Positions 1-64,000 of a DNA stretch of 64,000 nt are shown one piece after another. The notes under the pieces were generated by a model. That model ran no database searches. It worked only from the letters and a program-made list of their open reading frames with translations, and was not told where the DNA came from. The stretch is from positions 3,808,001 to 3,872,000 of the forward strand of contig NZ_JAQNDL010000001.1 of assembly GCF_028368995.1 (NCBI RefSeq). The letters run 5' to 3'. The DNA is from Nannocystis bainbridge (GTDB taxonomy: Bacteria; Myxococcota_A; Polyangia; Nannocystales; Nannocystaceae). A program made the position numbers and the translations under genes. Position 1 is the stretch's first letter. The number at the start of each line of letters is the position of its first letter.

Positions 1-373
1 GAAGACCAACCTCGTCTTCGCGCTGATCGTCTTCATCGTCTACAACGTCGCTGGCGTGGTGCGGAACGGCTTCGGCTACCTCGCTCACTTCCTCGGCCCG
101 AAGATCGGCGGGTTCCCCTGGCTGTTCTTCCTGTTCTTGCCGATCGAGATCGTCAGCCACCTGGCCCGTCCGGTCTCGCTGTCCTTGCGCCTCACCGGCA
201 ACATCGTCGCTGACCACAAGGTCGTCGGCGTGGTCGCCCTGATGGTGCCGCTGCTGGTGCCGCTGCCGTTCCTCCTGCTGGGTACGGTCGTGGCGATCGT
301 CCAGACCCTCGTCTTCACCTTGCTGACCATCATCTTCATCGGCCTCGCCGTCGAGCACGCCGAAGAGCACTGA
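1..373 (+). CDS. atpB: ATP synthase F0 subunit a (C-terminal part; 5' end outside window)
   Basis: PIEIVSHLARPVSLSLRLTGNI..H motif with conserved Arg; QTLVFTLL C-terminal helix; directly upstream of subunit c. Confidence 0.95.
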   Translation, partial: KTNLVFALIVFIVYNVAGVVRNGFGYLAHFLGPKIGGFPWLFFLFLPIEIVSHLARPVSLSLRLTGNIVADHKVVGVVALMVPLLVPLPFLLLGTVVAIVQTLVFTLLTIIFIGLAVEHAEEH

Positions 374-414
374 GCCCCCTGTCCTCGCGGCCCTGGCCGT
401 TTCGGAGCTGTCCC

Positions 415-756
415 ATGCGCAACATCACCAAGATCGCCTCCTTCCTGTTCACCTTCCTCGTCCCCGCGATCGTCCTGGCCGCTCCCGCTGGTGCTGCCGA
501 GACCTCCGGCTCCGAGCGCTCGATCTACGGCTTCGCCATGGCGATCGCCATCGGCCTCGCCGCGCTCGGCGGTGGCCTGGGCCAGGGTCGCGCCGTCGCG
601 GCCGCCCTCGAGGGCATCTGCCGCAACCCGAACAGCGCCGGCAAGGTCCTCGTCCCGATGCTCCTCGGCCTCGCCTTCATCGAGTCGCTGGTCATCTTCG
701 CCCTCATCATCGCCTTCACCCTCGGCGGCTACGTCGCCCCGACGATCGGCGGCTGA
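415..756 (+). CDS. atpE: ATP synthase F0 subunit c
   Basis: GLAALGGGLGQG, RNP loop, LAFIESL with proton-carrying Glu. Confidence 0.95.
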   Translation: MRNITKIASFLFTFLVPAIVLAAPAGAAETSGSERSIYGFAMAIAIGLAALGGGLGQGRAVAAALEGICRNPNSAGKVLVPMLLGLAFIESLVIFALIIAFTLGGYVAPTIGG

Positions 757-788
757 GCAGCCCCGAGCCGCTCCGGCTCTTCGGCCTC

Positions 789-830
789 CACGAGCCCCTC
801 GGACCTCGCGTCCGCGGGGCTTCGTGTTTA
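789..830 (+). terminator. Putative intrinsic terminator after atpE
   Basis: CACGAGCCCCTCGGAC / GTCCGCGGGGCTTCGTG inverted repeat followed by TTTA. Confidence 0.55.
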
Positions 831-850
831 ATTCAGGCCTGACTTTTCGC

Positions 851-883
851 GCATGTCCGATGCGACATGTCCCATCGGACATC
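851..883. repeat. 14-bp-phased TGTC-N6-GACA array
   Basis: TGTC at 854 and 868, GACA at 864 and 878. Confidence 0.75.
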
Positions 884-937
884 GCGGTCGACCTGCGCAT
901 CAGGAATGATCCCCCGGCGCACCCCGCCGAGCTGACC

Positions 938-1122
938 GCCGCGACCACGCCCTCGTCGTCGCCCGCCTCCCGCTCGTCGCGCCACGACAACGCCCTCGTC
1001 GTCGCCCGCCTCCTGCTCGTCGCGCCGCGCCGACCCCTCGTCGTCGCCAGGCTCCCGCTCGTCGCGCCGCGACGACGCCCTCGTCGTCGCCAGCCTCCCG
1101 CTCGTCGCGCCGGGACGAACGC
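938..1122. repeat. About 4 tandem copies of a 42-43 bp repeat
   Basis: CCTCGTCGTCGCC starts at 951, 994, 1036, 1079. Confidence 0.85.
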
Positions 1123-1433
1123 CTCGTCTCGCCGGAACGAACGCCGAACTTTTCGCGAGAAAGCGTCTGTTCGGCGGCCAGCCCTGGCCGACGAACAGGC
1201 GCCGCCGATCGCCGCCTGGGCGTCCCTCGCAGCGGAGCCGAGGACGGCGGTCGGGCCTCTCACGGCTGCAGCCGTGCTCGGGGTTCGGGGGAGGGTCGGC
1301 GACGAATACGAGACAGGATGGCCGCGAGGAACGAGCGTCCATCCAGACGCTGAACTCGTCGCCGACCCTCCCCCGGACCCCTTGCGAGGCGCAGTCGGCA
1401 ATATGCGAAGCAGCCTGCCCCCCTCGAGCGAGC

Positions 1434-2345
1434 TCAGTAGGGACTGGGCATCTCGCTCTTGCGGTCCGCCCCCGCCACCGACCGCTCGATGTACTCGATG
1501 ATCGAGTCCGCCACATCGATCTCGGTCGTCCGCTCGATCCCCTCGAGCCCTGGCGAAGAGTTCACCTCGAGCACCACCGGACCGCGGCGGCTGCGGAGGA
1601 TATCGACCCCTGCCACCTTCAGTCCCAGGATCGCGGCGGCGCGGACCGCCGTCGAGCGTTCCTTCGGCGTCAGCTTGATCTTCGTCGCCTTCCCGCCGCG
1701 GTGGAGGTTCGAGCGGAACTCGCCTGGTGCGCCCTGGCGCTTCATCGCTGCCACCACCCGGTTGCCGATCACGAACGCCCGGATGTCCGCGCCTTCGGCT
1801 TCCTTCACGAACTCCTGGACCAGGATGTTCACGTCGAGCCCGCGGAACGCCTCGATCACGCTGCGAGCGGCTGCCGGCGTATCGGCCAGCACCACCCCGA
1901 TCCCTTGCGTCCCCTCGAGCATCTTCACCACCACTGGTGGTCCGCCGATCACCTCGAGCAGGCCCTCGATGTCCTTGATCGAGTGGCCGAACCCCGTGAT
2001 CGGCAGCCCGATGCCTTTCGCCGCCAGGATCTGCATCGTCCGCAGCTTGTCGCGCGAGCGCGAGATCGCCTGCGAGCGGTTCGGCGTGAACACCCCCATC
2101 ATCTCGAACTGGCGGACCACCGCCGTCCCGTAGAACGTATTGGAAGCCCCGATCCGCGGGATGATCGCGTCGACATCGCGCAGGTCTTCGCCGTGGTAGA
2201 CCACGTGGGGTCGGCTCGACGTGATGTTCATGTAGCAGCGCAGGTAGTCGACCACCTGCACCTCGTGCCCGCGATGCTCGGCCGCCTCGCGCAGGCGGCT
2301 GGTCGAGTACAGCGACCCGTCACGCGACAAGATCGCGATCTTCAC
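1434..2345 (-). CDS. rimK: RimK family alpha-L-glutamate ligase (ATP-grasp)
   Basis: [52 protein letters not shown]; GTG start at 2345 overlaps upstream stop. Confidence 0.95.
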
Positions 2346-2812
2346 GACACCCTCCGCAGCTTGTGACCGCAGCAGAAGCTCCGCTGTGGGTCGACGAGGA
2401 AGCGCCCGCGCACGGCTTCGCGTCCGAGCAGCATACGAAAGCCGAGCAGCGCTCGGTTGGACAGCGTCAGCTCCACGTCGAACTCGAGCGAGCCGACGCG
2501 GATCGGCGTCTGCACCACGGGTCGCAGCTCGCTGTGGCCGCCGGAGGTCCGGACCACGCGCTCGTCGACCATCATCGCCTCCGACACCACGGCGTCGCCG
2601 TCGTGGTTCTGATGCGGATGGACGCGGAAGCGGACCCTCGCGTTCGGCAGCTTTTCGACGCCAAACGCGTGCAGAGCGGAGGTACGGGCCCCGGTATCGA
2701 CCTTGACCTTGAGCGCGCCGATCCCCAGATCGGGCAACGCCACCCACTCGCGCCAACCGAGCACCACCAGGGCATCGACCCCGAGCGTCGTCATCACCAC
2801 CACTCGCTTCAC
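2342..2812 (-). CDS. RimK-associated putative ATP-dependent zinc protease (retropepsin-like)
   Basis: [26 protein letters not shown] motifs; coupled to rimK; start approximate. Confidence 0.9.
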
Positions 2813-2949
2813 CTCGTCGGCGCGTGCGCCAGGGCTAACGCTTGCCGAACTCGATGATACGGTCAAGCACACGCCCCCCGGCGCGACCGTAGCGCGCTGC
2901 GGGGGGCGTGCGACCTCACGCTTTTTGGTGAGGTGGTGACTGTGTCTGC

Positions 2950-3381
2950 TCACTCGTCGGCGAACTCGACATCTTCGCCGTGCGTGTCACACGGACCGAG
3001 CTCCTCGGGCTCGGCTGCGAGCGCGTCGGAGGCCGGGGCGGGGACCTCGCCTGCGTGCGTCGGGCGCGGCCGGATCGTCAGCCCCTCGCGGGCGCCGAGG
3101 CCTTCCGTGTGAGTGAACACGAGCGGGTTGCGGAGCTCCTTCAGCCCCTCCGGGCGCTGGTGCGGCCGGTGCGTCAAGAGCCGCTCGTCGGTCAGCTCGA
3201 GCGGACCTGCCTCGAGCTCCGCATCGAGCGCATCGAGCTCCTCGGCGGACATCACCTCGAGGTCCTCGACCGTCACACCGAGCGACTCGTAGGTCGCGGC
3301 ATCGTCACAGCCGGGGGCGACGACGGTCGCGGCGGTGAGAGCGGTGAGGGTGAGCGTGCGGATACGGGTGAAGATCGACAT
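2950..3381 (-). CDS. Hypothetical lipoprotein
   Basis: Signal peptide ending in APGC; acidic mature part; host-like codon use. Confidence 0.65.
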   Translation of the reverse strand: MSIFTRIRTLTLTALTAATVVAPGCDDAATYESLGVTVEDLEVMSAEELDALDAELEAGPLELTDERLLTHRPHQRPEGLKELRNPLVFTHTEGLGAREGLTIRPRPTHAGEVPAPASDALAAEPEELGPCDTHGEDVEFADE

Positions 3382-3536
3382 GGCCGGGAATCCTTTTGTG
3401 GTCCGCTGCTGGACCGGGATGCCGCCCCCTTTACAATCCTCGCGCCGTCGCGTTTCTCCTTGAAATTATTCAATTTCGCAGCGGAGCACCGATCGCCGCC
3501 GCAACACCCGTCGCCAGCGCTGCGGCCTGCCGCCGG

Positions 3537-4154
3537 CTACTCCGGTTGCCACGCGCGGCTCGCCGCCGCCGTGAACTCGGCGCGCCAGACCGGTCCGTGC
3601 ACCAGCAGCTCGAACGCCGCCGCTGCGAGCCCGAGCCCGAGCGCCACCAGCAGCCCGAGTCCGAGCGGCGCTGGCAGGCGCGAAAAGGGCGCCGTCAGCA
3701 CGCGCAGCCCCGGGATGAGCACCCCTGCCGCCGCCAGGTAATTGGCGAAGCCCATGCCGAACGAGAACCCGACGAACCACAGCAGCCGCTGTTGCGGCGG
3801 CCAGCCTGTCGGCGCCCGCGGGTCGACGATCCCCAGCGACACGTCGAACGCCTGCAGCGTCACCAGCCCGACGTACGTGAGCGCCAGCGCGAACGTGTAG
3901 CGCACCGGCCGCGAGTCGATCGCCATCCACCGCGGCATCCGGCGCGCGTGCTCCCCGTAGTCGAGGCGCCCCTCGAGCGCGCCGGCGACCAGCAGCAGCG
4001 GGAAGCAGGCCCACAGCATCGCCGCGTGGGCCTGCGCCGGGATTTGCCCGCCGAAGCCGTCGAACCGCGACAACACCATCGCCGCGAACACCAGCGCGAA
4101 CAGCCAGAACAGCGGCGCCACCGCGGCCGGCGCCAGGTCTTGCTTGCGGGCCAC
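3537..4154 (-). CDS. Hypothetical membrane protein
   Basis: Several hydrophobic segments; 3 bp downstream of the YkgJ-like gene. Confidence 0.7.
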   Translation of the reverse strand: MARKQDLAPAAVAPLFWLFALVFAAMVLSRFDGFGGQIPAQAHAAMLWACFPLLLVAGALEGRLDYGEHARRMPRWMAIDSRPVRYTFALALTYVGLVTLQAFDVSLGIVDPRAPTGWPPQQRLLWFVGFSFGMGFANYLAAAGVLIPGLRVLTAPFSRLPAPLGLGLLVALGLGLAAAAFELLVHGPVWRAEFTAAASRAWQPE

Positions 4155-4157
4155 CGC

Positions 4158-4562
4158 TCACCCCGTCCGTCGGTTCATCGTCCGCCGCGTCGGGTACGGC
4201 AGCCCGGCCGCCGCGCGCAGCCCGGCGCAGATCTCGAGCGCGTCGCCTGGCCGCCACTTCATCGGAAACCCCACGCACTGCGTCGGCTTGAGCGCGTGCA
4301 CCTCGCAGGTGTTCTCCGGCGTCAGGTACACGCACGAGCGCAGCGCGTCCCCCTGGTCGATCAGACAGGTCGCCCCGTCCTCGCGCCGAACCGTATAACG
4401 GGCCAGGTACGCCGCTTCCTCCAGCCCCGCGTGGGCCGCCAGCCGCGTCACGTCGTCCGCCGTCAGGACCACGTCGCCGTCGCCGCGGCAGCAGTTGCCG
4501 CAGCGATGGCACGCGAACTCGGACACCTCGTAAGGCCACTCGCTCTCGGGGGGCGCCGCCAT
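4158..4562 (-). CDS. YkgJ family cysteine-cluster protein
   Basis: FACHRCGNCC ... CVYL ... CEVH..KP.QC..FP. Confidence 0.9.
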   Translation of the reverse strand: MAAPPESEWPYEVSEFACHRCGNCCRGDGDVVLTADDVTRLAAHAGLEEAAYLARYTVRREDGATCLIDQGDALRSCVYLTPENTCEVHALKPTQCVGFPMKWRPGDALEICAGLRAAAGLPYPTRRTMNRRTG

Positions 4563-4714
4563 CGGCCGGACTATCGCCGCGCTCGCCGCCCGCGTCGAGC
4601 CCCCGCTGCGCCGCCTCGCTCACCCCGCGTCGAGCCTCCGCGGCGCCGCCACCGGCCGATCGCCGCCGCGCTCGTCGCCCGCGTCGAGCCCCCCGGGCGT
4701 GGCATCATCCGGGC

Positions 4715-6100
4715 GTGCTGCCTCGCCTGCTCCTCGCCAGCGCCATCCTCTCCGCCTGCGCCGCGAGGCCGGCGCCGCCGCCCCAGCCCGCGGCCGTATG
4801 TCCGGTCCCCGAGCGCGACGCCCCGCTCGTGCGCGCCGCCGACCTGTCCCCGGAGACAGCCGCCGCCGAGGCCCTCCTCCTGCGCAACGCCCGGCTCATC
4901 GACGGCAGCGGCGGCGCCCCGCAGCTCGGCGTCGACATCCTCCTCAAGGCCGGGCGGATCGCCGAGATCGGCAAGGGCCTCGCCGCGCCTGCTGGCGCCG
5001 CCGTCATCGACCTCGGCGGCCGCACCCTCCTGCCCGGCCTCATCGATGCCCACACCCACCTCCTCGGCCACATGCCCGCCTCGCACGCCGAGGCCGTCAT
5101 GCTCGAGGTCCAGGAGAGCGACGCCGACCTCGCCTTGCGCGGCGTCGCCCACGCGCGCGCCACCTTGCTGGCCGGCTTCACCACCGTGCGCGACGTCGGC
5201 GGCACCTTCGCCATCCGCAGCCTGCGCGACGCCATCGCCGCCGGACGGATCGCCGGCCCGCGGATCGTCGCTGCCAACCACGCCATCGGCATCACCGGCG
5301 GCCACTGTGACGACACCAACGGCCTGCGCCCCGAAGTCTTCGGCGGCCCGCCCGACTTTCGCGCCGGCATCGCCGACGGCCCCGACGACGTGCGCAAGGC
5401 CGTGCGCCACCAGATCAAGCTCGGCGCCGACGTCATCAAGGTCTGCGCCACCGGCGGCGTGCTCAGCTCCGGCGACGGCGTCGGCGACCCGCAGCTCACC
5501 CCGGCCGAGCTCACCGCCATCGTCGACGAGGCCGCCCGCGCCGGGCGCAAGGTCGCCGCGCACGCCCACGGCACCGAGGGCATCAAGGACGCCGTGCGCG
5601 CCGGCGTGCACAGCATCGAGCACGGCAGCCTGCTCGACGCCGACGCCATCGCCCTCATGAAGAAGAAGGGCACCTTCCTCGTGCCCACCGTCTACGTCGG
5701 CCGCGTCGTCGAGCAGGCCGCCGAGACCGGCAAGCTCGCGCCCGACAGCGCCGCCAAGGCCCGCTTCATCGCCCCGCGCATGCGCGACAGCTTCGCCCGC
5801 GCCGTCAAGGCCGGCGTCAAGATCGCCTTCGGCACCGACGCCGGCGTCTTCCCCCACGGCGACAACGCCCGCGAGTTCGCCGTCATGGTCGACCTCGGCA
5901 TGGCCCCCAAGGACGCCATCGTCGCCGCCACCCGCAGCGCCGCCGAGCTGCTCGGCCTGCGCGACCTCGGCCAGGTCAAGCCCGGCTTCATCGCCGACCT
6001 GCTCGTCGTCGACGGCGACCCCCTCACCGACATCCGCGTGCTCGAGCGCCCCGCGCTGGTCGTCCAGGGCGGTCGTCCCGTGCGGCCACCCGCCTGGTGA
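4715..6100 (+). CDS. Metal-dependent amidohydrolase (Xaa-Pro dipeptidase-like), lipoprotein
   Basis: PGLIDAHTH, GFTTVRDVG, AHAHG, SIEHG, FGTDAG; LSAC lipobox. Confidence 0.92.
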   Translation: MLPRLLLASAILSACAARPAPPPQPAAVCPVPERDAPLVRAADLSPETAAAEALLLRNARLIDGSGGAPQLGVDILLKAGRIAEIGKGLAAPAGAAVIDLGGRTLLPGLIDAHTHLLGHMPASHAEAVMLEVQESDADLALRGVAHARATLLAGFTTVRDVGGTFAIRSLRDAIAAGRIAGPRIVAANHAIGITGGHCDDTNGLRPEVFGGPPDFRAGIADGPDDVRKAVRHQIKLGADVIKVCATGGVLSSGDGVGDPQLTPAELTAIVDEAARAGRKVAAHAHGTEGIKDAVRAGVHSIEHGSLLDADAIALMKKKGTFLVPTVYVGRVVEQAAETGKLAPDSAAKARFIAPRMRDSFARAVKAGVKIAFGTDAGVFPHGDNAREFAVMVDLGMAPKDAIVAATRSAAELLGLRDLGQVKPGFIADLLVVDGDPLTDIRVLERPALVVQGGRPVRPPAW

Positions 6101-6303
6101 TACCGAGCCTGCGGGTCGTCCAGGGCGGTCGTCCCGTGCAGCCATCCGCCTGTTGATGATGCCCCGAGCGTGCAGGAGGCCGCGCGCGCGTCGCCCAGGG
6201 CCGTCGTCCCGTGCAGCCGCCGCCTGAGCACGCCCCGAGCGTGCAGGGGCGCCCCGCGCGAGTCACCGGGCCGGTCGTCCCGTGCGGCCGCCCGCCTGGT
6301 GAT
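6061..6303. repeat. Four degenerate ~40-bp copies of the amidohydrolase 3' end
   Basis: GTCGTCCCGTGC core at 6072, 6128, 6203, 6274. Confidence 0.8.
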
Positions 6304-6321
6304 GTGCCAAACTTCGCGCGC

Positions 6322-6924
6322 GTGCACTCCCTCCCGCGCGACCTCAGCCTGCGGCTCGACCCCATCGGCGACCCGTTGCCCGACCCCGCGCCGCTCCGCC
6401 ACGCGGCAGTGCTCGCCCCGATCTTGATCGAGGAGACCCCCGGCGACGGCCCCCGCCTCCTCCTCATCGAGCGCGCCGGCAACCTGCGCAACCACCCCGG
6501 CCAGATCGCCTTCCCTGGCGGCAAGCCCGACCCCGAGGACCGCGACCTCGTCGCCACCGCCCTGCGCGAGGCCTGGGAGGAGGTCGCCCTGCCGCCGGAG
6601 CGGGTCACCATCCTCGGCCGCCTCAGCCCCGTCCCCGTCCCCACCGGCTACCTCATCATCCCCTTCGTCGGCCTCGTCGACGGCCCCTTCGTCCCCACCC
6701 ACGCCGAGGCCGAGGTCACCGCCGTCCTCATGCCGTCCTTCCGCCGCGTCGCCGACCCCGCCCTCTACCGCTTCGCCGGCGAGCGCGAGTGGCAGGGCCA
6801 GCGCTACGAGCTGCACGAGTTCCAGATCCACGAACCCCCGCTGTGGGGCGCCACGGCCCGCATCGTCTACGACCTGCTGCAGCGCCTCGACCTCGCCCCT
6901 GCCCGCCCGCCCGAGGCGCCGTGA
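6322..6924 (+). CDS. Nudix hydrolase, CoA pyrophosphatase (NudL-like)
   Basis: AAVL, HPGQIAFPGG..D.ED....TALREAWEE Nudix box, LWGATA; start approximate. Confidence 0.9.
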   Translation: MHSLPRDLSLRLDPIGDPLPDPAPLRHAAVLAPILIEETPGDGPRLLLIERAGNLRNHPGQIAFPGGKPDPEDRDLVATALREAWEEVALPPERVTILGRLSPVPVPTGYLIIPFVGLVDGPFVPTHAEAEVTAVLMPSFRRVADPALYRFAGEREWQGQRYELHEFQIHEPPLWGATARIVYDLLQRLDLAPARPPEAP

Positions 6925-8240
6925 TGCCGCCTGTCCCCAAAGACAGGGATTCACTGGATCTCTCTGCGACCTCCCACGCGCCGAAGGGACTCGCTTCGGA
7001 CCCGCCGGGCAGCGCACAACCTGTCCCCGAGGACACCTCACTCGCCCCCGCCGTCTCACCTGTCCCCGAGGACACCTCACTCACCCTCACCCCTGCGATC
7101 CTCGCCCGCCTCGCCGCCGTCGCCGAGGCGAGCGGCCTATTAAAACTCGGCGTCGTCCGCCTCGACCATCCTGGCTTCGTCCCTGCGCGCGCCGCTCTGG
7201 ACGCCTACGTCGCCGCCGGCAAGGCTGGTGACATGGACTTCATCCCGCGCACCCTCGACCTGCGCAAAGATCCGTCCGGCATGCTCCCTGGCGCGCGCAC
7301 CATGCTCGTCGCCGCCGTCCCTTACGGCGGCGAGCCGGGCCCGATCGCCCGCTACGCCCGCACCGTCGACTACCACACCGTCGTCCACCAGCGCCTCATC
7401 GCCCTCGAGGCCGCCCTGCACGCCGAGCTCCCCGGCGTACGCAGCCTGATCTGCGTCGACACCAAGCCCGTCCTCGAGCGCAGCGCCGCCGCCCTCGCTG
7501 GCCTCGGCTTCATCGGCAAGCACGGCTGCCTCATCGTCCCTGGCCTCGGCAGCTACGTTCTGCTCGGCGAGCTCCTCTGCACCGCCGACTGGTCCGAACC
7601 ACCTCCCTCCGCCCCGCCCCGGGGCGTCCCGTGGGACGCTTGCGGCGCCTGCACCCGCTGCCTCGACGCCTGCCCCACCGCCGCCTTCGACGCCCCTGGC
7701 CAGCTCGACCCCCGGCGCTGCCTCAGCTACCTCACCATCGAGCACCGCGGGCCTGTCCCCGAGGACATGTCCGAAAAGTTCGGCGAGCGCCTGGCCGGCT
7801 GCGACGTGTGCCAGGAGGTCTGCCCCTACAACGCCGGCCTCGGCCGCAATGCGCGGATCCCCACGGTCGCCTGGCTCCCGCCCGCGCCCCGGCCCGCGCC
7901 CACCGTCACCGCCATGGCCGCGCTCGGCGGCGCCCAGTACCGCGGCTTCGTCCGCCACACCGCCCTGCGGCGAATCCCCCACCGCCTCATGCGCCGCAAC
8001 GCCCTGCTCGCGCTCGGCAACCGCACCGGCGCCCCCGACCCCGACGAGCGCCACGCCTTCGCCGCCGGCCTGCTCGAGCCCGACTCACGCGTCCACGACG
8101 CCGCCCGCTGGGCCGCCGCCCGCCGCGGCCTCGACGAGCAGGCCCTGACCCCCGAGCTCGAGCAGATCCGCCGCGAACGCGAGGCAGCAGCCGCCGCCGC
8201 CCTCGCCGCCGCCGAGGCCCGCGAGCAGGAAGACGACTGA
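6924..8240 (+). CDS. queG: tRNA epoxyqueuosine(34) reductase
   Basis: IARYA...DYH, VDTKPVLER, GLGFIGKH, CGACTRCLDACPT, CLSYLTIE, GCDVCQEVCPYN; ATG overlaps upstream TGA. Confidence 0.93.
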   Translation: MPPVPKDRDSLDLSATSHAPKGLASDPPGSAQPVPEDTSLAPAVSPVPEDTSLTLTPAILARLAAVAEASGLLKLGVVRLDHPGFVPARAALDAYVAAGKAGDMDFIPRTLDLRKDPSGMLPGARTMLVAAVPYGGEPGPIARYARTVDYHTVVHQRLIALEAALHAELPGVRSLICVDTKPVLERSAAALAGLGFIGKHGCLIVPGLGSYVLLGELLCTADWSEPPPSAPPRGVPWDACGACTRCLDACPTAAFDAPGQLDPRRCLSYLTIEHRGPVPEDMSEKFGERLAGCDVCQEVCPYNAGLGRNARIPTVAWLPPAPRPAPTVTAMAALGGAQYRGFVRHTALRRIPHRLMRRNALLALGNRTGAPDPDERHAFAAGLLEPDSRVHDAARWAAARRGLDEQALTPELEQIRREREAAAAAALAAAEAREQEDD

Positions 8241-8270
8241 CTCCCGGCGCCCGTCGTCTTTCAAACTTTA

Positions 8271-8332
8271 TGACATGTCCTTGAAGACATTGTCGGAAGG
8301 ACATGCTCCCAAGAACATGTCCTTCACGCCAT
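8271..8332. repeat. 14-bp-phased GACATGTC array (5 units) between convergent genes
   Basis: CAT at 8274, 8288, 8302, 8316, 8330. Confidence 0.85.
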
Positions 8333-8426
8333 CTCTGTGAACCACACCTACAACTGCCTCATCCCCGCGCCGCCTGCCCCGGCCTCATCGCCGCAGCCCT
8401 GCTGACCGACGTCCCTTCGGACAGCC

Positions 8427-9176
8427 TCAGCTCCGCCCCGCCAGCCACGCCGTCATCGCCGCGTGCCCGCTGCGCAGCGCCGCCGGTCCCGCGTCGAGGC
8501 GGAACGGCGTCACTCGCGGCAGGTCGTCGACCATCAGCACCTTGCGGCCTGGCCCATCGGACAGCCCGTGCGGCACCCCGGCCGACAGCCCGCGCCACGG
8601 GCTGCGCGAGCGCAGCGCGTGGTGGAGCGCTCGCTCGCCCGGCTTCAGCGCGCACAGCCCCAGCCGGTCCGCCACCCCGCCGTCGAGCAGCAGTCGGCCC
8701 TCGTGGCGCAGCGGGCGGAACATCAGCGGCACCGTGCACGACGCCTGGATCGCCGGACCCAGCGGCCCCTGGTCGACCGCCCGGACCCGGCGCGAGCCCA
8801 CGTCGTAGACCACCGCCGCGAACGGCAGCCGGCAGTCCTCCACCTTGCGGACCCCGCGGTCGTCGAGCAGCGAGCGCAGCTTCGCCGCGAACTTCCCGCC
8901 CTTGAGCAGCCCCCCGAGCGGCAGCCCCGGGTCCCAGAAATCGGCCCGACGCAGGCGCAGCAGCTCCTCCGCCAGCTCGGTCGCCGACAGCCCCGAAGCC
9001 CACAGCCCGCCCGCCAGCGCCCCCGCGCTCACCCCCACGATCCGCCGCGGCGAAAGCCCGGCCTCCTCGAGCGCCTGCAGCACCCCCGTGTGGGCGAAGA
9101 AGCCGAAGAACCCGGCCGACAGGGCCAGCGTGAACGGCTCGGCGGCCAGCCACTCGCGATTGGAGGCGTGCGTCAT
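8427..9176 (-). CDS. Patatin-like phospholipase
   Basis: LSAGFFGFFAH.G, GVSAG nucleophile elbow, DGG. Confidence 0.9.
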   Translation of the reverse strand: MTHASNREWLAAEPFTLALSAGFFGFFAHTGVLQALEEAGLSPRRIVGVSAGALAGGLWASGLSATELAEELLRLRRADFWDPGLPLGGLLKGGKFAAKLRSLLDDRGVRKVEDCRLPFAAVVYDVGSRRVRAVDQGPLGPAIQASCTVPLMFRPLRHEGRLLLDGGVADRLGLCALKPGERALHHALRSRSPWRGLSAGVPHGLSDGPGRKVLMVDDLPRVTPFRLDAGPAALRSGHAAMTAWLAGRS

Positions 9177-9183
9177 GGATGAC

Positions 9184-12100
9184 TCAAGGGACATGTGCGT
9201 ACAGCAACGCCAGGACACGATAGCCGGCCACCAGCTCCTCGGGAAGCCCGGACCCTGGCAGCCCGCGAGCGCGCGCCTCGGCGAACAGCTGCGCCAGCGC
9301 CAGCGAAGCGGCCGCGAACAGCGCGTCGTGCGATGCCTCCTCTGCCAGCGCGCGCTGGATCTCCGCGTTGCGGCGCCCCAGCTCCACCGACCACGCTCGC
9401 CCCTCCACGTTGCCCAGTCGCGCCGCCTGCCACGACAGGATCGCCCCCTCCACCGCCACCGGCCGCACCAGCGCCTGCTTCAACAACCCCTCGAACCCGC
9501 GCGGCCCCGCGGGCAGCCGGCGCAGCGGGTGCTGCTTCAGCGACTGCGCGCACATGTCCGCAAGGGCATGTCCTTCGATACCTGTCCGTTCGCGCATAAA
9601 CTCTGCGACAGGTGAGCCCGGCGCCGCGCAGCGCTCGCGGAACGCGTCGAGCCCGGCCCGTTGCGGCGAGCCCGGCGCGTGCAGCAGCCGCTCGCGCAGC
9701 GCCGTGCGGACCACCTCGCGGGCCAGCCCCTTCACCTGCGCCGCCAGCCGCTCGCTGCCCGCCCGCGCCCCTTCGCGCGTCAGCGCCAGGCGCCCGCCGA
9801 TCCAGTCGAGCGGCGGCGGCAGCTCGACATCGCTGATGTGCAGCCCTCCGCCCCACACCGCGATCTTGGCCGGCCCTGCCTCCACCCGCAGCGCCCCCAG
9901 GCCCAGCGCGTCGGCCACCGGCAGCACCGCCAGCGGCGGCCCGGCCCCGCCCGCGCGACGCAGCGGCGCCCGGCTCGGCCGCGCGTGCATCGTCGCCGTC
10001 CCCGTCGCCGCCGCCGCCAGCGGGTGCCCGGCCGCGTGCAGCAGCCGCGCCTCGCCCGGCGTCACCAGCAGCACCGGCCCCGCCAGCGCCCGCGTCCCCG
10101 ACCCCGGCGGCAGCAGCCCCAGCCCCTCCGTCCGCGCGTCCGAGCGCGACACCATCCGCACCGGCTCGAGCGTGCGCGGGTCGTAGCGGATCCACAGCGG
10201 CGCATCGATCACCTCCGCCACCGGCAGCCCCAGCCCCTCCGCCACCAGCAGGTGCGCCCGCAGCTCCGCCCGCAGCCGCGGCGGCTTCGGCGATGCCAGC
10301 GCCTGCTCGATCGCACCTGGCCCGAGGACCAGCCGCCGCTGCGCCTCCGCCGGCCCCGGCAGCAGGTGCCCCTCCGGCGTCGTCGGCATGTCCCAGAGGA
10401 CAGCTGCCCCGATCACCCGCTCGCACAGCGCCCGGCCCTCGCGGCTCAGCGCCCACGGCTCGTGGAGTGGGTCGCGCGAGCGGAAGGTCGTCCAGCGCTG
10501 CTTCGGATCTTCGACCACGATCCCGCCGACCTCGCGGCAGCGGACCAGCGCCTGCTGCAGCGTCACTGGCTGCCCCGCCATGTCGTGCCCGACCTTCAGC
10601 GCCAGCAGCGGTGACTCGTCCCACGCCAGCTCCGCCAGCTCCGCCCCGCCCGGCTCGCGCCGCGGCCGGTAGCGCACCGCCAGCCCTGCCCCCGTCAGCG
10701 CCCCCGCCTGCGCCCGCACCAGCGGCAGCTCCCACGGGCTCTCGTGGGCCAGCGCCGGCGCCAACAGCCCGGCGATCGCCCGCTGCGCCGCCGCCTTGCA
10801 GCTGTCCGCGATCGCGTTCAAGAGCCCCTTCTCGGCCCGCAGCCCGTCGATCGTCAGCGCCTCGGGCGTCTCGCCGACCAGCTTGGCCACCAGCGTCACC
10901 CCGGCGATCGTGCGCCCCGCCTCGCGCACGTGGGCCACCCGCCGCTCGTGGAACAGCAGCGCGATCGCCCCCTCCTCGGCCGACGCGAACCGGTGCACGA
11001 ACGCCTCCAGCGTCAACTGCACCCGCCCCGCCGGCGTCATCACGCTCGCCTCCGGCCCCATCGCCACCTGGCTCGAAGGCAATGAACTTTTGAACAGGTT
11101 TGAAAGGTCAGCTCGCTCGAACTGCGGGCTCTCGCCGAGCGCTCGCGCCGGCACCGGCCGCGCCTCTGGGATCGCCTTCTGCAGCAGCGCCAGCTCCGAC
11201 GGCCACAGCGCGAACACCCGCGCCCGGATCGCCTCCGGCACCGACGACGCCTGATGCGGCCACACGTACACCAGATCGCGGCCCTGACGGCAGCGCTGCG
11301 CCACCTGCTCGAGCGGCGCCGGCCGGCCCGACACTGTCGGCACGTGGCGCAGCTCGCTCGGCCACTGGACCGCGAACCCGGCCGCGCTCGTGTCCGGGAA
11401 GCTGTGCGCCCGCGCGTCGAGCAGCCACGCCGCCAGCAGCTCGCAGCCGGCGTCGATCGCCACCGACGCCTCGTCCGCCGTCAGCCGGATCCGCGGACAA
11501 TCGATCCACCCCGCGAACTCGGCCGGCGTCAGCCCCAGGCGGGTCAGCGCCGGCGCCAGCGACACCAGCCGCACCCCCTCGCGCACCAGCCATGGCCCGC
11601 CCTGCTGCGGCGCCCAGCCCCACGTCCCGATCGGCGCCTCGGCGGTCCCGAGCGCCACCTCGAGCCCCGGCAGCGGCCGCCCCAGCCGGAGCCACGAGCT
11701 CGCCTTCTCGCTCGGCTCCGCCCCCGGCAGCGCCGCCAGCCACAGCTCCGTCAGCGCCGCCTCCGCGCTCGCCTGGCGCGCCAGCCAGCTCGTCAGCCGG
11801 CGCCCGAAGCCCGGCCGCGGCCACTGCAGCTCGACCTCGAACGCCTGCGGCAGGCAGCGCCCCGCCGACCGCTGCTCGCCGTACGGATCCTGCCCCGCCG
11901 CGAAGCTGTCCTTACGGACATATCGCACCGCCCCCGCCGAAGTCCGCACCTCGACCGCCACCGGCGACCCTGCCAGCGCCTCGTTGACCCCCGCTCCGAC
12001 CAGCCGGCGCCACGCCGCGAACTGCCCCATCGCACATGTCCCTTCGGACATGTCCGAATCACCCTCCGCCGCCGCCAGCACCAGCCCGCGCAGGTCGACC

Positions 12101-12378
12101 CCCGTGAAATCGAAGCCGCCCGTCGCGAACGTCAGCGTCAGCGTGCGCAGCTCGCCCTGCTCCTGCTCCTTGGCGAAGCCACGCGCCCCGCTGGCCACCG
12201 CGTTGGCCGCCCGCACCAGCGGCTGCGTGAAGTGCCACGCCCCTGGCCGCGGCAGCTCGCGCAGGCGCAGCACCGCCTCCGTGCGCGCCACCGTGAACGC
12301 CCGCAGCGCCCCGCCCTCGCCCTCGCCCCGGCGGATCCGCGCCAGCGCCAACGCCACGCTCGGGTGCAGCTCGCTCAT
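9184..12378 (-). CDS. Large hypothetical protein, possibly a degenerate GHKL/HSP90-like paralogue
   Basis: Long ORF with host-like codon use; GWIDCPRIRLTADEASVAID resembles VWADSPNLRTTMARDKVVDD in the nearby ATPase. Confidence 0.7.
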   Translation of the reverse strand: MSELHPSVALALARIRRGEGEGGALRAFTVARTEAVLRLRELPRPGAWHFTQPLVRAANAVASGARGFAKEQEQGELRTLTLTFATGGFDFTGVDLRGLVLAAAEGDSDMSEGTCAMGQFAAWRRLVGAGVNEALAGSPVAVEVRTSAGAVRYVRKDSFAAGQDPYGEQRSAGRCLPQAFEVELQWPRPGFGRRLTSWLARQASAEAALTELWLAALPGAEPSEKASSWLRLGRPLPGLEVALGTAEAPIGTWGWAPQQGGPWLVREGVRLVSLAPALTRLGLTPAEFAGWIDCPRIRLTADEASVAIDAGCELLAAWLLDARAHSFPDTSAAGFAVQWPSELRHVPTVSGRPAPLEQVAQRCRQGRDLVYVWPHQASSVPEAIRARVFALWPSELALLQKAIPEARPVPARALGESPQFERADLSNLFKSSLPSSQVAMGPEASVMTPAGRVQLTLEAFVHRFASAEEGAIALLFHERRVAHVREAGRTIAGVTLVAKLVGETPEALTIDGLRAEKGLLNAIADSCKAAAQRAIAGLLAPALAHESPWELPLVRAQAGALTGAGLAVRYRPRREPGGAELAELAWDESPLLALKVGHDMAGQPVTLQQALVRCREVGGIVVEDPKQRWTTFRSRDPLHEPWALSREGRALCERVIGAAVLWDMPTTPEGHLLPGPAEAQRRLVLGPGAIEQALASPKPPRLRAELRAHLLVAEGLGLPVAEVIDAPLWIRYDPRTLEPVRMVSRSDARTEGLGLLPPGSGTRALAGPVLLVTPGEARLLHAAGHPLAAAATGTATMHARPSRAPLRRAGGAGPPLAVLPVADALGLGALRVEAGPAKIAVWGGGLHISDVELPPPLDWIGGRLALTREGARAGSERLAAQVKGLAREVVRTALRERLLHAPGSPQRAGLDAFRERCAAPGSPVAEFMRERTGIEGHALADMCAQSLKQHPLRRLPAGPRGFEGLLKQALVRPVAVEGAILSWQAARLGNVEGRAWSVELGRRNAEIQRALAEEASHDALFAAASLALAQLFAEARARGLPGSGLPEELVAGYRVLALLYAHVP

Positions 12379-12436
12379 CCGCACGCCCTCGCTCGCCGCC
12401 CCGCCACGGCCGTCAGTCTACCGCAACTCCGCCCCG

Positions 12437-13144
12437 TCACTCGCACACGAGCGGCCCGGCCACGCACTTGAGCTGCTGCGTATCGACGAGGATATACGGT
12501 CGCAGGCACCCCCACGCCGCGCTCGCCGTGTTCTGCCCCCTGCAGAGGGCGAACACCTTCCCTGACTCCAGCCATAGCGCCGCCTCGGCGTACTCATAAT
12601 TAAAGTCCTCGACCACCTCCCGGCGCGAGATCACGAACTCGCCCGCGATCTCGAGCGTCACTCGATCGGAGCCGAGCACCGGCCAGCTCAGCTCGAACGA
12701 GACCTCGCCGATCACGCGGTCGCGCAGCGCCTCGATCAGGCAGTGGACCCGCGACAGATCTTCCGTGCTGACCGTCTCTTCCGACTCCGGCGGGCCCTCG
12801 AACGAGAACAGCCCCGCGACCCCGTTCGACGGGCACACCACCGTCGTGTGGCCGCACGTGAACTGGACCGGCAACCCCTCCTCTTCCGGGCGCTCGGACG
12901 TCTCGAACTCGAGGCACGACCCGCCGGTCGTCGTATCACTCGTCGTCGTATCACTCGTCGACGTCGTGCTCGTCGGCGCCGTGCTCGTGTTCGTGCCCGT
13001 GCCCGTGCTCGTCGTCGTGCTCGAGGTCTCCGTCGTCCCGTCCGTCGTCGTCGTCGCCGCCGGCAGCGGCCCGCAGGCCAACCCGCTCCCCATCAACGTA
13101 CCGACGAGCATCACCAGGTTCGACCTCTTCGCGATCGTGTGCAC
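12437..13144 (-). CDS. Hypothetical lipoprotein with Thr/Ser-rich linker
   Basis: GLAC lipobox, poly-Thr linker, Cys-containing C-terminal domain; start approximate. Confidence 0.7.
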   Translation of the reverse strand: MHTIAKRSNLVMLVGTLMGSGLACGPLPAATTTTDGTTETSSTTTSTGTGTNTSTAPTSTTSTSDTTTSDTTTGGSCLEFETSERPEEEGLPVQFTCGHTTVVCPSNGVAGLFSFEGPPESEETVSTEDLSRVHCLIEALRDRVIGEVSFELSWPVLGSDRVTLEIAGEFVISRREVVEDFNYEYAEAALWLESGKVFALCRGQNTASAAWGCLRPYILVDTQQLKCVAGPLVCE

Positions 13145-13207
13145 GGTCCCGCGACTGTCGCACGCCCCAACTCCGCGCGCCATCTTGCGACCTCGCGCAG
13201 CGCGACC

Positions 13208-14857
13208 TCAGCCCGCCCGGCCGAGCCCTGCGTCGATCGCCTCTGCCACCCGCTCCGGCGGAGGCCCCTCGCTCAGCTGCGCGCGGATCGCCAGCGCCAG
13301 CCCGCGTCCCGCCGCTCGCGGCTCGGCCGGATGGCTCTTCGCCGCCGCCCGCAGCAGTGGTTCACCGGCGTCGAGCCACAGCGGCGTCGCCCGCCAGCAC
13401 GCCCCCGCCAGCGGCTGACCTGTCCACAAGACCAGCACCCCCTCCGGGCTGCGGCCCAGCTCCACCCCCACGCCGCCGCGCGGCGACTCGCTGCCTGGCT
13501 CCGTCCCCACCCGCAGCTGCACCGGCGCCCCCGCGGCCTGCAGCCCGGCCTCGACCGCCGCTCGCAGCGGCTCTGCCTCGCCCGCCGCCTCGCCGACCAG
13601 CGCGCAGCAGCGGCCGAGCTCGGCCAGCGTCAGACCTGTCCCTTCGACCAGGCGCCCCAACCACTCGAGATCGCCCGCCTCCGCCGCCAGCACCGGCACC
13701 CCGGCCGCCCCGGCCGCCGCCAGCAGCCGCTCCGTCGCCGCCTCGTTCGTCCCCGGCGGCGCCCACAGCAGCGGCCGCCCTGCGGCTTGCAGCTGCCCCA
13801 GCGTCAGCGCCCGCCCCCCTGCCAGGTCGCGCAGCACCGGCCGCCCGCTTAGGCTCGCGCCGAGGTGGCCGCGCTCGCGGGCCAGGTGCGCGTGCAGGTA
13901 CGCGTAGTGGTCGTGGCGCGCGCGCGTCCACGGCCCCGGCTCGGCCGCCGCCTCGGCTGTCCTTTCGACCAGGCGCTCGCGCAGCCCCGCGATCGCCTGC
14001 GCGATCTTCCCCAGCACCGCCGCGCGGCCCGGGTCGTCGACCACCTTGTCGCGCGCCATCGTCGTGCGCAGGTTCGGCGAGTCGGCCCAGACTTGCAGGT
14101 GCTCGAGCGTCGGCCCTGGCGGCGGCTGCAGGTCGGCCAGCAGATCCGCGGCTGTCCCTTGAGACAGCACCAGACCGCGCCGCAGCATCACCGCCGCCGG
14201 CGGGACCGCGAACGCCACGTGGATCGCCCCGTCGGCCTGGGCCTCCACCGCCGCCAGCGCCCCTGGCGGCGCCGGAGCGTCCTGGATCAGCTCCGGACCC
14301 TCGCCGCCGGCCACGTCCTCGAACGACAGCTCGAGCCTGCAGAACCGGCACCAGCGCCACAGGCTGTCGCGCACCGCCTCGGCGATCGGGCCGCGCTCGG
14401 GCGCCCGGCCGCGGCGCAGCAGCGTCACCGTCGTGCCCTCGAACGGCTCCGCCAGCGCGCGCTTGTCGAACCGGCGGTCGGCGTAGAACGTCAGCTCCCA
14501 CGCCTCGCCCGCGCGGCCCGTCTGGACCACCACCGCCTCGGGCTGCCACGCGAACACGCTGACGAAGCCGATGCCGAACCCGCCGGCCATCGTGCGGTCG
14601 TCGGCCTTGGTCGACGCGAACAGCCGCGTCAGCCCGCCGTCGACGATCGCCTCGTCCATGCCCGCGCCGGCGTCGGCCACCCGCAGCTCGAACACCACCT
14701 CGTCGGGGTCGGCCGACTCGCCCGGGTGGACGTCGAGCGCCACCTCGGCGCGGTCGCTGCCCGCGTCGAGGGCGTTCTGGACCAGCTCGCGCAGGAAGTC
14801 GTACGGCCCCTCGAACTGCGCGACCAGTCGGTCGAGCAGCGCGGCGACGTCGCTCAC
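13208..14857 (-). CDS. HSP90-like GHKL ATPase
   Basis: FLRELVQNALDAG (N box), DAGAGM (G1), GGFGIGF (G2), GTTVTL. Confidence 0.88.
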   Translation of the reverse strand: MSDVAALLDRLVAQFEGPYDFLRELVQNALDAGSDRAEVALDVHPGESADPDEVVFELRVADAGAGMDEAIVDGGLTRLFASTKADDRTMAGGFGIGFVSVFAWQPEAVVVQTGRAGEAWELTFYADRRFDKRALAEPFEGTTVTLLRRGRAPERGPIAEAVRDSLWRWCRFCRLELSFEDVAGGEGPELIQDAPAPPGALAAVEAQADGAIHVAFAVPPAAVMLRRGLVLSQGTAADLLADLQPPPGPTLEHLQVWADSPNLRTTMARDKVVDDPGRAAVLGKIAQAIAGLRERLVERTAEAAAEPGPWTRARHDHYAYLHAHLARERGHLGASLSGRPVLRDLAGGRALTLGQLQAAGRPLLWAPPGTNEAATERLLAAAGAAGVPVLAAEAGDLEWLGRLVEGTGLTLAELGRCCALVGEAAGEAEPLRAAVEAGLQAAGAPVQLRVGTEPGSESPRGGVGVELGRSPEGVLVLWTGQPLAGACWRATPLWLDAGEPLLRAAAKSHPAEPRAAGRGLALAIRAQLSEGPPPERVAEAIDAGLGRAG

Positions 14858-14910
14858 GCTCGCCCGACCTGTCGTTTGGGACCTGTCCGTGAGAACATGT
14901 CCTCAGTCAC

Positions 14911-15450
14911 TCATGTCTCTTCGGCCAGCAGCGCCGCCAGCTCCGGGTCGGCCGCCAGCAGGCCGCGCACGTCGCCGGCGATGTCGAGCTCGAGCGGCGA
15001 GTTGACGGCCGGGCGCCCGCGCAGGCCCCAGATGCGCTTCGACTGGTAGCGGACCGCCCCGAGCGGGTCGCCGTGCAGCATGATGCAGCTGTCGAGGCCG
15101 GCGTCCGGCTCGCACGTCTCGGTGCGGATCTTCACGGACTTGTCGTCCTGCAGCAGGCGCATGTGGGCCCGGCCCTCGTGCTCGTCGGGCTGCCACTCGA
15201 ACAGCTCGAACGAGCCCCGCAGCAGCGAACCCTTGTAGAGCGCGCCGAATTGGCGCCGGCCGCGGGCCTCGAACACCACCAGGGCGCCGACGGTGTCGCC
15301 CGCCTTCTTGGGCACCTGGGTCAGCCACACGCGGTTCGTGAGCGGCAGCCGGTCCTCGGCGTCCTCTCCGCCGCACGCGGCCATGGGTGTCAGGGAGACC
15401 CCGAAAAGCGCCAGGGTCGCAGTTTGCAGAGTGCGCGTAAAGCTGGTCAC
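14911..15450 (-). CDS. Hypothetical lipoprotein
   Basis: Signal peptide ending MAAC; host-like codon use. Confidence 0.7.
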   Translation of the reverse strand: MTSFTRTLQTATLALFGVSLTPMAACGGEDAEDRLPLTNRVWLTQVPKKAGDTVGALVVFEARGRRQFGALYKGSLLRGSFELFEWQPDEHEGRAHMRLLQDDKSVKIRTETCEPDAGLDSCIMLHGDPLGAVRYQSKRIWGLRGRPAVNSPLELDIAGDVRGLLAADPELAALLAEET

Positions 15451-15473
15451 GGTGCGCTATGGTCGCAACAGTC

Positions 15474-16628
15474 ATGGTTCGTCGCAAGCGTTCCGCAACA
15501 GTTCCCTGCTTTGGCCCGTTGCTCGTGCTCGGGGCCGCTATCGCGGCAGCCGGCTGCGAAGGAGGCGCCGGCAAGGCCTCCCCAACTCCTGCCGTCGCGA
15601 GCAAGTCCGAGAGCAAGTCCGACGCGCCCAAGAAGAAGGCGAGCCGGCCGGTGCCCTCGGCCGCGCAGCTGCTCGATACCGCCAAGAAGTACTTCGCGCC
15701 GCTGCCCGCCTCCGCTGATTCGCCGAACAACCCGATCACCCTCGAGAAGGTCGCGCTCGGCCGGATCCTCTACTACGACACGCGCCTGTCGAAGAACCAC
15801 GACCTGTCGTGCAACAGCTGCCACAAGCTCGACGAGTACGGCGTCGACCACGAGGCGACCTCGCCCGGCCACAAGAAGCAACGCGGCGAGCGCAACACCC
15901 CGACCGTCTACAACGCGGCCATGCACATCGCCCAGTTCTGGGACGGCCGCGCCACCGACGTCGAGGACCAGGCGCTCAAGCCGGTGACGAACCCGGTCGA
16001 GATGGCGCTGGCCGACGAGGCCGCCTGCGTCAACTCGGTCAAGTCGGTGCCCGGCTACGCCGACCTGTTCAAGGCCGCCTTCCCGGCCGACCCCGACCCC
16101 TGCAACCCGCGCAACATCTCGCTGGCGATCGGCGCCTTCGAGCGCGGCCTGGTCACCCCCGCGCCGTTCGACGACTTCCTGGGCGGCAACATGACCGCGC
16201 TCAGCTCCGACGCCCTCCGCGGCCTCGAGCTGTTCATCGAGCTCAACTGCGTCAGCTGTCACACCGGCCCGACGCTCGGCGGCACGATGTACCAGAAGCT
16301 CGGCGCCGTGAAGCCGTACGAGTCGAAGGACGTCGGCCGCTTCAAGGTCACCAACAAGCCCGAGGACAAGTTCGTGTTCAAGGTCCCCGGCCTGCGCAAC
16401 GTCGCCAAGACCGCGCCCTACCTGCACGACGGCTCGGCCAAGGAGCTCGGCGACGCGCTCGACGTCATGGCCGAGTACCAGCTCGCCAAGGGCAAGCTTT
16501 CGGACGAGGAGAAGACCTACCTGATCGCCTTCCTCGACAGCCTCACCGGCAAGATCGACATGGACTACATCAAGCTGCCGGACCTGCCGATCAGCGGCCC
16601 CGACACCATCAAGCCCGACCCGAACTGA
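15474..16628 (+). CDS. Di-heme cytochrome c peroxidase (CcpA/MauG family), lipoprotein
   Basis: LGR.LYYD.RLS, CNSCH, RNTPTVYN, QFWDGRA, CVSCH, FKVPGLRNV..TAPY.HDG. Confidence 0.95.
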   Translation: MVRRKRSATVPCFGPLLVLGAAIAAAGCEGGAGKASPTPAVASKSESKSDAPKKKASRPVPSAAQLLDTAKKYFAPLPASADSPNNPITLEKVALGRILYYDTRLSKNHDLSCNSCHKLDEYGVDHEATSPGHKKQRGERNTPTVYNAAMHIAQFWDGRATDVEDQALKPVTNPVEMALADEAACVNSVKSVPGYADLFKAAFPADPDPCNPRNISLAIGAFERGLVTPAPFDDFLGGNMTALSSDALRGLELFIELNCVSCHTGPTLGGTMYQKLGAVKPYESKDVGRFKVTNKPEDKFVFKVPGLRNVAKTAPYLHDGSAKELGDALDVMAEYQLAKGKLSDEEKTYLIAFLDSLTGKIDMDYIKLPDLPISGPDTIKPDPN

Positions 16629-16647
16629 TCGGAACGTCGCGCCCGCC

Positions 16648-16690
16648 GAGTCCCGCGCAGCAGCCCATGCCGCGCGGGACTCTTCGTCTT
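16648..16690 (+). terminator. Putative intrinsic terminator
   Basis: GAGTCCCGCGC / GCGCGGGACTC stem followed by TTCGTCTT. Confidence 0.55.
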
Positions 16691-16950
16691 CGTGGCATCG
16701 GCCCGGCCGACGGGCCGCCGGCGAGCCTGCAGCGACCCGCTGCAACCGGTTCGATCACGCGCGTCGCCACCGAGGACATACCCTGTCCTCGAGGACACAT
16801 TGTTCATCGCCCCTGGACGCGGGCCCGCAGCCCGCGAGCCCGAGCCCGTCCGCGCGACATGTCCCTTCGAACATATGCCATCCATGCCGTGACCGCGGCA
16901 TCGCTGTCACACTTGACCCCCCTCGCCCGGCCGGCTAACCCCGTCCTGGT

Positions 16951-17565
16951 ATGCGTTCCCTTATTTTTGGCTTCTCCGCGCTCCTCCTCCTCGCCGCCGC
17001 CCCGGCCTCCGCCGCCGAGTTCGTCACCACCAGCGACACCGACTTCGAGCCACCCTCGGTCGTCATCGTCTCGCCCGCCGACGGCAGCAGCTTCGACGGC
17101 ACGCCCGACGCCGTCGTCCCCGTCACGATCGAGCATCAGGGCTACCCGAGCCCGACCGACGTCTCGCTGTGGATCGACGAGGCCGAGGTCGGCGCCTGCC
17201 CCGAAGCGCCGCCGTGCACGTTCGAGGCGACCCTGGCCCCCGGCACCCACGTGCTGAAGGCCGTCGGCAACGACGTCATCGCCGGGACCGACGTCCACGA
17301 GATCACGATCGAGGTCAAGGCCACCAGCGCCGAGACCGAGTCCGGCAGCGACACCGACACCGACCCGACCGGCCAGCCCACCGGCACCGGCGCCGACACC
17401 GACGCCACCGACACCGACGCCACCGACACCGAGAGCGACAGCAGCGGCAGCGGCGACGGCGACAAGCAGGGCTGCGGCTGCAACGCCGGCCCGGGCGCCG
17501 CCGACGTGCTGGGCCTGGCCCTGTTCGCCCTGTTCGCCCCGTGGCGCCGCCGGCGTCACGCCTGA
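16951..17565 (+). CDS. Secreted Ig-like domain protein with MYXO-CTERM-type sorting signal
   Basis: Signal peptide, P.V.IVSPADG Ig-like start, D/T linker, GCGC + hydrophobic helix + RRRR. Confidence 0.8.
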   Translation: MRSLIFGFSALLLLAAAPASAAEFVTTSDTDFEPPSVVIVSPADGSSFDGTPDAVVPVTIEHQGYPSPTDVSLWIDEAEVGACPEAPPCTFEATLAPGTHVLKAVGNDVIAGTDVHEITIEVKATSAETESGSDTDTDPTGQPTGTGADTDATDTDATDTESDSSGSGDGDKQGCGCNAGPGAADVLGLALFALFAPWRRRRHA

Positions 17566-17580
17566 GCGCCAGGACGAGCC

Positions 17581-19209
17581 ATGCGATCCGCGAGCGCCAG
17601 CTCCGACTCGACCCGCCGCGCCACCGAGCGAGCGCCCGGGCACGGCGAGCGCGCAGCGATCGGCCTCCTGCTGCTCGGCATCTTCGCGGTCGCCTGCGCG
17701 CCCGAGCCCGCGGCGCCACCTGTCCCCGAGGCCATGGTCCGCCGCCTCACCGCCTTCGAGTACGCCAACACCGTGCGCGACGTCCTCGGGGTCGAGGCAT
17801 CACTCGCGCGCGAGTTCCCCGGCGATCCGCCAGCGCTCGGCTTCGACACGGTGGCGACCTCGCAGCCCCCCTCTTCGCTGCTGGTCCAGATCTTCCAACA
17901 CTCGGCGGAGTCGATCGCCGACGCGACCCTGCGCTCCGAGTCGGCCCGGGCGGCGCTGCACGTGTGCACGCCCGCGCCCGCCGATCCGTCGCCGTGCCTG
18001 CGCGCGATCGTCGAGTCGCTGCTCACGCGCGCGTGGCGGCGCCCGCCCGAACGCGCCGAGCTCGAGCGCTACTTGGCCCTCATCGAGCCCGCCGAGCTCG
18101 ACGCCGGCCTGCGCCTCGTGATCGAGGCCGCCTTGCTGTCGCCGCAGTTCACCTTCCGCTGGGAGCGCGACGCCGGCGCGCCGGGCGAGTCGCACTGGCT
18201 CGACGACCACGCCCTCGCCGTGCGCCTCTCCTACTTCCTGTGGAGCAGCGCGCCCGACGACGAGCTGCTGGCGCTGGCCGTCGTCGGCCGCCTGCAGGAC
18301 GCGTCGGTGCTGGCCGAGCAAGTCGAGCGCATGCTCGCCGACCCACGCGCGGCCGGCTTCGTCGACGGCTTCGCCGGCCAGTGGCTGCACTTCCGCGGCC
18401 TCGACGACATCTTCCGCGACGCCCACCGCTACCCGCGCTACGACGAGGCCGTGCGCGACTCGATGCGCGAGGCGATGCGCCGCCGCTTCCGCGAGTTCCT
18501 GGTCCCCGGCCGCGACCTCCGCGACCTGCTGCTCGACACCCACGCCCACGTCGACGCCGAGCTGGCCGCGCTCTACTACCTGCCCGACGAGGTCGCCGTC
18601 GGAGAATTCACGCGCATCGACCTCGGCCCGCACAAGCGCCGCGGCCTGCTCACCGAGCCAGGCCTGATGACCGTGCTCGCCTATCCGTTCGCCAGCGCCC
18701 CGACCCGCCGCGGCCGCTTCGTGCTCGAGCAACTGCTGTGCTCGCCCCTACCGCCGCCCCCGCCCGAGGCCGCCGCCCAGCCGGTGAGCGACGCCAGCAC
18801 CGCCCGCGAGCGCCTCGCCCACCACCGCGCCGATCCGGCCTGCGCCGGCTGCCACGCGATCCTCGACCCCATCGGCCTCGCCTTCGAACACTTCGACGCC
18901 GTCGGCGCCTGGCGCGGCAGCGAACACGGCGAGCTCATCGACGCCGCCGGCGAGCTGCCCACCGGCGAGCGCTTCGCCGACGTCCGCGAGCTGGCGGCGA
19001 TCGTCGCCGACGACCCCCGCTTCCCCCGCTGCGTCGCCACTCATGTCCTGACCTACGCCCTCGGCCGCCCGCTGGTCGCCGAGGACCAACCCGTCCTCTC
19101 GAACATTTATAAAAAGTTCATCGCCGCCGACCGCGACCTGGTCGCGCTGATCGTGGCCGTGGTCCAGAGCGATCCGTTCCGGGCCCGCCGCGCCCAGGAG
19201 GCCCCATGA
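17581..19209 (+). CDS. DUF1592/DUF1588-family (PSD) protein, lipoprotein
   Basis: RRLT..EY.NTVRD.LG, L.SPQF.FR.E, LA.RLSYFLWSSAPD, CAGCH, DPIG.AFE.FD. Confidence 0.88.
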   Translation: MRSASASSDSTRRATERAPGHGERAAIGLLLLGIFAVACAPEPAAPPVPEAMVRRLTAFEYANTVRDVLGVEASLAREFPGDPPALGFDTVATSQPPSSLLVQIFQHSAESIADATLRSESARAALHVCTPAPADPSPCLRAIVESLLTRAWRRPPERAELERYLALIEPAELDAGLRLVIEAALLSPQFTFRWERDAGAPGESHWLDDHALAVRLSYFLWSSAPDDELLALAVVGRLQDASVLAEQVERMLADPRAAGFVDGFAGQWLHFRGLDDIFRDAHRYPRYDEAVRDSMREAMRRRFREFLVPGRDLRDLLLDTHAHVDAELAALYYLPDEVAVGEFTRIDLGPHKRRGLLTEPGLMTVLAYPFASAPTRRGRFVLEQLLCSPLPPPPPEAAAQPVSDASTARERLAHHRADPACAGCHAILDPIGLAFEHFDAVGAWRGSEHGELIDAAGELPTGERFADVRELAAIVADDPRFPRCVATHVLTYALGRPLVAEDQPVLSNIYKKFIAADRDLVALIVAVVQSDPFRARRAQEAP

Positions 19210-19475
19210 GCCTCTTCTTCAAGGCGCCGGCGCGCACACATCACCTGTCCTCTCGGACATTTGATTCGTCACCCCCGCGCGCGACTCCTCCATCCTCACA
19301 TGTCCTCGCGGACATCCCATCCGGAGGCCCCATGAGCCTCCCCTTCAAAGCGCCTGCTCGCGCAGCTCGCCTGTCCTCTCGGACATTTGATTCATCGCCC
19401 CCGTGCGCGACTCCTCCGCGCATGGCTCGCACATCTCACCTGTCCTCTCGGACATCTCATCAGGAGGCCCCATGA
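19195..19475 (+). repeat. Triplicated GGAGGCCCCATGA gene junction (126- and 140-bp units)
   Basis: ATG at 19206, 19332, 19472; each unit carries TGTCCTC(T/G)CGGACA. Confidence 0.85.
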
Positions 19476-20797
19476 AGTCCGCCACGCGTCGGGGCCTCTC
19501 GCGTCGCGCCTTGCTGGCGGGCGGCGCCGTCGCCGTCGGTCTGCCCTTCCTCGACGTCATGCGCCCGCCTGCGCGCGCGGCCGGGCCCGTGCGGCCGCGG
19601 CGGCTCCTCTGTTACTTCGTGCCCAACGGTGTGCGCGGCGACGCCTGGTTCCCCGCGTCCGACCCGGTGCTGCAGCTCTCGCCCTCGCTGGCCGCCCTCG
19701 CCCCGGTCAAGGAGCGCGTCATCGTCTTCTCCGGCCTCGCCAACGCCCCTGGTTTGCCCGAGCTGCCGGGCTCGCACGCCTCGGGCACGGCCGCCTTCCT
19801 CACCGCTCGCAAGGCGCGGCGCTCCGAGGTCGATCTGCACGTCGGCGTCTCGCTCGACCAGCGATACGCCGCCGCGATCGCCGGCGCCACCCCGCTCGAC
19901 TCGCTGCAGCTCGGGTGCGAGGGCGGCGGCTCCTTCGGCGCCTGCGACATCGGCTTCGCCTGCGCTTATCACCGATCGATCTCCTGGTCCTCGTCCACCA
20001 CCCCGCTGCCCAAGCTCACCTCGCCGCGGCTCGCCTTCGACCTCCTCCTCGCCGGCGACGATCCCGGCGCCAGCGCGGCCGCGCGGGCCCGGCGGCGGGC
20101 CCAGCGGCGCTCCGTGCTCGACGTCGTGCTCGCCGACATTCATGACCTCGAGGGCGACCTCGGCGTCGGCGATCGCGTCCGTCTGGACGCCTACCTCGCG
20201 GGCTTGCGCGCGCTCGAGCGCCAGGTCGACGCCCCCGCTGGCGCCTGTCCGGCCGCCAGCCCGCCCGGCGAGCCCGCCGATTTCCTCGCCCACCTCGACC
20301 TCATGAACGAGCTGATGGTGCTCGCGTTCGCCTGCGACCGCACGCGCGTCCTCACCTTCATGCTCGGCAACGCCGCCAGCAACCGCGCCTTCCCCTTCCT
20401 CGGCGTCGAGGGTGGCCACCACGACCTCTCGCATCACGCCGGCGACGCCAGCAAGATCGCCGGCCTGCGCCAGGTCGACGCCTGGCAAGCGGCCCAGTTC
20501 GCGCGCCTGCTGCAGCGGCTCGCCGACACCCCCGACGGCGACGGCGACCTGCTGCGCTCGACCATCGTCCTGCTCGGCAGCGACGTCGGCGACGGCAACA
20601 GCCACTCCCACCACGACCTGCCGGTCCTGCTGGCCGGCGGCGACGACCTGTGGGGTGGCGGCCGTCACCTGGCCTATGAGACAGGCACCCCGCTGGCGCG
20701 CCTCTACGTCTCGCTCCTCCAGGCCCTCGGCCTGCCCGACACCCGCTTCGGCGAGGACGGCGACGGCCCGTTGACCGGCCTGCGCCTCGACGCCTGA
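19472..20797 (+). CDS. DUF1552-family protein (Tat-like signal)
   Basis: SRRALL, LPFLD.M, YFVPNG, LAFACD.TRV, HH.LSHH; usual partner of DUF1592. Confidence 0.9.
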   Translation: MKSATRRGLSRRALLAGGAVAVGLPFLDVMRPPARAAGPVRPRRLLCYFVPNGVRGDAWFPASDPVLQLSPSLAALAPVKERVIVFSGLANAPGLPELPGSHASGTAAFLTARKARRSEVDLHVGVSLDQRYAAAIAGATPLDSLQLGCEGGGSFGACDIGFACAYHRSISWSSSTTPLPKLTSPRLAFDLLLAGDDPGASAAARARRRAQRRSVLDVVLADIHDLEGDLGVGDRVRLDAYLAGLRALERQVDAPAGACPAASPPGEPADFLAHLDLMNELMVLAFACDRTRVLTFMLGNAASNRAFPFLGVEGGHHDLSHHAGDASKIAGLRQVDAWQAAQFARLLQRLADTPDGDGDLLRSTIVLLGSDVGDGNSHSHHDLPVLLAGGDDLWGGGRHLAYETGTPLARLYVSLLQALGLPDTRFGEDGDGPLTGLRLDA

Positions 20798-20811
20798 CGG
20801 GTTCGCCAGGA

Positions 20812-20857
20812 GATGTGTCCACAGAACATGTCCTCGAGGACATGTCTACTGGGACAC
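20812..20857. repeat. 14-bp-phased GGACATGTCC array
   Basis: ACATGT at 20826 and 20840, ACA at 20854. Confidence 0.8.
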
Positions 20858-21014
20858 CAAATAAGACAACCTCCGGAGTCGCGCCCACGACCTCGACGGC
20901 TGCGCTCACAAACACCAACCTCATGACCTACGGAGTCGCCCTCGACCTCGACGGTCACCTCCTAAGACACCGACCCGACGCTCTCCGGGACGCCACCCCC
21001 CTCGGCGCCTGCGC

Positions 21015-23348
21015 TCACGGCTTCGTCTGCTTCACGGCCTTCTTCTTCTTCGGCCCCTGCTTCTCCGCCAGCAGCGAGTCCATCCTCGCTGGCGGCACCA
21101 CCAGCCACCAGCGCTGCTCCACCTCGTCGAGCAGCACCAGCCCTTCCTTCGAGGAGTAGCCCAGCGACACCTTGAAGTCGCCTTGCTCGACCACCCCCCA
21201 GCGACCGAGCGGTACCCGCCCGCGGAACTCGTTCGCCTCTTCCTCGCGCTTCGCGGTCGCGAACTCCTCGCGCGTCACCGCCACGTCGCCGTGGCCCGCC
21301 TCCGCCAGCGCCACCAGCCACGCGCGCGCCTGCAGCCGCAGGCTCGAGGTGCCCGCACCTGCGGCCACGCTCGCGAACAGCTCCGGCAGGCCCTCGAGGC
21401 TCTGCATGCGGAACGCCAGCGCCCCCGCGTTGAGGCGGGCGGCCAGCTCGTCCCCGTCGGCCGCCGCCGCGCGCTCGAGGATCGTCATCGCCGCCGGCAG
21501 GTCGCCCGAGAAGGCCACCACCAGCGCCGCGTTGTTCAGCGCCAGCGCCCGATCTTTCCCGGTCTTGCGCTCGGCCAGCGCCGTGAACCCGTCGAACGCT
21601 CGCTGCAGCAACGCCTTCTCGCCCTCGCGGCCCGCGATCGCGTCCACCGTCGCGTTGAAGAACGCCGCCGCGTCGGCATCGACCCCGCTCGGCAGGCTCT
21701 TCACCGACTTCACCGCCGTCAGCAGCAGCTCCTCGTCCTCCCACGCCAGCGCCCCCGCCAGCTGCGCGCGGGCCTGCTGCAGCCGCAGATCCGGATCCTC
21801 CTGCAGCGTCGCCGGCAGCGGCGCGCTCGCCAGCAGCCGGACCTTGCGCGGATCGGCGAGCAGCCGCGTGCTCGAGAACACCAGCCGCCACGCGTCGCGC
21901 GACTCCGGGAACTTGCGCGTCAGCGCCAGCGCCTGCTCGGGCAGCTTGCGCAGCAGCGCCAGCGCCGGCGCGCGCTGCTTGGCCACGAACTTCGGCATCG
22001 CCTCGCGCGTCAGCGTGAACAACAGCTCGAGCACCGCCGCGCGCGCCGGGTCGTGAGCGCGGAAGCCGTGGACCAGCGCCATCAGCTCCGCCAGCTGCGC
22101 GTCGAGGTTCGGCGGCGGTGCCTCGGGCGCGCGCGTCATCTGGGTGGCGAGCTCGCCGATCATCACCAGCGGCACCGTACCGAGCGCGACCTCGTAGTAG
22201 AGCCGGTCGTGATTGGCCAGCTCGCGGGCCGCGCGGACGTGGCGGGTCGCGATCGCCAGATCGAAGTTGCGCTGCAGCGCCACCACTGCCAGCCCCGTCA
22301 GCGGGCGCGCGTCGCTCGGGTGCGCCGTCGCCATCGCCTTGAACGTCGCCTCCGCGTCGCCCAGGCGGTTCAGCTTCAGCAGCAGGTGCCCGCGCTCGAG
22401 CTGCAGCGTCAGCTCTGGCGTTTGCCCGATCTCCGCCACGCGTCGCACCAGCGTCGCTGTCGCGTCGAGATCCGCCAGTCGCTTGGCGAACGCCGCCGCC
22501 TTGGCCTCGCCGGCCTCCTCGGGCCCGCGCGCCGCCGCCAGCGCGCGCGCCTCCTCGGCGCACGCGAGGTCGAGCGCCGTCAGGCACGACCCCGTCAGCT
22601 CCGCGTAGTCGCCCCCGGTCGCGCGCGCGCCCTTGCGCTGCACCGCCAGCCGGCGCAGCGCCACCGCCTCCGCGAACTGTTCGGCCTCTCGCTTCGCCTG
22701 GCTCGCGCGCACCAGCACCTCCGGCACCGTCGGGTGACGCGGGTGCTCGCGCAGCAGTCGCGCCGTCACGTGCATGTGCAGCGAAGGCGCCCGCTCGACC
22801 GCCCGGCCCGCCGCCGCCAGCGCCTCCTCGATCTGCTGCGCCTCGAGCTGGGCCTCCTTGCGCGCCGTAGCGATCGCCAGCTCGAGCAGCTGACCGAACA
22901 GCGCGCTGCGCTGGAACAGCCGCAGGCTGTCGACCACCCCGTACGCCTTCGTCAGCGCCGCCAGCAGCTCTGGATCGTCGCTGCCGGCCACCACCGCGCG
23001 CTCCGCCAGGATCAGCCCGCGCGCGAACAGCAGCGCCGTCTGCATCATCGATCCGGCGTCGCGCGTATCGAGCTTGTCCCACGCCGCGATCGCCTCGCGC
23101 GCCTCGGCGATCCGCTTCGGCGACTTCGGGTCGCCGGTCAGCGACGACTCGACCCTGGCCTTGAGCCACGGCGGCAGCACCTCGTGCAGCGGCGGCTGCG
23201 GCCCCGGGTCGAGCTTCGCGGCCACCGCCTCGAGCTCCGGGTCGCCCGCCTGCGCCGGCGCCGTCGCGCGCGCCTCGGGCTTCGTCGTCGCCGTGGAGGC
23301 CGGCCTGCACCCGGCCGCGAAAATCACCACGAGCGCGAGTCGTCGCAT
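21015..23348 (-). CDS. TPR-like lipoprotein
   Basis: MRRLALVVIFAAGC lipobox; Ala/Leu-rich helical repeats. Confidence 0.75.
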   Translation of the reverse strand: MRRLALVVIFAAGCRPASTATTKPEARATAPAQAGDPELEAVAAKLDPGPQPPLHEVLPPWLKARVESSLTGDPKSPKRIAEAREAIAAWDKLDTRDAGSMMQTALLFARGLILAERAVVAGSDDPELLAALTKAYGVVDSLRLFQRSALFGQLLELAIATARKEAQLEAQQIEEALAAAGRAVERAPSLHMHVTARLLREHPRHPTVPEVLVRASQAKREAEQFAEAVALRRLAVQRKGARATGGDYAELTGSCLTALDLACAEEARALAAARGPEEAGEAKAAAFAKRLADLDATATLVRRVAEIGQTPELTLQLERGHLLLKLNRLGDAEATFKAMATAHPSDARPLTGLAVVALQRNFDLAIATRHVRAARELANHDRLYYEVALGTVPLVMIGELATQMTRAPEAPPPNLDAQLAELMALVHGFRAHDPARAAVLELLFTLTREAMPKFVAKQRAPALALLRKLPEQALALTRKFPESRDAWRLVFSSTRLLADPRKVRLLASAPLPATLQEDPDLRLQQARAQLAGALAWEDEELLLTAVKSVKSLPSGVDADAAAFFNATVDAIAGREGEKALLQRAFDGFTALAERKTGKDRALALNNAALVVAFSGDLPAAMTILERAAAADGDELAARLNAGALAFRMQSLEGLPELFASVAAGAGTSSLRLQARAWLVALAEAGHGDVAVTREEFATAKREEEANEFRGRVPLGRWGVVEQGDFKVSLGYSSKEGLVLLDEVEQRWWLVVPPARMDSLLAEKQGPKKKKAVKQTKP

Positions 23349-23359
23349 CGGCCGCCAGC

Positions 23360-24550
23360 TTACCGCGAGCCGCGCAGCGCCGTCTCGACCGCCGGATCGC
23401 GCCAGCCGACCGCCAGCCACAGCGCGGCCGCGAGCGCGAACGCGGCCGCGAGCGCGAAGGCCCACTGCAGCCCGAACTCTGCCGCGTGGCCGGCCGCGCC
23501 CGAGCCGACGAACCGCGCCGCCCCGTAGCACAGCGCCGCGTACAGCCCCTGCACCGAGTTGCGGAAGTCCGGCGTCGCCTTGTGGTCGAGCACCATCGGC
23601 GGCAGCAGATACAGGCTCATCACCACCGGCCCGTGCAGCACCTGCGTCGCCAGCACCGTCGTCGGCGTCGCCTCCACCGCCAGCAGCGCCATCCTCACCG
23701 TCATGCACCCCGCCCCGAACAGCATCAACGAGCGCACGCTCGTGCGGCGCAGGATCGCCGGCGCCAAAAAGATCCACGGCAGCTCGAACAGCACCCCGAG
23801 GTTCGACACCAGACCCACCCACGACGGATCGATCCCCACCTCGACCACCAGCCGCGGGTAGAACGCATAGAACACGCTGATCGACGCGAACAGCAGCACC
23901 AGCGGCCCGACCAGCGCGAACGTCGGCGGCCGGCGCAGCTCGGCCCACGCCGCCGCCGTCGGCACCGCCGTCGCGCTGCGTGGCTCCGGCACCACCCGCG
24001 GCAGCAGCGGCGCGCACAGCACCGCCAGCGCCGCCGCGGCCGCGCCCGTCAGCATCGCCGCGCGCCCGCCCGCGAGGCCCGAGTGCATCAACGCGAACAG
24101 CACGAACGCCGGCGCCATGAAGCCGAGGCTGCCCCACACCCGCAGCGCCCCGTAGTTCGGCGGTGTCGCGCCCGAAGTGCGCGCGCGCGCCATCTCGGTG
24201 AACGCCAGCGCGTCGAGCAGCGGCGTCATTGGCGTATAGGCCAGCCCGAACGCCGCCGACAGCAGCAGCGCCGCCGCGAACTCCTCGGCCCACGCGAACG
24301 CCAGCAGCACCGCGCACGACAGCGCGTAACCGACGGCCACCAGCGTGCGCCCCGGGACCTTGCGGTCGGCGAGGGCCGCCACTGCCGGCGGCGCGACCAG
24401 GACGGCGAGCCCGTAAGCCCCGGTGATCCAGCCGATCTGGCTGTCCGGTAACTTCAGGTCATGTCCCAAGAATACTGGCACATAGGGCAGGTACGCCCCG
24501 ACCACCGCATACAGCAGGAAGTAGTGGAGCTTGAAGCCCGCCGTGCGCAT
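23360..24550 (-). CDS. MFS transporter (nucleoside:H+ symporter-like)
   Basis: Many TM helices; YGALRVWGSLGF, TQVLHG. Confidence 0.88.
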   Translation of the reverse strand: MRTAGFKLHYFLLYAVVGAYLPYVPVFLGHDLKLPDSQIGWITGAYGLAVLVAPPAVAALADRKVPGRTLVAVGYALSCAVLLAFAWAEEFAAALLLSAAFGLAYTPMTPLLDALAFTEMARARTSGATPPNYGALRVWGSLGFMAPAFVLFALMHSGLAGGRAAMLTGAAAAALAVLCAPLLPRVVPEPRSATAVPTAAAWAELRRPPTFALVGPLVLLFASISVFYAFYPRLVVEVGIDPSWVGLVSNLGVLFELPWIFLAPAILRRTSVRSLMLFGAGCMTVRMALLAVEATPTTVLATQVLHGPVVMSLYLLPPMVLDHKATPDFRNSVQGLYAALCYGAARFVGSGAAGHAAEFGLQWAFALAAAFALAAALWLAVGWRDPAVETALRGSR

Positions 24551-24555
24551 GCGGC

Positions 24556-25092
24556 TCAGCGGAACACGTGCTCGCGGTAGAACCGGAGCTCGGCGATCGA
24601 CTCGCGGATGTCGTCGAGCGCGCGGTGGGTCTCGCGCTTGGTCGGCGCGCTGACGGTCGGGTACCAGCGGCGGACCAGCTCCTTGATCGACGACACGTCG
24701 ATGTTGCGGTAGCTGAGGTGGCCGGTGAGCGCCGGCATGTAGCGGATCAGGAACCGGCGGTCGTGGCCGATCGAGTTGCCGCACAGCGGCGACTTGCCGG
24801 CCGGGCAGTGGCGGCGGACCAGCTCGAGCACCTGCGCCTCGGCCTCGGCCAGCGACACCGGCGACGCCTTGACCGCCGCCGTCAGCCCGCTGTTGCCGTG
24901 CTGGCGCGTGCACCACTCGTCCATCGCGTCGAGCACCGCGTCGGGCTGGTGGACCACCAGGTCGGGGCCCTCGGCGACGACGTTGAGGTCGCCGTCGGTG
25001 ATGATCGCCGCGATCTCGAGGATCTGGCAGTGGTCGGGGTCGAGGCCCGACATCTCGAGGTCGATCCACACGAGCGGCGGCGCGGCGTCCAT
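24556..25092 (-). CDS. orn: Oligoribonuclease
   Basis: LVWIDLEMSGLD, LCGNSI..DRRFL, YRNIDVSS.KEL, HRALDDIRESIAEL. Confidence 0.97.
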   Translation of the reverse strand: MDAAPPLVWIDLEMSGLDPDHCQILEIAAIITDGDLNVVAEGPDLVVHQPDAVLDAMDEWCTRQHGNSGLTAAVKASPVSLAEAEAQVLELVRRHCPAGKSPLCGNSIGHDRRFLIRYMPALTGHLSYRNIDVSSIKELVRRWYPTVSAPTKRETHRALDDIRESIAELRFYREHVFR

Positions 25093-25107
25093 GGCCGCGC
25101 GATCCTA

Positions 25108-26850
25108 CTACGGCTCTTGCAGCGCCGCGAGCACCTGACCGATCTCCGTCAGCTCCGGATCGCCGGGCAGCGCCTTCTTCGCCGCCTCGAGTCGCTCCCA
25201 CGCGCGGTCGATCGCGCCGACGTCGCCGGCGTCGTACTGGATCGTGCGCAGCGCCGCCGCGTAGGCCAGCACCGCCTCGCCCTTCTCCAGCCAGCCCGTC
25301 TCGCCGGACAACAGCTGGGTCAGCTTCCACTCGGCGCTGGTCTGCTTGGCCTCGCCCGTGAGCGCGTCGACCCAGAGGATCTCGACCTGCACCACCCCTT
25401 GCGGGTCGAGCTCGTCGACGCACGGCCGCAGGCGGCGGTGGATCACCGAGTTGTCGGTCGGCGCCGCGGTCACGTGGTCCTGGCCGAGCACCTGCGCCTC
25501 GTCCGGCACGTCGGCCACCAGCTCGAGGCCCGGCGGCAGCGTCACGCGGACATCGACCGCCGAGGCCGTCAACCCGACCAGGCTGAGGAAGCGCTGGCCG
25601 AGCTGGGTCTCGGCCGCGCCGCCGCTGCCGACGTAGATCGAAGGGCCCGCGCCGGCCACCCCGATCGCGTCGATGAGGCCGCTGCGGTAGAGGCCCGGGT
25701 CGCCGACGCCGACGCCGATCGCGTGCACGCCGGTCTTGTTGGCGACGTCGCCGGCCCGCTTGGCCATCTGCTCGAGGTCGTCCTGGGTCGCGGTCGCGCC
25801 GCCGTCGCTGACGAGGATCAGGCGGTTGATGTCCTTCGGGACATACGCCTTGTCGGCCTGCGCGTAGCCGGCGGTCAGCGCCTGCGTCAGCTCGGCCGAG
25901 CCGCCGACGGTGAACCCGTCGATCGCCGCCAGCAGCTCCTTGTCGTGCGGGCCGGACACCATCTTCACCGGCAAGAGCGGCGCGTCGGCCTCGTTCCAGC
26001 TGACCACCGCCACCGTGTCGCCCGCGCGCAGCTTGCCGGCCAGCACGTGGCCGGACTGCTTCAGCAGCTCCAGCGCCTTGCCCTCCATCGAGCCCGAGTT
26101 GTCGAGCGCCAGCGTCAGGTGGACCGGCGGGCGGTCGGCCTCGGCCAGCTCGGGGCCGCGGATCGCCACCTGCAGCTCGTAGAGGTCGCCGAGGTCATCC
26201 TGGCTCGCGCGCAGCTGCGCCCCCGCGAGCAGCTGCCCCGGCGACGCCGCCGGATAGGCGAACGTGTAGTAGTTGAGGAATTCCCACGGGCGGATCGACA
26301 CGCTCGTCAGCGACGGCCACTGCCCGAGCATCGCCTCGCGCGCGTGGGCCGGCGACGACATCGCGTCGGGGTCGCGCGCCGCCAGCCGCCACCCCGTGGT
26401 CTGGTCACCCGCGCACACCACGTCTTCGGGGACGTTCTGCGGGTCCTTCTCGTCGATCGGAGCCGGCTCGTCCGAGGGCGGCGCTGGCAGCTCGCTGGTG
26501 CCCGAGGTCGAAGCGCCGCCGGTCTCGTCGTTGCCGGTGGTGACCGCCCCGTCGGACGCCGCCGTCGTGCCCTCGCCGCTCGATTCGCCCTGCGAGGCCG
26601 ACAGCCCGGAGGCGAAGCCACCGAAGCCGTCGGTGTCGGTGTCGCCGTCCTGAGCGCCGCCGACGTTGGCCGCCGACGAGCACCCGGCCGCCAGCACCGT
26701 CAGCGCCAGGCTCCACGGCCCCAGCAGCGCGCCGGGGTGGGACCACCGGGGCCGCGCGCGCGGCTCGTTTTCGGGGCGAACTGCGTCCGCGGGGCTGGCG
26801 GCAGCAGGGGTTGACGGACACACGGGGGGGGACCCGCGAAGAGAGGACAT
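25108..26850 (-). CDS. VWA-domain lipoprotein (YfbK-like)
   Basis: LAAGC lipobox, IRPWEFLNY, LDNSGSM MIDAS, NRLILVSDG. Confidence 0.85.
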   Translation of the reverse strand: MSSLRGSPPVCPSTPAAASPADAVRPENEPRARPRWSHPGALLGPWSLALTVLAAGCSSAANVGGAQDGDTDTDGFGGFASGLSASQGESSGEGTTAASDGAVTTGNDETGGASTSGTSELPAPPSDEPAPIDEKDPQNVPEDVVCAGDQTTGWRLAARDPDAMSSPAHAREAMLGQWPSLTSVSIRPWEFLNYYTFAYPAASPGQLLAGAQLRASQDDLGDLYELQVAIRGPELAEADRPPVHLTLALDNSGSMEGKALELLKQSGHVLAGKLRAGDTVAVVSWNEADAPLLPVKMVSGPHDKELLAAIDGFTVGGSAELTQALTAGYAQADKAYVPKDINRLILVSDGGATATQDDLEQMAKRAGDVANKTGVHAIGVGVGDPGLYRSGLIDAIGVAGAGPSIYVGSGGAAETQLGQRFLSLVGLTASAVDVRVTLPPGLELVADVPDEAQVLGQDHVTAAPTDNSVIHRRLRPCVDELDPQGVVQVEILWVDALTGEAKQTSAEWKLTQLLSGETGWLEKGEAVLAYAAALRTIQYDAGDVGAIDRAWERLEAAKKALPGDPELTEIGQVLAALQEP

Positions 26851-27051
26851 GGCGACCTCAGACAAGGAGTAATTCAGTGGGTCGGGCCGAAGCCCGCGGC
26901 CTGGAGGCCCGCCCGAAGCCCGCACGGGGCCCGGAGCGCAAAGTCGGGACGCAAGAGGCCGAACTCGGCCCGACATCAGTATATCGGGCCTCGCCGCGGC
27001 GCGCCAACCGGCGGCGGCGACCGGGCCCTCCCCGGCGAGCGCAGACCGGCG

Positions 27052-28338
27052 TCAAGTCGCGGGCGGCCCGAGCACCCGGTCGAGGGCGGCGCGGATCCAT
27101 GCGATGTGATCGTAGTCGGAGCGGCCGCTGATGGCCTGCGGCGCCACGACCCGCGCCACCACGTGGCCGGGGGAGTCATGCGCTTCGGCCGGGCGCTCCA
27201 CGAGGTGGATCTCCACCTCCTCCGGACACCCGCTGCACCGCGGCAACGCTACCTGACCGCCGTAAGCGTCGACGCAGTCGCGATAGTGCAGCCCGATGAC
27301 CTCCGGGGCTTCGACGGCGAAGCCCGAGCGGTCGAATTCCCCCAGCCGCACCATCACCAGGCCGAGCCCGTGCAGGAAGTATGTCGCCTGCTGCAGCGCC
27401 GGCAGGTCGCGCACCAGCCCGTCGAGCTCGAGGTCGACGCTGCCGAAGCGCCGCATCCCGCGGGTCGTGAGGCGCACCGCTTCGGGCTGGCGCGGGTCGA
27501 CGAACGGGACCACCGCCACCTGGTCGGCGACGTTGCCGAGGCTGGCCTGCAGCCGGCGCGCAGCGAACGCCGCCGGCCCGAAGGTCTCGAGCGTGTCGGG
27601 GTCGTGCACCAGCGCGCCGGTGTCGGCCGCCACCGCCCGCACCAGCGCCTGCAGCAGGCGCAGCCCGCGGACCGCGTTCTGGTTGCGGTAGAGCGCGCGC
27701 ACCATCACCAGCTGGGTGCGCTCGGGCAGGCTGGCCCGCTCCTCGGGCTCGAGCGCCCGCGTCAGCTCGGGGTCGGCCAGCAGCTTGGGCTCGACCGCCG
27801 CGGCCGGCAGCGCGTCGATCTCGAGGCCCAGCAGGTCGGACGTGGCCCACACCCGGGCCGCCGCCTCGGGGTCGAGCGGCGGCTCGTCGGCCCTGGCCTG
27901 CGGGGCAGCCTGCCCCGGCCCGTGCAGCGCGCTCAGGTCCGCGCGCGGCGGCGTCGCCACCAGGTCGAGCAGCAGCTCGACCTCCGGGTCGCCCACGCTC
28001 TCGGCGAACATCCGGCGCACGATCGCCTGCAGCTCCTCGCGCGTCGGGGCCGGCCCGGGCGGTCCGGGTAGCAGCAGCACGTACCCGAAGGAGATCCGGT
28101 CGGCGAACACCACCCGGTGGGCGGCGGCCTCGGCCCGGCGCGCCTCCTCGGCCGCCAGCTCCGCGGGCGTCGGCTCGGGCGGCGGCGCCTCCTTCGTCGG
28201 GCTCGGCGCCGGCTGCTCGGGCGCCGTCGCGCTCGGCCGCGCCTGCTCGGCCGGGCGCCCGCAGGCCAGCCCGTACACCAGGACATGTCCCAACAGACAT
28301 GTCCGATTAAGCATTGTCCTTCGAGCCATGTCCTTCAT
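27052..28338 (-). CDS. Hypothetical lipoprotein
   Basis: GLAC lipobox, Pro-rich linker, TTRGMRRFG..DLE; start uncertain because it lies in a repeat array. Confidence 0.7.
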   Translation of the reverse strand: MKDMARRTMLNRTCLLGHVLVYGLACGRPAEQARPSATAPEQPAPSPTKEAPPPEPTPAELAAEEARRAEAAAHRVVFADRISFGYVLLLPGPPGPAPTREELQAIVRRMFAESVGDPEVELLLDLVATPPRADLSALHGPGQAAPQARADEPPLDPEAAARVWATSDLLGLEIDALPAAAVEPKLLADPELTRALEPEERASLPERTQLVMVRALYRNQNAVRGLRLLQALVRAVAADTGALVHDPDTLETFGPAAFAARRLQASLGNVADQVAVVPFVDPRQPEAVRLTTRGMRRFGSVDLELDGLVRDLPALQQATYFLHGLGLVMVRLGEFDRSGFAVEAPEVIGLHYRDCVDAYGGQVALPRCSGCPEEVEIHLVERPAEAHDSPGHVVARVVAPQAISGRSDYDHIAWIRAALDRVLGPPAT

Positions 28339-28347
28339 GACCTGTCC
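28281..28347. repeat. 14-bp-phased TGTCC array (5 units)
   Basis: TGTCC at 28286, 28300, 28315, 28329, 28343. Confidence 0.85.
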
Positions 28348-28353
28348 CGAAGT

Positions 28354-29325
28354 TCACACCGATCCCGCGTGGCGGGTCAGCAGCGCCGCGACCCGATCGG
28401 GCTCGACGTTGCCGCCCGACAGCAAGATCCCGACCCGACGCCCGCGCAGCGCCCCCGACAGCGTCGCCGCCACCGCGGCCGCGCCCGACGGCTCGACCAG
28501 CACCTTGGCGTGCAGCAGCACCGCCACCAGCGCTCGCCCGAGCGCCTCGTCGTCGACCTCGAAGCTGCCGCGGACCACCCGGCGGGCGATCTCGAAGTTG
28601 TGCGCGCCGACGCGGACCGGCTTCAGCCCGTCGGCCAGGGTCGGCCCCGGCGGCACGCCCACGCGCTCGCCGGCGGCCAGGCTCCGGGCCAGCGCGTTGC
28701 AGGTCCCGGGCTCGGCGCCGTAGACCGCGATGTCGGCCGCCTCGGCGACCAGGCAGGCCCCGGCGATCAGGCCCCCGCCGCCGACCGGCGCCACGATCGC
28801 GTCGAGCTTCGACCCGTGGGCCGCGACCTCCTCGACCAGCTCGAGGGTCGCCGTGCCCTGGCCGGCGATGACGTCGGGGTCGTCGAACGGCTCGACGATC
28901 GCCCCGCCGGTCCGCGCCTGGACCGCGAGCGCCGCCGCGCGCCGCTCCTCCGAAGTCGTCCCGGCGAACACGATCTCGGCCCCGAGCGCGCGCACGCCCG
29001 CGACCTTGACCGCCGGCGCGTCGGTCGGCATGGCGATCGTCGCCGGCACCCCGAACTCGCGCGCTGCCAGGGCCACCGCCTGCGCGTGGTTGCCGGAGCT
29101 GTAGGTGATCACGCCGCGGTCGCGGGCCGCCGGGCTCAGGCGCCCGACCGCGTGCAACGCCCCGCGCGCCTTGAACGCCCCGACCCGCTGCAGGCACTCG
29201 GCCTTGAGCCACAGCTCGGCCCCGGCCAGCGCGTCGAGGGCCGGCGAGCGGAGCACCGGTGTCCTCACGACCTTCCCGGCGAGGCGCTCGGCCGCGGCGC
29301 GCACGTCATCGACGGACATCGTCAC
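28354..29325 (-). CDS. PLP-dependent threonine/serine dehydratase (or serine racemase-like)
   Basis: [43 protein letters not shown]. Confidence 0.92.
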
Positions 29326-29375
29326 GCACGCCAGGCTACACCCGCGGCCGCGGCTTTGGTACGACTCTCCCGCTC

Positions 29376-31841
29376 GTGGCCTTCGGACCCGTCTTTCGCC
29401 CGCCGACCTGGGCGCTGTTCGCACTCGCCGCCCTCGCCGTCGTCGCGCTCAGCGCCTGGTCGATGGCCGCCTGCGGCCCGTGGGACCCGTGGGAGACCCA
29501 TTACGGCGAGGTCGCGCGGCAGATCCTCGTCCGGAACGACCCGCTCGACCTGTGGTGGAAGCCCGGAGTCGGCCCCGACGGCAACGCCGAGAACACCTTC
29601 TGGTCCAAGCCTGCCCTGCCGTTCTGGCTGATGGCCGTCAGCATGAAGCTGCTCGGCATCGGCCTCGGCGCCGCCCCTGACGAGATGGTGCGCGCCCCCT
29701 GGCCCGAGCTGGCGATCCGCCTGCCGAGCATGATCACCGGCCTGGGCTGCGCCGCCTTCCTCGGCTGGGCCTGCGCCCGCTTGCTCGCCGCCGCCCGCCC
29801 CGCCGAACCCGGCCAGGCGGTGCGCGCCGGCTTCTACACCGCCCTCGCCCTCGTCACCATGCCGCAGTGGGCGATCGTCAGCCGCCAGGCGCTGACCGAC
29901 ATGTTCTTCGTCGCCCCGGTGACGCTCGCCATGGCCGCCTGGGCCCTCGCCTGGCTGCGCCCCGACCGTGCGCTGGGCCGCCGCGCCCTCGTCGATCTGC
30001 TCCCGCGTCGCCTCCGATTCGTGAACTCCGGCGTCGGTCCCAATGGTCATGTCTCTTCCGACATGTCCAAAAAGACAGACATTACCGCGCCCGCGGACCT
30101 GTCCGCTCGTACAGGCGCCGCTCTGACCGCAGCCGGCGACATGTCCCCGAAGCCAGGCGATCCCGCGCTCGCGCCCGCGACCCCGGACCTGTCCGCATCG
30201 TCAGCTTCGCCGGCCCACGCGACCGATCTCTCGCGCCGCGCCGGGACCGATCTCCCGCGCGCCGACTCCGCCAACTCGACGCCTGCGGCCACCGGCTGGC
30301 GCGCGCGCCTGCCCGCGATCGGCCGCCTGCAGCTGCCGTGGGACCGGGCCTACCTCGGCTTCCTCCTGCTCTTCCTGCTCGCGGTGGTCGCCCCGATCGT
30401 CGCCCTCGACCTCCACGTCAGCAGCGACCACACCGTCGCCCGCGTGTCGCGCTTCGTGAAGAAGCCCGGCGTCCCCAACTTCGCCACCCTGGTGAAGATC
30501 CACCTCGTCATGCTCGGCTACGCCGCCGTGGCCCTGCTGGTGCTGCTGCGGACCCTCCGCTGGCGCACGCGGGCCCAGGTGTGGATGGGCGTGCTCTACC
30601 TCGCCGCCGGCATCTCGCTGATCGGCAAGGGCATGATCGGCCCGGGCCTGGTCGGCCTGCTGGTGCTGCTGCACCTGATCGTCGGCGGCCGCCTCACCCT
30701 CGCCAACCTGTGGCGCTGCGGCCCGCTGACGGGCCTCCTGCTGTTCGCGCTGGCCTCGCTGCCGTGGCACCACGCGATGTGGATCTACCGCGGCGACCCG
30801 TGGCTCAACGAGCTGATCATCGTCAACAACCTGGCCCGCTTCGGCAGCGGCGAGCAGGACCAGGCCGTCGGCGGCTTCGCCTACTACCTGCGCACCCTCG
30901 GCATCGCCGCCCTGCCGTGGTCGGCCGCCCTGCCCGCCGCGCTGTGGGCCGCCGCCCGCCGGCTGCGCGGTGACGGTCCTTCGGGGCATGTCCCCGAGGA
31001 CCTGTCGCAATCACCAGGTCCCGAAGGACATGTCGCCACGGACATGTCTCCCGCCCCGCGCGAGGCCACGGGCGAGCTGTGGCGCTTCGCCCTGCTGTGG
31101 TTCTTCGCCACCCTGGCGCTGCTGACCACCAGCGTCACCAAGTACTACCACTACCTGCTGCCGACCCTGCCGCCGCTGGCCCTGCTGCTGGGCCTGTGGC
31201 TGAGCGAGCCGGCCCCGGCCGCGCGGGACCGCAAGCTCGCCTGGGCCGCCGCGGGCCTCGGCGCCGCCCTGCTCGCGCTGGTCCTGCGCGACGCCATCGT
31301 CGAGCCGGCGTGGATCACCCACCTCACCACCTACCTCTACGACCACATGTGGCGCAACGGCGCGCCCGAGACCACGGGCCTGGTCGCCTGCGCCCTGCCG
31401 TTCGCCCTCGGCCTGGCGCTGTGGGCCGCGCGGCGCCAGCGGGCCGCGCTCGTCGCCATGCTGCTGGCCGGCTTCATCACCCTGCACTACACGCTCAACA
31501 GCTACCTGCCCGCGGTGTCGGAGCACTGGTCGCAGCGCTCGGCGCTCCGCCACTACTACGACCACCGCGGCCCCGACGACCCGCTGGCCAGCTGGTGGTT
31601 CTACTACCGCGGCGAGACCTTCTTTACGAAGGGCGCCGTGTGGGTGAAAAAAGAGGCCGACCGCGAGGCCCTGGCCGAGCTGATCGACGCCAACCGCGGC
31701 CACGGCCGCAACGTCTGGATCATCACCACCGGAGGCCACGGCGCCCGCGCCAAGAGCTCCCTGCCCGCCGACCTGCGCTCCCGCAGCGAGGTCGCCTACG
31801 ACAACGCCCACTACACCCTGCTCAAGGTCCCCGTCCCCTAG
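29376..31841 (+). CDS. ArnT-like GT-C (PMT family) glycosyltransferase with two low-complexity insertions
   Basis: [37 protein letters not shown]; multi-TM. Confidence 0.85.
30975..31050. repeat. Six-unit 14-bp-phased array inside the glycosyltransferase CDS
   Basis: (T/G)GTC at 30975, 30989, 31003, 31017, 31031, 31045. Confidence 0.85.
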
Positions 31842-32072
31842 GACCTGTCCCGTGGGTCAGGCGACCTCGTCCGCAATAGTCGCGTCCCCCGCGGGAACGC
31901 GGCGCCTACGAGCTCAAGGTCCCTGTCCCCAGGGCCTGCCCCTTCACGAGCCCTCGCATCCGAACGCGCCGTCCAGTGCGCGAGCAGGCCACCACTCTCT
32001 TCGGTCGAGCGAGACCGCGTGCACCCGCGGCATCGCCCGCGAACTCGCGTCCGCCCGCAAGCGCACGGCTCT

Positions 32073-32134
32073 ATGCCCCAAAGGACATGACATCGCGGAC
32101 ATGCCCCAAAGGACATGACCTCACGGACATGTCC
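32073..32134. repeat. 14-bp-phased GGACATG array (28-bp super-repeat)
   Basis: GGACATG at 32083, 32097, 32111, 32125. Confidence 0.9.
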
Positions 32135-32143
32135 TCGCGGCCA

Positions 32144-32938
32144 TCAGGCTCGCAGCGCCGGCCGCTCGCGCGCCGGGGGCAGGGCTGCCACCACGTCGCT
32201 CGCGCACGCCTCGAAGCACTTTTTGAAGGCCGTCTCCTGCGTCGGCTCGAGCTGCTTCGCCGCCGCGCGGCGGGACAGGCCCTTGCGGTGGGCGTCGAGG
32301 GCCAGCGCGTAGCTGGCCTCCGGCAGCGACAGGCCGGCCCGCATGTTCCGCAGGTCGATCCCGCAGCCGCCGCCGCAGCAGGCGTTCTCGAACATGTACG
32401 CGCCGTTGGCCACCCACACGCCGAGCCCGAGGGAGATCGCCGCCAGCTCGGCCGCGGCCTCGCCGTCGATCTGCGCCACCGCGGGGGACTGCGTCGGTTG
32501 TATCCACAAGCCGATCCGCCCCAGCTCGCGGGCCAGGTTGCCGAGCAGCAGCGACGGCGCCTTGAACACCTGCGGCATCACCACCAGCGCGAGTTCGGAC
32601 CCGCGCACGAACGTGTGAAGCAGGTGCCCCGACGGATCGCCGAGCACCTTGAAGCCCGGCGGTACTGCCGCGTTGCCGGCCCCCGGCGGCGCCAGCGTGA
32701 TGTCGACGTCGCCCTGGCCGATGTGCTCCTGCGCGGCGCAGACCAGCTCGAACAGCGCGTCGAGGTCGCGCGGCGGGGCGGCCTTCTTCAGCGGTGACTC
32801 GGACACCCACTGCTGCTTGCGCGCCGGTGGCCCCAGGTGGGCGACCACGTCGGCGAGGCTCTGCGCCAGCCACGTGCGAGTCTCGAGGTCGGGGATGAAC
32901 TCCGGGGCCTTCGCGGCCCGCTCTCCGAACTGCAGCAT
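32144..32938 (-). CDS. Hypothetical protein with CCGGGC motif
   Basis: Host-like codon use; LARELGR, GLGVWVANGAY.F, ACCGGGCG. Confidence 0.7.
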   Translation of the reverse strand: MLQFGERAAKAPEFIPDLETRTWLAQSLADVVAHLGPPARKQQWVSESPLKKAAPPRDLDALFELVCAAQEHIGQGDVDITLAPPGAGNAAVPPGFKVLGDPSGHLLHTFVRGSELALVVMPQVFKAPSLLLGNLARELGRIGLWIQPTQSPAVAQIDGEAAAELAAISLGLGVWVANGAYMFENACCGGGCGIDLRNMRAGLSLPEASYALALDAHRKGLSRRAAAKQLEPTQETAFKKCFEACASDVVAALPPARERPALRA

Positions 32939-33235
32939 GTTCCCCGCCAAGATAGCAGCAGCCGCGCGGCTCTGCAGGCGCGTGCGCGACGCCTCGCGGG
33001 CTTGCGGGTCTGCAAGGCAGGTATGACGCCCGTGTCCCGGTCAGCGTCGGCTCAGCATCGGTCGTCCTCGATCGGTCTCGATCGGTCACAGTCGGTCTCC
33101 GCGGGCGGCGTCGCGTCGAGCCCCGCGTCCCGTCGGCTGCACATGCTCGCGATCACCCGCGCGCTGTGCTTCGCACCCCTCGGTGCGCACCGCGCAGTTT
33201 TTTTCTTCTGCGTTTCGAGTAATGTCGATCCTCGG

Positions 33236-33937
33236 GTGATACTGGCCTCGCGTCTTCGTCGGCTCGTCGGTCCGCGCCTCCCAGCGCTGGTGAGTCTGTT
33301 CGTCGCCGCGATGTGGTTCACCCCGGCCCGCGCCGCCGACCGGCACGTCGTGCCCGACATCCGCGGCGAGTCGCAGCCCGAGCTGCGCGCCGGCGCCCGG
33401 CTCGTGCGCCTGCCGCTGACGATCCACGTCGCCACCGGGGCCGACAAGGTCGTGTTCGACCTGCGCCGCCTCAACCGCGCCGTCGGCCGCGCCAACGAGG
33501 CCCTGCGCGCCTCCGGCATCGAGGTCTACGTCGCCCGCGTCGAGCTCCTGCCCGAGGGCTTCGCCGAGATCCGCCACCGCCGCGACCGTCGGCGCCTCTC
33601 CAGCTTCGCCCCGCCCGACGGCACCGTGCACGTGTTCCTCGTCGGCAACCTCGAGCTCGGCGGCACGCTCCGCGCCGACCGCAGCGTCCGCGGCCTCCAC
33701 TGGCGCTACCGCGGCCTGCTCGGCAAGATGCGCAACCGCGAGTACCTCATCGTCAGCAACGACGCCCCCGCCACCACCTTCGTCCACGAGCTCGGCCACC
33801 TGTTCGGCCTCGAGCACGACACCTCGACGCAGAACCTGATGTGCTCCTGCCGCCAGGGCCCGCGCCAGATCTTCACGCTCGACCAGGGCCGGCGCATGCG
33901 CAGCGGCGCCCTGGCCTTCGCCGCCCGCCAGCGCTGA
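33236..33937 (+). CDS. Secreted metzincin zinc metalloprotease
   Basis: HELGHLFGLEH (HExxHxxGxxH) and NLM Met-turn; signal peptide; start approximate. Confidence 0.85.
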   Translation: MILASRLRRLVGPRLPALVSLFVAAMWFTPARAADRHVVPDIRGESQPELRAGARLVRLPLTIHVATGADKVVFDLRRLNRAVGRANEALRASGIEVYVARVELLPEGFAEIRHRRDRRRLSSFAPPDGTVHVFLVGNLELGGTLRADRSVRGLHWRYRGLLGKMRNREYLIVSNDAPATTFVHELGHLFGLEHDTSTQNLMCSCRQGPRQIFTLDQGRRMRSGALAFAARQR

Positions 33938-34060
33938 GCCCCGAGCCGAGCGCCCGCGGCTCCGCGCCGCAGCGGAAAGCCCCGGCACGCCACGGACGCA
34001 GCGAGCCCTCGCGCTCGTAGCCTCGCTTCAACGCCACGGCACCGTCGAGCACATCCTGCC

Positions 34061-34136
34061 GGTCATGTCCTTGAGGACATTCCCCTCAGAGCATGTTCCT
34101 ATGAACATGCTCCTTCGCACATATCCCGAGAGACAC
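34061..34136. repeat. 14-bp-phased array (6 units) between convergent genes
   Basis: CA(T/C) at 34064, 34078, 34092, 34106, 34120, 34134. Confidence 0.85.
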
Positions 34137-34137
34137 C

Positions 34138-36018
34138 CTACTCGTCGTCGTCTTCGACGACCTCGCCCACTTCTTCGAGCGCGGCCGCGGCGTCGGCCGT
34201 GATCCGCTTCGGCGGCGGCGCCACGACCGGCTGCAGGCGCGCGCGCGGGGGCGGCGGCGCGGCGATGGCCGCCCACTCGCCGCCGAGCGGCTGCAGCAGC
34301 GCCGCCAGCCCCTCGATGCCCGCGCGCACCAGCTCCGGGTCGCCGCCGGCCAGCACCGCCCGCGCGTCGCGCAGGCCGCCCTCCACCGTCGCGCGCACCT
34401 CGGGCGCCAGCTTCTCCTGCTCGGCGACGATCCGCTCGCAGCGCTGGACCATCCCCTCGAGCCGCGCCCGTCGCTCGTGCGCCTCGCGCTCGAGCCGGCC
34501 CGCCGCCTCGCGCTCGCGCGCCGCCTCGACCATCGCGCTCAGCTGCTCCTCCGCCAGCCCGCCGCGCTCGCGCACATGCAGCCGCGCCTCCTTGCCGCGC
34601 AGCAGCTCGCGCACCGACAGCTCGAGCACCTGATTGTCGTCGATCCGCAGCTTGACCTCGACCTCCGGCCGACCGGTCACCACGAAGCTGGCGAGCAGGT
34701 CATCCTCCTCGGCCCCGCGGTCGCCCTGGAACAGCCGCGCCTCGGCCGAGGCTCGCCCGTCGCCCGGCGTATTCAGGGTCACCGCCGTCTCGGCCGGCAC
34801 CGCCGCGCGCGCCGTCAGCAGCGTCTGCACCTCGCCGCCCGACAGCCGCACGACCAGCGGCTGCACCAGCGCCTCGTGCACCCGCACCTCCGGGTGCCGC
34901 GACGCCATCAGCCCGGCGAGGATCGCCGCCCCGCGCGCGACCGTGTCGATCGTATCGAGCTTGCTCGACGGGATCTTTTTAAAGATGGCCTCGATCTTCT
35001 CGTGCAGCGCCGGCACCCGGCTGGTCCCGCCGAGCAGCATGACCTCGCCGACGCGCCCCTCCGCCACCCCTGACTCCTCGAACACGCGGCCCACCAGCCC
35101 GGCGATCCGCTGGACCACGTCGCCGGCCAGCTTCTCGAGCCGCGCCTGCGTCAGCTTGGCCGCCAGGTGCTTCGGGCCCGCCTCGTCGGCGCTGAGGAAC
35201 GGCAGGTGGACCTCGACGTCCTTGCGCTCCGACAGCGCGATCTTGGCCTTCTCCGCCGCGTCGCGGACCCGCGAGCGCACCAGCTCCGCGTCGCCGCCCT
35301 CCTCGCCGCGCTCGCTCAGCAGCCACTCGACCAGCCGCCCGTCGATGTCCTCGCCGCCGAGCGCCAGCCCGCGCTGAGCCAGCACCGAGACCTCGCGCTC
35401 CTTGATCTCCACCACCGCGCAGCTGGCCCCGCCCGCGCCGACGTCGACGAGCACGATCACCTCGTCCTCGACGCCTGTCCTTTCGGCCTGGTACAGCAGC
35501 GCCGCCGCCGTCGTCGCGTGCACCAGCCGCCGCACCTCGAGCCCGCCGAGCCGGCACGCGTGCAGCAGCGCCCGCCGCTGCGCGTCGCCGAAGTGGACCG
35601 GCACCGTCACGACCGCGTGCAGCACCGGCTCGCCGAGCTGCTCCTCGGCGATCGCCCGCACCTCGGCGACCTGCGCGGCCACCAGCGCCTGCGGCAAGAT
35701 CGCGTGCTCGCCCAGCTTGACCGACGCCTCGCCGTGCTCGGCCCGCACCAGCGTCTGCGGCTGCCACACCCCCGGCGTCACCGCCTCGAACCGGCGCCCG
35801 AGCAGCCGGAGCACGTAGAGCTGGCTGCCGTCGGGCCGCAGCAGCGCCATCCGCCGCGCCCGGTCGCCGACCACCACCGCGCCCTCGCCGTCGATCGCCA
35901 CCGCCGCCGGCAGCACCATCACGCCCTTGCCCTGCAGCAGCGCCGAGGCCCGACCGTGCTCGAAGATCCCCACCGTGCAGCGCGTCGTCCCCAGATCGAT
36001 CCCGATCGCCGTGCTCAT
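34138..36018 (-). CDS. Divergent Hsp70/DnaK-family protein
   Basis: IGIDLGTT, AVVTVP..F.DAQR, LGGEDID, AAEKAKIALS, GGTSRVP, VARGAA. Confidence 0.88.
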   Translation of the reverse strand: MSTAIGIDLGTTRCTVGIFEHGRASALLQGKGVMVLPAAVAIDGEGAVVVGDRARRMALLRPDGSQLYVLRLLGRRFEAVTPGVWQPQTLVRAEHGEASVKLGEHAILPQALVAAQVAEVRAIAEEQLGEPVLHAVVTVPVHFGDAQRRALLHACRLGGLEVRRLVHATTAAALLYQAERTGVEDEVIVLVDVGAGGASCAVVEIKEREVSVLAQRGLALGGEDIDGRLVEWLLSERGEEGGDAELVRSRVRDAAEKAKIALSERKDVEVHLPFLSADEAGPKHLAAKLTQARLEKLAGDVVQRIAGLVGRVFEESGVAEGRVGEVMLLGGTSRVPALHEKIEAIFKKIPSSKLDTIDTVARGAAILAGLMASRHPEVRVHEALVQPLVVRLSGGEVQTLLTARAAVPAETAVTLNTPGDGRASAEARLFQGDRGAEEDDLLASFVVTGRPEVEVKLRIDDNQVLELSVRELLRGKEARLHVRERGGLAEEQLSAMVEAAREREAAGRLEREAHERRARLEGMVQRCERIVAEQEKLAPEVRATVEGGLRDARAVLAGGDPELVRAGIEGLAALLQPLGGEWAAIAAPPPPRARLQPVVAPPPKRITADAAAALEEVGEVVEDDDE

Positions 36019-36270
36019 GCGCGGCGCACTCTTGCAACCCCCGCCAGCGCTGTCAACACCCGCACGACATGTCCCAAGGGACATGTCCAGAAGTCGCGAC
36101 CTCGGAGGACGAGGTCCGCCGCGGAGCGAGCGGCGCTCGCTCCGCGGTCCATCACCTGCGACCGAGCGACGGCGACTCGCGGCCCGCGACCCACATCACG
36201 CGACGCGAGCGCTGCCTCGTCGGCGGGACGAGGCGGCCGATGACCTCGCGCGGATCGAGCCGCGCTGGCC

Positions 36271-38436
36271 TCAGTCCGCGTGACCGAGGCGTTGCGCCAG
36301 CGCGTCGATGATCGACTCTGCCGCGGTCGTCAGCACCGTGCCCGGGCCGAACACCGCGGCCACGCCCATCGCCTCGAGCGTGGCCACGTCGCGCGGCGGA
36401 ATCACCCCGCCGACCACCACCATCATGTCGTCGCGGCCGAGCTGCTCCAGCGCCGCGCGCAGCTCCGGCACCAGCGTCAGGTGGCCGGCCGCCAGCGACG
36501 ACACCCCGACCACGTGCACGTCGTTCTCGACCGCCTGCATCGCCGTCTCGGCCGGCGTCTGGAACAGCGGGCCGATGTCGACATCGAAGCCCATGTCGGC
36601 GAACGCCGTGGCGATCACCTTGGCCCCGCGGTCATGGCCGTCCTGGCCCATCTTCGCCACCAGCAGGCGCGGCCGGCGGCCCTCCGCCGCGGCGAACGCC
36701 GCGGCCCTCGCCTGCACGCGCGCGACGCTGCGGTCGTCGTCCACCGCCGCACTATAGACCCCGCGGATCGTCCGCGTCACCGCCTGATGGCGGCCCCACA
36801 CCTGCTCGAGCGCCGCGCTCACCTCGCCGACCGTCGCCTTGGCCCGCACCGCGTCGATCGCCAGCGCCAGCAGGTTGCCCTGGCCGTCGCTCGCGCTGCG
36901 GCCCAGAGCCGCGAGCGCCGCCTGCGTCGCCGCCTCGTCGCGCCCGCGCTTCAGCTCCTCGAGCCGCGCCAGCTGGGCCGCGCGCACCGCCGAGTTGTCG
37001 ACCACCAGCACCTCGAGCGGCTCCTCTTGCTCGAGTCGCTGACGGTTGACCCCGATCACCGCCTGCGACCCGCTGTCGATGCGCCCCTGCGTCCGCGCCG
37101 CCGCCTCCTCGATGCGCAGCTTCGGCAGGCCCTGCACGATCGCCTGCGCCATTCCGCCGAGCGACTCGACCTCCTCGATCAGCGACCATGCGCTGCGCGC
37201 CAGCTCGTGCGTCAGCGACTCGATGTAGTAACTGCCGCCGAGCGCGTCGATCGTGCGGCACACCCCCGCCTCTTCTTGCAGGAAGATCTGGGTGTTGCGG
37301 GCGATCCGCGCCGAGAAGTCGGTCGGCAGCGCCAGCGCCTCGTCGAAGCTGTTGGTGTGCAGCGACTGCGTCCCGCCGAGCACCGCCGCCAGCGCCTCGA
37401 CGCACGTGCGCGCCACGTTGTTGTAGGGGTCCTGGGCCGCCAGGCTCCACCCCGAAGTCTGGCAGTGCGTGCGCAGGGCCAGGCTCTTGTCGCTCTTGGC
37501 CCCGAAGCCGCGCACGATCTTGGCCCACAGCAGCCGCGCCGCCCGCAGCTTGGCCACCTCCATCGCCAGGTTCATGCCGATGCCGAAGAAGAACGACAGC
37601 CGCGGCGCGAACGCGTCGACATCGAGCCCCGCGCGGACCCCCGTGCGCACGTACTCGAGCCCGTCGGCCAGCGTGTACGCCAGCTCGAGGTCCGCCGTCG
37701 CCCCCGCCTCCTGCATGTGATAGCCGGAGATGCTGATGCTGTTGAAGCGCGGCATGTGCTTCGCCGTGTAGGCGAAGATATCCGCCACGATCCGCATCGA
37801 CGGCTCGGGCGGATAGATGTACGTGTTGCGGACCATGAACTCTTTTAAAATGTCGTTCTGGATGGTCCCGCTGAGCTGCTCCGGGCGCACTCCTTGCTCC
37901 TCGGCCGCGACCACGTAGAGCGCGAGGATCGGCAGCACCGCCCCGTTCATCGTCATCGACACCGACATCTGGTCGAGCGGGATGCCGGCGAACAGCACCC
38001 GCATGTCGAGGATCGAGTCGATCGCCACCCCCGCCATGCCGACGTCGCCGAGCACGCGCGGGTGGTCGGAGTCGTAGCCGCGGTGGGTCGCCAGGTCGAA
38101 CGCGATCGACAGGCCCTTCTGCCCGGCCGCCAGGTTGCGCCGATAGAACGCGTTGCTCTCCTCCGCGGTCGAGAACCCGGCGTACTGGCGGATCGTCCAC
38201 GGCCGCTGGGTGTACATCGTCGCGTACGGCCCGCGCGTGAACGGCGGCAGGCCCGGCAGCGTGCGCAGGCAGGCCGGCTCGATCGCCTGCAGCGCCTCGG
38301 GCCCGTACACCGGCGGCACCGCGATGCCCTCCGGCGTCGCCCACGCCTGTCCTTCGGGACCTGTCGGAAGAGACACTTGAGGCAGATCGTCGTAGGCGAG
38401 CTGCGCGAGGTCGGGGAACGGCCGTGTCGTCGTCAC
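36271..38436 (-). CDS. scpA: Methylmalonyl-CoA mutase, large catalytic subunit
   Basis: [38 protein letters not shown]12 motif; GTG start overlaps small-subunit stop. Confidence 0.97.
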
Positions 38437-40475
38437 GCGAGCACCTCCAGGCGCTCTTGCACCGCGCCGAGCGCCGCCAGGGCGTCGGCCCCCGCGGCGA
38501 TGAAGACATCGACGCCCGCGGCCGCGAGCGCCTCCCATGAATCCTTGGGCCGGCCGGCCAGCACGATCACGTGCGCGCCCGCGGCCCGCAGCCCCGGCAC
38601 CAGCTCGGGCACCGCCGCCGCGTAGCGAGCGTCGGTCCCGCAGATCACCGCGACCCGGGCCCCGCTGTTGGCGAACCGCGCCGCCGCCACCTGCAGCTCC
38701 TCCGTCGCCTCGACCTCGACCACCTCGAAGCCGCCGACCGGGAAGTACGCCCGCGCGTACTCGACCCGCGGCCGCACCTCACTCGCCGTGCCGAGCGGCA
38801 CCAGAGCGACCCTCGGCTCGCCGAGCGCCGCCCCGCGGGCCCGCAGCGCCTCGAACGGCCCCGCCAGCCGCCCGCGCGCCAGCGGCGTCGCCCGCGGCCC
38901 CGGCCCCGGCCGCCGGAACCCGCCGAGCCCGCGCGCGCCCGTGAACGCAGCTTGCACTTCGGACATGCTCTTAAAAGCATGTCCTTCGGACCATGTCGCT
39001 TGCGACAGGACCTCTCGGACAGCCGCCCCGCCCGCCGTCGCGCCCGAAGAATCACTCGCGGCCGGCACCTTCGCCCCCAGCGGCGGCCCCATCGGCCGCG
39101 TCGCATAGCGGCTCGCGCCGACGATCGGCAGCCGCAGCGTCGCCGCCGCCTGCGCTTGCGCCTGCGCCTGCGCGGCCACCCGCCCCTGCGCCGCGCCCGC
39201 GCGCAGCGAAGCCAGCAGCCCGCCCTCGCGCTCGATCGCCTGCAGCCGGGTCCAGGCCGCCCGCGCCAGCGCATCGGTCGCGCGCTCAATCGTGTGGCTG
39301 CCGCCGGCCGGATCGGTCACCGCCCCCAGGTGCGACTCGTCGCGCAGCAGCAGCTGCGTGTTGCGAGCCAGCCGGCGGCCCAGCGTCGACGGCTCGCCGA
39401 GCCCCTCGTCGAGGCTCGGCAGCGCGATCGAGTCGGCCCCGGCCAGCGCCGCCGTCACCCCCTCCGTCGTCGCGCGGATCAGGTTCACCCACGGGTCGAG
39501 GTTGCTCAGCTCGCGCCGCGACGCCCGCGCGTGCAGCCGCATCACCTGGCCTTCGGGACCGACCCCACAGGCGGCCGCCACCCGGGCCCACAGGCTCCGC
39601 GCCGCCCGCAGCTTGGCCAGCTCGAGCGCCAGGTCGCGCCCGACCGCCAGCACGAACACCAGCGCCCCTGCGGCCGCGTCGACTGTCACGCCCGCGGCCT
39701 GCAGCCCGCGCAGGTGCTCCAGCGCGGCCGCCAGCGCCCCCGCGACCTCGTCGGCCGCGCTCGCCCCGGCCTCGTGCCACGGCGTCGCGTCGACCAGCGC
39801 CGTGCGCAGCCCCGGCGCGTGGGCCCGCGCCCAGCCTGTCAGTTCGGCCATGTCCTCATAGACATGCTCGATCGGCCAGCCGAGCTCCCCCGTCGCCAGC
39901 AGCAGCGCCAGCGGGTCGCCGGCGACCGCCCCACGCAGCTGCCCGGGCGCGACTCCGCGCCGCTGGGCCTCGGCCACCAGCGCCGCCGCGACCGGCAGCG
40001 CCCGCGCCCCTGCGTCGATCACCACCTCGGCCTGCGCCAGATCGATCCCCGCCACCAGCGCCGCGACGTCGGCCGCGCCCGCGACCACCACCCCGGTGCC
40101 TCGCCCGTGCCCGTCATGCGCGCCGCCCGTCAGCCCCGCCGCGATCGCCTCGTCGAGCACGAACCACGCCGCCTCTGTCCCATGAGACAGATCTTCCGCC
40201 GCCGCCGCGCCCGCGATCTTCGCCGCGGCTTGCCGGTACTCCTGGGCGATCGCCCACCCGCGCCTGCCGCGGGCCAGCAGCGGCGCGCGCGGCACCGCGG
40301 CGCCCGCGTCCTCGGCCGTCACCAGCGGCGTCAGCTCGAGCCCCTCCGCGGTGCGCGTCACGAGCTTTTGGGTGGATGCGCCCCCCAGCTCGCGCGTCGC
40401 CAGCTCGCGCCAGGCGTCGATGGTGACCGGTGGGAATCCGCAGAGGCTGTCGCGCGTCGCGTCGTCGTCCGCCAC
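38433..40475 (-). CDS. mutA: Methylmalonyl-CoA mutase, small subunit
   Basis: [43 protein letters not shown]; no DxHxxG. Confidence 0.9.
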
Positions 40476-40537
40476 GCGCCAGATGATACGCCGCGCCCCA
40501 GCGACCAGGCTATAGTGCGCCTCGCCCCGAGCCCGCG

Positions 40538-42046
40538 ATGAACCAGCCGCTGCCCGTGACCTCGCCCTCGTCGCCGCCCCCGTTCCGCCCGTCGCGCAAC
40601 CCCATCGTCCGCCTGGTCCTGTGGTTCACCGAACCATCGATGATCAAGGGCATGGCGGTGGGCGTCGTGCTGGCGCTGCTCGGCGGCGTCGCGCTCAAGC
40701 TCGACGCCGCCTGGTACATCGCCAGCGGCCTGATGCTCGTGCTGGCCGCGCTGGTGTTCGGCGCCGTCGTCGGCCACTACATGTTCGAGGCGCGCCGCAA
40801 GCGCTTGCAGCGGCACGGGCTCGACATGCTGCGCCAGGCCGGCAGCGAGCTGCCCGGCCTCGGCGACGAGCTCGCCGTCGTGGTCCTGCAGCGCGACATG
40901 AGCCACCTCCCGAGCGTCTGGGAGCGCCTCCGTCGCCTGCGCCCCGCCGTCGAGGAGGTCGCCGGCCTCGGCTTCGCCGCCTTCTTCCGCATGGCCGCGC
41001 TGTCGGCCCTGTTCGCGGTCCTCGGCAGCGCGATCAGCTTCGCCGTGTTCCTCACCTCGTTCATGCAGGTCGAGCGCATGACCGAGCAGAACGAGCTCAT
41101 CCGGGTCCAGACCGACCTCACGATCAAGCAGCTCGCGTTCGAGGAGAAGCGCCAGGCCGTCGAGATCGCCCTCAGCATCGCCGACCGGCGCCAGACCACC
41201 GCCCGCGAGGTGTTCGCCGCGATCGCCAGCGACCCCGGCAAGGGCGGCGGCGAGCGCAAGGAGCTGACCCAAGGGACACGTCTCCTCATCACCGCCACCG
41301 TCTCGCAGCTGCAGCCGTACAAGGGCGTCGACCCGGTCGACAACGCCGTCACCGAGGACATCAAGAGCCCCGAGCAGGAGCAGGTCCTGCGCTACCTCTC
41401 GGCCGTCAACGTCGATGTCAGCGAGATCGACCTGTCTCGCGCCTTCCTCAACCACGTCGACCTGCACAGCACCGAGCTGCCGCAGCTCCAGCTCCCGGGC
41501 GTCAGCATCCGCCAGGCCGCGCTCTACGACGCCAAGTTCCCGGCCGCCAACCTGGCCCTCGCCGACCTGTCGATCTCCCAGCTCGCGCGCACCGACCTGT
41601 CCGGCGCCAACCTCACCGACGCCAAGCTGGTCGACGCCATCCTCGTCGACGCCGTGCTCACCGACGCCAACCTCGTGCGCGCCGACCTCACCCGCGCCAG
41701 CCTGCGCAAGACTGTGCTCACCAAGGCCCAGCTCGGCAGCGCCATCCTGCACGGCGTCGACTTCACGCAGTGCGACCTCGCCACCACCGACCTCACCGAC
41801 GCCGACCTGGCGCTTGCCGACCTCAGCGCCCTCGACCGCACCCCACTGGTCCCCAAGACCCGCGCCGCCGGCTCGTGGTGGCTGGCCGTCTACAGCGACG
41901 ACTACGCCGCCAAGCTCGGCGTCAGCCCGGCCCAGAACGCCAAGAACCGCGAAGCCATGACCCGCATGCGCGCCGCCCCGACGATCGACGAGGCGCGAGC
42001 GATCGTCGCCGAGGCCAAGGCCGCCGCCCCGAGCGCACCAGGGTGA
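40538..42046 (+). CDS. Membrane-anchored pentapeptide-repeat protein
   Basis: N-terminal TM helices; A(D/N)Lxx repeats. Confidence 0.88.
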   Translation: MNQPLPVTSPSSPPPFRPSRNPIVRLVLWFTEPSMIKGMAVGVVLALLGGVALKLDAAWYIASGLMLVLAALVFGAVVGHYMFEARRKRLQRHGLDMLRQAGSELPGLGDELAVVVLQRDMSHLPSVWERLRRLRPAVEEVAGLGFAAFFRMAALSALFAVLGSAISFAVFLTSFMQVERMTEQNELIRVQTDLTIKQLAFEEKRQAVEIALSIADRRQTTAREVFAAIASDPGKGGGERKELTQGTRLLITATVSQLQPYKGVDPVDNAVTEDIKSPEQEQVLRYLSAVNVDVSEIDLSRAFLNHVDLHSTELPQLQLPGVSIRQAALYDAKFPAANLALADLSISQLARTDLSGANLTDAKLVDAILVDAVLTDANLVRADLTRASLRKTVLTKAQLGSAILHGVDFTQCDLATTDLTDADLALADLSALDRTPLVPKTRAAGSWWLAVYSDDYAAKLGVSPAQNAKNREAMTRMRAAPTIDEARAIVAEAKAAAPSAPG

Positions 42047-42440
42047 CATGGCGTAATGGGCATGTCTGTTCGCACATGTCCCTTCGACCCGGCGCTCAGC
42101 AGCATCCATCACCCGGAGCCCGCAAACGTTTCGCGGCGTCCATCCCGCGCTCGTCTCGCGGCTGCGCGTGGCTGCGTCTCCCACCTCGAGCAGACGGAGA
42201 TCCCAGCGGCGCGCTCCCTCGCTTCGCTCTCGCGCGGAGCTCCCGCTCGCTCGCTTCGCCCTCGCGCGCTCCCTCGCGCCCTCGCTCGTCCGCGCGGCGC
42301 TCGCCGTGTCGACCGCCGCGCCGCGCCGCGCGTCCGGTTCAGCGCTCGTGGCGCCCACGGCGTCGCGCTCGCGTCTTCACCCGGGTTGACGGCCCCTGCG
42401 GCCCGGTGATAAGCGAGCACTTAATCAACGACGAGGCGTC

Positions 42441-44561
42441 ATGGCGTACCTCCTTCACAGCCCGCTCTGCCTGCTCATCGCGCAACTCGTCGTCATCATC
42501 ATCACGGCGCGCCTCCTCGGCCTCGCGGCGCGGAAGATCCACCAGCCGCTGGTGATCGCCGAGGTCGTCGCCGGCATCCTGCTCGGGCCCTCGCTGCTCG
42601 GCGCGGTCGCGCCCGACGTCAAGGCCGCGCTGTTCCCCACGGCCTCGCTCGGCATCCTCGGCATGCTCAGCCAGGTCGGCCTGCTGCTCTTCATGTTCCT
42701 GGTCGGCCTCGAGATGGACCTCGGCCTGCTGCGCGGGCGCGGCCGCGCCTCGGTGCTCATCAGCCACACCAGCATCGTCGCCCCGTTCGCGCTCGGCACC
42801 GTGCTGGCGCTCTACATCTACCCGACGCTCATGCCCGAGGGCGTCGCGTTCTCGTCGTTCACCCTGTTCATGGGCGTGGCGATGAGCATCACCGCCTTCC
42901 CGGTGCTGGCGCGCATCCTCACCGAACGCCGCCTGCTCCGCACCAAGGTCGGCGCCGTCACCATCACCTGCGCCGCCGTCGACGACGTGACCGCGTGGTG
43001 CATCCTCGCCTTCGTCGTCTCGATCGTCCGGGCCACCGCGCTGACCGAGGCCGTCGTCACCACCGTCCTCGCCGTCGCCTACACCGTCGGCATGCTGACG
43101 GTCGTGCGGCCGTTCCTGGCCCGCCTGGCCGCGCGCGGCACCGGCCGCGAGGGCCTGACGCAGAACGTCGTCGCCTTCACCTTCGTGCTGCTGTTCCTGT
43201 CGGCCTGGGCGACCGAGCTGATCGGCATCCACGCGCTGTTCGGCGCCTTTTTGATGGGCGCGATCATCCCGCGCGAGGGCGGCTTCGCCCGCGTGCTGGC
43301 GGAGAAGCTCGAGGACATCGTCGTCATCGTCCTGCTGCCGACCTTCTTCGCGCTCAGCGGCCTGCGCACCCACATCGGCCTGCTCAACACGCCCGAGGCG
43401 TGGGTCCAGTGCCTGCTCATCATCGTCGTCGCCTGCCTCGGCAAGTTCGGCGGCAGCTACGTGGCCGCCCGCTGGACCGGCCTCGGCTGGCGCGAGTCGA
43501 CGGCGCTCGGCATCCTGATGAACACCCGCGGGTTGATGGAGCTGATCGTCCTCAACATCGGCCTCGACCTCGGGGTGATCTCTCCGACGCTGTTCACGAT
43601 GATGGTCATCATGGCGCTGGTCACGACCTTCATGACGACGCCGATCTTGCAGCTGGTGTACCCGCCGGAGCTGCTGGCCCAGGAGCTGGTCGAGCCGCCG
43701 CCGACCGACATGCGCGCGACCTTGCCCGAGGGCTTCAGCGTCCTGATGTGCGTCGCCTTCGACCGCTCCGGCCCCGGCATGGCCCAGATCGCCGGCGCCC
43801 TGGTCGGCAAGCAGAACCCCGCCGATCGCCTCTACGGCTTGCAGCTGCACCGACCGGCCGAGCGCACCTCGACCCTGGTCGAGGGCGGCGACGACCTCGA
43901 GAGCCCCAGCGCGCTCGACCCGCTGCTCGCGCGCGGCCGCGACCACGGGCTCAACGTGCGGCCGATGTCGTTCGTCTCCGGCGAGCCGGCGCACGACATC
44001 TGCAGCGTCGCCGAGGTCAAGGACGTCGACCTGATCCTGCTCGGCTGGCACAAGACCCTGTTCGGTCAGGCCCTGCTCGGCGGCATGGTGCACGACGTCA
44101 TGAAGGACGCGCCGGCCGACGTCGCCGTGCTCGTCAGCCGCGACCTCGGGGCGGTGCGCCGGGTCCTGGTCCCGTTCTGCGGCTCGCTGCACGACGAGGT
44201 CGCGGTCCGCCTGGCGCGGCGCATGGCCTTCGCCATCGGCGCCGAGATCACGATCCTCCGCATCCGCGTGCGCGACGCCAACGCCCCGCGCGTCGACGCC
44301 TTCCTCGCCGACATGGCCGCCGACCGCGTCACCGTGGTCGAGGCCGACGACGACGGCAACAGCGCGGTCGACCTGGTGGTCAAGGCCGCCGCGGGCCAGG
44401 ACCTCGTCATTCTCGGCGCCACCCCGCTGTCGGCCGACGAGATCATGACGCGCTGCCCGACCTCGTTCCTGGTCGTGCATCACCGCGAGCGGCCCCAGAC
44501 CGCCGCGCGGCGCCCCCGGCCGCTCACCGAACCGCAGGCCGGGGCCGTCGCGAACGGCTAG
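42441..44561 (+). CDS. Cation/H+ antiporter (CPA2) with C-terminal USP-like domains
   Basis: QPLVIAEVVAGILLGPS, SITAFPVLARIL, AAVDD, GILMNTRGL.EL. Confidence 0.92.
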   Translation: MAYLLHSPLCLLIAQLVVIIITARLLGLAARKIHQPLVIAEVVAGILLGPSLLGAVAPDVKAALFPTASLGILGMLSQVGLLLFMFLVGLEMDLGLLRGRGRASVLISHTSIVAPFALGTVLALYIYPTLMPEGVAFSSFTLFMGVAMSITAFPVLARILTERRLLRTKVGAVTITCAAVDDVTAWCILAFVVSIVRATALTEAVVTTVLAVAYTVGMLTVVRPFLARLAARGTGREGLTQNVVAFTFVLLFLSAWATELIGIHALFGAFLMGAIIPREGGFARVLAEKLEDIVVIVLLPTFFALSGLRTHIGLLNTPEAWVQCLLIIVVACLGKFGGSYVAARWTGLGWRESTALGILMNTRGLMELIVLNIGLDLGVISPTLFTMMVIMALVTTFMTTPILQLVYPPELLAQELVEPPPTDMRATLPEGFSVLMCVAFDRSGPGMAQIAGALVGKQNPADRLYGLQLHRPAERTSTLVEGGDDLESPSALDPLLARGRDHGLNVRPMSFVSGEPAHDICSVAEVKDVDLILLGWHKTLFGQALLGGMVHDVMKDAPADVAVLVSRDLGAVRRVLVPFCGSLHDEVAVRLARRMAFAIGAEITILRIRVRDANAPRVDAFLADMAADRVTVVEADDDGNSAVDLVVKAAAGQDLVILGATPLSADEIMTRCPTSFLVVHHRERPQTAARRPRPLTEPQAGAVANG

Positions 44562-44582
44562 GCATCACCCCGCGAGCCACCC

Positions 44583-45395
44583 ATGCACTTCGGCGCCACC
44601 CTCCGCCTCCTCCGCGTCGACGCCGGCGTCAGCCTCCGCGCCCTCGCGCAGAAGATCGGCGTCTCGAGCGCGTACCTCAGCCGGGTCGAGAACGGCCACG
44701 ATCAGGCCCCCACGCCCGATCGCCTGCTGGCCATCGCCCGCGAGCTCGAGCTCCCGCCGACCCTCCTCATCGACCTGGCCCAGCGCGTCTCGCCGTTCGT
44801 CGCTCGCTACCTCGAGGATGTGCCCGCGGCCAACTCGCTGTTCCTCGAGATCGCGCGGCGCAAGCTCAACGCGGCCCAGCTCGCGCGCGTGCACGCCTTC
44901 CTCGAGGCCGAGTTCCCGGCCCGCAGCGTCGCTCGCTCGACCACCCCGCGCCTGCATCAGCTGCTCGCGCCGGAGCGGGTGATCCTCAAGCTGTCGTGCA
45001 GCTACCTCGGCGACGCCATCGACGTCGCCGCCGTGCGCCTCGCCGGCGCCGCCCCCGGCCTCAACGCCGCCGTCATCGCCGGCGAGATCCGCGAACGCGA
45101 GCGCGAATCGCCGACCGGCATCGGTCACGGCGTCGCCGTCCCTCACGCCCTCACCCCGGACATCCAGCCCGTCGCCGCGCTCGTCACCCTCGCCCGGCCG
45201 CTGCAGGTCGCCACGCCCGACGACATCCCGCTGCAGATGCTCCTCGTGATCCTCGGCGGCGGCAAAGCGCCGCTCGAGCTGCTGGCCCGCGCCGCCCGCC
45301 TCGCCACCCCCGAGACCGTCGCCGAGCTGTGCCAGGCGAGCTCGCCCGAGGCCGCGCTGGGGCGCGTGCGCAGCGTCGAGAGCGAGTTCGACTGA
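44583..45395 (+). CDS. XRE-family HTH fused to PTS EIIA (PtsN-like) domain
   Basis: SLRALA..IGVS.AYLSRVENG; RE.ESPTGIGHGVAVPHA with phospho-His. Confidence 0.88.
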   Translation: MHFGATLRLLRVDAGVSLRALAQKIGVSSAYLSRVENGHDQAPTPDRLLAIARELELPPTLLIDLAQRVSPFVARYLEDVPAANSLFLEIARRKLNAAQLARVHAFLEAEFPARSVARSTTPRLHQLLAPERVILKLSCSYLGDAIDVAAVRLAGAAPGLNAAVIAGEIRERERESPTGIGHGVAVPHALTPDIQPVAALVTLARPLQVATPDDIPLQMLLVILGGGKAPLELLARAARLATPETVAELCQASSPEAALGRVRSVESEFD

Positions 45396-45396
45396 C

Positions 45397-46050
45397 ATGC
45401 GGGCCGACGATCCGCCGGGAGACTTCGCGCGGGTCCGCGAGCTGCTTCAGGGCGCGCCCTTCACCTCGCGGCCGCGATCCGTCGTCACGACGATGCTGCG
45501 CGTCCTGTTCACCGGCGACACCGACACCGAGATCAGCGCGCGCGGGTTCACCGTCAGGTTCATCGGCGGCCGCACCCTGTCGTACGTCACCGAGCCGGCA
45601 GCGGCCACGCTGCACGTGCTGCTGAGCCGCGCGAACATCTGTCCTCGAGGACAGCCGCTCGCGTTCCGCCTCGCCGAGGAGGACGGCCACGCGCTGGTGG
45701 GCTTCGCCGACGCCGCGCGCTGGGTGTGGATCTTCCCTGGCGACGATCTGGTGCTGGTGTCGTTGCGCCGGCCGACATGCCCCGGACCGCCGCCCGCCGA
45801 TCTCCCGCCGCTGCCGCTGCCGACGCCGGTCAAGAAGCTCTACGCCCACCTGGCGCTGCCGCTGCCGTGCCCGTGTTGCGGTCGCTCTGCGACCGTCTAT
45901 CGCGCGGCCCCGGATGCGTGGATCTGCGGCGACCCGCGTTGCGGGCGATCGTTCAGCCCGCCGCAGCGGACCCGCGCGCTCGCGGAGCTGCGCGAGGACG
46001 CTGGCGTCGTCGTGCGCGAGTCGAGCGCCCGCCCGAAGATCTACCGCTGA
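45397..46050 (+). CDS. Hypothetical protein with possible Zn-ribbon
   Basis: Starts 1 bp after upstream stop; CPCCG ... CGDPRCG. Confidence 0.5.
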   Translation: MRADDPPGDFARVRELLQGAPFTSRPRSVVTTMLRVLFTGDTDTEISARGFTVRFIGGRTLSYVTEPAAATLHVLLSRANICPRGQPLAFRLAEEDGHALVGFADAARWVWIFPGDDLVLVSLRRPTCPGPPPADLPPLPLPTPVKKLYAHLALPLPCPCCGRSATVYRAAPDAWICGDPRCGRSFSPPQRTRALAELREDAGVVVRESSARPKIYR

Positions 46051-46060
46051 CGAAAAAGGC

Positions 46061-46190
46061 GGGTCGCGACGAAGTTCGAAGTGACATTTTACCACGCGCT
46101 CTACCAGGCTGAGCCACCGCCCCGAAGGGCGGGCTGGATTCGAACCAGCGACCTCGTGGTCCCTTGTAGTCACTTCGGCATTCGCGACCC
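46061..46190 (-). ncRNA. Y RNA-like unit 7 (YrlA-type, permuted tRNA-like domain)
   Basis: GGGUCGCGA/UCGCGACCC terminal stem; CGAAUGC..GACUACA; T arm GCUGG-UUCGAAU-CCAGC; acceptor CCGCCC-UUCG-GGGCGG; D arm GCUC-AGCCUGGUA-GAGC. Confidence 0.88.
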
Positions 46191-46200
46191 TGAAGAAGGC

Positions 46201-46267
46201 AGCTGCGACGAGAAATCGGCGAGACGTGCGTCGTGAAAGGATGTAGTCCCGCCAAGCATTCGCAGCC
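46201..46267 (-). ncRNA. Y RNA-like unit 6 (short, no tRNA domain)
   Basis: GGCUGCGAAUGC..GGCGGGACUACA..GUCUCGCC..UCGUCGCAGCU. Confidence 0.75.
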
Positions 46268-46277
46268 AAAGATAGGT

Positions 46278-46410
46278 GGACCTCGACGAAAGGTACGGAG
46301 ACATTCGTGCTCTACCGGGCTGAGCTACCGCCCCGTGGAGATGGAGCGGGTCGGATTCGAACCGACGACCTCGACATTAAAAATGTAGTCCCCGCGGGCA
46401 TTCGAGGCCC
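46278..46410 (-). ncRNA. Y RNA-like unit 5 (YrlA-type)
   Basis: GGGCCUCGAAUGC; T arm GUCGG-UUCGAAU-CCGAC; acceptor CCGCUCC-AUCUCCAC-GGGGCGG; D arm GCUC-AGCCCGGUA-GAGC. Confidence 0.88.
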
Positions 46411-46437
46411 AAAACGGTATGTGTGCACAGAGAAGGT

Positions 46438-46572
46438 GGACCCCGACGAGGGTCGAAGAGACGTTTACGCGCTCTGCCGCTGAGCTACCGCCCCGTACGA
46501 GTGGAGCGGGCTGGATTCGAACCAGCGACCTCGATCCCTGGAAGATGTAGTCTCTCCGGGCATTCGGAGTCC
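46438..46572 (-). ncRNA. Y RNA-like unit 4 (YrlA-type)
   Basis: GGACUCCGAAUGC; T arm GCUGG-UUCGAAU-CCAGC; acceptor CCGCUCC-ACUCGUAC-GGGGCGG; D arm GCUC-AGCGGCA-GAGC. Confidence 0.88.
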
Positions 46573-46596
46573 AAAAGCCGGGTGTGAAGAAAAGGT

Positions 46597-46732
46597 GGGC
46601 CTCGACGAGGGATCGAAGAGACGAACTGCGGTCCGCTCTACCGCTGAGCTACCGCTCCATGGGTTCGGAGCGGGCCGGATTCGAACCGACGACCGTACCG
46701 TTAAAATGTAGTCCCCTCGGCATTCGGGGCCC
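46597..46732 (-). ncRNA. Y RNA-like unit 3 (YrlA-type)
   Basis: GGGCCCCGAAUGC; T arm GUCGG-UUCGAAU-CCGGC; acceptor CCGCUCC-GAACCCAU-GGAGCGG; D arm GCUC-AGCGGUA-GAGC. Confidence 0.88.
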
Positions 46733-46755
46733 GAAATCGTCGGGCGTAAAAAGGT

Positions 46756-46881
46756 GGGCTTCGACCAGGTGTTGAAGAGACATACGGGCGTTCTACCCCT
46801 GAACCACCGACCCTCGCGGGCCGGGCCGGACTCGAACCGGCGTCCCCCTTTGGAATGTAGTCCCTTCGGCATTCGAAGCCC
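46756..46881 (-). ncRNA. Y RNA-like unit 2 (YrlA-type)
   Basis: GGGCUUCGA/UCGAAGCCC; T arm GCCGG-UUCGAGU-CCGGC; acceptor CCGGCCC-GCGA-GGGUCGG; D arm GUUC-AGGGGUA-GAAC. Confidence 0.85.
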
Positions 46882-46890
46882 GAAGAAGGC

Positions 46891-46955
46891 GGCTGCGACG
46901 AGGGTGGGCGAGACATCGTCAAACCAAGATGTAGTCCCGCCCTGCATTCGCAGCC
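46891..46955 (-). ncRNA. Y RNA-like unit 1 (short, no tRNA domain)
   Basis: GGCUGCGA/UCGCAGCC and GGGCGGGAC/GUCUCGCCC stems; CGAAUGC and GACUACA motifs; begins 14 nt after the rsr stop. Confidence 0.78.
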
Positions 46956-46969
46956 AAGGTTTCAGGCGT

Positions 46970-48523
46970 TCACAGCGTGACCGCCTCGATCGCGCGGACC
47001 CAGTGCTCGCCCGCGAGGCCGCCGCGCGCGAACGCGGCGATGAGTGAGAAGACGTCGTCCGAGAAGCCGCCGACGTTGAGGATGTCCTTTCGGTCAGGCG
47101 CCTGCGTGGTCGCCCCCGGCTGGATGTCGATGCAGACCAGCTTCGCCGCGGGGTTGCGGCCCTTGTAGGCCCGCCACTCCTCCATCACCTGGGTCCCGCG
47201 CCGGTACGTGTTGCGGGTGTCGATCCACGACTCGTTGTCCGACACGAAGATCACCAGGTCGCCCTTGGCCTTGCGGCGGTTCAGCTCCTGCAGGGGCGCC
47301 GCGCAGTTGGTCCCGCCGGACGGGAGCTTCGCCAGGCGCTGCGCGTTGGTGAGGACGCTGTCGTGGCCGTCGATCTTGCACGGCACGACCTTGTCGTGGA
47401 ACGGGATCACCTCGGTGTCACGGTTCTTGCGGAGGAACGCCGCCGCGACCAGGGCCGCCGCGTCGATGCACCGCACCGCCGAGGTCGCCCCCTTGCGGAA
47501 CCCCGTGGCCGGGGAGTGCATCGATCCCGAGACGTCGAGCAGGACATAGATCTGGCCCTCGACCTCGGGCACGTTGGTGAGCGCCGCCTCCATGGCGTCG
47601 TGGAGCGCGTCCCGGATCTTCTTCGGGATGGCGTCGTCGGCCTGCTTGTAGGCCATGAGCAGCTGGTACGGGAACACCCGCGCCTTCCGCACCTCGTCGG
47701 GCGACGCCAGCTTCTTGGCGAGCGCCTTGGTGAGCGTCGCGTCGTCGAAGACGCCGTGACGCAGGAAGGTGTTGAGGTTCATGCGCAGCATCTGCCAGCC
47801 GGCCCGGGCGGCGATGGCCCGCCACGCGCTCTCGCGCAGCGGCGTCCCGGTGAGCAGCTGGAACGGCACGTCCGGGACCTCGTCGGTGCGGCCGGCCTTG
47901 AAGTCCTCGAAGGCGCGCACGCACGCGGGCAGGGCCGCGGCGTCGTGCGGGCGGCCGAGCAGGTAGCCGTAGAGGGCCCGGCGGCCGTCGTTGGCCGGCT
48001 TGGGGTGGACCATCCGGACCACGTCCGTCAGCGACGGGTCGTTGCCGACCGAGTCACCGAGCACCTGCGCGTCGCTGCGGCGGTCGAGCCACCGCTGCAC
48101 CAGCCGCTTGGGCCGCGTCCCGAACGAACGCCGACCCGTCGCCCCCGACCGCACGATCTGCACGAAGTTGCGCAGCATCTTGCCGTTGTCGCACACCCGC
48201 CCGAACACCTTGTCGAGCATCAACCCGTTGCGGCTCGCCAGCTCCGCCAGGAGCAGCGCCGGCATGTCCTTCATGTGGCTGTGCTGCCGGGTGTACACGG
48301 CCGTCTTGGCGACGAACTCGGCGTCGACCTTGGCGACCAGCGCCTGCACCGCCTCGAGCTGCTTCTGACCGGACGCGTAGTAGGTGTTGTTGAGGCAACC
48401 GGTCGCGGCGTACTGAGCCAGCGCGTGCTTGTCGCTCAGGGCGTACGCCCGACCCCCTGCCTCGTTCACCGCGTCAGCGACGGGAGCGGCCTTGCGGGTG
48501 GTGAAGATCGAGAGGTTGACCAT
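46970..48523 (-). CDS. rsr: Ro60-related TROVE-domain RNA-binding protein (Rsr)
   Basis: NEAGG.AY, LAQYAATGC...TYY, LRMNL, ARVFPYQ, VWA MIDAS DVSGSM, GGT, SDNESW; AAGGAG RBS 6 nt before ATG at 48523. Confidence 0.93.
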   Translation of the reverse strand: MVNLSIFTTRKAAPVADAVNEAGGRAYALSDKHALAQYAATGCLNNTYYASGQKQLEAVQALVAKVDAEFVAKTAVYTRQHSHMKDMPALLLAELASRNGLMLDKVFGRVCDNGKMLRNFVQIVRSGATGRRSFGTRPKRLVQRWLDRRSDAQVLGDSVGNDPSLTDVVRMVHPKPANDGRRALYGYLLGRPHDAAALPACVRAFEDFKAGRTDEVPDVPFQLLTGTPLRESAWRAIAARAGWQMLRMNLNTFLRHGVFDDATLTKALAKKLASPDEVRKARVFPYQLLMAYKQADDAIPKKIRDALHDAMEAALTNVPEVEGQIYVLLDVSGSMHSPATGFRKGATSAVRCIDAAALVAAAFLRKNRDTEVIPFHDKVVPCKIDGHDSVLTNAQRLAKLPSGGTNCAAPLQELNRRKAKGDLVIFVSDNESWIDTRNTYRRGTQVMEEWRAYKGRNPAAKLVCIDIQPGATTQAPDRKDILNVGGFSDDVFSLIAAFARGGLAGEHWVRAIEAVTL

Positions 48524-48548
48524 GACGGGCTCCTTGTCAGACCCCTTG

Positions 48549-48564
48549 AGCAGGCATCGGACCG
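48549..48564 (-). promoter_or_regulatory. Candidate sigma-54 (-24/-12) promoter of rsr
   Basis: CGGTCCGATGCCTGCT = GG-N10-GC; predicted TSS just upstream of the RBS. Confidence 0.55.
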
Positions 48565-48851
48565 TGACCATGATGGCTTGCTGGATCTGCGTCATTCCGC
48601 GGAGTTGAATGGCTTTGCCCGGGGAAGAATGCAGCTTTGTTCTTATCCTTTGCTATCTACCGGTAGACGACCGTCGCGCGCGCGGATGAACACATGTCTC
48701 TTGGGTCACCTCGCATCGCACGCACGTCGACGCCTGCAGACCGCGGAGCACATGTCCTCCGAGACAGCCGGTCGCGCGTTGGGTTCTCGGATGTCCCTCG
48801 GGACAGGCCTGCGTCGCGCTACGCCTGACCTTCGAGACAGCTCGCGGAGCG

Positions 48852-49997
48852 TCAGCGCTTCGGCGCGTCGGGCTTGCCGTCGAGGTCGGGGCGGCCGTCG
48901 AACAGGTCACGGCCCACGGCGACCGCCCGGTGGATCATCGCGTTGAGCGAGCTCGAGCGGGCCAGGTCGGGGTGGCGGGCGCACACGTGGTCCACCACCT
49001 GCTCCACCTTCACCGCGCCGTCCTGCTTCAGCTCCTGCAGGATCGCCAGCAACATCCGCTCGCTGCGTTCGCGCTCGTCCTGCTCGCGGCGGCGCACCAC
49101 GATCGCACGGGCCAGCAGCAGCCCGAGGATCACGACGATGAGCGCGAGGATCCACGCGATCGTCTCGCCGACCTTCGCGCCCTTGCTGAGCGTGCCGTCG
49201 ATGCGGCCCCAGAAGCGCTCGCGGAATTTTTCGTATTGCGGGTCGGTCTCGACGCGGTCGAGGGCATCGACCGCGCCGAGCAGCGCCTCGCGGCTGACCT
49301 CGCGCGACACCTTGCCGGCCGCCGGCGCGAGCTCGGTGTTCAGCGCGTCGCGCAGCGCCGGCGCCAGGTCCTTCTCGATCGTGTGGCGCAGCGCCGGCCC
49401 GACGTTGTCCTCGACCACCCGCTGGATCGCCGGCCCGACGTTGCGCTCGAGCACCGTCTGCGTCGCCGGCCCCAGCTCGTCGCGCAGGCCCTCGCTCAGG
49501 GTCGTCAGCGTCCTGCGCGTCAGCGCCTCGGCCAGGTTCGCCGCGCCGCGCCGCGTCGCCGGTGACAGCGCCGCCTGGATCGCCTGCTCGACCGCGCGGC
49601 GGCTGGTCTCGACCACCGCGGGGCTCACGTCCTCGCGCAGCCCCTGGCCGACCGCCTTTGACAGGGCGCCGACGAAGTCCTCGCTGAACTGGCGGACCTT
49701 GGCCAGGCGCTGCGGTTCGGTCAGCCCGTCGAACGCCCCGGCCGCCACCTGCTCGGCCAGGTCGCGCGCCGCTTGCTGGACCTCGGGCAGGTCGAGCAGC
49801 CCCTCGATGCGCCGCTGCACCTTCGGGTCCTCGAGCGTCGTCAGCGTCTCGTCGATGCCGGCCGGCACCGCGCGGCGGATCATCCGCTCGGTGGCTGTCC
49901 CGCAGGACATGTCCCCAAGGACAAGTCCGAGCAGCAGCGCGGAGGCGCGCGGCCCGGCCGACCTGCGGCCACCTGCGCGCGCTCGCGGGACCATCAC
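48852..49997 (-). CDS. Hypothetical helical membrane protein/lipoprotein
   Basis: Long ORF with repeated (V/L)GPA helical units and a C-terminal TM helix; start uncertain. Confidence 0.7.
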   Translation of the reverse strand: MMVPRARAGGRRSAGPRASALLLGLVLGDMSCGTATERMIRRAVPAGIDETLTTLEDPKVQRRIEGLLDLPEVQQAARDLAEQVAAGAFDGLTEPQRLAKVRQFSEDFVGALSKAVGQGLREDVSPAVVETSRRAVEQAIQAALSPATRRGAANLAEALTRRTLTTLSEGLRDELGPATQTVLERNVGPAIQRVVEDNVGPALRHTIEKDLAPALRDALNTELAPAAGKVSREVSREALLGAVDALDRVETDPQYEKFRERFWGRIDGTLSKGAKVGETIAWILALIVVILGLLLARAIVVRRREQDERERSERMLLAILQELKQDGAVKVEQVVDHVCARHPDLARSSSLNAMIHRAVAVGRDLFDGRPDLDGKPDAPKR

Positions 49998-50093
49998 GAA
50001 AGGATAGGAGAGCTGCGCCCTGGCCGCCAGTTCATCGCCGGCTCGCCGCGCCGATGAACCGCCGTCGTCACCGCGGCGGCTGCTTCGGGTTCG

Positions 50094-51008
50094 TCAGCGG
50101 TTCGGCGCCGCGCCGCTGACGACCCGGTCGATCCCGGCCAGGTCGCGGCGGATCTCGACCGCCTCGTAGCCGCGCGCCAGCAGCAGCTCGCGGGTCGCCT
50201 CGGCCTGGCCGAGCCCGATCTCGAGGAACAGCCGGCCTTCGGGCACCAGCACCTCCGGCGCCGCGCACTGGTCGATGAGGCGTCGCACCAGATCGAGGCC
50301 GTCGCTACCGCCGTCGAGGGCGAGGCGGGGCTCGTAGTCGCGGACCTCGGGCTGGAGCTCGGCGATCTCGGGCGAGGCGATGTAGGGGAGGTTGGCGGCG
50401 ATCGCCGCGAAGCCGCCGGCGGGGATCGTCGGTCCGCGCAGGAGATCGCCGCGCACGAACTCGACCTGCAGGCCGAGGCTGCCCGCGTTTTCGCGCGCCA
50501 CCGCGAGCGCGTCGGGCGACACGTCGACCGCCGTGACCGCGACATCGCGGCGCGCGTGCTTGACCGCCAGCGCGATCGCCCCCGAGCCCGTGCCGACGTC
50601 GAGCACGTGCAGCGGGTACGGCGGCGGCGACGGCGGCAGCCGCTCGAGCAACCAGTCGACCAGCAGCTCCGTCTCCGGCCGCGGGATCAACACGCGCCGG
50701 TCGACCGCGAGCTCGAGCCCCAGCCCGTGGAAGCCGCGCTTGCCGGCGATGTACGCCACCGGCTCGCGCGCCAGGCGGCGGCGGATCAGCTCGCGCAGCG
50801 CGCCCCGCTGGGTGTCGTCGACCAGCGCGTCGTAGCGGAGGAAGATCTGCATGCGCGTGCACCCGAGCGCCTGCGCCACCAGGTGCTGCCCGTCGGCGCG
50901 GGCCTCGGCGAAGCCGGCGCGCTCGAACCGCTCGACGGTCCACTGCAGCACCTCCTGGACGGTCCAGAGCTGCTGGCGCGCGGGGCGGGGCGGGGACGCG
51001 GACGACAT
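50094..51008 (-). CDS. prmC: Release factor glutamine methyltransferase
   Basis: EPVAYI.G, VLIPRPETE, LDVGTGSGAIAL, NLPYI, EPRLALDGG.DGLD. Confidence 0.95.
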   Translation of the reverse strand: MSSASPPRPARQQLWTVQEVLQWTVERFERAGFAEARADGQHLVAQALGCTRMQIFLRYDALVDDTQRGALRELIRRRLAREPVAYIAGKRGFHGLGLELAVDRRVLIPRPETELLVDWLLERLPPSPPPYPLHVLDVGTGSGAIALAVKHARRDVAVTAVDVSPDALAVARENAGSLGLQVEFVRGDLLRGPTIPAGGFAAIAANLPYIASPEIAELQPEVRDYEPRLALDGGSDGLDLVRRLIDQCAAPEVLVPEGRLFLEIGLGQAEATRELLLARGYEAVEIRRDLAGIDRVVSGAAPNR

Positions 51009-51045
51009 CGGCGAGGGCGCGGAGTGTAGCCCGGACCGCGCGGTC

Positions 51046-51528
51046 TCAGGGCGCGGCGGTGTGGCCGCCAGCGGGGATCTCGAGCTGTCGGCGGAGCTCG
51101 GCGATGGGGATCTTCAGCACCGCCTCGACGTCGCGGCCGTCGACGTAGAGGCTGCGCTGGCCCTTCGCAGCGCGAAACGCCCGCAGCGTCCGCAGCGGCG
51201 CGACGAACAGCCCGCCGACCACCGCGGTGAGGTTGATCATCCACAAGAAGGGCGTGTTGCAGCCGGCGCGCAGCTCCCAGGCCCCGATCTCCGACTCGCC
51301 GGCGAGGTCCGTCCCGTAGCCCGTCAGCACGTGGTGGAGGTCGTGCAGCGCCACCACACGCCGGCGCGCCGGCGGGTTCGGCACCTGCACGGCGCGGCCG
51401 AAGATGTAGAACGCGAACTTCGGCGCCGAGTACTCGGCCATCGAGAACCCGTTCTGCGCCAGGTAGCGGTCGCGGCCCTCGCCGAGCGGCAGGTCGGAGG
51501 GCACGTGGGTCACGCGCTGCAGCGGCAT
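51046..51528 (-). CDS. Coq4-like hypothetical protein
   Basis: LHDLHHVLTGYGTDLAGESE (HDxxH-x11-E). Confidence 0.7.
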   Translation of the reverse strand: MPLQRVTHVPSDLPLGEGRDRYLAQNGFSMAEYSAPKFAFYIFGRAVQVPNPPARRRVVALHDLHHVLTGYGTDLAGESEIGAWELRAGCNTPFLWMINLTAVVGGLFVAPLRTLRAFRAAKGQRSLYVDGRDVEAVLKIPIAELRRQLEIPAGGHTAAP

Positions 51529-51631
51529 GGTCTCCTCGGGTCGCGCGGCCCGCGGCGGCTCGCCAGTCGTCGCCGCGAGCGCGCGAGCGCGCCAATCACA
51601 TGTCTCTCGGGACAGCCACGGGCGAAACGGC

Positions 51632-52153
51632 TCAGGACGACGCCTTGATCGGCTCCTCGAGCGGCGCCTCGATCTGCGCGACCATGCGCCGCAGCAGCCC
51701 CTCGACCATCAGCGCGCGCTCGCCCGAGTCGTAGACCCCGTCGTGGTAGCGGGCCTGGATGTCCTCGTACTTCTCGCGGGTGTCGTTGATCAGCTGCTTG
51801 TAGGGCTTGCGGCGGGCCAGGACCTCTTTTTGGTTCTGCCAGAAGAACGAGACCATGGCCGCCACCGTGAAACCGGTCAGCGCGACGCCGATCGGGCCGC
51901 TGACGATGTACGCCAGGCCGTAGCGGAGGGCGACGACGCCGCCGACCCCGACGGCGAGCTCGCGGATCCCGCTCTTGCGCATCTTGCCCCAGGCCATCGG
52001 CAGCAGCTCGCCGGAGGCCAGCACCAGGGCCACGAATTCCGGCCGCTTGGCCCCGCGCTCGTAGGTGTCCTTGATCACCTGCTGCATGAAGGCGTCGAAG
52101 GACTCGTACACCTCGCTCGGGTAGGCCGTGTGACTGCTGCTGCTGGCTGCCAT
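51632..52153 (-). CDS. Hypothetical membrane protein
   Basis: Host-like codon use; central hydrophobic segment. Confidence 0.7.
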   Translation of the reverse strand: MAASSSSHTAYPSEVYESFDAFMQQVIKDTYERGAKRPEFVALVLASGELLPMAWGKMRKSGIRELAVGVGGVVALRYGLAYIVSGPIGVALTGFTVAAMVSFFWQNQKEVLARRKPYKQLINDTREKYEDIQARYHDGVYDSGERALMVEGLLRRMVAQIEAPLEEPIKASS

Positions 52154-52224
52154 GCGCGCCAGCATAGCAGAGCCCCCGGATTCCTTTGACAGGGCCGCGC
52201 GTGGCTCGCACAATTCCGGCCCGC

Positions 52225-55101
52225 ATGCCGCGCTCATGGTCGTCCCGTCCGCGCGCCGCGTGGCCCGTGCGCTTGCTCGCGGTCCTCGCCGCCGCCTCCG
52301 CCGCGTGTCGCACGGCGCCGCCGTCCGCAGCCCCGCCGGCGAGCTCTGACCTGTCCGAACGCACAGCTCCGCCGCCGCTCGAGCTGGGCGGGCCCCAGGA
52401 CCTCGAAGAGGGCGAGGAGCCGGTCGCCAAGCAGCCGCCGAAGCGACCCGAGCCGGTCGTCGTCAGCGATCTGCCGGGCGCCTTCGCGGCGCTCGAGCAG
52501 GGCAATCCCGAGGGCGCCGCGGCGTTCCTCGCCGGCGCCCTGCGCCAAAAGCCAGGTGACGAGAAGGTCCGCCTCGCGCTCGCCCACGCCCACCTGGCCA
52601 CCGGCGCCAACGACCTCGCCGCCGCCGCGCTCGACCCCAAGCTCGGTCAACCGAGCGCCGCGCGGCTGCGCCTGCTCGCGCGCCTGCTCGCGGCCCGCGG
52701 CGATCGGGCCGGCGCGATCGCCTTGCTGCAGAAGGCCACCGCCGAGCCCGCCGAGCTGCCCGCGCGCGGTGAGCTGCTCAGCCTGCTGGTCGCGGCCGGG
52801 CAGGACAAAGATCCCAGGGCCGTCGCCCTGCGCGAGCAGCTCTATGACGCCTACGACGCCGGCAAGGCCAAGACCGTCGAGGAGCTCACGGCGGTGGCCC
52901 GGGCGGCGCTGGCCCGCGGCTCGACGGGCGCGTTCCACGACGCCAACATGGTGCTCGGCGAGGCGGAGAAGCTGCCCCTCGAGACAGGTGCGCCCGAGCC
53001 CGGCTACGTGCTGCGCGACCGGGCGCTGCTGCTGCGCGGGGCGATGTTCCGCGAGAAGTACGCGGCGACCGAGGCGATCGAGACCTACGAGCAGATCTTG
53101 CGGCGCGACGCGTGGCACGCGGAGGCGCTCGCGGGCGTGGCCGTGGCCCACCTCGAGGAGCTGCGCCTGGCCGCCGCGAGCGACGCGGCCCAGCGGGCGC
53201 TGCAGGTCAACCCGCGCCAGACCGAGGCGCTCGGGGTGCTGGCCAAGGTGGCGCTGGTCGAGGGTCGCCGCGACGAGGCGACCGCGCGCGCGCAGGGCGA
53301 CATGCTGGCGGCCAGCCCCGGTCACCCCGACGCGCTGGCGGTGCTCGCCGGCGCGGCGCTGGCCCGCGACGACCAGGCCGCCTACGCCCGCCTGCGCGAC
53401 CAGGCCGCGGCTGGCAACCCGCTGCCGTTTTACCTCGCGCTGGCCGACCTGCTCGTCTCGATGCACATGTACGAACAGACAGGTACGGTCCTCGACGAGG
53501 CGGCGGGGCGCGCCCCCGACAACGCCTACGTGCAGTCGGCCAAGGGCCTCAACCTGCTGCGCCTCGGCAAGGAGACCGAGGGCCGGGCCGCGCTCAAGGC
53601 CGCGTGGAAGCGCGACCGCTTCAACGAGCGCACCCGCAACACCCTCGACCTCTACGACCAGCGCATCGACCCGCTCTACACCGACGTCAGCGACGGCGAC
53701 CTCAGCCTGCGCCTCCTCAAGGAGGACCAGGAGTATGTCTCCGGGGACATGTTGGCGATCATCGCCCGCGCCCGCCAGAGCCTCGACAAGCGCTACGCCC
53801 TGCGCCCGACCCCGCTGCGCATCGAAGTGTTCGCCGACCCCAGCGACTTCTCGGTCCGCACGATCGGCGTGCCCAGCCTCGGCGCCGTCGGCGTCTGCTT
53901 CGGCCGCCTCATCACCGCCGTCGGCCCGTATGCCGGCACCCACAACTTCCATCAGGTCGTGTGGCACGAGCTCGCCCACGTCTACGCCGTCCAGCTCAGC
54001 AAGGGCCGCGTGCCACGGTGGTTCACCGAGGGCCTGTCCGAGTGGGAGTCCGAGCTCGCCGACCCGTCGTGGGCCCGCGAGAGCGCCGAGCTGCTGGCCG
54101 CCGCGCGCCGCAAGGGCACCCTGCGCCGCCTGTCCGAGCTCGAGCTGGCGTTCCTGCGGGCCGGCAGCGCCCAGGCCATGGAGGTCGCCTACACCACCGC
54201 CGCCTACGCCATCCGCTACCTCGGCCAGACCTACGGCCTGCCGCGCCTGATCGCCATGCTCAAGGGCTACGGCGAGGGCGGCACCACCGAGGCGCTGATG
54301 GAGCGCCACCTCGGCAAGCCGCTCGCGGTGGTCGAGAAGGATTTCGAGACCTGGCTGTTCGGCCAGCTCGACGCCAAGGTCAAGGGCTGGGAGCCGGCCA
54401 AGAGCCGCGGCGACAAGCCCGACGAGCGCGACAAGCTGCTGTCGACCGCGCTCGGCCACGCGCAAAAGAAAGACATGACCTCGGCCGCGCGGGCGCTGCA
54501 GCAGCTGATCCAGGGCCGCGGCGACGGCTACATCCCGCGCATGACCCTGGCCGAGGTGCTGATGCAGGGCCCGAGCTGGAAGCAGGCCGCCGATCACTAT
54601 GAAAAGGCCCGCGGCTTCCGCCCCGAGGCGGTCGAGCCGATCATCCGCCTGGGCGAGCTGGCCCGCCGCGACGGCGACGTGGCCCGCGAAAAGGCGCTGC
54701 TGCGCGAGGGCCTGGCGATCGACGGCATGAGCTACGACCCGGCCGCGCGCCTGGTGATGCTGGCGGCCGTCACCGCCGACGCCCCGAACCGCGACTACGC
54801 GCTCGACCGCGCCGCCGCGATCGCCCCGCTCCACCCGCTCACGCTCGGCGGCCAGGCTCTGCGCGCCGCCGCGGCCGGCGACAAGCCGCGCGCCCGCAGC
54901 CTCAGCGACCGCGCGCTCAAGCACATGAACGACGGCCCGCTCGCCAAGGGCCCCGTCGACACCCTGGTGGTCCTGGCCCTCGCCGCCGAGGCCGCCGGCG
55001 ACGACACCCGCGCGAAGATCCTCGCCGCCCGCGCCGGCGCCGAGCCGAAGCTGCCCGCGCCGGCGAAGCAGGCGATGGAGCGGGTCCGCACCGCGAAGTA
55101 G
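52225..55101 (+). CDS. TPR lipoprotein with peptidase MA-like (gluzincin) domain
   Basis: AAAC lipobox; TPR-like helices; WHELAH ... VPRWFTEG. Confidence 0.85.
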   Translation: MPRSWSSRPRAAWPVRLLAVLAAASAACRTAPPSAAPPASSDLSERTAPPPLELGGPQDLEEGEEPVAKQPPKRPEPVVVSDLPGAFAALEQGNPEGAAAFLAGALRQKPGDEKVRLALAHAHLATGANDLAAAALDPKLGQPSAARLRLLARLLAARGDRAGAIALLQKATAEPAELPARGELLSLLVAAGQDKDPRAVALREQLYDAYDAGKAKTVEELTAVARAALARGSTGAFHDANMVLGEAEKLPLETGAPEPGYVLRDRALLLRGAMFREKYAATEAIETYEQILRRDAWHAEALAGVAVAHLEELRLAAASDAAQRALQVNPRQTEALGVLAKVALVEGRRDEATARAQGDMLAASPGHPDALAVLAGAALARDDQAAYARLRDQAAAGNPLPFYLALADLLVSMHMYEQTGTVLDEAAGRAPDNAYVQSAKGLNLLRLGKETEGRAALKAAWKRDRFNERTRNTLDLYDQRIDPLYTDVSDGDLSLRLLKEDQEYVSGDMLAIIARARQSLDKRYALRPTPLRIEVFADPSDFSVRTIGVPSLGAVGVCFGRLITAVGPYAGTHNFHQVVWHELAHVYAVQLSKGRVPRWFTEGLSEWESELADPSWARESAELLAAARRKGTLRRLSELELAFLRAGSAQAMEVAYTTAAYAIRYLGQTYGLPRLIAMLKGYGEGGTTEALMERHLGKPLAVVEKDFETWLFGQLDAKVKGWEPAKSRGDKPDERDKLLSTALGHAQKKDMTSAARALQQLIQGRGDGYIPRMTLAEVLMQGPSWKQAADHYEKARGFRPEAVEPIIRLGELARRDGDVAREKALLREGLAIDGMSYDPAARLVMLAAVTADAPNRDYALDRAAAIAPLHPLTLGGQALRAAAAGDKPRARSLSDRALKHMNDGPLAKGPVDTLVVLALAAEAAGDDTRAKILAARAGAEPKLPAPAKQAMERVRTAK

Positions 55102-55105
55102 CGGC

Positions 55106-55195
55106 TGTCTTAAAAGACATGCCCGCGAGGGCATGTCCCCTCGGCCATGCTTTTTCAGACAGGTCCGTTCGGGCATTTCTGATCGGACATGTTCC
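55106..55195. repeat. 14-bp-phased array (6-7 units)
   Basis: CA(T/G) at 55118, 55132, 55146, 55160, 55174, 55188. Confidence 0.85.
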
Positions 55196-55582
55196 TTTCG
55201 CCAGACGTGCGCTCGAGCGCAGACGAACGCCTTCGGGCCGGTCGCGCCGGCGGCCGCGTCACGGCGACGGCCCTGCGCGTCCGCGACGCGGCCCTCGCCC
55301 ATGAACGGCCTGTCATGGTCCCCCCGCCTCGCCCCTGCGCGTCTGCGCCGCGGCCTTCGTCACGCGTCGCGCTCCGCCTCTCGCCACTTCCGCGGCGCGA
55401 CTGTCCGCGGACAGCCCCCGCCGGCCCGCGGCGCCCGTCCCGCTGCGCGTGCGCGGCTGGTCAGGCGTCCGCGCGCGTGAGGTCGCGTGCATCGGCCAGC
55501 CCGCGGCGCGCAGCGACCTCTCGTCGCGCGCCGGCCCGTCAGGGTTGCGCTGCCGGGCCGGCCTGGTAGCGTGGGCCCCGCC

Positions 55583-56527
55583 ATGGCCGCGCTGTTCCCG
55601 TTCACGACCGACGAGGCGAAAGCAGTTCTCCAGGCCCTGAAGACCGTGGCGATGGCCGACGGCACCTTTGCGGTCAAGGAGCGGTCGCTGCTGGCGGCCT
55701 CGGCCGAGCTGCTCGGCGTCGACGCCGATCCCGACGCCGTCACCACGCTCTCGCCCGACGAGCTCGCCGCCGCGCTGAACGATCCGGAGCGGCGCCTCAT
55801 GGCCCTCAAGGCCTGCCTCGTGATGGGCATCGTCGACGGCCAGGTCTCGCCGGAGGAGTGGCGCGTGCTGTCGGCCTTCCGCTCGGCCCTCGGGGTCGAG
55901 GAGGGCGCCATGCAGGTGTTCCACGACCTCGTGCAGCAGCACCGGCAGCGGACTCAGTACGAGCTGCAGCGCCGCCTCGGCTCGCCGCAGGTCGGCACCC
56001 TGTACGCCGCCCAGGGCTGGCAGGGCGTCCTCAGCTTCTTCACCGAGGACCTGCTCGCCCTGCCGAAGATCCGCGAGAACAGCGAGCTCGCGTGGCGCTA
56101 TCGCCGGGTCGGTCTGCTGCCCGAGGGCACGCTCGGGCGCGAGCTGTGGCGGTACTACCGCGAGCGACAGTTCGCGTTCGCCGGCGAGCTGGGTGGCGTG
56201 CCCGAGGCGCTCGTGCACCACGACATCACCCACATCCTGGCCGGCTACGAGGCCGACCTCCAGGGCGAGCTCGAGACCCTGGCCTTCATCGCCGGCCTGC
56301 GCCGCGAGGACCCGTCGAGCGCGCTGTTCCTGGTCCTGCTTCAGCACGCCGTCGGCGCGCGCGTCGGCGACCCCGTCGGCCTCACTTTCGAGCCGGCGCG
56401 GATCCTCGCCGCGCGCGATCGCGGGCGCGCGACCACCGAGGACTTCACGCGCCGCCACGACTTCTGGGACGTGATGGACCGACCGCTCGCCGAGCTCTTG
56501 CAGCGCTTCGGAGTCCCGCCGCGGTGA
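55583..56527 (+). CDS. TerB-like / Coq4-like fusion protein
   Basis: VAMADG....E and GIVDG..SPEE (TerB); LPEGTLGREL, HDITHILAGY....GE (Coq4). Confidence 0.75.
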   Translation: MAALFPFTTDEAKAVLQALKTVAMADGTFAVKERSLLAASAELLGVDADPDAVTTLSPDELAAALNDPERRLMALKACLVMGIVDGQVSPEEWRVLSAFRSALGVEEGAMQVFHDLVQQHRQRTQYELQRRLGSPQVGTLYAAQGWQGVLSFFTEDLLALPKIRENSELAWRYRRVGLLPEGTLGRELWRYYRERQFAFAGELGGVPEALVHHDITHILAGYEADLQGELETLAFIAGLRREDPSSALFLVLLQHAVGARVGDPVGLTFEPARILAARDRGRATTEDFTRRHDFWDVMDRPLAELLQRFGVPPR

Positions 56528-56742
56528 GCGGCGCGCCGCAGGTGTTCGACCTGTCCGAGGTCGACGCCGACGCGCCCGAGGTCGTGCTCGCGTGGGTCGA
56601 GCGCCTGCGCGCCGCCGCGGCCCACGGCCCGGTGATCGTCCGCGAGTGCCCGCAGATGCTCGCCCACACGCTTTATAAATGTGCCCTGCTCGGCGACGCG
56701 ATCGTGCTCGAGTCGGTGCGCGCCGAAGAAGCCTACGGCTGA
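56524..56742 (+). CDS. Small hypothetical protein (possibly STAS-like)
   Basis: GTGA overlap with upstream stop; FDLSEVD, CPQMLAHTLYK. Confidence 0.6.
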   Translation: MSGAPQVFDLSEVDADAPEVVLAWVERLRAAAAHGPVIVRECPQMLAHTLYKCALLGDAIVLESVRAEEAYG

Positions 56743-56919
56743 GCGACTCTAGCGTCGCGACGCGGACGGCTACGGTTCAGCGACGGCCGCGCCGGCGGCA
56801 GGCCTCGGCGCGCCGGCTCGCACGACCCCGTCGATCGGCCGCGAGTTTCAGCCCTCGCGCTCGCCCGCCCGCTTCGCGCCCGCGAGCGCGGCCGACTCGC
56901 CATGCTACGCTGCCCTTCG

Positions 56920-57687
56920 ATGTCCTCCGCAGCGCGCGCCTTCGCCAGAGCCCACGACCACGTCCAGGTCACGCGGCGGGCCCGCGGCGCCCTGTTCGCC
57001 AGCGCCGCGATCACCCTCCTGCTCTACCTGGTCCCGTTCGGCGGCCTGCTCATCTATCCGCTGCTGCTGCTGTCGACCCTGGCCCACGAGCTCGGCCACG
57101 GCCTGGCCGCGCTCGCCACCGGCGGCACGTTCCATGCCTTCTACTTGTGGCCGGACGGTTCGGGCATGGCTGTTCATTCCGGTCCCGAAGGACATGTCCT
57201 TCAGGCCATCGTCGCCGCCGGCGGGCTGATCGGTCCGGCGATCGTCGCGGGCCTGTGCTTCGCCCTCGCGCGCCGGCCCGCCGTCGCCCGCGTGGTGCTC
57301 GGCCTGCTCGGGCTCGGCTTCCTGGCCGCCGTCGCGCTCGTCGTCGAGAACCCGTTCGGCTTCTGGTACATCAGCGGCGTCGGCCTGCTGCTGCTGGCCC
57401 TCGCCGCCCGCGCCAGCGCCACCACGGCCCAGACCGCGCTGGTCTTCGTCGCGGTGCAGCTGGCCCTCAGCGTGTTCTCCCGCGCCGATTACCTGTTCAC
57501 CGCCAGCGCCCAGACCTCGGCGGGCGTGATGCCGTCCGACTCGGCCCACATCGCCGCCGCGCTCGGCGGCTCCTACCTGCTGTGGGGCGCCGTCTGCGGG
57601 CTGTTCTCGGTCCTGGTCCTGGTCCTCGGCCTGTGGCTGTTCACCCGCGGCGAGAGCCGCGTCAGCCTGGCCAACCTCCGCCGGTGA
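56920..57687 (+). CDS. Peptidase M50-like membrane metalloprotease
   Basis: TLAHELGH, AAGG.IGP, SD motif; multi-TM. Confidence 0.85.
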   Translation: MSSAARAFARAHDHVQVTRRARGALFASAAITLLLYLVPFGGLLIYPLLLLSTLAHELGHGLAALATGGTFHAFYLWPDGSGMAVHSGPEGHVLQAIVAAGGLIGPAIVAGLCFALARRPAVARVVLGLLGLGFLAAVALVVENPFGFWYISGVGLLLLALAARASATTAQTALVFVAVQLALSVFSRADYLFTASAQTSAGVMPSDSAHIAAALGGSYLLWGAVCGLFSVLVLVLGLWLFTRGESRVSLANLRR

Positions 57688-57690
57688 TCC

Positions 57691-58836
57691 GTGACCCCCG
57701 AGCTGCGCGCGCTGGCCTCCCGCGCCCTGGCGATCGAGCATGTCCCTGAGGACATGCTCTTATGGACATGTCTTAAAATTCATGTGATGTGCGCGGCGGT
57801 CTGGCGCGTCGACTCCCCCGCGGGCGCGATCGTCCTCAAGCAGCACCGCCACCCGCGCCCGTTCGCGCAGGAGCTGCAGGCCTATCGCGACTGGCTGCCG
57901 GGCCTGCTCGACGCGCGGGACGCTCCTCACCTCCGCGGTCCGTCGGACTCGCAGCAGCCTCACCACCGCGGTCCGTCGGACTCGCAGCAGCCTCACCTCC
58001 GCGGTCCGTCGGACTCGCAGCAGCCTCACCTCCGCGGTCCGTCGGACTCGCAGCACCCTCACCTCCGCGGTCCGTCGGGCCCGCAGGAGCCTCACCTCCG
58101 CAGTTCATCGGACTCGCACAGTCCCCTCCTCGGCCTGCCGGAGCCGCTTCCTCCCGCGCCCGCGCGTGAACCTGGCGTGCATGACCTGCTCGCCGTTCGT
58201 GTCCCCGCGCTGCTCGCCAGCGATCGCCGCAGCCTGGGCCTCGCGCTGTCCGCCGCGCCCGGCGAGCGCCTGTATCTCGGGACACATGATTCTCCCTCGA
58301 CCCTCGCCGCCCACGCGGCCGCGGGCCGGTTCCTCCGCGCCCTTCACCAGCTCCCCGCCGTCGACGACGATCCCATCCCGCTCGTCGCCGCCGTCGCCGC
58401 GCGCCTCGACGCCTGGCACGCCCGCGCCCGCGACATCCTGAGCCCGGCCGAGCGCGACGCGCTGCAGCGGCTCGCCGCCCGCCGAGACGCCTTTGCCGGC
58501 GTGCGCCGCGTGCCCTGTCATCGCGACTTCACCCCCGACAACTGGTTGCTCGCCGGCGATGCCCTGCACGTCCTCGACTTCGAGCACGCCCGCCTCGACG
58601 CCGCCGAGGCCGACCTCGTCAAGCTCTGCGCCGACACCTGGGCCGAGAACCCTGCGCTCGCCGAGGCCTTCCTCGCCGGTCACGGATCGCTGGACACCGA
58701 CGCCGCCGCCCGCCTCGACGTCCTGCTCGCCCTGCACGCGGTGGCCACCCTGGCCTGGGCCGAACGCCACGCCGACCCGGACTTCCACGCGCTCGGCCGC
58801 CGCGCCCTGGCCGTCGCGCTCGACCGTGTCACTTGA
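57691..58836 (+). CDS. Aminoglycoside phosphotransferase/choline kinase family protein
   Basis: IVLK, CHRDFTPDNWL, LDFEHA. Confidence 0.85.
   Translation: MTPELRALASRALAIEHVPEDMLLWTCLKIHVMCAAVWRVDSPAGAIVLKQHRHPRPFAQELQAYRDWLPGLLDARDAPHLRGPSDSQQPHHRGPSDSQQPHLRGPSDSQQPHLRGPSDSQHPHLRGPSGPQEPHLRSSSDSHSPLLGLPEPLPPAPAREPGVHDLLAVRVPALLASDRRSLGLALSAAPGERLYLGTHDSPSTLAAHAAAGRFLRALHQLPAVDDDPIPLVAAVAARLDAWHARARDILSPAERDALQRLAARRDAFAGVRRVPCHRDFTPDNWLLAGDALHVLDFEHARLDAAEADLVKLCADTWAENPALAEAFLAGHGSLDTDAAARLDVLLALHAVATLAWAERHADPDFHALGRRALAVALDRVT
57925..58122 (+). repeat. Six in-frame 33-bp tandem repeats (PHLRGPSDSQQ)
   Basis: CCTCAC at 57925, 57958, 57991, 58024, 58057, 58090. Confidence 0.95.
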
Positions 58837-58908
58837 GACATGTCCCTCGAGACACCTTATGGCGATCTTTGGACATGCCCGTACGGACATGCCCCGGAAG
58901 ACATCCCC
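58827..58908. repeat. 14-bp-phased GACATG arrays between convergent genes
   Basis: GACA at 58837/58851 and 58872/58886/58900. Confidence 0.8.
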
Positions 58909-58925
58909 GAACAAAAATCGACCCC

Positions 58926-59783
58926 TCAGTTCAGCGCTGCCAGCTTCTCCGGGTTGACCATGATGTGCAGCGCGTGGATCTGGTCGTCGTCGGCCTCGAT
59001 CGACACAGCAGCCACCGCCACGCCGCCGTCCCACAGCACCGCGGCCGGCCAGCCGTTGATCTCGATCAGCGAGATCGTGCCGTGAGCGCCGCCCTTCTTG
59101 GCGATCCCGACCATCATGCGGCCCACGCGTTCGGGCCCGAACACCGGGTTGCGAGCGGCTCGCGCTCGCCCGCCGCCGTCCGACCACGCGACCACGTCGT
59201 CGGCCAGCAGCCGCTGCAGCCCGTCGAGGTCGCCCTGGGCGACCGCCCCGAGGAAGGCGCCGAGCAGCTGCTCGTGCTGCTCGCGCGAGCGGGCGAACCG
59301 CGGCCGCTTCGAGCGCACGTGCTCGCGCGCGCGGTGGGCCAGCTGGCGGCACGCAGCCTCCTCGCGGCCGACGATCGCCGCGACCTCGGCGAAGTCGTAA
59401 TCAAACACCTCGCGCAGCACGAACACCGCCCGCTCGAGCGGGCTCAGGGCCTCGAGCAGGACTAAAAAAGCGAGCGAGATCGACTCGAGATCCGGCGTCC
59501 GCTCGAGCTGCTCGGTCGGCAGCGGCTCGGGCAGCCAGGTGCCGACGTAGGCCTCGCGCCGCGACCGCGCCGACTTCAGTTGATCGAGGCACAGGCGCGA
59601 GACGACGGTGGTCAGCCACCCGCCCGGCGCCTCGATCGCCGCGTGCTCGGCCGCCTGCCAGCGCACGTGCGCCTCCTGCAGCACGTCCTCGGCCTCGGCC
59701 GCGCTGCCGAGCATGCGGTACGCCAGCCCGAACAGCCGCGAGCGGTGAGCCCCGAACAGGGTCGCCGCCTCGTCCGGGCTCAT
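58926..59783 (-). CDS. sigJ: ECF41/SigJ-family sigma-70 factor with SnoaL-like C-terminal domain
   Basis: LAYRMLGS..EAEDV.QE, YVGTWLPEP, SDGGG, NPEKL. Confidence 0.92.
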   Translation of the reverse strand: MSPDEAATLFGAHRSRLFGLAYRMLGSAAEAEDVLQEAHVRWQAAEHAAIEAPGGWLTTVVSRLCLDQLKSARSRREAYVGTWLPEPLPTEQLERTPDLESISLAFLVLLEALSPLERAVFVLREVFDYDFAEVAAIVGREEAACRQLAHRAREHVRSKRPRFARSREQHEQLLGAFLGAVAQGDLDGLQRLLADDVVAWSDGGGRARAARNPVFGPERVGRMMVGIAKKGGAHGTISLIEINGWPAAVLWDGGVAVAAVSIEADDDQIHALHIMVNPEKLAALN

Positions 59784-60937
59784 CGCACCGCCTCCACCGC
59801 CACCAGCGGCCGCACGGCCCCGTGCTGCCAGCGGTACGCCATCAGTCGCCGCTGCTCGGCCCGCAGCGCGAACACGGTGTAGCGACACACCCGCTCCTTG
59901 ATCCACGCCGCCACGCGCCCCTTCAAGATGCGCTCGCGGGGCTGCCCGGCCGCGTCCACGAACTGCACGATGCCATCCCGGCGGCCCAGGCTCACGCAGT
60001 AGCCCGGGTCGCCGAAGCTGAAGGCATCCATCTGACCTCCGGTCATCTCGGCCACTGCCGTGTCGGCCGCGTGCGCCGCCATCGGCATCGCAGTCTTGCA
60101 GCCGGCCGCCAGCCAGCCGCCCGGCGTGGCGAAGGCCGCGGCGTCACCGGCGACCAGCAGGTCCGGCCGCGCGTAAAGGTGGCTGTCGACGATCACCCGC
60201 CCGTCGGCCGCCATCGGCAAGCCGAGCCCGGCAAGCAGCGGCATCGCCCGGAACCCGGCCGCCCAGGCGCACAGGTCAAAGGCGATCGGCCCGGCCGCGG
60301 TGTCGAGGTGGTCGGCCGCCACGGCCGTCACCCGCACGCCCTCCCGCACCGTCACGCCGAGCCGCCGCAGGGCCGCCCGCGCGTGTTCGCGCGCCTTGTG
60401 GCTCAGCGCCGGCACGATCTCGCTCGCCGACACCAGCTCGACCCGCAGCCCGGGCACGGCCTCCGCCAGCTCCGTGGCGATCTCGACGCCGGTGAGGCCA
60501 CCGCCGCATACGGCGAGCCGGCCGCCGCACTCGGCAATGCGCCGCGCCTCGCCGAACAGCCGGGCCATGCGGTCGCCGTCGATGGCAAAGGCGTGCTCGC
60601 GCGCCCCGGGCACGAGGTCGAGGTCGACCGAGCCGCCCGTGCACACGATGGCGCGGTCGAATTGGATGACGCCAGCGTCGGTGACGAGGCGGCCCGGGGC
60701 GACTTCGAGCGCGCGGGCGTGGACGAAGCGGACCGCGGTGCCGGCGAGCAGCGCGGCGATGGGGTGGGCGACGCTGCGGCCGCTGGCCGCCTGCTCGTGG
60801 AGGCGGACGCGCTCGACGAGTTGGTCGCTGGCGCCGACGAGGGTGACGGTGAGACGGCCGCGGGCGATCCGGGCGGCGCGAAGGGCCGCGAGCAGGCCGG
60901 CGTAGCCGGTACCGATGACGACGAGATGGGGGGACAT
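59780..60937 (-). CDS. FAD-dependent oxidoreductase (NDH-2-like)
   Basis: IGTGYAG, ER.RLH, GGGLTGVE.A.E, AGD, CVSLGR.DG. Confidence 0.9.
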   Translation of the reverse strand: MSPHLVVIGTGYAGLLAALRAARIARGRLTVTLVGASDQLVERVRLHEQAASGRSVAHPIAALLAGTAVRFVHARALEVAPGRLVTDAGVIQFDRAIVCTGGSVDLDLVPGAREHAFAIDGDRMARLFGEARRIAECGGRLAVCGGGLTGVEIATELAEAVPGLRVELVSASEIVPALSHKAREHARAALRRLGVTVREGVRVTAVAADHLDTAAGPIAFDLCAWAAGFRAMPLLAGLGLPMAADGRVIVDSHLYARPDLLVAGDAAAFATPGGWLAAGCKTAMPMAAHAADTAVAEMTGGQMDAFSFGDPGYCVSLGRRDGIVQFVDAAGQPRERILKGRVAAWIKERVCRYTVFALRAEQRRLMAYRWQHGAVRPLVAVEAVR

Positions 60938-60962
60938 GCGAGTTCTCCTGGTTCGCCAGGAG

Positions 60963-60990
60963 GACGAGGCAGCCCCTCCGCGGCGTGACA
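60963..60990 (-). promoter_or_regulatory. Candidate ECF41 promoter
   Basis: TGTCACG-N17-CGTC upstream of the oxidoreductase-sigJ operon; resembles ECF41 consensus TGTCACA-N16-CGTC. Confidence 0.65.
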
Positions 60991-61067
60991 CGATTTTTTT
61001 CGCGCCCTGCTTTCTGTCTGCGGCCCACGGCAGCGCCCCCTCCTCCTCCTCGTGCGATGGTGCCGTC

Positions 61068-61599
61068 GTGTCCGCGATCCTCCGCCTCGGCGACCCGCGG
61101 TTGCGTGCCGTCGCTCGCCCCGTCGACCTCGCCGACCCTGAATTCCCGGCCGCCGTCGCGCGGGCTGCACCACGCGCTCGCCGAGTTCCGGGCCGAGCAC
61201 GGCTTCGGCCGCGCGATCGCGGCGCCACAGCTCGGCATCGGCCTGCGGCTCGTCGCCATGAACCTCGGCGACGGCCCACGCACCCTCGTCGACCCCGAGA
61301 TCGTGTGGCACAGCGATGAGACCTTCACGCTGTGGGACGACTGCATGTGCTTCCCCGAGCTGCTCGTGCGGGTCAGGCGGTGGACCTCGATCTCCGTGCG
61401 CCACCGCGACGAGCACGGCCGGCTCCACCTGCGCGAGCGCCTGCCCGCCGCCGAGTCCGAGCTCTTACAGCACGAGCTCGACCACCTCGACGGGGTGCTC
61501 GCCGTCGACCGCGCCGAGGGCCCCGGCGCGATCGTCAAACGCGACGATCATGATCGCGAGCAGCTCGCGGCCATGATCGATCGCCGCGAAGATCAGTAG
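61068..61599 (+). pseudogene. def: Peptide deformylase with apparent +1 frameshift near 61162-61164
   Basis: ILRLGDPRLR..A.PV in one frame; GRAIAAPQ, DDCMC, QHELDHLDG in the next. Confidence 0.8.
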
Positions 61600-64000
61600 A
61601 GGATGCAGAAGCCGAAGCTGGTCGTGCCCTGGGCCGCGACCTCGGCGTTGTAGGGCTCGCCGGTCCACAGCAGGTGCGACGCGTCCTGCGTGTACTTGGC
61701 GTTCCACGCGTTCTGGATCGTGCCCTGCATCGCGATCACCACCTGCCACACGATCGGCGCGCCGGTCGTGTTGCTGACGGTGACCGAGTTGCACTCGCCC
61801 TGCTCCCACTTCGAGTCCTGGGTGATCTGCACGTCGATGCCCGGCGTCGTCATCGGCCCCGACATCGGCCCGCCGGTGGTGCCGTCGCCCGTCGTGGTCT
61901 CGTCCTCGCCGGTCGTCGCCGGGCCGCCGGTGGTCGGGTCGCCGCCCGTCGTCGGGTCGGGGTCGCTGCTCGGCGCCCCGCCGCGCTCGCGGAAGAACCG
62001 CGTGCCGACCAGCGCCAGCACCAGGCTGTCGAGCCGCCCCTCGGCCTCGGAGAAGGCCGCCCGCAACTCGTCCTGCACGCACTGCAGCTCGCTGCCCGCC
62101 GCCGAGCCGACAGCGTAACGGGCCCACTGCAGGGTGAAGCAGGCCTCGACGTCGGGGCTGCCCGCCAGCAGCTGCGCCAGCTCGTCGGCGCCGTCGAACG
62201 GCCCGTCCGAATTGTCGGTCAGCAGCACCTCGCCGCTGGCGTCGATCGGGTGGATCCCGTCCATCGTCCGCGTGCGACCGACCGCGTCATAGTGCTCGAA
62301 GCCGAAGCCGATCGGATCGATGCGCGCGTGGCAACCAGCGCAGGTCGGGTCGCTCGAGTGCTGGGTGTAGCGCTCGCGCGTGCTCAGGCCCGGGTCGACC
62401 GGCGGCGGCGAGGTGTCGAGCGCCGGCGGCGGCGGCGGCATGTCCTGGCACAGCAGCCGCTCGCGCACCAGCTTGCCGCGGTGGATCGGCGACGACGAGG
62501 TCGGCAGCGCGTGCGTCGTCATCACCGCGCCGTGCGTCAGCAGGCCCGCCGCCGCGCCGGTCTCGGCCTTCTTGAAGCCGCCCGGATCGGGCTCGCCCGC
62601 GCCGGCCGGGACGCCGTAGTAACCGGCGAGGTCGTCGGTCATGTACGAGTAATCGGCCGTCAGCAGCTCGGCCAGCGAACCACCGCCGCGGTACACGTCG
62701 CCGACGAACCGGTGCGTCTCGCCGAGCATGGCGTCGCGGATCTGCGGCGTCAGCTCGGGGTACAGCGCCGCGTCGCGCGGGACCGTGCGCAGGCGATCGA
62801 TGTGCAGCCACTCGTCGACGAAGCGGTGCAGCGTGGCGTCGGCGTCGGCGTCGGCGAGCAGGCGGGCGGCCTGCTTCTTGAGCTCCGGCGGATCTTTCAA
62901 GGTCCCGTCGTCGGCGGCGGCCATGAGCTGGGCGTCAGGCGGGCCGCCGACGATCAGGTACGACAGCTCGCTGGCCAGCTCGTGCGGCGTGAGCTGATAG
63001 ATGCCGTCGCCCGCGTGCTCGCCGAGCTCGGTGCGGTAGAGGAACCCGGGCGACTGCAACATCGCGGCGATGGTCCAGCGGATCCCGCCGGCGAATTTCT
63101 CGATCGCGGCGGCCTCCTTCCACAGCGTCTCGTAGCGGGCCTGCTCGTCGGCGGTGAGCGGCCGGCGGAACACCTGCTTGCCGAAGCGGGCGATGAACGC
63201 GTGGGCGCACGCCTGCTCGCCGTCGGCCTCCGGATCGCAGCCGAGCCGCGCCGGCAGGTCGGCGACGATGAGGTCGGCGATCTTCTCGGCCGCGTCGCGG
63301 TACTGGTCGGCCAGCAGCCCCGAGACCACCAGCGCCCCGGCGTTGTTGGTGTAGCCGTGGACCACCGTGTCGGCCGCGAAGCCGAGCCCGAGGTCGGTCG
63401 GGGCGCCGAGCACCGCCGCGAGGCTGCGGTTGTACTCGACGTGGCTGAGCCGGCGCACCCGCCGGACCCCCGCGCCGCCCTCGTCGCAGCCGGCCGCGCC
63501 CTCGCCGTCGGGCGCCGTGCACGAGAACGTGCCCTGGCTGCGCGCGACGAACTCCGCCAGCGCGTCGTAGGCCTCGGTGTCGGGCGTGACGACCATCCCG
63601 CCCTTGTGCATGTCGGGGTGCTGGTTGGTCGGCTTGAGCAGCAGCAGCGACACGCCGCCGTCCTCGTCGAGCGCGACCTCCTTGACCGCCGCGAGGTTGG
63701 CCTCGAGCCAGCCCTCCGCGCCCTCGGCCAGCAGGACCATCCGCGTGTCCTTGGCCAGGCCGTCGGGGTTGTGACAGGTGATGCAGGTCTTGCTAAGGAT
63801 CGGCGTCCACACGCTGGTCTCGAAGAACTGCGCGTCGCTCGGGCAGTCGCCGCCGCCGTCGGTCGGGTCGCCGTTGCCGGTGGCCATCGTGTCGGTGCCG
63901 CCCGTGGCGGCGTCGGTGTCGGAGTCGGTGCTCGCCCCGCCGCCGCCGCTCGGGCAGGCCGCGAGCGCGAGGAGGAGCGCGAGGTTGCTGGCGTAGATCG
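61593..64000 (-). CDS. DUF1592/DUF1588-family cytochrome-c lipoprotein with C-terminal CBM2-like domain (5' end outside window)
   Basis: LAAC lipobox near 63955, CITCH, RRLS..EYN, SSPIHRG, CAGCH, W..G....VTV.N...W...WNA...FGF. Confidence 0.85.
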   Translation of the reverse strand, partial: IYASNLALLLALAACPSGGGGASTDSDTDAATGGTDTMATGNGDPTDGGGDCPSDAQFFETSVWTPILSKTCITCHNPDGLAKDTRMVLLAEGAEGWLEANLAAVKEVALDEDGGVSLLLLKPTNQHPDMHKGGMVVTPDTEAYDALAEFVARSQGTFSCTAPDGEGAAGCDEGGAGVRRVRRLSHVEYNRSLAAVLGAPTDLGLGFAADTVVHGYTNNAGALVVSGLLADQYRDAAEKIADLIVADLPARLGCDPEADGEQACAHAFIARFGKQVFRRPLTADEQARYETLWKEAAAIEKFAGGIRWTIAAMLQSPGFLYRTELGEHAGDGIYQLTPHELASELSYLIVGGPPDAQLMAAADDGTLKDPPELKKQAARLLADADADATLHRFVDEWLHIDRLRTVPRDAALYPELTPQIRDAMLGETHRFVGDVYRGGGSLAELLTADYSYMTDDLAGYYGVPAGAGEPDPGGFKKAETGAAAGLLTHGAVMTTHALPTSSSPIHRGKLVRERLLCQDMPPPPPALDTSPPPVDPGLSTRERYTQHSSDPTCAGCHARIDPIGFGFEHYDAVGRTRTMDGIHPIDASGEVLLTDNSDGPFDGADELAQLLAGSPDVEACFTLQWARYAVGSAAGSELQCVQDELRAAFSEAEGRLDSLVLALVGTRFFRERGGAPSSDPDPTTGGDPTTGGPATTGEDETTTGDGTTGGPMSGPMTTPGIDVQITQDSKWEQGECNSVTVSNTTGAPIVWQVVIAMQGTIQNAWNAKYTQDASHLLWTGEPYNAEVAAQGTTSFGFCILY

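What the first reader, a model, noticed from the sequence alone, without database searches (positions are those of the whole stretch)
46278..46732. Y RNA acceptor stems carry tRNA identity elements (Ala G3:U70/A73) behind open loops
Seen: units 4 and 5 pair GGGGCGG with CCGCUCC followed by A, giving G1-C72, G2-C71, G3:U70 and A73. Unit 3 has GGAGCGG/CCGCUCC-G. These three stems end in 8-nt open loops, whereas units 2 and 7 are capped by stable GCGA and UUCG tetraloops. Established: G3:U70 with A73 is the AlaRS identity set of tRNA-Ala and tmRNA; GGAGCGG with G73 resembles tRNA-Asp; two-piece permuted tmRNAs mature by removal of such a loop. Inference: some array members may be cut (RNase P plus CCA addition) into aminoacylatable two-piece RNAs while others stay sealed.
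Basis: partly seen in the sequence, partly recalled or inferred. Interest (0 to 1): 0.72.

Follow-up and report, generated by a model that had tools for sequence, protein, structure and literature searches.

The report
Y RNAs with alanine-tRNA acceptor ends
Behind a Ro60 gene lie seven small Y RNA genes, and two of them have a tRNA-like tip with exactly the marks that the alanine-charging enzyme reads; distant bacteria keep these marks, which suggests that some Y RNAs are cut open and loaded with alanine as tmRNA is.

Summary
Window 46060-46960 (minus strand) holds seven tandem Y RNA genes directly downstream of rsr/Ro60. Five are YrlA-type, with a permuted tRNA-like module, and two are YrlB-like. 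Units 4 and 5 have an exactly 7-bp acceptor hairpin, GGGGCGG/CCGCUCC (G1-C72, G2-C71, G3:U70), then A73 and an 8-nt loop. Unit 3 has GGAGCGG/CCGCUCC-G. Units 2 and 7 are sealed by GCGA and UUCG.

The refutation test failed to refute. 11 of 12 related genomes whose rsr is 60-94% identical keep G3:U70/A73, although loops and T stems change. In 80 rsr loci picked by protein alone, 22 of 62 unique 7-bp modules have G:U at 3:70, against 0-8 of 62 at any other position. 19 of the 62 carry the whole set, on 10 different stems.

[quoted passage not shown] Aminoacylation was only speculated there, and no alanine identity was noted in the texts I searched.

No RNA data exist for this organism, so cutting and charging remain inferred. 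The tRNA-Asp reading of unit 3 is not supported. Verdict: a real, selected alanine-acceptor mimic in a subclass of Y RNAs, a new variant of a known kind.

The parts
46970..48595 (-). rsr (Ro60 orthologue), 541 aa; the Y RNA array starts 10 nt after its stop codon on the same strand
   Evidence: Pfam vWA_Ro60 2.4e-22 and TROVE 1.2e-08. NCBIfam RNA-bind_Rsr 91.1 bits, below its equivalog cut-off of 900. 51-58% identical to the rsr-linked homologues of several phyla aligned in A1.
46886..46960 (-). Unit 1: YrlB-like Y RNA, a stem with CGAAUGC and no tRNA-like module
   Evidence: Weak Rfam YrlB match, 18.4 bits. CGAATGC at 46944-46950. Stem-loop in the MFE fold.
46755..46879 (-). Unit 2: YrlA-type; acceptor hairpin GGGUCGG/CCGGCCC sealed by a GCGA tetraloop (46807-46824)
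   Evidence: Rfam YrlA 65.5 bits.
46596..46730 (-). Unit 3: YrlA-type; 7-bp acceptor hairpin GGAGCGG/CCGCUCC (46652-46673), G73, loop GAACCCAU
   Evidence: Rfam YrlA 50.9 bits. An identical acceptor arm occurs in relative G001.
46437..46570 (-). Unit 4: YrlA-type; 7-bp acceptor hairpin GGGGCGG/CCGCUCC (46488-46509) with G3:U70, A73 (46502), loop ACUCGUAC
   Evidence: Rfam YrlA 58.2 bits; tmRNA_permuted 23.9 bits on the T arm plus acceptor.
46277..46408 (-). Unit 5: YrlA-type; the same acceptor stem (46328-46349) with G3:U70, A73 (46342), loop AUCUCCAC
   Evidence: Rfam YrlA 59.6 bits; cyano_tmRNA 26.5 bits and tmRNA_permuted 24.3 bits at 46326-46366.
46198..46267 (-). Unit 6: YrlB-like Y RNA
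   Evidence: Rfam YrlB 27.4 bits, below the gathering score of 97. CGAATGC at 46256-46262.
46060..46188 (-). Unit 7: YrlA-type; 6-bp acceptor stem sealed by UUCG
   Evidence: Rfam YrlA 74.5 bits, the only unit above the gathering score.

Best explanation
The finding covers units 3-5 of a seven-gene Y RNA array that is co-oriented with rsr and lies directly behind it (co-transcription is inferred). Each YrlA-type unit has a Ro60-binding stem (CGAAUGC motif) and a circularly permuted tRNA-like module: T arm, then an acceptor hairpin, then a D arm.

In units 4 and 5 the acceptor hairpin is exactly 7 bp. It carries the alanine acceptor identity set (G1-C72, G2-C71, G3:U70, G4-C69, A73) and is closed by an unstructured, pyrimidine-rich 8-nt loop. 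That the sequence of this set is under selection is shown here by comparison with other genomes.

The most likely mechanism is inferred, not shown:
1. RNase P cuts 5' of G1.
2. The 3' side is trimmed back to A73.
3. The CCA-adding enzyme builds the CCA end.
4. The result is a two-piece Y RNA, held together by the Ro-binding stem and the tRNA-like core, whose free acceptor end is recognised and probably charged by AlaRS. AlaRS needs no anticodon, and this is how it charges tmRNA.

Units 2 and 7, sealed by tetraloops, stay intact. One array would therefore make both closed and openable Y RNAs.
For: 1. Anatomy confirmed.

2. Conservation in kin. 11 of 12 family genomes with an rsr 60-94% identical have at least one 7/7 hairpin of the form GGGGCG(G/A)/(C/U)CGCUCC followed by A. 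The exception is G012. Meanwhile loops range from 6 to 19 nt with different sequences, and T stems covary (GCUGG, GUCGG, GCCGG, CCCGG, CUCGG, CCUGG).

3. Internal contrast. In the same arrays, orthologues of unit 7 are sealed (UUCG, UCCG, GCAA, UCGC) with stems of 4 to about 9 bp, whereas the Ala-type units are always 7 bp.

4. A sample unbiased with respect to acceptor sequence. 80 rsr loci were picked by protein only. Of 151 raw regex matches, 64 (62 unique, in 44 loci) are 7/7 hairpins with a loop of at least 3 nt that lie outside ARAGORN tRNAs.
- G:U at 3:70 occurs in 22 of 62. At the other six positions it occurs in 3, 2, 8, 4, 0 and 1 of 62.
- N73 is A in 19 of the 22 with G3:U70, against 12 of the other 40.
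- The full set occurs in 19 of 62 modules (17 of 44 loci), on 10 different stems.

5. In 44 distinct Ala-class modules, pairs 4:69 to 7:66 show two-sided changes in 11, 3, 26 and 5 sequences, and three T-stem pairs covary.

6. Rsr-linked Ala-type modules turn up in records titled as Acidobacteriota, Planctomycetota, and Alpha- and Gammaproteobacteria.

7. Loops begin with an encoded ACCA in 4 of 44. N-1 is a pyrimidine in 41 of 44 and never A.

8. Precedent. M. smegmatis YrlA, which has a 7-bp acceptor stem, is cut by RNase P in vitro and is found cut and CCA-tailed in vivo (PMC4201824, passages).

9. G3:U70 is the AlaRS determinant that is fully conserved in tmRNA. Permuted two-piece tmRNA precursors are thought to be opened by RNase P and tRNase Z (PMC3985003, passages).

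10. The host has RNase P RNA, two PolyA_pol-family genes (CCA-adding enzyme candidates) and one AlaRS. Its own tRNA-Ala and tmRNA genes also lack an encoded CCA, and two tRNA-Ala genes (cgc, tgc) and the tmRNA gene continue 'A-CU...' after A73, as the unit 4 loop does.
Against: - There is no RNA evidence of any kind for this organism. In the DNA the acceptor arm is a closed hairpin with no CCA after A73 in units 4 and 5 (A-CUC, A-UCU).
- 43 of 62 modules in the unbiased sample lack the full set, so it marks a subclass and is not a general YrlA property.
- Chen et al. saw no cleavage of Salmonella YrlA or D. radiodurans Yrn1 and judged aminoacylation unlikely to be general.
- Some loops are themselves conserved. 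ACUCGUAC is identical in G000, G001 and G003, and one metagenomic subgroup shares A-N-C-A-G-A-C. That would also fit a loop that stays intact and is bound by something.
- The D loop has C20 or U20, not the G20 of E. coli tRNA-Ala (recalled as a minor element).
- Some units combine G3:U70 with G73.
- Related sequences are not independent. Modules were found with my own regex, which requires canonical T-loop and D-arm motifs.
- I could not retrieve the M. smegmatis YrlA sequence to see whether the one proven cut case carries G3:U70.
Confidence: 0.5

Rival explanations
1. The hairpin stays closed. The alanine-type acceptor helix (G3:U70 read in the minor groove, plus A73 in the loop) is a docking site that tethers AlaRS, or another tRNA-Ala- or tmRNA-binding protein, to Ro60. 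This would parallel the way other Y RNA modules tether PNPase. No charging takes place.
For: - Y RNAs are known tethers, and Salmonella YrlA stays closed.
- Loop sequences are conserved within subgroups: ACUCGUAC in three genomes and A-N-C-A-G-A-C in eight modules.
- CCA is mostly not encoded (40 of 44).
Against: - The strict 7-bp length, the unpaired N73/N-1 and the pyrimidine at N-1 in 41 of 44 are the hallmarks of an RNase P substrate (recalled), not of a mere docking helix.
- Loops vary from 6 to 23 nt across the class.
- A 7-bp YrlA is cut and CCA-tailed in vivo in M. smegmatis.
- Four loops begin with ACCA.
Confidence: 0.2
2. Units 4 and 5 are cut by RNase P and receive CCA, but are not aminoacylated. 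The tRNA-like end only protects the two-piece RNA from exonucleases, as Chen et al. proposed. G3:U70 is kept for another reason, such as helix geometry or a processing or modification enzyme.
For: The protective role was proposed in PMC4201824. I have no charging data.
Against: This does not explain why G:U is enriched at 3:70 specifically (22 of 62, against 0-8 of 62 elsewhere). It also does not explain why G3:U70 travels with G1-C72, G2-C71 and A73 on 10 different stems, which is the pattern seen in tRNA-Ala and tmRNA.
Confidence: 0.15
3. This is a relic without function. The module descends from a tRNA-Ala or tmRNA-like gene, or is homogenised against one by gene conversion, and G3:U70/A73 simply has not decayed.
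For: The acceptor end of host tRNA-Ala(CGC), GGGGCAG/CUGCUCC-A, differs from units 4 and 5 by one base pair. Units 4 and 5 are paralogues.
Against: - The rest of the module is unlike host tRNA-Ala. The T loop is UUCGAAU, against UUCGAUC in the three canonical host tRNA-Ala genes, and the D loop lacks GGGA.
- The G:U persists where Rsr has diverged to 60% identity and across phyla, while neighbouring pairs and T stems have changed on both sides. A single U-to-C transition would give a more stable pair, yet it is not seen within the class.
Confidence: 0.08
4. Unit 3 (GGAGCGG/CCGCUCC, G73) is a tRNA-Asp mimic.
For: GGAGCGG with G73 matches the E. coli tRNA-Asp acceptor end. This is recalled from memory and comes from no call.
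Against: - Host tRNA-Asp(GUC) is GGGGUGG/CCGCCCC-G.
- AspRS identity rests largely on the anticodon (recalled), which the module lacks.
- In G005, G007 and G010 the orthologous unit is GGGGCGG/CCGCUCC-G.
- The same stem with G73 also occurs in an odd host tRNA that ARAGORN calls Ser(GGA).
Confidence: 0.03

Closest known systems
Mycobacterium smegmatis YrlA (Chen et al. 2014, RNA 20:1715; PMC4201824)
   Same: An Rsr-bound Y RNA with a permuted tRNA-like module and a 7-bp acceptor stem. It is cut by RNase P and found CCA-tailed in vivo as two halves. That is the processing route proposed here.
   Different: The paper's main text does not contain the words alanine, alanyl, wobble or discriminator, and aminoacylation is only mentioned as possible. 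I could not obtain its acceptor sequence. That locus has one YrlA and one YrlB upstream of rsr, whereas here seven units lie downstream and mix sealed and open forms.
Salmonella Typhimurium YrlA (Rfam RF02553; structure preprint 10.1101/312249)
   Same: The same family, with a Ro-binding stem, T arm, acceptor stem-loop and D arm. All five units match the Rfam model end to end.
   Different: The Salmonella acceptor stem is 6 bp, closed and not cleaved. It resembles units 2 and 7 here rather than units 4 and 5.
Two-piece (circularly permuted) tmRNA
   Same: The same gene topology at the acceptor: T arm, 3' acceptor strand, intervening loop, 5' acceptor strand. It has G3:U70 with A73, is opened into two base-paired pieces, and is charged by AlaRS without an anticodon (PMC3985003). 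Units 4 and 5 give sub-threshold matches to tmRNA_permuted and cyano_tmRNA over just this part.
   Different: The units have no tag reading frame, no pseudoknots and no SmpB-type D-arm replacement. Scores are 24-26.5 bits, against gathering scores of 47 and 70. The host has a normal one-piece tmRNA elsewhere. These RNAs carry a Ro60-binding stem instead.
tRNA-Ala
   Same: G1-C72, G2-C71, G3:U70, G4-C69 and A73. The acceptor end of host tRNA-Ala(CGC) differs by one pair.
   Different: The module has no anticodon arm, a permuted order and a closed acceptor end in the DNA. The T loop and D loop are unlike host tRNA-Ala. ARAGORN calls no tRNA in the window.
Circularly permuted tRNA genes (Soma et al. 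2007, as cited in 10.1101/312249)
   Same: The acceptor stem is initially a closed loop that is opened by RNase P and/or RNase Z.
   Different: Those precursors are also spliced at the anticodon side to give a canonical one-piece tRNA. No such step is expected here.

Membership tests
YrlA Y RNA (Rfam RF02553) | Full-length match to the covariance model at or above the gathering score (69 bits) | tested here: inconclusive
   Five full-length matches (model positions 1-114). Only unit 7 (74.5 bits) passes. Units 2, 5, 4 and 3 score 65.5, 59.6, 58.2 and 50.9 bits, with E 2e-14 to 3e-10. The longer acceptor loops are treated as insertions by the model.
YrlA Y RNA (Rfam RF02553) | Ro60-binding stem with the GNCGAAN0-1G motif (motif as given in PMC4201824) | tested here: met
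   CGAAUGC lies in the 5' strand of the terminal stem of all seven units, and the terminal stems form in the MFE folds. Binding to Rsr itself was not tested.
YrlA Y RNA (Rfam RF02553) | tRNA-like module in the order T arm, acceptor stem-loop, D arm | tested here: met
   GGUUCGAAUCC T arms, acceptor hairpins and UAGCUCA...GAGC D arms are present in units 2, 3, 4, 5 and 7.
YrlA Y RNA (Rfam RF02553) | Encoded next to rsr | tested here: met
   The array starts 10 nt after the rsr stop codon on the same strand. All 62 modules of the rsr-anchored sample are on the rsr strand.
AlaRS substrates (tRNA-Ala, tmRNA) | G3:U70 wobble pair in a 7-bp acceptor stem | tested here: met
   Present in units 4 and 5 and conserved in homologues.
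AlaRS substrates (tRNA-Ala, tmRNA) | A73 discriminator, with G1-C72 and G2-C71 | tested here: met
   Present in units 4 and 5. A73 accompanies G3:U70 in 19 of 22 modules, against 12 of the other 40.
AlaRS substrates (tRNA-Ala, tmRNA) | Free single-stranded 3' end N73-CCA | tested here: not met
   In the DNA the acceptor arm is closed by an 8-nt loop and CCA does not follow A73. It could arise only by processing and CCA addition, which these tools cannot test. For this reason I do not file the genes as AlaRS substrates, only as carriers of the identity set.
AlaRS substrates (tRNA-Ala, tmRNA) | Actual aminoacylation with alanine | not testable with these tools
   This needs acid-urea gels or in vitro charging.
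Two-piece (permuted) tmRNA | Tag-peptide reading frame with a resume codon and pseudoknots, and a match to the tmRNA models | tested here: not met
   ARAGORN finds no tmRNA in the window. Rfam tmRNA_permuted scores 24.3 and 23.9 bits (gathering 47) and cyano_tmRNA 26.5 bits (gathering 70), covering only the T arm and acceptor. The units are about 130 nt with Ro-binding stems.
RNase P substrates of the M. smegmatis YrlA type | 7-bp acceptor stem stacked on a 5-bp T stem | tested here: met
   Units 3, 4 and 5 have 7 + 5 bp. The criterion is the one stated in PMC4201824.
RNase P substrates of the M. smegmatis YrlA type | Observed cleavage at G1 and CCA on the 5' half | not testable with these tools
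   No RNA holder was listed for this stretch, and the runs laid were contigs only.

The most novel reading that the evidence does not exclude
A widespread subclass of bacterial Y RNAs matures into two-piece, CCA-tailed, alanine-charged RNAs. Next to tRNA-Ala and tmRNA, this would be a third kind of cellular AlaRS substrate. Charging would let the Ro60-Y RNA particle engage EF-Tu or ribosomes, for example to bring Ro60 and its nuclease partners to stalled or damaged ribosomes, or it would make Ro60 activity depend on the cell's aminoacylation state. Arrays would mix chargeable and sealed Y RNAs to run both modes at once.
Probability: 0.15. Interest if true: 0.92.

Novelty: new variant of a known kind. 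Interest (0 to 1): 0.74.

Why it matters
Which partner the tRNA-like module of bacterial Y RNAs engages has been open since 2014. [quoted passage not shown] A conserved alanine identity set on a stem that meets the RNase P criterion names a concrete candidate, AlaRS. It turns the loose idea that the RNA is 'possibly also aminoacylated' into a one-gel experiment with a clean control mutant (G3:U70 to G3:C70). If it holds, it links Ro60 RNA surveillance to the translation apparatus in the way tmRNA is linked. It would also explain why arrays keep both sealed and openable Y RNAs. If it fails, the strict conservation of a wobble pair with A73 still marks a specific binding site worth identifying.

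Tried and rejected
- **RNA evidence.** The look-up of sequencing runs listed no RNA holder for window 46000-47000. The six rows had shares of only 0.04-0.05. Read laying on X1-X4 gave contigs of 85-99% similar relatives, flagged 'probably DNA'. Nothing can be said from them about starts, ends or expression.
- **Weak Rfam hits.** YrlA hits below about 45 bits in relatives and across the phylum are largely tandem tRNA genes, with the T arm of one and the D arm of the next. Many fall inside ARAGORN tRNAs, and the model also 'rings' in E. coli and B. subtilis controls. I did not count them. The gathering-level 'tRNA' hit at 46666-46813 is the same kind of artefact, spanning units 2 and 3.
- **Phylum-wide TROVE scan.** 24 of 401 genomes have a match. 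G000 itself was missed at E 1e-5. In 24 flanks of up to 10 kb my regex found YrlA-type hairpins only as part of tRNA arrays, so this gave no useful denominator.
Of its 126 matches, 95 have both arms inside ARAGORN tRNAs. I used it only for taxonomic spread and for N73, not for frequency.
- **M. smegmatis YrlA.** I tried to reach it through a Nocardia locus and through a primer printed in the paper (6 of 401 genomes matched with 3 mismatches, at about the rate of the reversed control; no module was found at the matches). It was not retrieved.
- **Phages.** The YrlA of mycobacteriophage ET08 has a long closed acceptor arm and is not Ala-like. Myxococcus phage Mx1 has an Rsr 45% identical, but my regex found no module near it.
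- **Promoter and terminator scan.** 0 promoter-like sites and 1 terminator-like site, no more than in the shuffles.
- **Literature.** No paper holds both 'YrlA' and 'alanyl-tRNA synthetase'. The six papers holding 'YrlA' and 'alanine' (five listed) look irrelevant by title and abstract. The words alanine, alanyl, wobble and discriminator are absent from the main text of PMC4201824, and alanine, wobble and G-U from preprint 10.1101/312249. PMC12135203 holds none of YrlA, aminoacyl or tRNA-like. Supplements are closed, and Chen et al.'s supplementary alignments and Fig. 3D (not held) could show the M. smegmatis acceptor sequence. Subscription reviews on bacterial Y RNAs were not searchable.
- **Rows dropped before the counts.** Of 151 raw regex matches, 87 were dropped because they had fewer than 7 of 7 pairs, a loop shorter than 3 nt, or either arm inside an ARAGORN tRNA. 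2 more were duplicates.
Full report
**What is there.** The window is high in G+C (72.8%). On the minus strand, ORF 46970-48595 encodes a Ro60/Rsr orthologue. It matches Pfam vWA_Ro60 at 2.4e-22 and TROVE at 1.2e-08. It also matches NCBIfam RNA-bind_Rsr at 91.1 bits, below that model's equivalog cut-off.

Ten nucleotides after its stop codon begins an array of seven small RNA genes on the same strand, from 46960 down to 46060. Rfam YrlA matches five of them end to end: 74.5, 65.5, 59.6, 58.2 and 50.9 bits, with E from 5e-17 to 3e-10. Only the last unit reaches the gathering score of 69. Two shorter units give weak YrlB matches (27.4 and 18.4 bits).

All seven units carry CGAAUGC in the 5' strand of their terminal stem. 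That is the Ro60-binding motif as described in PMC4201824. These are the only YrlA matches in the 11.05-Mb genome. ARAGORN calls no tRNA or tmRNA in the window.

**The observation.**
- Units 4 and 5 have a T arm, then CCGCUCC, then A, then seven more loop nucleotides, then GGGGCGG, then UA and the D arm. In tRNA numbering that is G1-C72, G2-C71, G3:U70, G4-C69, C5-G68, G6-C67, G7-C66 and A73.
- Unit 3 has GGAGCGG/CCGCUCC followed by G.
- Unit 2 is capped by GCGA.
- Unit 7 is a 6-bp stem capped by UUCG.
- MFE folds of each unit reproduce the T hairpin and the acceptor hairpin, with an unpaired 8-nt loop in units 3-5.

Among relatives, 12 genomes of the same family have an rsr whose product is 60-94% identical by tblastn. 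Eleven of them carry at least one 7/7 hairpin of the form GGGGCG(G/A)/(C/U)CGCUCC followed by A. The exception, G012, has AGCUGAC/GUCAGCU. A further genome, G018, has an Ala-type module too, but no rsr within its locus.

Around this fixed stem the loops range from 6 to 19 nt with different sequences. The T stems change on both sides (GCUGG/CCAGC, GUCGG/CCGAC, GCCGG/CCGGC, CCCGG/CCGGG, CUCGG/CCGGG, CCUGG/CCAGG, GUUGG/CCAAC).

The multi-unit arrays of five close relatives (G001, G003, G005, G007, G010) repeat much of this layout:
- The first YrlA unit is sealed by GCGA in G001, G003 and G005. In G010 it has a 6-nt loop, and the first unit of G007 was not read.
- Then comes a unit with G73.
- Then come one or two Ala-type units.
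- The last unit is sealed.

The last unit makes a useful internal contrast. Its acceptor arm is capped by UUCG, UCCG, GCAA or UCGC, and its stem runs from 4 to about 9 bp. The Ala-type units are always exactly 7 bp.

**An unbiased denominator.** I aligned the window's Rsr with six rsr-linked homologues (51-58% identity). I used the alignment to pull 80 rsr loci from metagenome contigs by protein similarity alone.

A regex for T arm, hairpin and D arm gave 151 raw matches. I kept 64 (62 unique, in 44 loci) that have 7 of 7 pairs, a loop of at least 3 nt, and neither arm inside an ARAGORN tRNA. All 62 lie on the rsr strand. The counts are:
- A G:U pair with G on the 5' side occurs at 3:70 in 22 of 62. 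At positions 1, 2, 4, 5, 6 and 7 it occurs in 3, 2, 8, 4, 0 and 1 of 62. That is 22 of 62 against 18 of 372 cells (Fisher p about 1e-10, overstated because the sequences are related).
- The first loop base is A in 19 of the 22 with G3:U70, against 12 of the other 40 (p about 4e-5, with the same caveat).
- The complete set G1-C72, G2-C71, G3:U70 and A73 is found in 19 of 62 modules, in 17 of the 44 loci that have any module. It sits on 10 different acceptor stems (GGGGCCG, GGGGCCA, GGGACCG, GGGGCUG, GGGGCGG, GGGAUCG, GGGGUCG, GGGACUG, GGGCCUG, GGGCCCG).

I also aligned 44 distinct modules of this class drawn from all sources. This alignment was selected for the set, so its first three pairs are invariant by construction. 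Pairs 4:69, 5:68, 6:67 and 7:66 show two-sided changes in 11, 3, 26 and 5 sequences, and three T-stem pairs covary. This is the pattern tRNA-Ala genes show: a fixed top of the helix and a free bottom.

**Taxonomic spread.** It returned mostly tandem tRNA genes (95 of 126 matches). It also returned rsr-linked hairpins in records titled Pyrinomonadaceae, Bryobacterales, Planctomycetota, Steroidobacter and Inquilinus, among others. In 10 of those 12 rsr-linked hairpins N73 is A.

The feature is not universal. Actinobacterial modules are mixed, and the arm of phage ET08 is a long closed hairpin.

**What the literature already holds.** PMC4201824 (passages read) shows that M. smegmatis YrlA exists in vivo mainly as an 82-nt 5' half and a 65-nt 3' half. 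According to the authors it is alone among the three tested RNAs in having a 7-bp acceptor stem. The 3' half starts exactly where RNase P would cut. The 5' half carries an added CA that completes CCA, and E. coli M1 RNA cuts at that site in vitro.

The authors mention aminoacylation only as a possibility and consider it unlikely to be general. The words alanine, alanyl, wobble and discriminator do not occur in their main text, nor do alanine, wobble or G-U in the structure preprint. No paper in the searchable library joins YrlA with alanyl-tRNA synthetase.

PMC3985003 (passages) states that the third acceptor pair of tmRNA is completely conserved as G-U, that this pair is a potent AlaRS determinant, and that AlaRS suits an RNA without an anticodon. 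It also states that permuted two-piece tmRNA precursors are probably opened by RNase P and tRNase Z.

So the cutting and CCA route is known for one Y RNA. The alanine identity set, its conservation and the mix of sealed and open units within arrays are, as far as I could search, not described.

**Mechanism.** Three things are shown here:
- the anatomy of the units;
- selection on the sequence of the top of the acceptor helix, on the discriminator and on the 7-bp length;
- the presence in the host of RNase P RNA (type A), two PolyA_pol-family genes and one AlaRS.

The host's three canonical tRNA-Ala genes and its tmRNA gene also lack an encoded CCA. Two of the tRNA-Ala genes (cgc, tgc) and the tmRNA gene continue A-C-U after position 73, as the unit 4 loop does. 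Whatever matures those 3' ends could therefore act here as well.

Within the class, N-1 is a pyrimidine in 41 of 44 and never A, N-2 is a purine in 40 of 44, and four loops begin with ACCA.

The rest is inferred. RNase P would cut before G1, the 3' side would be trimmed to A73, and CCA would be added. The two halves would stay together through the Ro-binding stem and the tRNA-like core, and AlaRS would recognise the end and probably charge it.

I put this whole chain at about 0.5. The narrower statement, that the alanine-type acceptor end is a selected feature, I put well above 0.8.

**Rivals.** The main rivals are:
- a closed hairpin that tethers AlaRS or another tRNA-Ala-binding protein (0.2). 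Loop sequences conserved within subgroups favour this reading;
- cutting and CCA addition without charging (0.15);
- a relic without function (0.08).

**Unit 3 and tRNA-Asp.** This part of the interpretation does not hold up. The host tRNA-Asp(GUC) is GGGGUGG/CCGCCCC-G. Relatives have GGGGCGG/CCGCUCC-G at the orthologous unit. The module has no anticodon for AspRS to read (that AspRS depends on the anticodon is recalled).

**Limits.**
- No RNA data could be found.
- Module detection rests on my own regex, which needs canonical T-loop and D-arm motifs and fixed 7-nt windows.
- The sequences are related, so the p-values overstate the case.
- The metagenome sample covers one Rsr subfamily (53-66% identity to the window's protein).
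- The identity elements other than G3:U70, the rules for RNase P substrates and the E. coli tRNA-Asp sequence are recalled and come from no call.

**Verdict.** It is a new variant of a known kind and gives a directly testable lead on what the tRNA-like module of Y RNAs is for.

Noticed in passing
G000:C2:2556665-2559163 (own genome, outside the window): ARAGORN calls about 25 tRNA genes packed into 2.5 kb, many with atypical arms. They include three tRNA-Asp variants and several genes with odd acceptor ends. It looks like a mobile or phage-type tRNA array.
   Followed up: no
L246, L258, L263, L267, L280, L293, L302, L304, L308 (metagenome rsr loci); L212, L213 (phylum genomes): rsr/TROVE genes often sit beside dense tRNA gene arrays. 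The metagenome loci hold 7-15 ARAGORN tRNAs each. L212 holds 14 and L213 holds 26 tRNAs within 10 kb. This recalls the phage tRNA clusters next to Ro-like genes, for example ET08.
   Followed up: partly
window 46752-46757, 46593-46598, 46434-46439, 46274-46279 (minus strand): Each of units 2-5 is followed at once by (G/U)CCACCU and a U-rich run, for example GCCCACCUUUUU and GUCCACCUUCUC. This may be a shared 3' processing or termination signal between units. The consensus terminator scan did not pick these up.
   Followed up: no
L240, L245, L249, L251, L252, L253: One metagenomic subgroup has 7-nt loops with the consensus A-N-C-A-G-A-C in its Ala-type modules. Position 74 varies (A, U or G) while CAGAC is fixed. 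In the same arrays a second recurrent module type, (A/G)CCGGAG/CUCCGG(U/C) with C or U at position 73, sits between or after the Ala-type units.
   Followed up: no
L060 (Inquilinus limosus record), L105, L261, L015: In four Ala-type modules the loop starts with a genomically encoded ACCA directly after the 7-bp stem. A ready-made tRNA 3' end would look like this.
   Followed up: partly
window 45397-46050 (+): A 217-aa ORF converges on the end of the array. Its C-terminal part has two CxxC pairs (zinc-ribbon-like, read from the DNA). It has no Pfam or NCBIfam match. Its GC3 of 0.88 fits a real gene.
   Followed up: no
phage records OR576727.2 (Myxococcus phage Mx1) and 359 others: 360 phage records encode a homologue of this Rsr, mostly phages of Mycobacterium (207) and Streptomyces (123). 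The Mx1 protein is 45% identical over 96% of its length and lies near a tRNA-Gly gene and a peptidyl-tRNA hydrolase gene.
   Followed up: partly
G000:C5:153032-153200 and G000:C3:526095-526309: Two adjacent tRNA-Ala-like genes have mismatched acceptor stems (GGGCUCG/CCUGUCC and GGGGUCG/CUUCUCC). Elsewhere there is a cluster of three odd 'tRNA-Ser' calls, one of which has the acceptor end GGAGCGG/CCGCUCC-G, identical to unit 3.
   Followed up: no
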